This document shows, one piece after another, positions 1 to 45,738 of a DNA stretch of 45,738 nucleotides. The position numbers and the translations under genes are program-made. The notes under the pieces were generated by a model. The model made no database searches and was not told where the DNA came from. It saw only the letters and a program-made list of their open reading frames with translations. The DNA lies in contig JAVZZP010000004.1 in the NCBI GenBank assembly GCA_038885615.1, positions 1 to 45,738 on the forward strand. Direction: 5' to 3'. This DNA comes from Candidatus Pacearchaeota archaeon (GTDB taxonomy: Archaea > Nanobdellota > Nanobdellia > Pacearchaeales > GW2011-AR1). Every line of letters begins with the position of its first letter. Position 1 is the stretch's first letter.

Positions 1-57
1 TAATAAACCAAATTATAAAAAAATGCGATGAATTAAATGAGGAATTAAAAGAAGAAT

Positions 58-1191
58 ATGGAAGAAGTTAAAGGTTTTCGAGATTTTTTAGGAGAAGAAG
101 CAAAAAAGAGAGAAAAAATAATTGAGATTATAAAAGAGGTTTTTAAAAAATACGGTTTTGAGCCGGCTGAAACTCCGGTTATAGAATATGAAGAATTTGT
201 TAAAGGAAATAATCAGGATGATGAAGCTGTTAGAGATGTTTTTAAGCTAAAAGATCGCGGTGAAAGGAATCTCGCCTTGCGTTATGAATTTACTTTTCAA
301 TTAAAAAGAATCTCAAAAAACCAAAAACTTCCATTCAAAAGATATCAAATAGGTTATGTGTTTAGAGACGAACCAATAAGAAGAGGTAGATTAAGGCAAT
401 TTATTCAATGCGATGTTGATGTCGTCGGCAGCACAATAAAAGATGAAGCAGAGGTTTTGTGTTTGACAAAAGAGTGTTTTGATAAATTGAAAATTCCCGT
501 AAAGATTTTTGTTAATAATAGAAAACTTCTTGATGAAATCTTGGAAGAACAAAAAATAAAAAAAGAAAATAGAGAGCAAGTTTTAAGAGAGTTAGACAAA
601 ATTGGAAAGATAAATGAGAAAGAGATTGAAGAAAAACTTAAAGAATTAAAAGCAGAAAATATCCTGAATATATTTAACAAAGATGAAAATTTTTTTTCAA
701 AATACAAAAGTTTTAATGAAATAGAAGAGTTAAAAAAATACTGCTCATATTTTGGATTTGATGTTTTTTTTAAGCCAAACTTAGTAAGAGGGTTGAGTTA
801 TTACAACGGGAGTGTTTTTGAAATTTATTCAGACGAACTAAATGTTTCTTTATCGGGCGGAGGCAGTTATTTGGTTAGTGGAATTCAGTCAACAGGAATT
901 TCTCTTGGCTTAGAACCTATTTTTTTAGTTGCAAAAATTAATTTAGATGGAGAAAGTTACTTAGTCATTTCTTTAGGAAAAGATAAAGAAGCAGCAGAAC
1001 TATCTCAAAAATTAAGAAGAAAAGGTCTTATCGTCGATTTCATTTCTGGCAAATCTCCTACAAAAGCCCTAGAATACGCAAACTCAAAGAAAATAAAGAA
1101 AGTTATTTTCGTTGGAGAAAACGAAGTCAAAAATAAAAAATTTAAGGTTAAAAACCTGGAAACTGGAAAAGAAGAAGACTTAAAAATTTGA
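58..1191 (+). CDS. hisS: Histidyl-tRNA synthetase (divergent motif 3)
   Basis: N-terminal KGFRD, motif 2 FRDE..GRLRQFIQCDVD, His-A loop RGLSYY, C-terminal anticodon-binding domain (KALEYAN..VGENE). Confidence 0.9.
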   Translation: MEEVKGFRDFLGEEAKKREKIIEIIKEVFKKYGFEPAETPVIEYEEFVKGNNQDDEAVRDVFKLKDRGERNLALRYEFTFQLKRISKNQKLPFKRYQIGYVFRDEPIRRGRLRQFIQCDVDVVGSTIKDEAEVLCLTKECFDKLKIPVKIFVNNRKLLDEILEEQKIKKENREQVLRELDKIGKINEKEIEEKLKELKAENILNIFNKDENFFSKYKSFNEIEELKKYCSYFGFDVFFKPNLVRGLSYYNGSVFEIYSDELNVSLSGGGSYLVSGIQSTGISLGLEPIFLVAKINLDGESYLVISLGKDKEAAELSQKLRRKGLIVDFISGKSPTKALEYANSKKIKKVIFVGENEVKNKKFKVKNLETGKEEDLKI

Positions 1192-1225
1192 AAAAATAAA
1201 TAATAATATTGAAAGAAGGTAAAAA

Positions 1226-1720
1226 ATGAAAGAAGAAATTTTAGGCGGGTTTGTTAGCAGTAGTTTAATAGCCTTTATAATGGGCTTTCTGGTTTTTTTT
1301 ATGATACTTTTTTTAGCCTTATACATCTATTTAGGGTTCGCTTTTATGGCTATCGGACGAAAAGCAAAACTGAAAACACCTGAACTTGCTTGGATTCCTT
1401 TTGTAGGACCTTTAATAATTGCTTACCAAGCTTCAAAAATGCATTGGTGGCCTTGGTTAATCTGGATAATAGTTCCTATAACATTCTTAGTCGTATTTAT
1501 TAACCCTCTTTTAGGAATATTAATGATGTTTATATTTTTGGTCTTTTTTCTAGTTTTTTTTGTCTTTACTGTAATATGGGAATGGAAAATGTTTGAAGCA
1601 GTGAACAAACCTGGCTGGTGGGCTTTGATTAAGTTAGGTCAGATTATTCCATTAGCAGGTCTTCTATTTTTTATAGCTCAGTTAATTCTTTATGGGATAG
1701 CTGCATGGTCAAAAGATTAG
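1226..1720 (+). CDS. Multi-pass membrane protein (DUF5684-like)
   Basis: About 4 hydrophobic helices; LAWIPF and KPGWWALI motifs; GAAGGT SD-like sequence upstream. Confidence 0.6.
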   Translation: MKEEILGGFVSSSLIAFIMGFLVFFMILFLALYIYLGFAFMAIGRKAKLKTPELAWIPFVGPLIIAYQASKMHWWPWLIWIIVPITFLVVFINPLLGILMMFIFLVFFLVFFVFTVIWEWKMFEAVNKPGWWALIKLGQIIPLAGLLFFIAQLILYGIAAWSKD

Positions 1721-3006
1721 AATAACTTTTTTTGTTTTTCTTTCTTTTCTTCTTTTATTTCTTTTTCGCTAGAATTTTCTATCGAGAATTCTTGTCCCCC
1801 GAACTTTATTTTTCCATAAACCCCATCGTAACCAGGAACAACTTCAATTTTTCCTTCGCGATTTTCTAATATCATTTCAATAAGTTCTTTATTTTCCAGC
1901 AAAACTTTTTCTAGCTCTTCTTTTGAAACATTTAAAAGAATATTAAACTCGTTATTAAATTTTTCAATTAATTTATTGTAAATATCCCAAACTTTTTTCG
2001 AAGAAAGCTGGATTGTTTTTAAGTGAAAAGCAATGAGCTCATGAAGAGGTGTTAACTTATAAAAAATCTTTGCATTTTCTGGCTGAAAACCTCTTTCTTT
2101 AACTGCTATTTTGTTTATTCTATAATCAACACCAATAGTTAAGGGATTTTTACAAACAGGACAAATTCCTCCTAGCTTTAAACTTTCTTCAGGAGAACAA
2201 GAAAAATTGCATCTTCTATGTCCGTCATAGTGATATTTTCCGTATTCTGGCGGAGTTTCAATAGTTCCAAACAAACCATCTCCAGTTCTTATTGCCTTTA
2301 TTATGTTACTGTAACTTAATTCTTCAATTTCAAAAATTGTTGCTTCTCTTCCCAAACGCCAAGGCCAAAAACTATGAGAATCTGAAAAAGAAACAATATT
2401 TATTTTTCCATCGATAAATTCTTTAAGACGCCATATCATATCAGGAGAAGCAGACATCCCGGATTCTATTGCATAAATATGCTTTGATTGTTCTCCAAAT
2501 GCCTCTTCAATTGAATCAAAACCTGAATCACTACCATATAAACCAAACCAAGGAGTAAATGCATGCGCAGGAATTATTTCTATTTTATCATCTATTTCTT
2601 TAACTTCTTTAACAAATTGTTTTATGTTTATCCCAAAAATTGGCCTTCCATCATAATCAAGACGACCCTTTGTCTTTAGATAGTCAATAATCTTTAAAGA
2701 TGTTTTTTCTTTTGGAGAAAGAACAACTAAATGAATAGCTCTTTTTTTTCCGCCCTGAGAATACATAAAACTAAGCTCTGTTTGCCAAACAAAAGGAAAA
2801 CCTGTTTTCGTCCATAAAATTCCTTTCTCGTCTTCCCTAAGGTTCTTTCTTATTTCATTAAACCATTCTGGGTGCTGAAAGTCGCCCGTTCCTAAAATAT
2901 GTATCCCCTTAATCCTCGCATATTTTTCTAGATTTTCAAAATTTATGTCTTTGCTTGTTGCTCTTGCATACCTGCTATGTAAATGTAAATCTGCTATTAA
3001 TCTCAT
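1717..3006 (-). CDS. Endonuclease Q family (PHP domain + Zn finger)
   Basis: ADLHLHSRY, GTGDF, IPAHAFTPWF, SDSHS, GKYHYDGHRRC..CPVC, PGYDGVYG motifs. Confidence 0.9.
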   Translation of the reverse strand: MRLIADLHLHSRYARATSKDINFENLEKYARIKGIHILGTGDFQHPEWFNEIRKNLREDEKGILWTKTGFPFVWQTELSFMYSQGGKKRAIHLVVLSPKEKTSLKIIDYLKTKGRLDYDGRPIFGINIKQFVKEVKEIDDKIEIIPAHAFTPWFGLYGSDSGFDSIEEAFGEQSKHIYAIESGMSASPDMIWRLKEFIDGKINIVSFSDSHSFWPWRLGREATIFEIEELSYSNIIKAIRTGDGLFGTIETPPEYGKYHYDGHRRCNFSCSPEESLKLGGICPVCKNPLTIGVDYRINKIAVKERGFQPENAKIFYKLTPLHELIAFHLKTIQLSSKKVWDIYNKLIEKFNNEFNILLNVSKEELEKVLLENKELIEMILENREGKIEVVPGYDGVYGKIKFGGQEFSIENSSEKEIKEEKKEKQKKLF

Positions 3007-3126
3007 AAAAAAACAAGGAAAAAAGGATTTAAAAAGAATAGTACTAAATAATAAGAATAGGCGAAGGTAAGATTTTTATAATAAATGGCTGTCTGGCTCG
3101 GGAAAAACTAAAATATCCTTTTTCTT

Positions 3127-3740
3127 TTAAATATGTTCTTCTCCAGTTGAATAAAAACGCACTATAGGACTAGAAACAAAACCTACTCTTCCGTATTTTG
3201 AAAAATCTTCCTTATCAAGAATTAAAGCTAGACACAAGGGATCCTCTCTTTTTAAGTTTTTAATTATTTCACCTATTGTTATTAATCGGCCATTTTCCAT
3301 TAAAAAGTCTTCAGCATTATATAACTCTTCTTCTAATTTGCCTTCACCTAAATATAAACTAAAAACTTTTTTTAAAAAAAGAGGTACTCCCGCTATTCTG
3401 CCAACTCTTGCTCCTTCAATACTATCTCTTCCATGAAATCTAAAAGCCTCATCTAAGGAATAATAATGACCACTTTTTGTTAAAAAAACACTCCCCGCGT
3501 ATAAATTAGGGTAATTACCATTTATCTCTATCTGAAATTTTTTATTCGGAGAATCAACAAAATAAGAAGTTGCACTTCTACCAAAAGTTTTTAAGAAAGT
3601 TCTTCTTTTCGATGGGTCGCCTACTAAAAGAATCTGATTTTGATCTTGCATGCTAAATAGTCTAAACTGCTATTGACTCTGTTAAGACATAATTTTCCGC
3701 CACTATTTTCTATGTCAACAGGAATTAAGCTGTATACCAT
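3127..3740 (-). pseudogene. Hypothetical protein, probably frameshifted (38-aa 5' part 3740-3624 overlapping 174-aa ORF 3651-3127)
   Basis: TTTATAAA at 3762-3769 lies about 22 nt before ATG 3740, the spacing seen for other leaderless genes here; that frame stops at 3624 while the long ORF is in another frame. Confidence 0.5.
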
Positions 3741-3857
3741 AATTTCACTAAAATTAAAGTATTTATAAATTTTTCGGTTTTGTTGTAACCTTATGGTGGT
3801 TAAATTAAAAACATTTTTAAAACCAAAACTTAAAAAGCCGTTTGCTATCTTTTTTTT

Positions 3858-4919
3858 ATGGAAAACCCAAATCTTACAATAGACAGTGAAAAACTAGTAA
3901 AAGAATTCGGAGCAGAACCAATATCAAAAATAAAAAAATTGCCAAGTTTGAACTATTTCGTAAACGGGTTGGTTTTTTCTCACAGGGATTTTGATAAATT
4001 TTTAAATGCTCTTGAAAAAAAAGAAAAATGTGCGATTGTTTCAGGAGTTAATGCTTCGGGAGTTTTACATTTAGGGCATAAAGCAGTTTTTGACATAAAC
4101 TTGTTTTTTCAAAAAAATTACGGAATTCCTGTCTTTATACCTATCTCCGACGATGAAAGTTATGTTGCTGGCAAAGTAAAAAACCAAGAAGAAGCATTAA
4201 AGAATTCTATTGAGCTAGCAAAAGACATGATTGCATACGGGTTTGATCCGAATAAAACATTCTTCATTATTGACCAGATTTACACAAATATTTACAATTT
4301 GGCAATAAAATTATCAAGAAAAATAAATTATTCTGAGATAAAAGCAACCTATGGATATAAACCAGAAGACAACATTGGTTTGCACTTTTATCCAACAATA
4401 CAATCTGCACATATTTTGTTTCCTCAAGAAAAATTCGGAATAAAAAATGTTTTAGTTCCAATAGGTCCAGACGAAGATGCCCACATAAGAATCTGTCGAG
4501 ATATTGCTTCGCGATTTAATTATGAAAAACCTTCTGTTTTGCATGTTAGATTTTTAGAGGGAATTAACGGAGAAAAAATGTCTAAATCAAAAGATAATGC
4601 AATTTTTTTAAGAGATGAAATATCTAAAGTAAAGAAGAAAGTTATGAAAGCTCTTTCTGGAGGGCAAAAAACAATAGAAGAACATAAAAAGTTCGGTGGA
4701 AATCCTGATGTTGATATGTCTTTTAAGTATCTAAAATACTTTTTCTTAGGGGAAGATGAGGCAAAAAAAATAGAAGAAAAATACAAAAAAGGAGAACTTC
4801 TTTCTAGCGAGATGAAAAATATTTTGTTAAAGCATTTAGTTCCTTTCTTGGAAAATTTTCAGAACAACTTAAAGAAAGTTAAAAAAGAAGATTTAGATAA
4901 AAGTTTTTTAAAGAACTAA
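3858..4919 (+). CDS. trpS: Tryptophanyl-tRNA synthetase (archaeal/eukaryal type)
   Basis: HLGH and KMSKS motifs, ISDDE, ALSGG..EEHKKFGGNPDVD. Confidence 0.95.
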   Translation: MENPNLTIDSEKLVKEFGAEPISKIKKLPSLNYFVNGLVFSHRDFDKFLNALEKKEKCAIVSGVNASGVLHLGHKAVFDINLFFQKNYGIPVFIPISDDESYVAGKVKNQEEALKNSIELAKDMIAYGFDPNKTFFIIDQIYTNIYNLAIKLSRKINYSEIKATYGYKPEDNIGLHFYPTIQSAHILFPQEKFGIKNVLVPIGPDEDAHIRICRDIASRFNYEKPSVLHVRFLEGINGEKMSKSKDNAIFLRDEISKVKKKVMKALSGGQKTIEEHKKFGGNPDVDMSFKYLKYFFLGEDEAKKIEEKYKKGELLSSEMKNILLKHLVPFLENFQNNLKKVKKEDLDKSFLKN

Positions 4920-5482
4920 TAAAAATTAAAAATTAGCGAAGAGATATTTTCTGAATTTTTTATATTAATTTTTTCAGTTTCTTCAAAAAAGCACTTAGAG
5001 AATAAACGGTCTAAAGAGTCATTAAAGGCTATTTGAATAAAATCTTTAGGTGGAACAGCATAAAAATTCATTTTTGATTTTTTCGACGTGAAAACAGGAA
5101 CTCCTGACTCAAAAACCTTAGATATTGATATCCAAAACCATGTTTTAAAGTCCAATTCTTCATTTGAAAGAACATACCATATGCTAAGATTGAATTTTCT
5201 TTGGATTGAAGAGTATTTTTTAGCTTCCTCGCTGTCTATTGCATAATTCTTGTATTTTGAGTGAATTTTTTTATATTTAACATCAACAAAAATAAATCCT
5301 AAATTAGGAATAAGAATTAGAAAGTCCGGTCTTTTGCCCATAAAATATTTTTTAAAGGCTTTTGAAAAACTAAAACTATCTTGAGATAAATAGATATAAG
5401 GTATTTTGTGTATTTCTAGCCATTCTCTAAACCTTTTTTCAGTTTCTATTCCTCTTTTTTTATCTTCTTCAGCTATTTCCAT
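4916..5482 (-). CDS. PD-(D/E)XK superfamily nuclease
   Basis: N-terminal helix Glu (ETEKRF), RPDF, FVDVK. Confidence 0.6.
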   Translation of the reverse strand: MEIAEEDKKRGIETEKRFREWLEIHKIPYIYLSQDSFSFSKAFKKYFMGKRPDFLILIPNLGFIFVDVKYKKIHSKYKNYAIDSEEAKKYSSIQRKFNLSIWYVLSNEELDFKTWFWISISKVFESGVPVFTSKKSKMNFYAVPPKDFIQIAFNDSLDRLFSKCFFEETEKINIKNSENISSLIFNFY

Positions 5483-5534
5483 ATTATAAAGTTTTTATAG
5501 AATATCAAGAAGACAGTACTCGCAATATTAAAGG

Positions 5535-8350
5535 TTAAAAAGGCTTTTAGTAAATGCGGGCTGAACAGGTCGCCGAAGCTTCCTGCTTACACCCCATTTC
5601 TATCGACGTTGTCTTCTACAACGGCCTTAAAAGTTTCGTCTTGCGGACCGCTTCGTACTTAGATGCTTTCAGTACTTATCGGTTAGTGCGTAGCTGCCCG
5701 GCCTGCTCATAACAACCGGTAAACCAGAGGCACCCAACTCCCGTTCCTCTCGTACTAAAGAATTGTTCCACTCAAACTTTTACACGCCTAGTAGATATCA
5801 TACATACTGTCTCGCGACGTATTTAACCCAGCTAACGATCCCTTTTAATACGTGAACTCCGGCACCCTTGGTGGCTGCTGCACCACCAGGATAGGAAGAG
5901 CCGACAGCGATGTACCAAACCGCGCCGTCAATGTGAACTATCGGGCGCGACGAGCCTGTTATCCTTGAGGTACCTTTTCGGTCGTACTTAGGCCCCATTA
6001 AAAGGCCATAAGTGTTCGCTAAACCCGGCTTTCACCCCTGCTTTCCTTATTTTTCGGAAAACAGTCAAGCAAGCTTTTGCCTTTACACTCTTCTCCAGAT
6101 TTCCAACCTGGATGAGCTTGCCTTTGGGCCCGATCGATATCTTTTCGACCGGGTGCCGCCCCAGCCAAACTGCCCGCCAATTGCTGTCCCTATACAGGTA
6201 ATCCTTCTTATTAAAAGTAAGTAGTGTTACACTTTCGCTCCCCAAACCCAGAAGTTTGGCCTCGACGCTCCTACTTACTCTAAGTACCTTTAATAAAAAA
6301 GAAACAACAGGTTGCAGTAAAGGTCTACAAGGTCTTCGCTTCCCACTAGGCGATACTGGTCTGTACACCAGTCAATAAGTTCAGAAGGTTCTAGTTAGGG
6401 ACAGTGACAACCAAGTTAAACCATTCATGCACGTCGCCATTCAGACGACAAGGCATTACGCTACCTTAAGAGCGTCATAGTTACGCCCGCCGTTTGATGG
6501 GCTTTCACTCCCTTGGAAGAGAGGTTTAGACACCACCACTGGGCAGGTCTCACTAAGTATACACAGCCTTTCGGCTTAGCACTTAGCTATGTTTTTGGTA
6601 AACAGTCCGGCCGTCCTTGTTACTGCGATCTACTCTCCCACACAACTGAGTCATGCAAGAGAATAGACATCCCTTCTACCGAAGATACGGGACTATTTAT
6701 GCCGAATTCCCTTAACTAGTTTAAACCTTTCATGTCTTAGCCTTCTCAGCTAGGGCACCTGTGCCAGTTCTTGGTACGGCTATTTATCTTCTATCTCCTA
6801 AACTTTTCACTGGCTCTTGGAGTCAGCGGATTCGGGAAGATTCAAGAACTTCTCATCATTACGATCCGTTCTTTTCTCTTTCCCTATACCTCTCGGTACT
6901 CCGCTTATCCGAAAGCAAATTTAGGAGAATCAAGCGAAGATAAATAGTACAGGAATATTAACCTGTTACCCTTCGGCATACTCAGTTAAGGTATGCCTTA
7001 GGAGCCGACTAACCCTTGGTTAATTGGTATTGCCAAGGAAACCTTGCCCTTTCGACATCTTCCGGATCTCAGGAAGATCAGATCTTACTATCACCAGGAT
7101 TTTCAATCTTATTCGCTCCATCTTTTCTCACGAAAAAACTTCTACGCAAATAAGACGCCTGTTTACCGGCGCAACTCCATACGGAGCGCCCCCGAAGTCT
7201 CGGTAGTTTGCTTTAGCCCCGTCCATTTTCCGCGCACTTATTCTCGATGGGTGAGCTGTTACGCTTTCTTTAAATGATGGCGGCTTCTAGACCTACATCC
7301 CCACTGTCTCAGAATAAGAACATCGTTCAGTAACACTTAGCAAACATTTTGGGACCTTAACTTCGGTCACCATTGTTCTGGTCTCGCTTAAGTGCCTTAC
7401 GCACCAAAGCTGTTTCCCATAGTCAGTAGTTGAAAATTTCTGAGTTGGAAAACTCCCCGTAGGTATACACCTCTGCAAGAGTTATCCGTACTTTACATCT
7501 TCAACAAACACTATGGGACTATACCCCGGCATATTTCAACAGGAACCAGCCATCGCCAGATTCGAGAGGCTTTTCACCCCTATTCCCAGATCATCCAAGT
7601 GCATGTACACAACACTGGTTCGGACCTCCATTTCTCTTTCGAGAAACTTCATCCTGCCCAGGAATAGATCATCTGGCTTCAGGTCTCAGATCAGTGACTA
7701 ACGCATTTTCATACTTGCTTTCGCTACGGCTTCCTTCAGTTAACCTCGCCACTGAAATGAACTCCCTGGCCCGTTTTCCAAAACGGACGTTACAACCCCT
7801 TAGAGCTGTAACAAACTTGTCGCTGCTAGATTTCAAGTCTTTTAACCCTCTTTGTGAGAGTGCTTTTCAGCTTTCCCTCGCGGTACTCGTGCGCTATCGG
7901 ACTTGGAGAAATATTTAGGGTTGGCAGTTAATTCTGCCGTATTCAGACACCCAATCCAGGATGCCCTACTCTTCAAGACTAGAGCATATTATCTTCATCT
8001 ACGGGACTATCACCCTCTAAGGTCTCTCTTTCCAGAGAAGTTCAACTCAATAACTTAGCTCTTATTGTCTTACCACATCTCTATCTCCCTTTCGAGAGAA
8101 GATTCGGTTTGCCCTTTTCCCTTTTCGCTCGCTGCTACTAGGGGAATCACTTTTTGTTTTCTCTTCCTACGGGTACTAAGATGTTTCAATTCCCCGCGTA
8201 TGCATTCTTTAGAGAATCTCTTATGAGAAGTCTCTCATTCGGTAATCTTCGGTTCAAAGTCTGCATGCGACTCGCCGAAGCTTTACGCAGCTTGCCACGA
8301 CCTTCATCGCTATCCAAGCCAAGCTATCCGTCTAGCAGCTTAGTAGGATA
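5535..8350 (-). rRNA. rrl: 23S rRNA (ends approximate)
   Basis: Reverse complements of conserved LSU motifs: sarcin-ricin loop (gttcctctcgtactaa ~5743), peptidyl-transferase region (aggaagagccgaca ~5892), cgctaccttaagagcgtcatagttac ~6460. Confidence 0.97.
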
Positions 8351-8438
8351 CTTTAATATCGCCTTTGAGTACTGTCTTCATTGAACATAAAGTTCTCCAA
8401 CTCCCTTCATAATTATTCTTATGAAGTTCATAGTTAAG

Positions 8439-8509
8439 TGGACTCGCCGGGAATCGCACCCGGGACCCCTCGGTGCAAGCGAGGCGTTTTACTACTAGAC
8501 TACGAGCCC
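8439..8509 (-). tRNA. tRNA-Ala(UGC) in the 16S-23S spacer
   Basis: GGGCTCG/CGAGTCC acceptor stem with G3:U70; anticodon arm CCTCG-CT TGC AC-CGAGG; no encoded CCA. Confidence 0.95.
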
Positions 8510-8541
8510 AGTTAGTTATAGAGAGGTGATTATTATTTAAT

Positions 8542-9983
<1,442 letters not shown>

Positions 9984-10140
9984 TAAATAGCAAAAAGCTA
10001 CTTAACACGGCTAAAGGAAAAACCATGTTATTATGCAAGATCTATCCATAAAATAATAATCAATCATACCACAAAAATTGTGGCACTCATCCCTCTCTAT
10101 AACAAAGAGTATATGCTTTTTAGCATGAAAATTTTTATAA

Positions 10141-10156
10141 GAAAAGGGTTTATAAA
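10141..10156. promoter_or_regulatory. BRE/TATA box between the divergent rRNA operon and helicase gene
   Basis: Palindromic TTTATAAA at 10149-10156 with purine-rich flanks on both strands; ATG 10178 is 22 nt downstream. Confidence 0.55.
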
Positions 10157-10177
10157 TCTTTCTTTTTTCTAGGTTTG

Positions 10178-13682
<3,505 letters not shown>

Positions 13683-13711
<29 letters not shown>

Positions 13712-14246
13712 TTTCAAATTTTAAAATAAACAATTCTTCAAAAGGAATTTTTTTTCTTGCAACAATTTCAAACTTGAACTTTTTAATTCTGTCTAAAGGA
13801 GTTAAAGAAGAAACTAAAAGAAATATTTTTCCATCTTTAGTCAAATATTTAAAAGCTCCTCTTAAAAATCTTAAAGAAATTTCATCCCCCTTTTTTCCGC
13901 CGGTAGTTTCAATTCTGCTATCTCTCGGTTCTCTTTTGTCCAGCGGAAGATACGGTGCATTAAAAATAATTAAATCAAATTTTTCTTTCTTACTAATTTT
14001 TTCAAATAAATCTGATTTTATTGCTCTAAATCCTTTTTTCTTTAACAAATTGACAGAATCTTCCTGTATATCGACACATAATATATTTTTTTGAGGGATA
14101 AAAAAAGAACAATTTTCTGCCAATATTCCTGTTCCAGAACCCATATCTAAAACTTTTATTTTTTTTAATTTGTTTTTGTCAACTCTTTTAAAAAATCTAT
14201 TTAAAAAATCAGCAAAGAAAACCGAATCTTCTAACGGAAAATACAT
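13683..14246 (-). CDS. HemK/Mtq2 family release-factor glutamine methyltransferase
   Basis: YFPLEDS N-terminus, LDMGSGTG, FNAPYLP (NPPY-like), GGKKG. Confidence 0.85.
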
Positions 14247-14247
14247 T

Positions 14248-14571
14248 TTACTCTTTTAATTTTAATTTTTGAAGTAAGGAAGATAAAAATTCTGATTCTT
14301 TTCCTCCAAGAAAAAAGTACCAAACAAAAAAGCCTAAAATTACCGAAATAAAAAATAGCAAAATAATAATAAAAAAAATCTTGCCATTAGAGGATCTTTT
14401 TTTTGTTTCTTTCTTCTGAAGAGAATACATTGCATTTATCTGTTGTGCTTCCATCAACGCTTCTTGTACTTCTTGCGCAGGAAATCCTGCATTAATAAAA
14501 CCCTGCCTTATTAAATTTATATCTATTCCATTTTCAATGGCATAAATAAATGCACCTGTCAAATCATTCAT
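14248..14571 (-). CDS. Hypothetical single-pass membrane protein
   Basis: Small helical N-domain, basic stretch, one TM helix; overlaps the RNase J stop. Confidence 0.6.
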   Translation of the reverse strand: MNDLTGAFIYAIENGIDINLIRQGFINAGFPAQEVQEALMEAQQINAMYSLQKKETKKRSSNGKIFFIIILLFFISVILGFFVWYFFLGGKESEFLSSLLQKLKLKE

Positions 14572-15899
14572 ACTTCTACAGATTGTCCATCTTTTAATTG
14601 ATGAACATTTTTTCTTGACTTATAACCCATTTCCTCACAGAGTTCTACCATAGGAGATGTTTTTTCTAAATCTCCATGAGAAGGGATTATATTTTCCGGA
14701 TTTAGAAGTTTTATAATATCTCTTAAGTCTTCTCTTCCAGCATGACCTGAAACATGAACATCTCTAAAAATTCTAACTTTTCTCTTCTTGAATCTTTCTT
14801 CCATCTTAGAAAAATTTTCTTTGTTTATTTCAGTTGGAATAACGCTTGAAGAAAAAACAAGATTGTCATCTTGTCTAAAATTGAATGGAAGCTGCCCTCT
14901 AGACAACCTTTCCAGAATTGAGCCTGGTTCTCCTTGATGGCCTGTGCAAACAACCAAATAGTTGCTTCTCTTTTTTTCTACTTTTAAAAGTTCTTTTTCT
15001 ATTTGCCTTCGATAAGAGCATATTTTAACATCTCTCAAAAATGGAGCTATACCTATATCTTTAGCTGCCTTGCAATATTTATCTAAACTTCTCCCTAAAA
15101 AAACAATTTCCCTGCCTAATCTCTCACCAAATTCTACAATGCTTTTTAATCTCGCTATATGTGAAGAAAAAGTTGTAACAAAAATAGCAGAATTTTCTTT
15201 TCCTATGCCAAAGAGAACTTCTTCTAACAGATGCTTTGCAATTCTCTCGGAAGGTGTTTTTCTGTCTGTTCCAGAATACAAAGAATCAATTACAACAGCT
15301 TTTACTCCTATTTTCGAGAGTTCTTTTAATCTTTGATAATTTGGTTTTAACCCTATTATTGGATTATCATCTAATTTGAAATCATTTGAATACATAAAAA
15401 CGCCCTCATTAGTATGAAGTGCTATTATGCTTGTTTGTGGTGTTGAGTGAGTTATATTAACAAATTCTGCCTGATATGTTTGATTTTTTCCTTTAATCTC
15501 AAAAAAATTATTTGGTTGAATTGTCTTTATTTTATTTCTCAAAAAAACATTTTCATCAATTGTCAATGAATCTAAAACAGCATTAGTAAAAGGTGTCCCG
15601 TAAATTGGTGCATTATATTTGTTTGATATGAACGGGACAGCACCTACATGATCTAGATGTGCATGACCGATGATTTGCGCTCTTACTTTATGAGCAGAAT
15701 TTTCAATAATTTTATCGTTAGGAATTGCCTCTACTTTTCTTAATTTTTCTTCGGTATAGCCACCTTTCTCTTTTTCCTGCATTTCCACTATTGCTGGAAG
15801 AAAAAATCCTTCGTCAAAAATAAAGGCATCTTCTTTATTTTCTAAAAAAGTCATATTTTTTCCAACTTCAGAAAAACCACCAACTGCTGTTATTTTCAT
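14568..15899 (-). CDS. rnj: Ribonuclease J (beta-CASP metallo-beta-lactamase)
   Basis: GGFSEVGKNM, HAHLDH, THS, DFKLD, TTFSSHIARL, TGHQGEP, HVSGHA, PSHG. Confidence 0.93.
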   Translation of the reverse strand: MKITAVGGFSEVGKNMTFLENKEDAFIFDEGFFLPAIVEMQEKEKGGYTEEKLRKVEAIPNDKIIENSAHKVRAQIIGHAHLDHVGAVPFISNKYNAPIYGTPFTNAVLDSLTIDENVFLRNKIKTIQPNNFFEIKGKNQTYQAEFVNITHSTPQTSIIALHTNEGVFMYSNDFKLDDNPIIGLKPNYQRLKELSKIGVKAVVIDSLYSGTDRKTPSERIAKHLLEEVLFGIGKENSAIFVTTFSSHIARLKSIVEFGERLGREIVFLGRSLDKYCKAAKDIGIAPFLRDVKICSYRRQIEKELLKVEKKRSNYLVVCTGHQGEPGSILERLSRGQLPFNFRQDDNLVFSSSVIPTEINKENFSKMEERFKKRKVRIFRDVHVSGHAGREDLRDIIKLLNPENIIPSHGDLEKTSPMVELCEEMGYKSRKNVHQLKDGQSVEV

Positions 15900-15977
15900 A
15901 AAATTATTAGAAAATTCAAGTTTTTAAAGCTTTTATAAAATAGAAAATGTTAAAAATACCAAATTATTTTAATTTTT

Positions 15978-16325
15978 ATGAAGAAAAAAGAAAGAAAAAA
16001 AGTAATAGTAATAATTTTTACTTCCTTTCTTATTTTAGCATTTTTGCTTCTTCTTTTAACAAATCTCAATAGAGATAACAAACAAATTAGAGGAGTGGAA
16101 GCAAAAGAAGTTGAATGTTACAAAGATAGCGATTGCTTGATAATTAGAGGAAGCTGTTGTCCATGCAATAATGGTGGTAGCCCTCAGTGCATTCCTCAGA
16201 AAAACCTTTTAGAATTTACCAGAGCTCTTGAAAAATGCTCCTCTAAAGGAGCTTGTTTTAATGAAGATTGTGGAAAGATAAGTTGCGGTTGTGTCAATAA
16301 CAAATGTGTTGGCCAAAGAATATAA
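15978..16325 (+). CDS. Membrane-anchored/secreted cysteine-rich protein
   Basis: Basic N-terminus, TM helix, then 12 Cys in about 70 aa. Confidence 0.7.
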   Translation: MKKKERKKVIVIIFTSFLILAFLLLLLTNLNRDNKQIRGVEAKEVECYKDSDCLIIRGSCCPCNNGGSPQCIPQKNLLEFTRALEKCSSKGACFNEDCGKISCGCVNNKCVGQRI

Positions 16326-16360
16326 CAAAAATATTTAAACTGATTTAGATAGAAAAATTT

Positions 16361-19300
16361 ATGAAAAAAAAGCATAATTTTATTTTTTTAGTTAGTGTTT
16401 TATTATTTATTCTTCTATTTTCCATTTGTTTAATCCAAGGAAAAGCTGCTTCTTTAAATCAAAATGAAATTCAAAAGTTAAGTTATGAAGTTTTAAGTGC
16501 TGCAGAAAAAAATGAGGAAAAAATAAAAGTAATTGTTGAGCTTGAAGACAAAATTATTGAAAAAGGAAAATTTGGCATTGCTTCTGTGAAAAATGTTGAT
16601 AAAAATAATTTTATCATGAAAAACGAAAAAATAAGGAAAAAAATAAAGCATAATTTTATTTATTCAAATGGTTTTTCAGCAGAGCTCTCCTCTTCTGAAG
16701 TAGAGGAATTGGCAAAAAAACCAGAAGTAAAAAAAATTTACTACGACTATCCTGTTCAGGCATTTTTACAACAATCAGTTCCATTAATTAATGCTTCCTC
16801 TTCTTGGAACTTGCAAGTTGATGAAATAAATTTAACTGGCGAAGGACAAACTGTTTGCATAATTGACACAGGGGTTGATTATAGGCATAGTGATTTAGGT
16901 GGCTGTACGAAAATATTTTCAAACACTAGCGAAGAGCAAAATATTGGCCCCCTGATTTCTCCAGGATATCCAAATAATTATCCGAATTATAATGATTATT
17001 GTAATAATACTCACAATATCTCTGTTAACGCAAATAGATTTGAGATCTATTTTGATGATTTAGATATAAATTATGATGATTATCTTTTTTTAACAGATGA
17101 AAGAGACAATGTTTTTTGGTGGTTTACTAACGAGAATGGAAGGGGGTGGGGCCCAGTAAGTCCAACTAACTTTGTTAAGTTATATCTTTGTACAAACTCT
17201 TCTTCTGGAAGAGGGTATAATATAACAAGAGTAAGAGTGTATAATTTAACTAGACAATGCGAGAAGATAATAGATGGACACGATTTTTACAACGGAGATT
17301 TTGACCCTCTCGATGACCACGGCCACGGCACTCATGTCGTAGGAATTGTTGGAGCAAATGAAACAATAAAAGGAGTTGCTCCTGGCGCAAAGATTGTTGC
17401 TGTAAAAGCTCTTAGCAGCAATGGTGGCGGAGTTTCTTCTGATATTATTGCCGGAATAGAATATTGCATAAACAAAAGCGAAGAATTAAATATTTCTGTT
17501 ATAAGCATGAGTTTAGGTGAAGAGTTAGCAGATAATTATTGCGATAATAACGAAAATGGCGAAATCTGGACTTCTTCAATAAATCTTGCTGTCTCAAAAA
17601 ACATCTCTGTTGTTGTGGCAACAGGGAATGGTTTAAATAATGATGGAAATGGTAGAAATAATTCTGTTTCTTATCCTGCTTGTATTTTCAATTCAACCCG
17701 CGTTGGCTCAACGACAAAAAGCGATGGGGTTTCTTCTTTCTCAAATCGTTGGGCTTTAGAAATGCTGATGGCTCCGGGAAGTTCAATAAACTCTACAAAA
17801 ATAAACGGAGACTATACAACTATGTCGGGAACATCAATGGCAACACCCCATGTTTCTGGGGCAATTGCAATAATAAGGCAATATTTAGCAATGACGAACA
17901 GAACAATGACTCCAAAAGAAATTGAATTTTTGCTTAATAAAACTGGAAAAAGCATTTCTGCCGACGGAAGAACTTATAAAAGAATAGACTTGCTTTCTGC
18001 TTTGCTTGAAATTGATGTAACGCCGCCAAAAATAAATGTTTCTGGAATTGAAAACAACACAAAAACTCTCGAAAGAAATCTGACTTTTAATTATTCTGTT
18101 AGTGACTGGCAGCTTGCAAATGTAACTTTGTATTTGTTTAATTCGGGCGGCCTTTATAGAAATGAGACAAAAAACCTTGAAGGAACATTCAATGAAAGTT
18201 TTTTTTATGTTGAAAATCTAACCTCGGATTTTTATTCTTGGTATATTAATGTGAGTGACAAAAAAGGAAATACAGCAACAAGTGAAATAGGAATTTTCGA
18301 AATGAAAGCAATTGATTTAAATTTAAATCCAAAAAACAACACCTACATAAACACAAACCAAACTTTTTTTAATTGTTCTGCCTTTTCTAATGACTACAAT
18401 TTAACAAATATAACAATTTATCTTTGGAATTTCTCTAATGAAAGAGAACTTCTAAAAAATCAAACTTTTGAAGTTTCTGGAAATGAAAACTCTTCTTTAA
18501 TGGAATACAATTTCACAGAAGAAGGAGAATACTTATGGGGATGTGAAGTTTTCAATGAGAACAATGAAAAAGAATTTTTAAACTATACCCTAACCTTTGA
18601 TATAACAATACCAAATTTAACAAAACTTGAAAAATCAACAACGCATAATTCTGCGACGATAAAAATAAACACAACCGAAGAAACAAATGCAACAATAGAA
18701 ATTATTGGAAAAGAAACAAAAACAAATTCCTCTTTTTCTTTTGAAAAAACTTTCTATTTCGAAGGGCTTTCAGCAAGCACAACTTACAATTTTAATTTAA
18801 CTTTTTGCGATAGAGCAAGTAATTGCAACAATTCAGAAGAAAGTTTTATAACTAGCGCGGCTCCTTCCTCGGGCGGTGGCTCTTTCGGTGGCGGCGGTGG
18901 CGGGGGAGGAGGCGGTGGCGGAAAAAAAGAGATTTTTGTAAGCTCCTTAGAACTAATGAACGGAATAACAAAAGAATTCTCTGTCGGAGATGAAATAAAA
19001 TTTCAAAAGACTAGTCAAAACCATACGCTAAAACTGAACAAAATTCAAAACAACTCTGCAAACATAACAATAAGAAGCGAACAAATAAATTTTGTGATTT
19101 TTGTCGGAGAGGAAAAAAAGTTTAATTTAAGTTCTAAGGATTTCTATGATTTATACATAAAACTTAATGAAATAAAAAATAACAAAGCAAATCTAACAAT
19201 AAAAGAAATCAATGAGAAAATATATAAAGAAGAAGATAAGAAAATTGAAGATAAAAATGAAGATAAAATTCCACAAATTAATTCTTTAAAAGAAAACCCT

Positions 19301-19441
19301 ACAAAAATAAATTATTATATTTATACAACCCATATTTTACTTTCTGTTTTGTTGATAATTTTTGTAACAAAAATAATAAAAAAGGTAAAAACATTAATTA
19401 AAAATGAAAAAACCAAAACTAAATCCAAGCGCAAGAGATAA
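16361..19441 (+). CDS. Surface-anchored S8 (subtilisin-like) serine protease
   Basis: Signal peptide, I9-like propeptide, triad IIDTG / HGTHV / GTSMATPH, Asn/Thr-rich beta repeats with many NxS/T sequons, poly-Gly linker, C-terminal TM. Confidence 0.92.
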   Translation: MKKKHNFIFLVSVLLFILLFSICLIQGKAASLNQNEIQKLSYEVLSAAEKNEEKIKVIVELEDKIIEKGKFGIASVKNVDKNNFIMKNEKIRKKIKHNFIYSNGFSAELSSSEVEELAKKPEVKKIYYDYPVQAFLQQSVPLINASSSWNLQVDEINLTGEGQTVCIIDTGVDYRHSDLGGCTKIFSNTSEEQNIGPLISPGYPNNYPNYNDYCNNTHNISVNANRFEIYFDDLDINYDDYLFLTDERDNVFWWFTNENGRGWGPVSPTNFVKLYLCTNSSSGRGYNITRVRVYNLTRQCEKIIDGHDFYNGDFDPLDDHGHGTHVVGIVGANETIKGVAPGAKIVAVKALSSNGGGVSSDIIAGIEYCINKSEELNISVISMSLGEELADNYCDNNENGEIWTSSINLAVSKNISVVVATGNGLNNDGNGRNNSVSYPACIFNSTRVGSTTKSDGVSSFSNRWALEMLMAPGSSINSTKINGDYTTMSGTSMATPHVSGAIAIIRQYLAMTNRTMTPKEIEFLLNKTGKSISADGRTYKRIDLLSALLEIDVTPPKINVSGIENNTKTLERNLTFNYSVSDWQLANVTLYLFNSGGLYRNETKNLEGTFNESFFYVENLTSDFYSWYINVSDKKGNTATSEIGIFEMKAIDLNLNPKNNTYINTNQTFFNCSAFSNDYNLTNITIYLWNFSNERELLKNQTFEVSGNENSSLMEYNFTEEGEYLWGCEVFNENNEKEFLNYTLTFDITIPNLTKLEKSTTHNSATIKINTTEETNATIEIIGKETKTNSSFSFEKTFYFEGLSASTTYNFNLTFCDRASNCNNSEESFITSAAPSSGGGSFGGGGGGGGGGGGKKEIFVSSLELMNGITKEFSVGDEIKFQKTSQNHTLKLNKIQNNSANITIRSEQINFVIFVGEEKKFNLSSKDFYDLYIKLNEIKNNKANLTIKEINEKIYKEEDKKIEDKNEDKIPQINSLKENPTKINYYIYTTHILLSVLLIIFVTKIIKKVKTLIKNEKTKTKSKRKR
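18870..18922 (+). repeat. GGN codon run encoding a poly-glycine linker
   Basis: GC-rich (GGC/GGT/GGA/GGG) run translating to GGGSFGGGGGGGGGGGG. Confidence 0.8.
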
Positions 19442-19682
19442 TAGAAGATATTTTTTAGTTCAATGTGAAGACGAAAAGAAAATAGAAAAAGCTATTCTTG
19501 ATTATATTGGAATTTTAGGAATGGCAAAAGCGGCCTATTTTCTTGTTGAAAAAAAAGACAATCTTATTATTGGTTCTTGTGTTAGAGAAAAATTAAATGA
19601 TGTTTTGGCTTCACTTGCTTTTGCAGGTCTGAAAGTAAAAAGAGTTTCTGGCACAATAAAAGGATTAAATAAAAAAGCTTAA
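19404..19682 (+). CDS. RNase P protein Pop5/Rpp14 family
   Basis: PSARDNRRY N-terminus, VSGTIKG C-terminus; directly upstream of proteasome alpha. Confidence 0.8.
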   Translation: MKKPKLNPSARDNRRYFLVQCEDEKKIEKAILDYIGILGMAKAAYFLVEKKDNLIIGSCVREKLNDVLASLAFAGLKVKRVSGTIKGLNKKA

Positions 19683-19714
19683 AAAGACAAGGGAATTAAA
19701 ATAAAAGAGGTTCT

Positions 19715-20413
19715 ATGGAAGACGTTCAACATCAAGTAATGGGGTATGATAGGGCAGCAACAATGTTTGCTCCAGATGGGCATATACTTCAAGTTGAGTA
19801 TGCTGAAAAAACAGTTCGTCTTGGAAGCCCTTCTATAGGAATTGTCTGCAAAGACGGAGTTATCTTGATTTCTGACAGAAGACAAAAAGATGTTCTAATA
19901 ATAGAAAGCTCTCTAAACAAAGTATCACAAATTGACGAACATATAATGTGCGTAGTAGCTGGAATTTTATCTGATGCAAGAGTTTTAATAGACAGGGCAA
20001 GATTAATAGCTCAACAACATAGAGTAACTTATGATTCTCCTGCACACACTGAAGCAATTGTTAAAGAAATAGCAGACATAAAACAACAGTTCACACAATA
20101 CGGTGGGGCAAGACCTTTTGGAACTTCTTTAATGATAGCAGGTGTCAACAGTGAAGCAGAACTTTTTGTAACTGATGTAACAGGAAATTACTTGAAATAT
20201 AAAGCTTGGGCAATAGGGGAAGATGATGAAAAACTGAGAGAAAAACTGAGAGAAAAATACAAAGAAGGTTTAACCTGTGAAGAAGGAATAAAGCTTGCTT
20301 TGGCAATTTTCAAAGAAGTTTATGGTGATAAATTTGAAAAAGAAAGATTTGATATTGGCATAATAAAAAAAGATACTAAAAAAATAGAAATGAAAAATGG
20401 AAAAGATTTTTGA
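19715..20413 (+). CDS. psmA: Proteasome subunit alpha
   Basis: GYDRAATMFAPDGHILQVEYA, TQYGGARPFG; GAGGT SD. Confidence 0.96.
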   Translation: MEDVQHQVMGYDRAATMFAPDGHILQVEYAEKTVRLGSPSIGIVCKDGVILISDRRQKDVLIIESSLNKVSQIDEHIMCVVAGILSDARVLIDRARLIAQQHRVTYDSPAHTEAIVKEIADIKQQFTQYGGARPFGTSLMIAGVNSEAELFVTDVTGNYLKYKAWAIGEDDEKLREKLREKYKEGLTCEEGIKLALAIFKEVYGDKFEKERFDIGIIKKDTKKIEMKNGKDF

Positions 20414-20787
20414 TAATAATTTCTAGAACAATATTACATTACTAATATTATCTGGTTTTATAAAATTACTAGTGAACTAGAGGAAGAATAAGAATTATAA
20501 TCTGCTTTATATTATACTACTATACTTTTTCTTATTTTGTTATTATAAAGATGATTCTTAATTACTTCAATAATTAATTTAAACAAGGAAATCTAAAAAA
20601 TCAATTATTTTTTTATAAACTTTTTTCTATAATTAAAATAGATTCTTACCGAAGAATTAACCATAAAATCCAATTTTTTTTAATCTTTTAATATTATAAA
20701 TGTTTTTCCCCCTTAAAAATTTAATCTAAAGGGTTATTAAAAAGAATCGCTCGAAAGCTTTAAAAATAAACCAAACTATATCTGATT

Positions 20788-21270
20788 ATGGTTTTAAGTA
20801 AAAGAGGGATTAGTCCTGTAGTTGCAACAGTTTTATTAATATCTTTAGCAATAATATTAGCAATGATAGTTCTTCTTTGGGCAAGAGGTTTTTTTACAGA
20901 ACAAATAGAGAAAAATGGAAAAAATATAGAAAATGTTTGCAAAGAGGCAAAAATAGAAGTGCTTTATGATAACACTCTTGGTCCAAACAATAATTTAAAA
21001 ATGAGGGTAAAAAACACTGGCTCAATAATTATAGGAGCAGTAGAGATTAGAGAAGAAGGAAAAGAAAAGAAAGTAAGAAGTCAAAATGTTAGCTTAAATC
21101 CGGGAATGGTATCCGGGGAGATTAATTATATAATTAGTGATATAGCCAGCTTAAAGCAAATAAAAGTTTATCCTAGCTTACTTGGAACTGTCAAAGGAAA
21201 GAATACAAACAAATTTGCAGCATGCTTAACAAACTCAGAAGTAATTAAAAAAGAAAAATTAATCATATAA
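20788..21270 (+). CDS. Archaeal type IV pilin
   Basis: Class III signal peptide KRG|ISPVVATVLLI plus hydrophobic helix. Confidence 0.85.
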   Translation: MVLSKRGISPVVATVLLISLAIILAMIVLLWARGFFTEQIEKNGKNIENVCKEAKIEVLYDNTLGPNNNLKMRVKNTGSIIIGAVEIREEGKEKKVRSQNVSLNPGMVSGEINYIISDIASLKQIKVYPSLLGTVKGKNTNKFAACLTNSEVIKKEKLII

Positions 21271-21301
21271 TTAAAAAAATGAAAGGAGGTATAAATAGGT
21301 T

Positions 21302-21781
21302 ATGAAAAATAAAAAAGGAGTAAGCGAAATAGTATCAACAGTCTTAATAGTAATGATTTCAATAGCGGCTATAGGAATAATCGCAGCAATTGTTGTTCCA
21401 ATGATAAGAGATAACTTATCTAGTGGACAGGGATGCTTTAAAGCCTTATCGGACATCTCCTTGGATAGGGAAGTTACTTGTGTTAGCTACAATGGAAGTA
21501 ATAGCCATATCATCTTTGGAATTCAAAAAGGTCCAGAGACATCCGTAGAAGTTGCAAAAATACAAGTTATTCTTTATAAGACAGATGGTAGCAGCATCAT
21601 AAAAGAACAAAACACCACTAACTTGGAGATAAACACAGTAAAGGTTTATAATACATCATTTAACAGCAACACTGAAAATTATACAGCAATAAACATTGTT
21701 CCGGTATTAAAGATTGGAAATAAGTTGAAAAATTGCGAAGCACCTAAAGAGAGAATTCCTTTGGTAGCTTGCAGTAGATAA
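21302..21781 (+). CDS. Archaeal type IV pilin (possibly major)
   Basis: KKG|VSEIVSTVLIV with Glu near +3; strong AGGAGGT SD at ~21284. Confidence 0.85.
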   Translation: MKNKKGVSEIVSTVLIVMISIAAIGIIAAIVVPMIRDNLSSGQGCFKALSDISLDREVTCVSYNGSNSHIIFGIQKGPETSVEVAKIQVILYKTDGSSIIKEQNTTNLEINTVKVYNTSFNSNTENYTAINIVPVLKIGNKLKNCEAPKERIPLVACSR

Positions 21782-21814
21782 ATAAAAAAATTTATTTTTT
21801 AGTTTTTTTTAAAA

Positions 21815-22333
21815 ATGAAAAAAAGTAATAGCTATGCTCAGGTTTGGGTAGAAACAGTAGTTTATACACTTATTGGGCTAACAATAATTGGAATTATTTT
21901 AGCTGTAGCAACCCCAAAAATAAATGAACTAAAAGATAAAAGCATAATTGATAGTTCTAGGCAATCCTTAAATGAAATAGACTCCATAATAAAAGATGTA
22001 TCTCTAGCAGCAGGAAACCAAAGGGTATTTGAAATCGAAGTAAAAAAAGGAAAATTTTTTTTTGATACAGAAAAAGAGGAGATATCTTTCTATTTAAAAA
22101 GCGATTATAAATATAGCGAACCTGGCCAAGAAATAAAGGAAGGCAATATCATTATTAAAACAATAGGAGAAAGTTCTCCTTATGAAGTCTATTTAAAAAT
22201 TAACTACTCTTCTCTAAATCTTACAATAAATTCCAAAGAGTTAATTGAAGAAATGCAATCATCCTCAAGACCCTATAAGTTAATAATTTTAAATAGAGGT
22301 GAACAAAATATAGATATAAGGCTAGACAAATGA
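21815..22333 (+). CDS. Pilin-like protein with class III-type signal
   Basis: KKSNSYA|QVWVE followed by a hydrophobic helix. Confidence 0.65.
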   Translation: MKKSNSYAQVWVETVVYTLIGLTIIGIILAVATPKINELKDKSIIDSSRQSLNEIDSIIKDVSLAAGNQRVFEIEVKKGKFFFDTEKEEISFYLKSDYKYSEPGQEIKEGNIIIKTIGESSPYEVYLKINYSSLNLTINSKELIEEMQSSSRPYKLIILNRGEQNIDIRLDK

Positions 22334-23847
22334 TAATAAAAGAATCTCCTATAATACCTGCACTTAGGTCTGTAGAAGACCCTAGTTCTATTAATGTAGT
22401 TTATCCACTTATTTCTCCTTTTGCTTATGCTCATATTTACTTTAATAATGAAACAAAACAATTGGAATATGATCTTATAGAACCAATATTATCCGACGAA
22501 AAATTATTAGAAAAAATAGAAAAATCTGTTAAAGAAAATATTGACATCCAAAAAGAATCTATAGAAAAAACCAAAGAAGATTATCTAAAAAGCTTGTTAG
22601 ATATTAATTTAAAAAATCAAAAAATTTCTCTTAATGAGAAAGATTATCTTAAAGTTTTTTATTATTTGTATAGGGATTTCTTTGGTTTAAATCAGATAGA
22701 ACCTTTAATGAATGATCCTTATATAGAAGATATTCAATGCAATGGTGTAAATCAACCAATATACCTCGTTCATAGGGTTTATAGAAATATGAAAACAAAC
22801 ATTATTTTTAAAGATATGGAAAAATTGGCTGCTTTTGTTGAAAAACTTGCTCAGAAATGCGGAAGATATATCTCTTATGCAAATCCAATTTTAGATGGAA
22901 GCTTGCCTGATGGTTCAAGAGTTAATGCAACCTACACAAAAGATATTACTTCAAAAGGACCAACATTCACAATAAGAAAATTTACAAAAATTCCACTAAC
23001 ACCAATAAATCTTATTCAGAATAGAAGCGTAAGTCCTGAGACGCTAGCTTATTTTTGGATACTTATGGAAAACAAACTAAATGTTCTTGTTGCTGGCGGA
23101 ACAGGATCTGGGAAAACAACTTTGCTTAATGCAATTGCATTTTTTATTCCAGACGAAGCAAGAGTTGTTTCTATTGAAGACACAAGGGAACTAAATCTGC
23201 CGAGAGAAAATTGGCTACCTTCTGTAGTAAGAGAAGGTTTATTAAGCGGCGGAGTAGGTGAAGTTGATATGTTTTCTTTATTAAAAGCTTCTTTTAGACA
23301 AATACCTGATTATGTTATTGTCGGCGAAGTTAGGGGAAAGGAGGCGGCTGTTTTATTTCAAGGAATGGCTTCTGGACACTCTTCTTTAGCAACAATACAC
23401 GCAGATTCTGTTGATGCGGTAATAAGAAGATTAGAAACTCCGCCAATAGAATTAAGCCCTTCTCTTGTAAATGAGTTAGATGTTGTAGCAATAATGACTC
23501 ATGCAAAAATAGGACAAACCGAAACAAGAAAACTAAAAGAAGTTGTTGAAATAATAAACGTAAATCCAGACGGAACTTCAGTTACCAACACTCCTCTTAT
23601 ATGGGACCCGTCAAAAGACAAGTTCTACTACAAGGAGGATTTTTACACTTTTAAAAAAATAGAAAAAAGAAAAGGAATATCCTATCAAAAATTGCTAGAA
23701 GAATTCAAAAAAAGAACAATACTTCTAAACAACCTCTCAATAAATCAAAAAAATATCTCTTTAGAAGAATTAAAAAAGATTATTACAGAGTACTATAAAA
23801 ACCAAGAGAATGTTCTGCTAAAATTTGGAGTTTCTTCTATAGCTTAG
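22330..23847 (+). CDS. Type IV pilus/secretion assembly ATPase (VirB11/FlaI/TadA family)
   Basis: GGTGSGKTT, SIEDTREL, RQIPDYVIVGEVRG, GHSSLATIHA. Confidence 0.93.
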   Translation: MIIKESPIIPALRSVEDPSSINVVYPLISPFAYAHIYFNNETKQLEYDLIEPILSDEKLLEKIEKSVKENIDIQKESIEKTKEDYLKSLLDINLKNQKISLNEKDYLKVFYYLYRDFFGLNQIEPLMNDPYIEDIQCNGVNQPIYLVHRVYRNMKTNIIFKDMEKLAAFVEKLAQKCGRYISYANPILDGSLPDGSRVNATYTKDITSKGPTFTIRKFTKIPLTPINLIQNRSVSPETLAYFWILMENKLNVLVAGGTGSGKTTLLNAIAFFIPDEARVVSIEDTRELNLPRENWLPSVVREGLLSGGVGEVDMFSLLKASFRQIPDYVIVGEVRGKEAAVLFQGMASGHSSLATIHADSVDAVIRRLETPPIELSPSLVNELDVVAIMTHAKIGQTETRKLKEVVEIINVNPDGTSVTNTPLIWDPSKDKFYYKEDFYTFKKIEKRKGISYQKLLEEFKKRTILLNNLSINQKNISLEELKKIITEYYKNQENVLLKFGVSSIA

Positions 23848-25066
23848 TAGATTTGAATTTTTTAATCAAAACACCCATGCTCTTAGCAATAATTTTTTGT
23901 TTTCCTAAAAATTCCCCTAAATTAAATTTTTCATAAGAAAAAGAAAGTCCTTTCTCAAAATAAACCTTTTTTCTCTTGAGCCTAAATCTTTTAAGTGAAT
24001 CAATCATCTCTCTTTTTGGACCAAAAATTTTTATTTTTTCTTTTATTAAAATTGAAAAAAACGCCTTTGAGCTTTTTCCACCAGAATAAACAAACTTAGA
24101 ATCAAGGATTTTTTGTTGTTTTTTTTCAAATTCTTCTTTTAAAAAATCAAAGAATTTTTTCATTTTTGTTGCAGCAACATCTTCTTTTTCTTTTAAAGAA
24201 TACAAATCCAAAATCAAAATAACTGCTTTGCTTTTTTTCGCTTTATTAAAAAATTCTTTTTCATCGAAAGTTTTTCTTCTAAAAAATTCCAAAGAAGGTT
24301 TTTTTAAGAATTCTTTTGCCTTATCCTTTAAAACAGAAAAACTCTCCTCTGAAAGTCCTGCGCAAAGGTTCCTATATTTATAAACAGGATCAATTAAAAT
24401 TAAAGGAGAAGAAATTTTTTGCTCATTTATCTCTCTTCTCGCTTCTTTTTCATTTTTGTAATACCTTTCTACGTCTATAAATCTGTCTTTTTGAATTTTT
24501 TTCAAAAATTTTAAGAAAGTTCCATAATAGCAAATTAAAACTTCTATTGCATAACCAGAAAAACCTCTTATGTAGCTCTCTGCTCCATAAATTTCATTTG
24601 CTTGACAAAAAGCCTTTGCCAATTTTATCTCTTCTTTCAGTTTGGAATTATTCTTTATCTTATTTTTTATATAGGTGACATGAAGCGGAGAAAAATCAGT
24701 TACATTTTTTACCTCTTCCTTTTTTCTTATTTTTACTAAGGGAACTATTTCAAAAAAAATATTGCCTTCTCTTACTCTCAAATAATCCCTAGAACCATGA
24801 AGAGCCTCATATTTTATGCCTATTTTTTTTACATAAAACTCTAAATTTTTTGTTTCATCCTCATCATCAAAAATTACAAATATATCAACATCTTGCTTAT
24901 CTTTTTTTATCAAGGTCCCCTTGGATAAACTTCCACCAACAATTATCTTTTTTTTGATATACTTCGATAAAATTTTAATGAATTCCTCGGTTTTTTTTAA
25001 GATGTCTTTTTCCTCTTTTTCAGATAAAGAGATTTCTTTTAAGACCTCTTTAAAAATTTCTTTCAT
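23837..25066 (-). CDS. cca: CCA-adding enzyme (class I, archaeal)
   Basis: GGSLSKGT..DVDIF, DFSPLH, YGAESYIRGFSGY, IDPV..RN. Confidence 0.9.
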   Translation of the reverse strand: MKEIFKEVLKEISLSEKEEKDILKKTEEFIKILSKYIKKKIIVGGSLSKGTLIKKDKQDVDIFVIFDDEDETKNLEFYVKKIGIKYEALHGSRDYLRVREGNIFFEIVPLVKIRKKEEVKNVTDFSPLHVTYIKNKIKNNSKLKEEIKLAKAFCQANEIYGAESYIRGFSGYAIEVLICYYGTFLKFLKKIQKDRFIDVERYYKNEKEARREINEQKISSPLILIDPVYKYRNLCAGLSEESFSVLKDKAKEFLKKPSLEFFRRKTFDEKEFFNKAKKSKAVILILDLYSLKEKEDVAATKMKKFFDFLKEEFEKKQQKILDSKFVYSGGKSSKAFFSILIKEKIKIFGPKREMIDSLKRFRLKRKKVYFEKGLSFSYEKFNLGEFLGKQKIIAKSMGVLIKKFKSTKL

Positions 25067-25114
25067 AAAAATATAAAAAAAAAGTCCTTTATAAACCTAA
25101 TTTTAAAACAAAAA

Positions 25115-26434
25115 TTATACTTTTATAACTTCTATCTCTAGGTTTTTCTTTATTTCTTCAATAAATAATTTTTCATCTTCTTTTTTTATTAAACAGCCTG
25201 CAGCTTCCTTATGGCCACCAACCTCTGCTTTCAAATTAATAGAAGCTTTTTCCAATATCTGCTTAAGGTTTTTATCGCTCCTTCCAACAATTCTTGCAGA
25301 AACCTTTATTTTGTCTTGATTATAAGCCATGCCAACCAAAATTGTTCCATTGTCATAAATATTGGAAGAAGAGAGTATTGAACAAACGGTTCCAATTAGA
25401 GCATCCTTTATTCTTTCTCTTCCATTTAGAATAATAAACCCGTTACCTATAATTCTTTCTATTTCCTCCACTGCTTTTAAGCTATCTATTAGCTCTTTTC
25501 TATATTTTATGTATATTTCTTGTGCTCTTTCGTAAAAACCATTCAATTCTAAACAAAAAGACAAAGCTATATCAGAATGCCCTAACCTTGAACAAGCATT
25601 TACTAAAACACTTATTTCCCTAAGGTCTTCTTTTCTATTAAAAAATTTTGTAATGAAAATATTTCCTAGAATTTCTTCTTCCTTGAAGTTTTTGCCTCTA
25701 CTTAACATAATTCTAGTAATAAGCTTTGAAGTTTCTATTTCGTTTAGTTCATACAAACTTTTCTCAGGAGATATTCCAATATCTTTTAAAAGTTGATTAA
25801 CTCCTTCTGAAGAACCGGTTATTCCAGGTATAAAAAAAGATGTTGAATATTCTAAAGCTCTTCTTAGAGGTCTTGTAGCAGAAAAAATCAATAAACTTTT
25901 TTTTGTTTCTATTTCATCACAATCTTTTATTATTTCATAATACTCTTTTGACAAGTTTTGCTCGTGTCTATCCCCAATAACTCCTAAAAGAGCTATTTTA
26001 GACAAATCTCTGTTTTTGTTTGATATTTCCTTTGAAAAAAGATAACATAAAGCAGAAGAACACAAATTCTCCGAGTTTTTTAAATGAGGATTTATAATAA
26101 CAACATTTTTGTTTAATTTATTTGCGTCAATTTCGTGATGATCTATAATGAATATTTTTGATTCTATTCTTGAAAAATAATCCAGATTCGAAGAGCCAAG
26201 ATCACTGAAAAGCAAAACCTCTTTTTTGTGATTTTCTAATTCTTCCTTGATAATATTCTCATCTATTCCTTTAATTATGCGAACAGAAAATTTTTTATCT
26301 AATCTTTTTAAAGTTTTTATCAATATTGCAGCAGAGCTTATTCCATCAGTATCGTAATGACTTATTATTCTTACATTTTTATTTTTTATTTCGTTTAGAA
26401 ATTCTCCGACGAAGTTTTTTATTAGCGACCTCAT
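25115..26434 (-). CDS. RecJ/GAN-like DHH phosphoesterase
   Basis: HYDTDG, DLGS, IDHH, GVIGD, GGHKEAAG; adjacent to the S15 gene as is usual in archaea. Confidence 0.88.
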   Translation of the reverse strand: MRSLIKNFVGEFLNEIKNKNVRIISHYDTDGISSAAILIKTLKRLDKKFSVRIIKGIDENIIKEELENHKKEVLLFSDLGSSNLDYFSRIESKIFIIDHHEIDANKLNKNVVIINPHLKNSENLCSSALCYLFSKEISNKNRDLSKIALLGVIGDRHEQNLSKEYYEIIKDCDEIETKKSLLIFSATRPLRRALEYSTSFFIPGITGSSEGVNQLLKDIGISPEKSLYELNEIETSKLITRIMLSRGKNFKEEEILGNIFITKFFNRKEDLREISVLVNACSRLGHSDIALSFCLELNGFYERAQEIYIKYRKELIDSLKAVEEIERIIGNGFIILNGRERIKDALIGTVCSILSSSNIYDNGTILVGMAYNQDKIKVSARIVGRSDKNLKQILEKASINLKAEVGGHKEAAGCLIKKEDEKLFIEEIKKNLEIEVIKV

Positions 26435-26516
26435 TTTCAAAAACAGAAAAAAATATTATTAGATGTTTATAAATCTTTATTGCTTTTTTGCAGTAATAAA
26501 ATTTAAAATAGAAAAT

Positions 26517-26867
26517 TTAAGAAGATTTCTTTTTTTTGTAATAATTTCTTAGGATATTTACTCTTGCTGTTGCCTTTTGTAGCTTATGCTTTGCTTTTTT
26601 ATCTTGTATGTGCTTTTTTAGATGCTGCTGGAGATTATCTAATTTCTTTTCTGCATTTTGTAAATCTTCGTTCTCCCAGAGATTTATTTCCTTTAAGTAA
26701 AAAGAAAGCGGCTTCCCAAAAACTGCTTTAGTGCTTGGAACTCCGTGCTGATCTCTCAAAATTTTTCCTATTACTGAAGGCGGATATTTGTCTGCTAAAT
26801 CTTTAATTATTTTTCTAAGTTCATTCTCATCTATCTTTAACCATTCAGGTTTCAATGACTTCTCCAT
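26517..26867 (-). CDS. rps15: 30S ribosomal protein S15 (uS15/S13e), N-terminally short
   Basis: PEWL, PSVIGKILRDQHGVP, HLKKHIQDK, NYYK. Confidence 0.9.
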   Translation of the reverse strand: MEKSLKPEWLKIDENELRKIIKDLADKYPPSVIGKILRDQHGVPSTKAVFGKPLSFYLKEINLWENEDLQNAEKKLDNLQQHLKKHIQDKKAKHKLQKATARVNILRNYYKKKKSS

Positions 26868-26899
26868 GATTTTCTTTATAAAAAATGCTTTTTAAAGTT

Positions 26900-28552
26900 T
26901 TACATTTCTTCAATTTCTTTAATGCCTAAAAGATTCAAAGAGATTTTTAATGTTTTTCTAAAAGCATCGACAAGCGCTATTCTGTAAGATTCCTCCTTGC
27001 TTCCTATAATTTGATGTGCATGATAAAATTCATTAAAAGATTGGCAAAGTTCAAAAGAATAGTTTGCTATTAAGTTTGGAGAAAGATTTTTTAAAGAAGA
27101 TTCAACTACGCTATCAAAAGAATAAATTTTCTTCAGCAATTTTTCTTCTTCTTTGTTTATGTCTATAATCTTAAACTTTTTTTCTCCCCTGAATTTCCTT
27201 ATAATACTTGATGCCCTGGCATATGAATAAAGCAAATATGGTCCGGTGTTCCCTTCAAACTCCAAAAATTTTTCTATATCAAAAACAGCGTCTATTTCTC
27301 GATAATTTTTAAGGTCTCCATAAATTATTGCTGCTCTTGCTATTAAAGAAGCCCTTTTTTCAACCTCTTCTTTATTTATTGATGGATCTCTTTGAATTAT
27401 TCTTTCTTTTGCCAAATTTTTTGTCTTTTCTATGATATCTTCCATAAAAATAGTTTTTCCTTCTCTTGTAGAGAATTTTTTTCCTGTGCTATCTAAATAG
27501 AGGCCATGGGAGACATGAAAGCAGCTTTTGCAAAAATCAAAGCCACAAATTTCTAAAATTTTAAATAATTGTTTGAAGTGTAATTTCTGTTCTTGGCCAA
27601 CCTCGTAAATCATCTTATCAAAGTTGTATTTTTGAAATCTGTCCAAAGCAGCAGCCAAATCCCTTGTAATATAAGGCAAAGCCCCATCTTTTTTTTCTAT
27701 TATAGCAATCCCAAGACCAAATTTCTCTAAATCAACTATTTTTGCGCCTTCGCTTTCTTTGATTAATCCTTTTTCTTCTAGAATTTTTATAAATTTTCTA
27801 GCTTTTTCATTGTAAAAAGACTCTCCAGAAATTTCATCAAATTTTAAATCAAAAAAATCATAAATTTCATAAAACTTTTTTAAGCTTAATTCCTTAAACT
27901 CTTTCCATAGCTTTAAATTCTCTTTGTCTCCCTCTTCTAATTTTTTGAACTCCTTTCTCCCTTCTTCCTCGTATTCTTCGTTATTTGCTTTAACATAAAT
28001 CTCTAAAAGATGTTTTATTGGGTCTTTTTTGAGTTTTTCTTTGTCGCCCCACTTTTTATAGCCAAAAATCAGTTTTCCAAACTGAGTACCCCAGTCCCCT
28101 AAATAATTGATGCGAACTACTCTCCAACCAGAATATTCAAAAATATTTCCAAGCGCATTTCCGATTATTGTGCTTCTCAAATGCCCTATTCCGAAGGGTT
28201 TAGCAATATTTGGTGAAGAAAAATCAATAACAAGGGTTTTATTTTGTTTATATTTTTTATTTTTTCCTTTAAAAACTTTATTTGCAATGAAGTTTATATT
28301 CAGAAAAAAATTAACATAAGCAGATTTTAATTCAACTCTTTGAATTTCTTCTGGCAGCTCTTTTCTTAATTTTTCATAAAGCTCCTGTGCTATTAAAAGA
28401 GGGCTCTTTTTTTCTATTTTTGCTAAAGAAAAACAAGGAAAAGCATAATCTCCAAGCTCTTCCGAGGGAGGAATTTCAATTATTTTTTCAATTTCTTCTC
28501 TTGAAAAATCCCTAATATGTTTTTTTAAAATTGCAGATATAACTTCTTTCAT
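26900..28552 (-). CDS. argS: Arginyl-tRNA synthetase
   Basis: GDYA, FSSPNIAKPFGIGHLRSTIIG, NYLGDWGTQFG, KFSTREG, GNTGPYLLYSYAR. Confidence 0.96.
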   Translation of the reverse strand: MKEVISAILKKHIRDFSREEIEKIIEIPPSEELGDYAFPCFSLAKIEKKSPLLIAQELYEKLRKELPEEIQRVELKSAYVNFFLNINFIANKVFKGKNKKYKQNKTLVIDFSSPNIAKPFGIGHLRSTIIGNALGNIFEYSGWRVVRINYLGDWGTQFGKLIFGYKKWGDKEKLKKDPIKHLLEIYVKANNEEYEEEGRKEFKKLEEGDKENLKLWKEFKELSLKKFYEIYDFFDLKFDEISGESFYNEKARKFIKILEEKGLIKESEGAKIVDLEKFGLGIAIIEKKDGALPYITRDLAAALDRFQKYNFDKMIYEVGQEQKLHFKQLFKILEICGFDFCKSCFHVSHGLYLDSTGKKFSTREGKTIFMEDIIEKTKNLAKERIIQRDPSINKEEVEKRASLIARAAIIYGDLKNYREIDAVFDIEKFLEFEGNTGPYLLYSYARASSIIRKFRGEKKFKIIDINKEEEKLLKKIYSFDSVVESSLKNLSPNLIANYSFELCQSFNEFYHAHQIIGSKEESYRIALVDAFRKTLKISLNLLGIKEIEEM

Positions 28553-28594
28553 AAAGATAAGAGAAAAAAGGTCTTTAAAAAACTAATTAAAAAA

Positions 28595-28675
28595 CGCCCG
28601 CACTGGGAATCGAACCCAGGAGCCCCGAAGGGCGTGGATTAGCAATCCACTGCAATACCACTATGCGATGCGGGC
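28595..28675 (-). tRNA. tRNA-Ser(GCU)
   Basis: GCCCGCA/TGCGGGC acceptor stem, G73, GTGGA-TT GCT AA-TCCAC, long variable arm GCCC-TTCG-GGGC. Confidence 0.95.
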
Positions 28676-28701
28676 TTAAAAAGATAAATCTTAATTGCTT
28701 T

Positions 28702-29658
28702 TTAAGTTTGTTGCTCAATAGACATTTTAACTATATTGTTCTCATAAGAGTATTCTTTAGTAAAAGAGAATATTCTAAAAGAGATTGATTTTGTTTTAGG
28801 GTTTTTCAAGAAGAGATTTTGAACTTCTAAGCTCTTTGTATATCCTGAAGAAATATCCCCAAGAGAATAAACTTTTATTTCGTCTTTCTCATCATTTATA
28901 AATAAAGAAACATTTTTTGCTTCTATAATGCCAGTATTTTTTACTTCTACAGAGAAATCTAAATATGCTCCTTTTTTAATAGCAGAAGAATTAACAAAAA
29001 AAAGTTCTGCCTTTGGACTTACTGAATAAATATTCTTTAAATCACTTATTATTTCTTTATCTAGTCGCTGATTGCACTTCAAATAAGGGTAAAGAACCGA
29101 TTTCTCTTCTTTAAAATGCTCGTAACCAAATACGTGAAGAAGCTCATGGAGTTCAACAATAGGATAATTGCAATCTTCAATTTTTTCTTTTGAATAAAGC
29201 TTTATTTCTCCTTGCAAAATTAAAGGATAAGGCGTTAAATTAAGAAATTTTGATGGCCCGCCCTCTCCTGCTATAAAGGTTCTTTTATTCTCTTCGCTCT
29301 CTTTTTCAATTAATTTATCAGAACAAAAAACTAAAATATCAGCAGAATTATCTTTTATTTCATAAAAAGATATAATTTCTGTTTCGTTTTGAATGATATC
29401 AAAGGAGTTTTTCATTCTATTCATATTATCTTCCAAACAATCTTCATAAAAATAATAAGAAAGATTGTTTTTAGAAAATCTCATATTTTGAACAAATTGT
29501 TTTAGATAAGATGAAGCATTAACTTCTATCTCTTTTTTTTCAGATATTATGAAAAAAGATTTTTCTTCTATTGGGAGATAATTCTTATACAAGTAAAAAG
29601 AAAAATAACCCAAGAACAAAACAAAAAAGAGAAGAATAAAAAGACTTATTGCCCTCAT
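28702..29658 (-). CDS. Membrane-anchored metzincin metalloprotease with C-terminal CARDB-like domain
   Basis: N-terminal TM, AGEGGP, HELLHVFGYEH, SVLYP turn, VKNTG..AKNV. Confidence 0.8.
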   Translation of the reverse strand: MRAISLFILLFFVLFLGYFSFYLYKNYLPIEEKSFFIISEKKEIEVNASSYLKQFVQNMRFSKNNLSYYFYEDCLEDNMNRMKNSFDIIQNETEIISFYEIKDNSADILVFCSDKLIEKESEENKRTFIAGEGGPSKFLNLTPYPLILQGEIKLYSKEKIEDCNYPIVELHELLHVFGYEHFKEEKSVLYPYLKCNQRLDKEIISDLKNIYSVSPKAELFFVNSSAIKKGAYLDFSVEVKNTGIIEAKNVSLFINDEKDEIKVYSLGDISSGYTKSLEVQNLFLKNPKTKSISFRIFSFTKEYSYENNIVKMSIEQQT

Positions 29659-30041
29659 GAGAAGTTATCTAAATACCCCTTATACTTAAATTTTTTGTGA
29701 TTTTCTTCAACAGATTTTTCATTTACTTTATTATGGTGTATAAATCCGCCACCGAAAGATTTTGGAATATGCATAAGTTCGTGAATTAAAACTTTTTCTT
29801 TATCTTCTTCATTTAATTTATCAAATCTCTCAGAAATTACCTCTATCACATAAAAACTTTTTCTTTCCATAGCAATTTGCATTGCTTTTCCAAGGCCATG
29901 ACATCTTGCTATTGTTCTTTTAGTTGAAGAACCAAAACTCCTCAAAAAACCAACATTGTTTAGGTCAATATGGTTCCAATTCATTTTTTTAACTATTTTT
30001 TCTGCAAGTTCTTTTAAGTCGTTTGCTTTTTCATATTTCAT
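29655..30041 (-). CDS. Small zinc metallopeptidase-like protein
   Basis: KVLIHELMHIP motif; ARCHGL. Confidence 0.75.
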   Translation of the reverse strand: MKYEKANDLKELAEKIVKKMNWNHIDLNNVGFLRSFGSSTKRTIARCHGLGKAMQIAMERKSFYVIEVISERFDKLNEEDKEKVLIHELMHIPKSFGGGFIHHNKVNEKSVEENHKKFKYKGYLDNFS

Positions 30042-30258
30042 CTTTTACCTCTATTATTTTATTTTTTGATGTTAAACCATTTTTTATTTTTATTCTTTTT
30101 TCAGAAACATTAAAATATGAAGATAACAATTTTACAAGTTCGATATTTGCCTTGTTTTTTTCTGCTTCTGACCTTAAAAAGACTAAAAAATCACTACCCC
30201 CTAATTGGATTATTTTTTGTTCTTTTGAGTTTGGTTTTACTTTAACAAAAATTTTCAT
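30031..30258 (-). CDS. DUF167/UPF0235 family protein
   Basis: VKVKPNSK, KANIELVKLL, GLTSKNK. Confidence 0.85.
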   Translation of the reverse strand: MKIFVKVKPNSKEQKIIQLGGSDFLVFLRSEAEKNKANIELVKLLSSYFNVSEKRIKIKNGLTSKNKIIEVKDEI

Positions 30259-30334
30259 ATTATGTAATAATACTCTTAATTTTTATACTTTCTTATTAAG
30301 ATAAATTTAAAAAAGCAACTTTTCAAATAAAATT

Positions 30335-30955
30335 ATGATATTTATTCTTCTTGGTCCGCAAGGTTGTGGAAAAGGAACTCAGGCAAAAATTCTTTCTGAA
30401 AAGCTAAAATTGCCTCATATTTCTATGGGAGATTTACTTAGAGGTTTAACGGGCGAATTAAAAGAAAAAGTAGATCAAATAATTAATAAAGGAGAGCTTG
30501 TTCCAGCTGAATTGACGATAAAAATCCTAAAAGAAAGAATTTCTAAGGAAGACTGCAAAAAAGGATTTATTTTAGATGGTTTTCCACGGAATTTAGAACA
30601 AGCAAAACTTTTAAAGAATATATGTGAAATAGAAAAAATTATCAAGATAAATATTCCCGACGAAGAGTCAATAAAAAGAATCTCTGGAAGAAGAGTTTGC
30701 CCTAAATGCAAGTTTAACTTTAATATTTACACAGAACCAAAACCAAAAAAGGAAGGATTTTGTGATTTCTGCAATGTTCCTCTAATTCAACGCGAAGATG
30801 ATAAAGAAGAATTTGTCAAAAGAAGATTGGAAATTTATCATAAAGAAACTAATCCTATTCTGGAATTTTATAAAGGGAAAGTTAGTGAGATAGACGGGCT
30901 AGGATCAATAGAAGAGGTCTCAGAAAGAATTCTCAGCGTATTAGAAAAGAGTTGA
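30335..30955 (+). CDS. adk: Adenylate kinase (bacterial-type, Zn-LID)
   Basis: GPQGCGKGTQ, SMGDLLR, LDGFPR, CPKC..CDFC, QREDD. Confidence 0.93.
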   Translation: MIFILLGPQGCGKGTQAKILSEKLKLPHISMGDLLRGLTGELKEKVDQIINKGELVPAELTIKILKERISKEDCKKGFILDGFPRNLEQAKLLKNICEIEKIIKINIPDEESIKRISGRRVCPKCKFNFNIYTEPKPKKEGFCDFCNVPLIQREDDKEEFVKRRLEIYHKETNPILEFYKGKVSEIDGLGSIEEVSERILSVLEKS

Positions 30956-31004
30956 TATTATTAAGTGTAATAATCTTTTTAAAGATTAATTTATTAACAA
31001 AAGA

Positions 31005-31346
31005 ATGAATAAACTAGAAATTGATGAAAAGGCTCGGGAAAGAATAAGAAAAATAATAGAAGATTTTGGAATATTGGATTTTTCTTATGCTGCTCTTGTT
31101 TACGGATTATCAAAAGTTTTTAGATTTAAACCGCAGACAATTATAAGAGTTTTGGAAGAAAACGGATTACCTAGAACTATTGAAGACTTATCAAAGGCTA
31201 ATCCTTACTTTTATTTAAGTGCCTCTGAAACATTAGAAGAAATGTATCTTTCTAGAAGACCTCTTAGTTGTATTGGCGATTTTTTTCCTCACGAAAAAAG
31301 AAGAAATTGTTACAAAGATTTAGTTGAACATTTACAAGCTAGCTGA
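31005..31346 (+). CDS. Hypothetical protein
   Basis: ORF fills the gap; TTTTTAAA about 22 nt upstream; no recognisable motif. Confidence 0.5.
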   Translation: MNKLEIDEKARERIRKIIEDFGILDFSYAALVYGLSKVFRFKPQTIIRVLEENGLPRTIEDLSKANPYFYLSASETLEEMYLSRRPLSCIGDFFPHEKRRNCYKDLVEHLQAS

Positions 31347-32531
31347 TTATTTAGAAGAAACAATCTCGATTCCGTCGCGGTGTTTTAATATATGTTCTTT
31401 GCCAACGGCTTGTTTTGTTCTCGCATCAATTGCTTTAATAAAATTCTTCCCTAAATCTGTATGAATCTTGTAAGCAAAATCCAAGGCAGTTGTACCTTGG
31501 GGAACTAAAAAGCAATCTGGCAAAATTCTTCCTTGAGAGTCAGCTAGTTTATGAACACCTGCAGGAAAAACAGCAATATAATTCAGCAAAGAAAAAACAA
31601 CAAAATCCAAAATTTCTTGAACTCCTGTTCCGTTGTATTTTTCTAGAACATTTTTTCTAATAAACTCTAGGGCTTGTTTTTGCCTTTCGTTTAAATCCCC
31701 AACAACTTCAAAATTCTTGTCCCCCGGTTTATACTTTATAAGCCCTGCTTTTACTGCTTGTCTTAAAGAAAGCTCAGCATCTGCTGAGCAAGGAATAATT
31801 GTGTAACTAGGAAATTCTTTTTTTAGCTTATAAAACCATTCCTCTGCTCCAGGCTTGTCAATTTTGTTTGCTGCTATTAACATAGGCTTTGTCATTACTC
31901 TTAGTTCGTGAGCAAATTCTTTAAGTTGTTCAGAAGACCATTTTTCCGGATTTTCAATGTCAAATTTTAGCTTTTTCATAGCTCTTTCAACATTTTCTTC
32001 CTTGACATTAATTCCAGAAAACTGCTTTGCTACTGCCTTAACAAAATCAGATTTTTCTGTTTGTATTTTTCTAGCAAAAACATTCCAAGCTTTGTTAAGA
32101 ATGCCAAAAAACCATAAATCCAACTCTTTTTCTAACATTCTAACATCTTTTATCGGATTACCTTGGCCTTCTCTTCCTTCGTCGTCAGTTGTTCCAGAAA
32201 CATCAACTATTTGGATTAAAGCATCTGCCAAAGATAAATCATTTAAAAATTGATTCCCAAGACCTTTTCCTTCAGAAGCTCCTTCGATTAATCCTGCTAC
32301 ATCCATCAGTTCTACAGGTACAAAACGAGTTTCTCCGTCACAACTTCCTGTTCTTGGAGTGCATTTAACTCCAAGCTCATTACAAATACATTTTACTCTA
32401 ACATAAGCAATTCCGTTGTTTGGCTTTATCGTCGCAAAAGGATAGGGAGCAATTAAAACATCCATAAGCGTCGCTGCCTTAAAAAAAGTTGATTTCCCAC
32501 AAGAAGGTTTTCCTACAAGTCCTATTAACAT
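31347..32531 (-). CDS. ychF: YchF/Obg family redox-regulated ATPase
   Basis: GKPSCGKST, YPFAT, DVAGL..GLGNQFL, NKID, C-terminal TGS domain; ATG 32531 preferred to TTG 32546. Confidence 0.92.
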   Translation of the reverse strand: MLIGLVGKPSCGKSTFFKAATLMDVLIAPYPFATIKPNNGIAYVRVKCICNELGVKCTPRTGSCDGETRFVPVELMDVAGLIEGASEGKGLGNQFLNDLSLADALIQIVDVSGTTDDEGREGQGNPIKDVRMLEKELDLWFFGILNKAWNVFARKIQTEKSDFVKAVAKQFSGINVKEENVERAMKKLKFDIENPEKWSSEQLKEFAHELRVMTKPMLIAANKIDKPGAEEWFYKLKKEFPSYTIIPCSADAELSLRQAVKAGLIKYKPGDKNFEVVGDLNERQKQALEFIRKNVLEKYNGTGVQEILDFVVFSLLNYIAVFPAGVHKLADSQGRILPDCFLVPQGTTALDFAYKIHTDLGKNFIKAIDARTKQAVGKEHILKHRDGIEIVSSK

Positions 32532-32610
32532 TTTTCTTCTAATCAAAACAAATTTATAAGTTTTTGTATAGAATTAAAAGATTTTTAAATTGTCTTTGTT
32601 AATAATAAGG

Positions 32611-33575
32611 ATGATAGAATTTTTCTTAATTTTTCTTGGAATTTTTTTATTAATCAAATGAGCGGATTATCTCGTAGAAGGTTCTTCTTCACTTGCTAAA
32701 AAATTCAGATTTTCATCACTAGTTATTGGTCTTACAATTGTTGCTTTTGAAACATCAATGCCTGAATTAGTTGTTAATTTAATCGCCGCAATTAAAGATA
32801 ATGGTAAGATAGCATTTTGGAATATAGTAGGTAGCAATATTGCAAACATACTCCTAATCTTAGGAGTAACTCCTACAATTACAAGCTTAAAATTTCATCG
32901 TTCTACTATTTGGAAAGAGATTCCTTTCTCTCTTTTAGCAGCTTTTTTTCTTTTTGTTTTTGCTAACACTAGAGTTCTTGATAAAATTAGTTTAGACTCT
33001 CTTTTTAGATTTCAAGGAATAATTGCTTTTATTTTTTTGTATTTTTATAGTTTATATATCTGAACTAATGAAAAAAAAATAAAGAAAAATCAAAAGACGA
33101 AATCATGAATATTAAGAATCTCTCTTTTCAAAAGATTTTTGTTTATATTGTTGTAGGACTAATCTCTCTTTATTTTGGCGGAAAATTCGCAGTAGAAGGT
33201 ACAGTCGCCTTAGCAAAATTATTTGGAATAAGTGAATATTTTATATCCCTTACAATAATTGCTGTCGAAACCTCCCTACCAGAATTATTTACTTCAATTA
33301 TTGCCGCTATAAAAAAAGATGCTGATTTGGCTGTTGGAAATGCCCTCGGAAACAATATTTTTAATATATTTTGGATATTAGGTATAAGCTCTTTAATCAT
33401 TCCAATAAAAATACCTTCTTTTGCAATAATTGACCTTTTAATCTTGTTAAGCGTAACCTTCTTGTTATTTATATTCATGTTTATTGGAAAAAAACACGAG
33501 TTAGAAAGATGGCAGGCAATTATTTTTGTTTTGATGTATATTATTTACATTTATTATCTAGTTATTAGAGGTTAA
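32611..33575 (+). pseudogene. Ca2+/Na+ antiporter (YrbG/CaCA family) pseudogene
   Basis: MIEF..LLIK*ADYLVEG with in-frame TGA at 32659, frame changes near 33024 and in the A-run 33071-33079; degraded alpha repeats ETSMPE/ETSLPE. Confidence 0.88.
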
Positions 33576-33945
33576 TCAATAGAATACGTTCTTCCCATCT
33601 TCCATTCCGGCAAAACTTGAAAAACCCCTTCTTTGCTTATATCAACAACGGGCGCAGTGTATGATAAATTTTCCCATTTGAATAGACTCTTGCAGGGTTT
33701 TGGGCTTCTACTAATATCAAATTGCCTAAAAATGTCTACAGAATTTCCAACAAATTTTCTTTAGATTTGCCCATAAGGAATAGCCCCTTCTTCAAAATTT
33801 CCTAGATTTCTGTCTACTTCTGTGTTATCTATTAAATAACTTAGACCTAAACCCTTTCTATTGTTTGACCTTGCCCTACTCTTTCTATAACTCTGCCAGG
33901 AAATTCTCTTGACAACCATCTTAAAATATTTGTTTTATTTTCCAT
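33572..33945 (-). pseudogene. Fragmented hypothetical gene
   Basis: TTTATAAA 33967-33974 about 22 nt before ATG 33945; coding-like frames are broken by stops and shifts and end at TAA 33572. Confidence 0.45.
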
Positions 33946-34051
33946 AACTAAAAGAATCTTCTTTTATTTATAAATCTTTTATTTTGTTACTACTAGAATA
34001 ATACAAATATTTTAAATTAATTTTTTTAAACCTCAAATTATTAAATCATTA

Positions 34052-34351
34052 ATGAACCCGGGAGACTATATTTACGCTATAGTAAGTTATTACAAGAATC
34101 CCAGAAAAAAAGGATTCAAAGCTGAAGAAAGAATAGTAAGGGTTGGAACAAGAGAAGAGGACATTGTCGTAAATAATTTTTATCTTTTTAAAGATTCTTC
34201 TAGAAACCGCGTCTTGAGAATGGAGTTTCATTCAAGAGATAATGGTGGAATATGGGCTTCTATTGAGGATAGTTTTGAAAATAAAAGAGTTTTTTCTTTT
34301 ATTCCCCTAGATTCTTTAGTTGGACCAAGTGAAGTTGTAGCACCAAATTAA
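34052..34351 (+). CDS. Hypothetical protein
   Basis: 99-aa ORF with TTTTTAAA about 22 nt upstream. Confidence 0.5.
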   Translation: MNPGDYIYAIVSYYKNPRKKGFKAEERIVRVGTREEDIVVNNFYLFKDSSRNRVLRMEFHSRDNGGIWASIEDSFENKRVFSFIPLDSLVGPSEVVAPN

Positions 34352-34391
34352 TTAAATTTAAAAAACCTTCTAGCTTTAATCTAAAAGAAAA

Positions 34392-34507
34392 GAGCCCGTA
34401 GCTTAGCCCGGTAGAGCACCGCTCTTATAAGAAACTTTTCATTGAAAAGGAATCTCTTAGGTTTCTAAGAGAGGCGGGGGTCCCAGGTTCAAATCCTGGC
34501 GGGCTCA
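34392..34507 (+). tRNA. tRNA-Ile(UAU) with 42-nt intron (34430-34471) at 37/38
   Basis: GAGCCCG/CGGGCTC stem, A73, anticodon TAT 34426-34428; canonical BHB with CTTA/TAAG helix, bulges TAA and AGA, GAAAC/GTTTC outer helix. Confidence 0.93.
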
Positions 34508-34551
34508 TTCTTTAACATATATTTATGAGAATAAAATAAAAAAGAAGATTA

Positions 34552-35496
34552 TTATTTTTTGCATAAAGCTAAGGCAAAATTCTTTTTGTCTGAAACAAAA
34601 AGTTCAACCTCGCTAAAATAAGTAGTCAAAACCTCATATAGTTTTTGCTCTGTGTATTTATAAGAAACAGCAATAATAACAGAATCTCCATTAGAAAACT
34701 TTATTTTTCCAATCTCGTAGTCTTTTTTAATTTCAAAGAGCATTTCTACTCTGTCTTGTTTAAATCTTGCAAAGTAAAAAGTATCTTTTTTGTTTATTCC
34801 CAATATTTCTAAAGGTTTAACTAAAAGACTAGCAATTAACTTGTTGTTTGCGTAATACTCAACCATTTTTTTACGACTCGGATGAGATAACTTGTTTCCT
34901 ATCAAAAGAACATCCTCGTCCTTCATACCTCTTCTTATTTCGTGTAAAATCTCATGTATATCGGAATTTTCAAGATTTCCGCCAAGAAGAAGTAAAAGAT
35001 TTTTTCTAAATTCTTTGTTTCTTATGAATCTCTCAATTTTTGAAATATCCAAGAAATCAATAAGATTATTGTCATCTCTAACAACAGTTACACCTTTAAT
35101 TTTTGAAAGGCTCTTATAAGCTTCCAAAAGCATAAATGCGTTTATGTCAATTGGAAAATATCTTATTTTATGTTTTTTGCTTATTATTTTAATCAAAGAA
35201 AAGGCCTTCTTGCCATCACCACAGCCCAAATCAACAACATTAATATTTTTTTCTGCCAAAGTGTTAGAAATATTTTTTGAATATTTTCTTAATAGTTTAA
35301 TCTCTTCATTAACAAACATTCTTTGTTTCTCGTCTATTTTCTCTAATTTTATAAATTCCTTCGCCTGATCTTCTGTTAAATACCATAGCCTTGAATCAGA
35401 AACATTCCATACTTTTTTTCCTTTCTCTAAGGAATATCCTCTTTTTATTAGCTCCTGCATAATAACTTCTCTAGCTTTTTCTTTTTTTGAATACAT
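34552..35496 (-). CDS. SAM methyltransferase, EgtD/Methyltransf_33-like
   Basis: WYLT, VVDLGCGDGKK, YFPIDIN, LLGGNLEN, RVEM, SYKY. Confidence 0.75.
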   Translation of the reverse strand: MYSKKEKAREVIMQELIKRGYSLEKGKKVWNVSDSRLWYLTEDQAKEFIKLEKIDEKQRMFVNEEIKLLRKYSKNISNTLAEKNINVVDLGCGDGKKAFSLIKIISKKHKIRYFPIDINAFMLLEAYKSLSKIKGVTVVRDDNNLIDFLDISKIERFIRNKEFRKNLLLLLGGNLENSDIHEILHEIRRGMKDEDVLLIGNKLSHPSRKKMVEYYANNKLIASLLVKPLEILGINKKDTFYFARFKQDRVEMLFEIKKDYEIGKIKFSNGDSVIIAVSYKYTEQKLYEVLTTYFSEVELFVSDKKNFALALCKK

Positions 35497-35596
35497 AAAA
35501 GAATAAAGAATTCTTTCCTTTTAAGTCTTTCTTATTTTGTACAAAAATGTCTCTTAAACAAAAAGTTTAAAAGTTTAGTTAAACCGAATAATTTGT

Positions 35597-35669
35597 GCTC
35601 CCTTAGTCTAGAGGCCAAGGACACAGCCCTTTCACGGCTGTAACCCGGGTTCGAATCCCGGAGGGAGCG
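35597..35669 (+). tRNA. tRNA-Glu(UUC)
   Basis: GCTCCCT/AGGGAGC stem; CAGCC-CT TTC AC-GGCTG; GTTCGAATC. Confidence 0.96.
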
Positions 35670-35678
35670 TTTCTTATA

Positions 35679-36308
35679 ATGATAAAATTAAAAATAAACA
35701 ATATAAAAGAAGAGAATTATAACACAAAAACATTTTTTCTAGAAAAACCAGAAAATTTTTCTTTTATTCCAGGACAACACGTAGAATTGAAAATTCCAAA
35801 AAAAGATGAAATAAAGCCATTTACTCTATCATCAATTCCCCAGGATAATTTTATTTCTTTAACTATAAAAAATGTTAGTGAGAATACAGAGAAGATTTTT
35901 GAACTGAAAGAAGGAGATTTTTTAGAGATTAATGGACCATTCGGAGAAAAATTGAAATTTAATCAGGATAAGAATAAACTACTATATTTTGCTGCTGGAA
36001 GCGGAATAACGCCCTTTATAAGCCATTTTAGATTTATCAAAAATGAAAAATTAAAAAAAGAGGCCATTCTTTTTTACTCAAATAAAACCTTCGAAGATAT
36101 AATTTTTTTTAAAGAACTTAAAAGTTTTGATTTTTTAAAGACAATATTCATTCTGACAAGAGAAAAAAAAGAAGGATTTTATTATGGATATTTAACAAAA
36201 GAAATAATAACTAACACAATAAAAAACAAAATTGATATTTACAAAATATATGTCTGCGGAACAGAAAAATTTGAAAAAAGCGTGATTGAACTCTTAGAAT
36301 CCATTTGA
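35679..36308 (+). CDS. FNR-family FAD/NAD(P) oxidoreductase
   Basis: PGQH, KPFTLSS, GPFG, AAGSGITPF, YVCG. Confidence 0.85.
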   Translation: MIKLKINNIKEENYNTKTFFLEKPENFSFIPGQHVELKIPKKDEIKPFTLSSIPQDNFISLTIKNVSENTEKIFELKEGDFLEINGPFGEKLKFNQDKNKLLYFAAGSGITPFISHFRFIKNEKLKKEAILFYSNKTFEDIIFFKELKSFDFLKTIFILTREKKEGFYYGYLTKEIITNTIKNKIDIYKIYVCGTEKFEKSVIELLESI

Positions 36309-36310
36309 TT

Positions 36311-36346
36311 AAAAAAAGAAAAAAGCCGAAAAAATAAAAAACGGCT
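36311..36346 (-). terminator. Hairpin plus T-tract after EF-1a
   Basis: AGCCG (36324-36328) / CGGCT (36342-36346) stem followed on the minus strand by TTTTTTCTTTTTTT. Confidence 0.5.
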
Positions 36347-36352
36347 AAAAAA

Positions 36353-37639
36353 TTATTTTTTCTTTTCTACAATTGACTTGCAAATTCCTGCTGCAACTGT
36401 AGCACCAGCATCTCTAATTGCGAATCTTGCCATGTAAGGATTTACATCTGCTGTTTCTAAAACAAGATTTCCTACTGGTTTTAGCTTAACTACAGCTACA
36501 TCTCCGTTCTTCAAGAAATCAGGATTTTGCTGTATTGGTTGTCCTGTTCGTGGATCAATCTTTGACACAAGCTCAACAAATTGGCATGGAACTTGCGCAG
36601 TATGCACGTGGAAAACAGGTGTGTAACCTTTTGCAATAACAGTTGGGTGATTTATTACAGTTATTGTAGCTGTAAATTCTTCAACTATTTTTGCAGGATT
36701 TGCTGCATCGCAAATAACGTCTCCTCTTGCAATGTCTTTTTTACCAATACCTCTAATGTTTACACCAACATTATCTCCTGCTTCTCCTTGTGGAAGTTGT
36801 TCATGATGCGCTTCTATTGTTTTGACTTCGCCTTCAACACCTTTTCCTGTTCTTCCAGGCAATATTATAACTTTTTGCCCAGGTTTCATTATACCTGAAA
36901 CAATCTTTCCAACAGGAACTGTTCCTATACCTGTAATTTCATATACATCTTGTATAGGCATTCTAAGTGGGAGATTTGTTGGTTTTTCTGGTGCAGGGAA
37001 TTTGTCTATTTGTTCTAGAACAGTTGGACCCTTATACCAAGGCATTTTATCTGATCTTTTTGCAATGTTATCGCCTTTTAATCCAGAAGCTGCAATGAAA
37101 ACAGTTGTATCTGGATTTATTCCAACTTTCTTTAACATTTCACCAACATCTTTTTTGACTTCATTATATTTTGCTTCATCATAGTTTACCATATCAATCT
37201 TGTTGATAATCACTGCAATATGCTTAACACCCATTGTTCTCATTAACCAAAGATGTTCTTTTGTTTGCTCTTGAACACCATGAGGAGCAGAAACCACTAA
37301 GAAAGCAGCATCTGCTTGAGATGTTCCAGTAATCATGTTCTTAACAAAATCTCTGTGTCCTGGAGCATCGATTATTGTAACTTCATAGTTTTGAGTTAAA
37401 ATCTTTTTGTAATTAAGATCTATTGTAACTCCTCTCTCTCTTTCCTCTTTGATAGTGTCCATAAAATAAGCAAACTCAAACCCTTGTTTTCCGTGTTTGG
37501 CAGCTTCTTCTTTAAGTTTTGCTAATTCTGCCTCAGAAAGAATTCCTGATTGATAAAAAAGTTGGCCAATTGTTGTTGATTTGCCTGCATCAACGTGACC
37601 AACGAACACTACATTTAAAATTGGTTTTTGTTTTGCCAT
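36353..37639 (-). CDS. tuf: Translation elongation factor EF-1 alpha
   Basis: GHVDAGKST, ERERGVTID, DAPGHRDFVKNMITG, NKID; AGGAG SD. Confidence 0.98.
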   Translation of the reverse strand: MAKQKPILNVVFVGHVDAGKSTTIGQLFYQSGILSEAELAKLKEEAAKHGKQGFEFAYFMDTIKEERERGVTIDLNYKKILTQNYEVTIIDAPGHRDFVKNMITGTSQADAAFLVVSAPHGVQEQTKEHLWLMRTMGVKHIAVIINKIDMVNYDEAKYNEVKKDVGEMLKKVGINPDTTVFIAASGLKGDNIAKRSDKMPWYKGPTVLEQIDKFPAPEKPTNLPLRMPIQDVYEITGIGTVPVGKIVSGIMKPGQKVIILPGRTGKGVEGEVKTIEAHHEQLPQGEAGDNVGVNIRGIGKKDIARGDVICDAANPAKIVEEFTATITVINHPTVIAKGYTPVFHVHTAQVPCQFVELVSKIDPRTGQPIQQNPDFLKNGDVAVVKLKPVGNLVLETADVNPYMARFAIRDAGATVAAGICKSIVEKKK

Positions 37640-37762
37640 TTTTTCTCCTAATTTAGTTAAAAGTTATGCCGAAAGGCACGATAAAAGAAAAAAAGGAAGA
37701 TTTAAAAAGATTACTATTCTTTAATAAAATTATAATAAATTATTATAAAATGTTATAAAAAT

Positions 37763-38002
37763 ATGGTTCAAAACATAATTAAACTTTCAGAAAGAGAAAA
37801 CAGAATTGTAAATATGACAAAAGCAAAATACGGAATGAAAAATAAAAATCAAGCGCTCGGTTTTATTATACAAACTTTTGCTAAAAATTTTATGCCAGAA
37901 GCGTTGGAACCTATTGAAAAACCTAAACGAAGTGAAGGAATAAAGCTCCAAAGTTTAGATGCTTTAAGAAAAGAATTAGAAGGAGAAAAAACAAATGGTT
38001 AA
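37763..38002 (+). CDS. DUF2683-like small protein (putative antitoxin/DNA-binding)
   Basis: MVQ.II.LSE.ENRIVN..KAKYG.KNK..A pattern. Confidence 0.65.
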   Translation: MVQNIIKLSERENRIVNMTKAKYGMKNKNQALGFIIQTFAKNFMPEALEPIEKPKRSEGIKLQSLDALRKELEGEKTNG

Positions 38003-38381
38003 GTTTAGAGAGTTTTTAACATCATCGGGAAAAAAAGTTTTAGGTGGAAAGAATGCCGAAAACAATGAGGAGTTAATTGCCCAGGTTTTGCCGAATGAAA
38101 TTGTTTTGCATACAAAAGAGCCAGGAAGCCCCTTCGTTAATATAAAAGAAGATTCAAAAAAAGTTTCAAAAAAAGACATAAAAGGGGCCGCAATTTTTTG
38201 CGCAGCTTACAGCAAGGATTGGAAAAAAAACAAAAAAGATGTCGTTGTGCATTATTTTTTAGGAAAAGACATTTATAAAGAGAAAGATATGAAAACAGGA
38301 ACTTTCGGAGTAAGAAAATTTAAAGAAATAAAAGTTAAGAAAGAAGATATTGAGAGGTTTTTTGGGAGTGTTGAAAAGTAA
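37995..38381 (+). CDS. NFACT-R (DUF814) RNA-binding domain protein
   Basis: FREF..SSG..VLGGKNAENNEEL, LHT..PGSPF, AAIFCAAYS..W, GTF. Confidence 0.85.
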   Translation: MVKFREFLTSSGKKVLGGKNAENNEELIAQVLPNEIVLHTKEPGSPFVNIKEDSKKVSKKDIKGAAIFCAAYSKDWKKNKKDVVVHYFLGKDIYKEKDMKTGTFGVRKFKEIKVKKEDIERFFGSVEK

Positions 38382-38383
38382 AA

Positions 38384-39520
38384 GTAATAGTTGTTATACG
38401 CAATTAAATTTTAGTGGCACTAATAGAAGAGAGACAATTTTAACGAGAAAAAAAAAACGACGAACGGGGGGAGGGGGCGACGAAACGAAAAAATTATAAA
38501 TACAAATAACACCTTACCTCGTATGAGAATAGATTCACACATTTTCCAAATAATTTTAATTGGAATTATATTTATTCCAATGTTTAATATTCTGAATTTT
38601 TCATCAGCTGTTGTTTTTTTGATATTTTTAGGTTTGTTTTGTGGGGCAATATTTCCAGATACTGATTGTAAAGAATCTCGAATATTCAAGATGAAACAAG
38701 ATAACCATAAAATAGGGTGGCAAAGCTCTTACAAAGAGTATAAATCAAAAAAAGATGCTCAAAATATGTATAATACTTTCTTATTCTTTTATTCATCGCT
38801 CTTGATAATTTTAGGAAATATATTCAGATACCTTCTGTATTATCCTTCTTATTATGCAGTTTTATTAATGAATAAAAAATGGATAAAAGAGGATTCTGTT
38901 CAAGATGAACATCGAGGAATTTCCCATACTTTGTTAGGAATTTTTATAGCAAGTATCTTCTTTTTTATTTTATTATTTCTTGGAAATCTTTATTTTAAAA
39001 CAACATCAACTAATTTATTGATTGTTCCAACACTATCATTTTTTATTGCAAGTAACTTACACTTACTTCAAGATTCAATAAGCAAATGGGGGGTAAAATG
39101 GTTTTACCCGTTCAACAAAAAAAGAGTTTATGGGGATTATAGTGCATTCAGCAACGATTCACGAATATTTATTTTTGTATTATTCCTAATTGGTTCTACA
39201 ATTTTGGTTTTCTTTCTGTCTAACTATCTTAAAAATAATCTTCCAAATCTCTTTTTTATAGGTAATATCCTACTGCCTATTGTTTTTGCAGGTTTGTCAT
39301 TTGGAATCTTGTTTAAAATGTGTAATGTAATGATTGAATCTTAACATCGCCCCCTCCTAACGAAAGACGAACGGACTAAAATTGTCCCTTGATACTTATT
39401 CTTGATGGCTCACTTTGTTCGTTTGATTGAACGACTGCCACTAAAATTTAACTCTTCGGTTTCCCTTTGGGACGTTGAACTAAACTTCATTCCTATCGGA
39501 AGCGTATAACAGCAATTTAC
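38384..39520. mobile_element. Candidate gene cassette/module bounded by four nested inverted-repeat pairs
   Basis: IR pairs 38392-38401/39502-39511, 38404-38419/39436-39451, 38433-38442/39377-39386 and 38470-38480/39347-39357; mobility is inferred. Confidence 0.6.
38523..39344 (+). CDS. Membrane metal-dependent hydrolase (YdjM/DUF457-like)
   Basis: N-terminal SH, FPDTD, HRGISHT, HLLQD..G..W.YP; several TM helices; TTATAAATA at 38494-38502. Confidence 0.82.
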   Translation: MRIDSHIFQIILIGIIFIPMFNILNFSSAVVFLIFLGLFCGAIFPDTDCKESRIFKMKQDNHKIGWQSSYKEYKSKKDAQNMYNTFLFFYSSLLIILGNIFRYLLYYPSYYAVLLMNKKWIKEDSVQDEHRGISHTLLGIFIASIFFFILLFLGNLYFKTTSTNLLIVPTLSFFIASNLHLLQDSISKWGVKWFYPFNKKRVYGDYSAFSNDSRIFIFVLFLIGSTILVFFLSNYLKNNLPNLFFIGNILLPIVFAGLSFGILFKMCNVMIES

Positions 39521-39626
39521 CAACTAGGGCACTACAAGTTTTAGCTTAGTACAAGATCTATAAAACAAACTACCTAATCTAATCTTAAACATCAATCTTT
39601 ATATACCTCATTCTCTACAAAAAACC

Positions 39627-39860
39627 ATGGAACAGATAAAAAAATTTCAGCTCGGTAAGAATGGAGTTAGTGAAAATTTTGTTGAACAAATAAAAAAATC
39701 TTTCGTTGATACAAAAAGAATAAAAATTTCTGTTTTAAGATCTTGTTGCAGAGATAGAGAGGAATTGAAAAAAATTGCAGAAAAAATAAAAAACAAACTC
39801 GGCGAGAATTTTGATTATAGAATTATCGGATTTACGATTGTGTTGATAAAATTGAAGTAA
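39627..39860 (+). CDS. YhbY/CRM-domain RNA-binding protein
   Basis: QLGKNGVS, IKISVLRS, IIGFTIVL. Confidence 0.82.
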   Translation: MEQIKKFQLGKNGVSENFVEQIKKSFVDTKRIKISVLRSCCRDREELKKIAEKIKNKLGENFDYRIIGFTIVLIKLK

Positions 39861-39895
39861 AAACCTTTAAAAATATTCTTTGATTTATAAAAATA

Positions 39896-40045
39896 CCCGC
39901 CATAGCTCAATGGTAGAGCACGCGGCTGTAGATAACTAGCGCAGACTTTCCCTCGGGAAAAGAGTGAAGCGCGATAAGGGCAGTTTCATTGAAATTGCTG
40001 TTCAACAGAACCCGCGGTACCCCAGTTCGATTCTGGGTGGCGGGA
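39896..40045 (+). tRNA. tRNA-Tyr(GUA) with 79-nt intron (39932-40010) at 37/38
   Basis: C1:G72 CCCGCCA/TGGCGGG, A73; CGCGG-CT GTA G..C-CCGCG; central helix CTGT/ACAG with AAC bulge. Confidence 0.93.
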
Positions 40046-40052
40046 TTTTTTA

Positions 40053-40748
40053 TTAAAAATTCTTCGGTAAGCTTTTTTCCCAAGGGTATTCTCCAAATAA
40101 CTGAAAATCTTTCTCTCTCACGAGCTTAAATCTTTCTTTTAATCTTTCAAAAGTTTCTTCTCTAACATGAACAAGGGCTTCGCCAACACAACTTTCTATT
40201 CTTGGGGAATAATCTGATTCGAAATCATCGTGGCCAAAACACTTCCATCTATCAATCTCTAAAAATCCTTGAGGAACAGAATAACTATCAACATTGTTTG
40301 GATTAAGAGGCATATTTGGCTGAACGCCTGTTGCTTTTGACTTAACATAAAAAATCATATCTATCGAAGGATTTTCATAAAAAACATAACTCCAATTTTG
40401 TCCTAGGGGCATCCAACTATTAAAAACAACATTTCTCCCTTTATACCATTTACTTGAAAAAGCATCTCCCCTGTAAGCTCTTAAATTTTGGAGAGGAGAA
40501 AAAACCCATTTTTGGTTAGGATTTAAATTCAAATCAATTGCCCTAACGTCAAGTCCTTCTAATGCAAAAAGATGAGAAGCTAAAAGTTTTCCGCAGCCAA
40601 CATCTATTATTCTCGGCTTATCTAAACAACGAGCATATTCACAAATTCTTTTTACCTCGGCTTTTCTAGGAATCCAAGAGCTTATCCTGCTAGGACCTAA
40701 AAAGTCTCTGATTGTTATGTCCTCTAATCTTTTATTCATTAGCCCCAT
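40053..40748 (-). CDS. Hypothetical SAM-methyltransferase-fold protein
   Basis: IIDVGCGK, RAID, GDA, NSWMP. Confidence 0.55.
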   Translation of the reverse strand: MGLMNKRLEDITIRDFLGPSRISSWIPRKAEVKRICEYARCLDKPRIIDVGCGKLLASHLFALEGLDVRAIDLNLNPNQKWVFSPLQNLRAYRGDAFSSKWYKGRNVVFNSWMPLGQNWSYVFYENPSIDMIFYVKSKATGVQPNMPLNPNNVDSYSVPQGFLEIDRWKCFGHDDFESDYSPRIESCVGEALVHVREETFERLKERFKLVREKDFQLFGEYPWEKSLPKNF

Positions 40749-40843
40749 AAATCATCTAGATAAGATTATTTTTTAAAGCTTTCTATTTTTACCACAAGAT
40801 AGTAGTTAAATAATTATTTTAAACAAATAAACTCTTCTTTTTT

Positions 40844-41365
40844 ATGAGAACATTTATATGCTTAGAAATTCCTGAAGAAATAAAAAAAATAGTAAAGAAA
40901 ATTCAAGAAAAATTGCCAGAATTCTCTGGAAAAAAAACAGAAGAAAAAAATCTTCATTTAACACTTAAATTTTTAGGAGAAATAGACGAGAAAACTCTAA
41001 AAAAAGTAAATGAAAAACTTTCTGAAGTCAAGTTTAAGAAATTTAATGCCAAACTTGGAGAAATCGGGGTTTTTGATAAAAATTTTATAAGAATAGTTTG
41101 GATAAAAATAGAAAATTGCGACGAACTCCAAAAAGAGATTGATGAAAAATTATCCGAATTATTTGAAAAAGAAAAGAGATTTATGTCTCATTTAACTATT
41201 GCCCGTATTAAATCAATAAAAAATAAAGAATATTTCCTAAATAGTATAGAAAAAATAGAAGTACCAAAAAAGGATTTTCTTGTTGAGAAATTTCATTTAA
41301 AGGAGTCTAATCTTACTAAAAAAGGTCCTATCTACAAAAATATAACAGATTATTCATTGGAATAG
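40844..41365 (+). CDS. thpR: RNA 2',3'-cyclic phosphodiesterase (2H family, LigT)
   Basis: MRTFI, HLTLKFLG, HLTIAR, GPIY. Confidence 0.92.
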   Translation: MRTFICLEIPEEIKKIVKKIQEKLPEFSGKKTEEKNLHLTLKFLGEIDEKTLKKVNEKLSEVKFKKFNAKLGEIGVFDKNFIRIVWIKIENCDELQKEIDEKLSELFEKEKRFMSHLTIARIKSIKNKEYFLNSIEKIEVPKKDFLVEKFHLKESNLTKKGPIYKNITDYSLE

Positions 41366-42096
41366 TTTAAGCTATCAAGAATTTCTTCCGCATTTAAAGC
41401 ATCTTTTATATTTATTAAGGGTTTTTCTGTTAGCAAAATGTCATCAAATCCAATTCTTGGACAAGCACTGTTAACCCAGCACTCTATAAAAGGAAAGTTT
41501 TCTAGTTCTTTTAAATCCAAAAAATCACAAACAAAAATAAAAACTTTCTTTGATTTTTTTTCAAGTTCTTTTTTAAGAGTCAAACATAAATCTAGATATT
41601 GCTGCCCAAATTTTGTTGATATAATGAGCCCAATTTTTTCTGACTTTAAATAAAATAAAATATTTCTTTTTAATCTCCTAAGGATGTTCTCTATTTCTTT
41701 TTTTCCAAGTATGAAAAAATCGTTTTTTAGAGGATTAAAAACAAAAATCTCCTTTCTAAAATTATTTTTTTGAGCCAACAACAAAGCTATTGGATGAAAA
41801 AATCCGTCGCCAATATAGAAAATATCTCCTTCTTCTTTAAATATTCCTTCTTCAAAGCTATCTTCATAGCAATCGCAACCTAAGATATGGCCGTTCCCTA
41901 TTGTTCTTTTAGCTTTAACTTTTTTAATTTTTATTCCTTTTTCATTAAGCTGTTTTTCGATTTTTTTAGTGTTGAACTGAACTGTTGAAAAAACAAAAAA
42001 AGATTTTACTTTTCTTTCCTGAATTTTTTTTAATGATTTTTCATCTAATAAAACTTCTCCTTCAAACTCGCACGGAACAAAAATTATTTTTACCAT
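41350..42096 (-). CDS. dph2: Diphthamide synthesis Dph2, C-terminal part
   Basis: STVQF, ILGCD, IGDGFFH, STKFGQ, SACPRI. Confidence 0.88.
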   Translation of the reverse strand: MVKIIFVPCEFEGEVLLDEKSLKKIQERKVKSFFVFSTVQFNTKKIEKQLNEKGIKIKKVKAKRTIGNGHILGCDCYEDSFEEGIFKEEGDIFYIGDGFFHPIALLLAQKNNFRKEIFVFNPLKNDFFILGKKEIENILRRLKRNILFYLKSEKIGLIISTKFGQQYLDLCLTLKKELEKKSKKVFIFVCDFLDLKELENFPFIECWVNSACPRIGFDDILLTEKPLINIKDALNAEEILDSLNYSNE

Positions 42097-42353
42097 TCTC
42101 TCTCTTTAAAATATCTTGCATGACCAAACTGAACTATAAGGTCTATGCCTAAAGATTTTATTTGAAAAGGAATATCGCAACCGCCAAAGCAATTTCCAAG
42201 CCATATAAAAATTTTTGATTTTGTTTTTTTTTCTAAAAAGTAAGAAATTTCCTCAGCTTTTTTCTTCAATCCGTCGGGTAATTGAATTAAAACTTTTTTT
42301 GCTTTTTGTTTAATTATTTTTTTAGATAAATTTTCCAAATCCAATTTGTACAT
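42090..42353 (-). CDS. dph2: Diphthamide synthesis Dph2, N-terminal part
   Basis: IQLPDGLK, CFGGCD, QFGH. Confidence 0.88.
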   Translation of the reverse strand: MYKLDLENLSKKIIKQKAKKVLIQLPDGLKKKAEEISYFLEKKTKSKIFIWLGNCFGGCDIPFQIKSLGIDLIVQFGHARYFKEREW

Positions 42354-42361
42354 AAAACTCC

Positions 42362-42949
42362 TTAGAAAATACTTTCTTCTGACAAATCTTTTTCTTTTAT
42401 TGACTTTATTGCCTTTTTAATATTCTCGTTAAGTTGCCTCATCGAATCTTCTAATTGCTCTTTGTTTTTTGTTCCTGTACAAACAAGTTTTCCATTACTG
42501 AATAAAAGGAATGTTGCAGGCGGATTAATTAACTTATAAACTAAACCCGGAAACTGCTCTGGTTCATATTCTGTATTTTCTAATTCCAAGGATAAAAGAT
42601 TAAGATTAAGGTCTAAGTTAAGCTCTCCTGAAGCCACAATGTTCTGAACAGTTATTTTTGGGACAATAGTAACTTTTACACCTATTTTTTTTAGTTGTTT
42701 TATCACCTGGTTTACAACCTCTTTTACTTGAGCAACCGACTTAACACCGGTGCAAACAAGCTTTCCCGAAGAAAAAACAAGAACTGCTGATTTTGGTTCT
42801 TTTATTCTTAAAACTAAGCCGGGAAATGTATCCGGATTGTATTCTGTATTTGGTTGCGTTTTTGCTAGTTTTGACAAAGAAATGTCTGTTTCAAGAGAAG
42901 TTGTGGCAACAATATTTTGAACAGATAGTTTTTTTGTTTCTTCTGCCAT
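42362..42949 (-). CDS. tbp: TATA-box binding protein
   Basis: Two repeats: QNIVA..EY.P..FPGLV..FSSG/FSNGKLVCTG. Confidence 0.97.
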   Translation of the reverse strand: MAEETKKLSVQNIVATTSLETDISLSKLAKTQPNTEYNPDTFPGLVLRIKEPKSAVLVFSSGKLVCTGVKSVAQVKEVVNQVIKQLKKIGVKVTIVPKITVQNIVASGELNLDLNLNLLSLELENTEYEPEQFPGLVYKLINPPATFLLFSNGKLVCTGTKNKEQLEDSMRQLNENIKKAIKSIKEKDLSEESIF

Positions 42950-42991
42950 CTAATATATAAGTTTAAAAACCATTTAAAAAGCTTTCCTTTA

Positions 42992-43064
42992 TAGCCCCAC
43001 CAGGATTCGAACCTGGGCCACAGGCTCCAAAGGCCTGTATCCTTGACCGCTAGACGATGGGGCT
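42992..43064 (-). tRNA. tRNA-Gln(UUG)
   Basis: A1:U72 AGCCCCA/TGGGGCT; CAGGC-CT TTG GA-GCCTG. Confidence 0.96.
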
Positions 43065-43100
43065 TTATTTTTTTTAATTAATAAAGATTTTTAAGTTTTC

Positions 43101-44096
43101 TTATTTCCACAAAACTTCAACCATATCAGTTCTTTTTTTAGGATTAAAATCAATTTTTTCAATTTCTTCTGGTTTATAAAAAATTCCTTTTTTAAACATT
43201 TTTAGACCAAGATAGGCGATCATCGCACCATTATCAAAGAGAAATTGCCTTTCTGGAACGAAAAGCTTGCAACCTCTCTCTTCACACATTATTCTGCACA
43301 TTTCTTGCAAGCGAGAATTACAAGCAACACCGCCACCAAGCAAAAGCTCTTTTTTTCCTAAATGTGCTATAGCCCTTTCACTTGCCTCAACTAACATAGC
43401 AAAAGCAGTTTCTTGCATCGAAAAAGCCAAATCTTCTGGATTTTCCCCTTTGTTTTTTAGTTGGATCAACTTTGTTAGTATTCCAGAAAAAGAAACATCC
43501 ATACCTTTTATAGAATAAGGAAGTTCGATGTATTTCTTTCCTTCTTTTGCTAACTCTTCTATTTTTGGACCACCTGGAAAACCGATACCGATTTCTCTTG
43601 CAAAGCAATCTAAAAAATTTCCTATTCCCAAATCAAGTGTTTCTCCAAAAATTCTGTATTTTTTTCCTTCATAAGCTATAATTTGCGTGTTTGCTCCAGA
43701 AGCGTAAAGCAAGACAGGATCTTTAGCCCCACTTATTTCACCTATTTCTAGATGAGCAATGCAATGATTTACTCCGATAACAGGAATTTTTAGTTCGCTA
43801 GCAATTTGTTTGACAAACCTTGTGCCAACAGAAAGACAAGGGGCTAATCCTGGAGAATCAGAAAAAGCAATTGCAATAATATCTTTTTTTTCTACCTTGG
43901 AATCTTTTAATGCTCTATCAAATAAATCGTAAGAAATTTTTTTATGATGTTCGGCTGCCTCACTAGGGACTATTCCACCAGTTTTTGTAGTAAAAACATC
44001 TTTCATATTGGAAACAATATTAAAACTCTCGTCGATAATACCAATTCCAAAAGTGTGCGCAGTTGATTCTATGCCAATAAGATAGTTTTTACCCAT
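43101..44096 (-). CDS. kae1: tRNA N6-threonylcarbamoyltransferase Kae1/TsaD
   Basis: GIESTAHT, NHCIAHLE, SGANTQ, GFPGGP, GGVACN, DNGAMIA. Confidence 0.95.
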   Translation of the reverse strand: MGKNYLIGIESTAHTFGIGIIDESFNIVSNMKDVFTTKTGGIVPSEAAEHHKKISYDLFDRALKDSKVEKKDIIAIAFSDSPGLAPCLSVGTRFVKQIASELKIPVIGVNHCIAHLEIGEISGAKDPVLLYASGANTQIIAYEGKKYRIFGETLDLGIGNFLDCFAREIGIGFPGGPKIEELAKEGKKYIELPYSIKGMDVSFSGILTKLIQLKNKGENPEDLAFSMQETAFAMLVEASERAIAHLGKKELLLGGGVACNSRLQEMCRIMCEERGCKLFVPERQFLFDNGAMIAYLGLKMFKKGIFYKPEEIEKIDFNPKKRTDMVEVLWK

Positions 44097-44217
44097 GAAA
44101 AACAATCAAAAGAACAATATAAAAATTTTATCAAAAAATAAAAAAATTTTAGAATAGGCCCATCCCCCCTAAAGAACAGGCCTATTAAAAAAATATGAAA
44201 AAAAACAATTTAAAAAT

Positions 44218-44343
44218 TTATTTCTTTTTTTTCTTTTTTCCGCCTCTAGCCATTACTGCTTCGCAAACATTTCCTTTTGCGTCGACATAATATAAATGTC
44301 CTGGCTTTCTTTGAACGGCGTTCTTTAGAATTACTTTACCCAT
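44218..44343 (-). CDS. 41-aa basic small protein (absent from the ORF track)
   Basis: MGKVILKNAVQRKPGHLYYVDAKGNVCEAVMARGGKKKKKK; AAGGAGGT SD 4 nt before the ATG; upstream TTTAAATA. Confidence 0.8.
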   Translation of the reverse strand: MGKVILKNAVQRKPGHLYYVDAKGNVCEAVMARGGKKKKKK

Positions 44344-44457
44344 TTTTACCTCCTTTTATTTATTAATTAAAAATATAATAACAAGTATTTAAATCTTTCT
44401 TTTATCGTCGACTTAGTAAAAGAATAAATTTATAAACTAGAAAATTCTTTAAAGTTC

Positions 44458-44844
44458 ATGAGGAAAACCAAAAAAAGAGTTACTAAACGAAAAAAAACTC
44501 TTTCTTCTAAAAAAATCGAAGAACTTTTAGTAGAGAATTTTGTAGGATTACAAAAAGCAATGACAAATCTTTCTGTAAAGTTTGAGATGCTGGCTGATAA
44601 TATCTCAAAATTACTTGAAGTTCTTGAATTGTCAGCAAAGAGCTATTTAGAAAAAGAAAAAATAGAGGGTGGAGCAGAACTTGAAAAAAGAATAAACTTC
44701 TTAATAGAACAAAACAAAGCGATTGCAGAAGGTCTTCTTTTAATAGACGACACCTTAAGAAAACAACAAGAATTAACAAAAAAAGAAACTCAACAAGTAC
44801 AACCACAAAAAGTTTCTGCTAGACCTCTTCCGACAGAAGCATGA
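44458..44844 (+). CDS. Hypothetical coiled-coil protein
   Basis: Heptad-rich helical sequence; TTTATAAA about 21 nt upstream. Confidence 0.7.
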   Translation: MRKTKKRVTKRKKTLSSKKIEELLVENFVGLQKAMTNLSVKFEMLADNISKLLEVLELSAKSYLEKEKIEGGAELEKRINFLIEQNKAIAEGLLLIDDTLRKQQELTKKETQQVQPQKVSARPLPTEA

Positions 44845-45557
44845 CTATTGCACATAAATCTCCTATAGTTAAAGCCATTGTTTTTAACTTGATAAGAGAA
44901 GTTCATTATGAAAAATTCAGGTTAAATAAAAAATATTCAATTGATGTTTCCATAATTCCAGAAATAAAAGAAGATATTATCATAAAAAAAGGTTATAAAA
45001 CAAATGAAGTTATCCTTAAAAAGAGGACTGTTAGCATATTAATTCCAAAAAAACAAATTGTTATCAGAACAGAAACACCTATTCGGGAGGATAATAAGGA
45101 AAAAATAAAAAGCACTCCAACAGAATTCAAAGAGAGCTTAATAAATCAAAATGTTTCTTCTGAATTGATATCAGCAAAAGCACCCCCATCCAGCCAGATA
45201 AAAAGACCTGCAGAACAAATTCAACAAAAATCAAGAATCCGGATAGTTCCAATAAATCTTATGATTAATCCTCCTAATTATGGAAAACTTAATCCATTCA
45301 TAAGAGACCCTTCTGTTTCTATGATTTTTTGTGATGGTCCTGAAAAACCATTAAAAATAATTCGTAATGGGCAAGAACAAATTACAAATGTAGTAATGGT
45401 AAAACAAGAAATAATGAATCTTTTGTTCCAAATATCAGCTAAAACAAGAATACCCTTAATAGAAGAAGGAGTATATAGAGTTTCCTGGGATGACTTTATA
45501 ATTAATGCTATTGTCTCAGAATTTGTAGAATTAAGTTTTGTGATAAAGAAAATATAA
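44841..45557 (+). CDS. Hypothetical protein ending in a secretion-ATPase N-domain-like module
   Basis: C-terminal ~90 aa resemble the N-domain of the 22330 ATPase; no Walker motifs. Confidence 0.65.
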   Translation: MTIAHKSPIVKAIVFNLIREVHYEKFRLNKKYSIDVSIIPEIKEDIIIKKGYKTNEVILKKRTVSILIPKKQIVIRTETPIREDNKEKIKSTPTEFKESLINQNVSSELISAKAPPSSQIKRPAEQIQQKSRIRIVPINLMINPPNYGKLNPFIRDPSVSMIFCDGPEKPLKIIRNGQEQITNVVMVKQEIMNLLFQISAKTRIPLIEEGVYRVSWDDFIINAIVSEFVELSFVIKKI

Positions 45558-45558
45558 A

Positions 45559-45738
45559 ATGGAAAGTGAAATAAAAAAAGAAAAAATAAAAGAAAGTCTT
45601 GAACTAACTAAAAAAGCTCTAGAAATCGCTGAAAGAAATATTTTAAAAAAAACCGAAGGAAAAAAAATAATTGAGATGGTAAAAGCATACTTAGAGGATT
45701 CAAAATATTTCTTAGATAAAGGAGATTTTATAAACTCT
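45559..45738 (+). CDS. DUF357-like protein (truncated by the window end)
   Basis: MESEIKKE..EMVKAYLEDSKYFLDKGDFINS. Confidence 0.7.
   Translation, partial: MESEIKKEKIKESLELTKKALEIAERNILKKTEGKKIIEMVKAYLEDSKYFLDKGDFINS

What the first reader, a model, noticed from the sequence alone, without database searches (positions are those of the whole stretch)
38384..39520. Single-gene module enclosed by four nested inverted repeats with recombinase-like ends
Seen: the YdjM-like gene and its TATA box are bracketed, in exact mirror order, by four perfect IR pairs. They are TGTTATACGC (38392-38401/39502-39511), TTAAATTTTAGTGGCA (38404-38419/39436-39451), GACAATTTTA (38433-38442/39377-39386) and GGAGGGGGCGA (38470-38480/39347-39357). 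The module starts just after the NFACT-R stop and is the only such structure I found in the window. Known: integron cassettes begin with a GTT core and carry the complementary ..AAC core after the ORF, and Xer dif sites have an arm ending TAA, a 6-bp spacer, then TTA. Here the left end reads ATTGCGTATAA-CAACTA-TTA on the minus strand and the right end GAAGCGTATAA-CAGCAA-TTT. Inference: a non-autonomous cassette moved in trans by a tyrosine recombinase, with a nested-IR layout unlike a standard attC or MITE.
Basis: partly seen in the sequence, partly recalled or inferred. Interest (0 to 1): 0.85.

Follow-up and report, generated by a model that had tools for sequence, protein, structure and literature searches.

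The report
Stray archaeal integron-like gene cassette
A membrane-protein gene in a tiny archaeon sits inside a mobile-looking "gene cassette" whose two ends zip together; it is a stray, probably stranded member of a widespread cassette-array system that sits next to a Xer-type recombinase rather than a classic integron integrase.

Summary
The four nested perfect inverted repeats are real and far beyond chance. They are not a one-off. The right flank and the left flank are homologous to the ends of a family of single-gene cassettes in related small AT-rich archaea. In those genomes the cassettes stand head to tail in same-strand arrays. They are separated by a conserved 90-160 nt hairpin (...UAACAG-stem...UUGCA...CCAAAU-hairpin-ACUUC-stem-GAUGUUA), found in 54 of 151 genomes of the order. 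The arrays lie next to a divergent tyrosine recombinase of a dedicated XerA-type clade that lacks the integron-integrase extra domain. In most cassettes the start is complementary, in mirror order, to the stretch before the cassette's own hairpin: 22 of 35 against 2.9% of mismatched pairs. The arms are therefore the two halves of an extended stem, split at the TGTT/AACA core. The window copy is ectopic. It lies between NFACT-R and YhbY, which are adjacent in 9 of 15 relatives' loci. It has lost the 3' half of its hairpin, and the recombinase beside this genome's own array is broken. I read it as an integron-like cassette, a new variant of a known kind. Movement itself is inferred, not shown.

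The parts
38382..38391 (+). Short remnant resembling the 3' (L') side and spacer of a family hairpin, directly after the NFACT-R stop
   Evidence: AAGTAATAGT aligns with G393's ...CGCTTAATAGG before the same core and with the consensus UuAAuccCgAU. Weak; judged by eye.
38392..38401 (+). Arm A: TGTTATACGC, holding the conserved TGTT(A) core. The inferred crossover G|TT lies at 38393|38394
   Evidence: Perfect complement of 39502-39511. The same TGTTA + (T/G)CAATT start follows hairpins in arrays.
38404..38419 (+). Arm B (16 nt)
   Evidence: 100% complementary to 39436-39451. The identical pair lies 3.2 kb apart in G393:C96.
38433..38442 (+). Arm C (10 nt; 13 nt at 92%)
   Evidence: It is 13 nt and perfect in G393 (by eye).
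38456..38467 (+). Direct-repeat motif AACGACGAACGG, also at 39363-39374
   Evidence: family D7 (92%). ACGAAACGACGAAC-like motifs recur in relatives' right flanks. Function unknown.
38470..38480 (+). Arm D (11 nt, G-rich)
   Evidence: Perfect complement of 39347-39357. Conserved in G393's left module.
38490..38503 (+). TATA-like box about 25 nt before the ATG, inside the innermost arm
   Evidence: Read. A TATA-like stretch follows arm D in G393 too. Promoter activity not tested.
38523..39344 (+). Cargo: 273-aa YdjM-family membrane protein
   Evidence: Pfam PF04307, E 3.9e-16. 75% nt identity to a gene in G044, a different family of the order.
39347..39357 (+). Arm D'
39377..39386 (+). Arm C'
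39387..39435 (+). Conserved 49-nt insert without a partner on the left (three CTTGAT words and a small hairpin)
   Evidence: 83-93% identical in other genera and families. Function unexplained.
39436..39451 (+). Arm B'
39452..39501 (+). Spacer with two small local hairpins and the GTTGAAC/ACTTC words
   Evidence: Local stems in the co-fold. Homologous stretch in relatives.
39502..39511 (+). Arm A': GCGTATAACA, the 5' core (..UAACA) of the family hairpin
   Evidence: Matches the model consensus auUAACAg.
39512..39600 (+). Decayed rest of the hairpin: the 5' stem strand GCAATTTACC is kept; the 3' stem strand and the GATGTTA core are missing
   Evidence: R1 finds no hairpin in 38000-40000 (best E 0.9). 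90% identity to G393's element ends near 39526. The stretch from 39507 on is shared with G003.

Best explanation
The module is a gene cassette of an integron-like recombination system of small DPANN-type archaea. Named relatives of its recombinase are all in MAGs titled Ca. Pacearchaeota, Woesearchaeota, Nanoarchaeota and the like. In this system single genes, or a few genes, are stored head to tail, each followed by a conserved folded site (5' core ..UAACA, a 12-bp stem, two small inner hairpins, 3' core UGUUA..). The arrays lie next to a divergently oriented, dedicated XerA-type tyrosine recombinase. Inferred: the recombinase cuts the folded single (bottom) strand at the G|TT of the 3' core, as integron integrases do at attC. 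An excised cassette is then a circle in which the site's stem continues for about 100 nt on both sides of the core. After integration this lower stem is split. One half becomes the cassette's left end (arms A-D) and the other lies before its hairpin (D'-A'). That split produces the nested mirror repeats. The window copy was inserted outside an array, between NFACT-R and YhbY, in an ancestor shared with G003. It has since lost the 3' half of its hairpin and is probably stranded. It carries its own TATA-like box, so YdjM can be expressed where it sits.
For: Shown:
(1) Both end modules are homologous to the family. The right flank is 90% identical to G393:C96, whose copy continues into a full hairpin (R1 86.9 bits). 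The left flank is homologous to G393's left module 3.2 kb upstream of it, around unrelated cargo. The window's left start ..GTTGTTATAC|GCAATTAAATTTT equals an array junction in G111:C28.
(2) Hairpin: 16 of 27 pairs show compensatory changes among 8 sequences. In 51 unique copies there are 1147 Watson-Crick cells against 101 'other'.
(3) Same-strand arrays at a median spacing of 948 nt. Hits in 54 of 151 evenly drawn genomes of the order.
(4) A recombinase lies next to and divergent from arrays in G010, G377, G111, G200 (two contigs), G406 and G000 (with 46). All 8 archaeal loci picked only by recombinase similarity that have at least 5 kb of upstream flank carry hairpins upstream on the opposite strand. 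There are 0 hits in 61 bacterial loci and 0 within about 8 kb of four XerA paralogs of the other clade.
(5) The array recombinases form their own clade (19 rows, 100/99), apart from the other XerA paralogs (99/96) and from bacterial IntI (100/100).
(6) The left end pairs with the cassette's own right end: chained exact blocks of at least 20 nt in 22 of 35 cassettes, against 34 of 1190 mismatched pairs. The predicted circle junction folds more stably than the array context in 32 of 34 (mean -11.4 kcal/mol).
(7) Bottom-strand DNA signals: 37 of 55 perfect-stem triloops read GNA on the bottom strand and 0 of 55 read GNA on the top. A.C cells number 43 against 19 G.U cells outside one terminal pair.
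(8) Empty site: NFACT-R and YhbY are adjacent or overlapping in 9 of 15 loci.
Against: No excision, circle or empty-site molecule was seen. The only runs available were low-coverage contigs without joints. The window copy has no complete hairpin. About 10 nt left of the core look like the 3' side of a hairpin, which a clean G|TT insertion into a naive target would not leave. The recombinase beside G000's own array is frameshifted. The one intact tyrosine recombinase of G000 belongs to the other clade. The crossover test is only modest: the 6 nt after TGTT pair with the next hairpin's 5' side in 125 of 204 cells, with their own in 99 of 204, and with unrelated ones in about 39%. The longest ORFs run with the hairpin strand in only 22 of 33 cassettes. 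13 of 35 cassettes show little end complementarity. The 49-nt conserved insert is unexplained. Cassettes within one genome are not independent, so the P values are generous.
Confidence: 0.72

Rival explanations
1. The flanks are parts of one structured RNA (a long-range paired transcript, processing stem or non-coding RNA) that encloses the gene. The repeats serve RNA folding or processing, not DNA recombination.
For: There is strong covariation in the hairpin and arms. The flanks are richer in G+C than their surroundings (seen). One terminal pair is G.U in 37 of 51 copies on the top strand.
Against: No Rfam family matches the window flanks or 13 relatives' loci. SRP RNA and RNase P RNA lie elsewhere in the genome. 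Cargo lies on either strand relative to the element. The TATA-like box lies inside the innermost arm, so the cargo's own transcript would lack the left arms. Triloops are GNA on the bottom strand in 37 of 55 and never on the top. The arrays sit beside a recombinase.
Confidence: 0.08
2. It is a MITE-like or transposon-like element with degenerate long terminal inverted repeats, moved by a transposase encoded elsewhere.
For: It has inverted ends around cargo. The same end modules enclose different cargo in G393. It sits in an otherwise conserved gene pair.
Against: The repeats are perfect blocks separated by unrelated spacers of unequal length (2/50, 13/49 and 27/19 nt), not a decaying continuous repeat. 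Arms A, B and D are single-copy in the genome. No TnpB or Y1 transposase was found above threshold in G000. Relatives stand head to tail in arrays separated by a hairpin, next to a tyrosine recombinase.
Confidence: 0.07
3. It is an invertible segment. A recombinase flips the gene and its promoter between the inverted core sites, acting as an on/off switch.
For: The core sites TGTTATACGC and GCGTATAACA are in inverted orientation in double-stranded DNA. Cargo orientation varies among cassettes (22 on the hairpin strand, 11 opposite).
Against: In every copy seen, the conserved 49-nt insert and the hairpin lie on the same (right) side, so no flipped form was observed. No strand-changing joints appear in the contigs laid (weak). 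The promoter-like box and the ORF lie together inside the arms, so inversion would not uncouple them.
Confidence: 0.05

Closest known systems
Integron gene cassettes and attC sites, including the archaeal integrons of Ghaly et al. 2022 (PMC9668308; passages read)
   Same: Tandem arrays of mostly single-gene units, each followed by an imperfect hairpin with ..AAC and GTT.. cores. A divergent tyrosine recombinase lies at one end. The start of a cassette is complementary to the 5' core of its own site. There are signs that the bottom strand folds. Many arrays have no intact recombinase nearby (CALIN-like).
   Different: The recombinases here score as archaeal XerA (223-236 bits, cut-off 220). They miss the integron-integrase cut-off (179-204 against 265) and lack the roughly 40-aa IntI-specific insertions. 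Ghaly et al. state that their six archaeal IntIs have that domain. The site is a branched hairpin with conserved unpaired words (UUGCA, CCAAAU, ACUUC). Complementarity runs about 100 nt beyond the cores into both cassette ends. ORF orientation bias is only 2:1. Cassettes carry TATA-like boxes.
Cassette insertion outside att sites (attG) by integron integrases: bioRxiv 10.1101/2022.09.11.507474 (search listing and start of abstract only)
   Same: A lone cassette sits in an ordinary chromosomal site, away from the array and the recombinase.
   Different: That work concerns bacterial IntI. Here the right-hand site is half missing and the left junction keeps a few hairpin-like bases. The route of insertion is therefore not established.
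Xer-dependent modules (pdif modules of Acinetobacter plasmids; IMEX elements).
   Same: Gene modules without their own recombinase are thought to move through Xer-family tyrosine recombinases. Sites flank the module.
   Different: Those use 28-bp double-stranded dif-like sites (two arms and a 6-bp spacer). No such conserved palindrome is seen at the junctions here. The conserved element is a 90-160 nt folded hairpin, and the recombinase is a separate paralog clade rather than the other XerA clade found in the same genomes.

Membership tests
Integron (IntI + attC + cassette array) | Integrase with the IntI-specific additional domain | tested here: not met
   TIGR02249 scores 179-204 bits, below its 265 cut-off, and matches in two stretches that skip about profile positions 180-236. 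An alignment with Shewanella, Photobacterium and Cellvibrio IntI shows two insertions (columns 189-220 and 231-241) that are absent from the array recombinases. They also form a separate clade from bacterial IntI.
Integron (IntI + attC + cassette array) | Recombination site is an imperfect hairpin with paired ..AAC / GTT.. cores and a second paired box | tested here: met
   Core pairs are Watson-Crick in 46-50 of 51 unique copies, followed by a 2-3 nt bulge and a 12-bp stem with compensatory changes. Whether the standard attC covariance model (IntegronFinder, HattCI) accepts these sites could not be tested.
Integron (IntI + attC + cassette array) | Tandem same-strand array of short cassettes beside a divergent recombinase gene | tested here: met
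   8 of 8 loci with enough flank; median spacing 948 nt; longest ORF on the hairpin strand in 22 of 33.
Integron (IntI + attC + cassette array) | Crossover at G|TT, so that bases after GTT belong to the next cassette and match its own site | tested here: inconclusive
   The 6 nt after TGTT pair with the next hairpin in 125 of 204 cells and with their own in 99 of 204; the background is about 39%. Own-end complementarity beyond the core appears in 24 of 35 cassettes against 9.6% of mismatched pairs.
Integron (IntI + attC + cassette array) | The window module is a complete cassette with a whole site | tested here: not met
   R1 finds no hairpin in 38000-40000 (best E 0.9). Only the 5' core and the 5' stem strand remain.
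Archaeal XerA / dif system | Recombinase is a member of the XerA family | tested here: met
   NF040815 scores 223-236 bits against a cut-off of 220 for three array recombinases. They are nonetheless a paralog clade distinct from the other XerA in the same genomes.
Archaeal XerA / dif system | 28-bp double-stranded dif-like site (inverted arms, 6-bp spacer) at the module ends | tested here: inconclusive
   Judged only by eye. Conservation at the junctions is limited to AACA/TGTT and (T/G)CAATT. No dif model was available.
MITE / TIR transposon | Continuous terminal inverted repeats, several near-identical copies, target-site duplication | tested here: not met
   The arms are blocks with unequal spacers. 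Arms A, B and D are unique in the genome. No duplication is evident at the ends (by eye).
Any Rfam RNA family | Match to a curated covariance model | tested here: not met
   No hit in the flanks at gathering threshold or at E <= 10 that is more than noise. There was none in 13 related loci except a 5S rRNA elsewhere in L042.

The most novel reading that the evidence does not exclude
DPANN archaea of this order carry a so far undescribed analogue of the integron. It has a dedicated XerA-derived recombinase clade without the IntI domain. It has a branched single-strand DNA site with GNA-capped inner hairpins. Its cassettes have two ends that form a roughly 100-nt 'zipper' flanking the crossover point. 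The zipper would hold the two ends of a cassette together in single-stranded DNA, or stabilise the folded site in the circle, in very AT-rich genomes. The system can also drop cassettes into core operons, as in this window.
Probability: 0.45. Interest if true: 0.85.

Novelty: new variant of a known kind. Interest (0 to 1): 0.72.

Why it matters
Integrons are the textbook device for stockpiling and shuffling genes. In Archaea they were reported only in 2022, defined by IntI and standard attC models. The system behind this window's module does the same job on paper, but it differs in three ways. Its recombinase is an XerA paralog. Its site is more elaborate. Its cassettes have ends that pair with each other. 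It is common, with hairpins in 54 of 151 sampled genomes of the order. If the mechanism holds, cassette platforms have arisen, or diverged, beyond the IntI lineage. It would also give a handle on gene flux in DPANN genomes of half a megabase. And it would offer a natural test of how much flanking structure a folded recombination site can use. For annotation, it explains orphan GC-rich inverted repeats around single genes in these MAGs.

Tried and rejected
SRP RNA or RNase P RNA split by an inserted gene: rejected, because both lie elsewhere (G000:C1:53829-54090 and C5:27562-27924).

TnpB omega-RNA or an IS200/IS605 right end: considered because of the multi-hairpin 3' element. There is no TnpB above cut-off and no Y1 transposase in G000, and the array-plus-recombinase context fits better.

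Cassette swapping between G000 and G003 at one site: rejected as evidence. G003's right flank is a more decayed copy of the same element and shares the GTTGAAC variant, so replacement of the interior by other events is enough.

Other fillings of the NFACT-R/YhbY gap (G008, G013, G036) are ordinary genes without element motifs.

The G044 and G049 YdjM loci have no hairpin, and G044 has no nested arms.

G000's array region shows no blastn similarity to G003:C6 at E <= 1e-10, so no cassette-turnover comparison was possible.

Reads: the look-up of sequencing runs listed 6 DNA runs and no RNA holder. The four runs laid were Logan contigs of low depth. None spans the module, and there are no joints, circles or inversions. 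This is no evidence either way.

Supplementary files of papers are closed; data S1 and S3 of PMC9668308 could show whether some of these arrays were already listed as CALINs.

Literature: no paper in the library holds both 'Woesearchaeota' and 'integron' (0). One unrelated review holds 'Pacearchaeota' and 'integron'. Searches listed nothing on a Xer-type cassette platform in DPANN.

IntegronFinder and HattCI attC models could not be run.
Full report
OBSERVATION. A is 38392-38401/39502-39511, B is 38404-38419/39436-39451, C is 38433-38442/39377-39386 and D is 38470-38480/39347-39357. Arms A, B and D are unique in the 560,336-base genome, while the AT-rich 10-mer of C occurs six times. Co-folding the two flanks with DNA parameters gains -35.6 kcal/mol, against -11.0 +/- 2.3 for 200 dinucleotide shuffles (z = -10.5). 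The spacers between arms are unequal: 2, 13 and 27 nt on the left, 19, 49 and 50 nt on the right. This is therefore not a decaying continuous terminal repeat. The arms enclose a TATA-like box (38490-38503) and a 273-aa YdjM-family ORF. NFACT-R ends 1 nt before the module, and a CRS1/YhbY-domain gene starts 115 nt after arm A'.

WHAT THE FLANKS ARE NOT. The window is archaeal: it holds a 16S-tRNA-23S operon, and the genome is 31% G+C. I first suspected a structural RNA gene split by an insert. SRP RNA and RNase P RNA lie on other contigs. Rfam finds nothing in the flanks or in related loci.

THE MODULE IS AN INSERTION. NFACT-R was found in 15 loci of relatives. In 9 of them the YhbY gene follows at once or overlaps it. 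G004 and G006 show the same adjacency. Four loci have other DNA between the two genes: three hold ordinary genes without element motifs, and the fourth is G003. Two loci had no YhbY in the stretch held. G003 is the closest relative, with 93% identity in the flanking genes. It has a different interior at the same site (a 197-aa UvrD-like fragment). It shares a decayed right-hand part with the window, from 39507 onward, and the GTTGAAC variant further left. The insertion therefore predates the split of G000 and G003.

THE FLANKS BELONG TO A FAMILY. The right flank is conserved at 73-93% in other genera and families, always next to some other gene; 20 of 401 genomes match at BLAST level. In these relatives arm A' continues into a hairpin that the window lacks..UAACAG, a 12-bp stem, an inner hairpin capped UUGCA, CCAAAU, a second inner hairpin, ACUUC, the return strand, a 2-3 nt bulge, then GAUGUUA. 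Among eight sequences, 16 of 27 pairs carry compensatory changes. I built a covariance model from these (R1). R1 finds same-strand arrays spaced 0.1-3.3 kb apart, with a median of 948 nt. Examples are five hairpins in G200:C6, eight in a 20-kb stretch of G010:C1, five in G111:C28 and 23 in G334. G000 itself has two, on contig C1. In an evenly drawn sample of the order, 54 of 151 genomes have hits at E <= 1e-5, in six of nine families.

A RECOMBINASE GOES WITH THE ARRAYS. A Phage_integrase-domain gene lies next to the arrays and points away from them in G010:C1, G377:C7, G111:C8, G200:C12, G200:C54, G406:C15 (broken) and G000:C1 (frameshifted). I then searched the species-representative genomes with the G377:C7 enzyme alone. 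The 19 closest loci (59-78% identity) were all archaeal MAGs, titled Ca. Pacearchaeota (7), Ca. Woesearchaeota (6), Nanoarchaeota (2), 'archaeon' (2), Ca. Parvarchaeum (1) and Ca. Aenigmatarchaeota (1). The other 61 loci were bacterial. R1 gave 27 hits, all in 12 of the 19 archaeal loci. All 27 are on the strand opposite the recombinase, and 25 are upstream of it. All 8 loci with at least 5 kb of upstream flank have hits there, and the 61 bacterial loci have none. Four XerA paralogs of another clade have no hairpin within about 8 kb. In a tree, the array enzymes form a clade of 19 (100/99). Two more (G010, G111) pair with each other (97/80); that pair sits beside Bacteroidota sequences, a placement supported only at 90/79. 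The other XerA paralogs of the same genomes form a separate clade (99/96), as do bacterial IntI (100/100). By NCBIfam, the three intact array enzymes scanned pass the archaeal XerA cut-off and miss the integron-integrase cut-off. An alignment shows they lack the two IntI-specific insertions.

WHY THE ARMS ARE NESTED. After each hairpin the next cassette begins ..TGTTAnnn(T/G)CAATT... The window's left end (GTTGTTATAC GCAATTAAATTTT) is of exactly this kind. Other cassettes show the same mirror-ordered arms with different sequences: three pairs in L042, four or more in L043, and two in L035. Across 35 cassettes, chained exact complementary blocks between a cassette's first 120 nt and the 216 nt before and into its own hairpin have a median of 28 nt. 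They reach at least 20 nt in 22 of 35 cassettes, against a median of 8 nt and 34 of 1190 for mismatched pairs. Beyond the conserved core, 24 of 35 cassettes reach 16 nt, against 9.6% of mismatched pairs. I joined each cassette's own start to its hairpin, as would happen in an excised circle. This gives a more stable bottom-strand fold than the genomic continuation in 32 of 34 cases (mean -11.4 kcal/mol; cassettes of one genome are not independent). G393:C96 carries the same left and right modules as the window, with arm B identical, but 3.2 kb apart around unrelated genes. The arms are thus the two halves of a long stem that surrounds the core of the recombination site and is split when the cassette is linear in the chromosome.

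DNA OR RNA, AND WHICH STRAND. Cargo lies on either strand: 22 longest ORFs run with the hairpin strand and 11 against it. The TATA-like box lies inside the arms. In the 51 unique hairpins, 37 of 55 perfect-stem triloops read TNC on the top strand, which is GNA on the bottom strand, and none read GNA on the top. GNA triloops closed by C:G are known to make very stable DNA mini-hairpins; I recall this from the literature and did not look it up here. Outside one terminal pair, A.C cells (G.T on the bottom strand) outnumber G.U cells 43 to 19. Both signals point to folded bottom-strand DNA, as for attC. They are suggestive rather than proof.

MECHANISM. Shown: the anatomy, the family, the arrays, the linked recombinase clade, cassette-specific end pairing, and the empty sites. 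Inferred: the recombinase acts on the folded single strand and exchanges at G|TT, cassettes pass through circles, and the window copy arrived by such an event outside an array. The crossover test is only modest: the six bases after TGTT pair with the next hairpin's 5' side in 125 of 204 cells, with their own in 99 of 204, and with unrelated ones in about 39%. I think the zipper most likely stabilises the folded site in very AT-rich DNA and holds a cassette's two junctions together. This is conjecture.

STATE OF THE WINDOW COPY. R1 finds no hairpin in 38000-40000. The 5' core and the 5' stem strand remain, and the rest has decayed; this decayed stretch is shared with G003. The recombinase next to G000's own array is frameshifted, and the intact one belongs to the other clade. 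The copy is therefore probably immobile now, yet its four arms are still perfect, which I cannot explain. About 10 nt left of the core resemble the 3' side of a hairpin. This does not fit a clean insertion into a naive site.

COMPARISON AND NOVELTY. The closest known system is the integron, including the archaeal integrons of Ghaly et al. 2022, of which I read passages. Those authors define archaeal IntI by the additional domain and find attCs with bacterial models. The present system shares the logic of arrays, hairpin sites with AAC/GTT cores, and a divergent tyrosine recombinase. It fails the IntI criterion, has a branched site with conserved unpaired words, and extends pairing far into the cassette ends. 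Lone cassettes outside att sites are known for bacterial integrons as attG insertions; I saw only the listing and the start of the abstract. Searches for Woesearchaeota or Pacearchaeota with 'integron', and for XerA with cassettes and DPANN, found nothing that describes this. I could not see the supplementary tables of the 2022 paper, which may already list some of these arrays as clusters of attC sites. I file the finding as a new variant of a known kind.

Noticed in passing
G000:C1:197958-198095 and 199438-199537 (- strand); C1:203779-204574 (+): The window's own genome has a small two-hairpin array on another contig. About 4.2 kb away lies a divergent XerA-type recombinase split by a frameshift into 162-aa and 104-aa frames.
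   Followed up: partly
window 39387-39435: A 49-nt stretch between arms C' and B' holds three CTTGAT words and a small hairpin. It is 83-93% identical across genera and families, has no partner on the left flank, and is usually single-copy per genome. Its function is unknown.
   Followed up: partly
window 38456-38467 and 39363-39374: The direct (not inverted) repeat AACGACGAACGG / AAAGACGAACGG occurs on both flanks. Similar ACGAAACGACGAAC words recur in relatives' right flanks.
   Followed up: no
G008:C12:9170-9231 and about 40 nt beyond: A congener holds a 64-nt relic of the YdjM 3' end (81% identity), followed by the GTTGAACTAAAAAT word of the right module. It lies at a locus unrelated to NFACT-R/YhbY, which hints that this same cassette once sat elsewhere.
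   Followed up: partly
G044:C2:24191-24997 (L006): A YdjM gene 75% identical in DNA to the window's cargo lies in a different family of the order, without hairpin or nested arms. It is a possible source of the cargo, or the result of a transfer.
   Followed up: partly
window 39896-40045 and 34392-34507: Rfam tRNA matches span 150 and 116 nt for a 71-position model, and ARAGORN does not report them. They are probably intron-containing tRNA genes.
   Followed up: no
G000:C10:4098-4459 and G000:C1:53829-54090: A second, weak RNase P-like match (43 bits, below the 84-bit cut-off) lies beside the good one on C5. The SRP RNA scores 67.9 bits, below Rfam's 96.5 cut-off, so it is a divergent RNA.
   Followed up: no
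L119 (Ca. Parvarchaeum-titled contig), hairpins at 3840-3936/4053-4193 and 7463-7559/7676-7772: Pairs of hairpins stand only 116 nt apart. These are 'empty' cassettes or tandem sites with no room for a gene.
   Followed up: no
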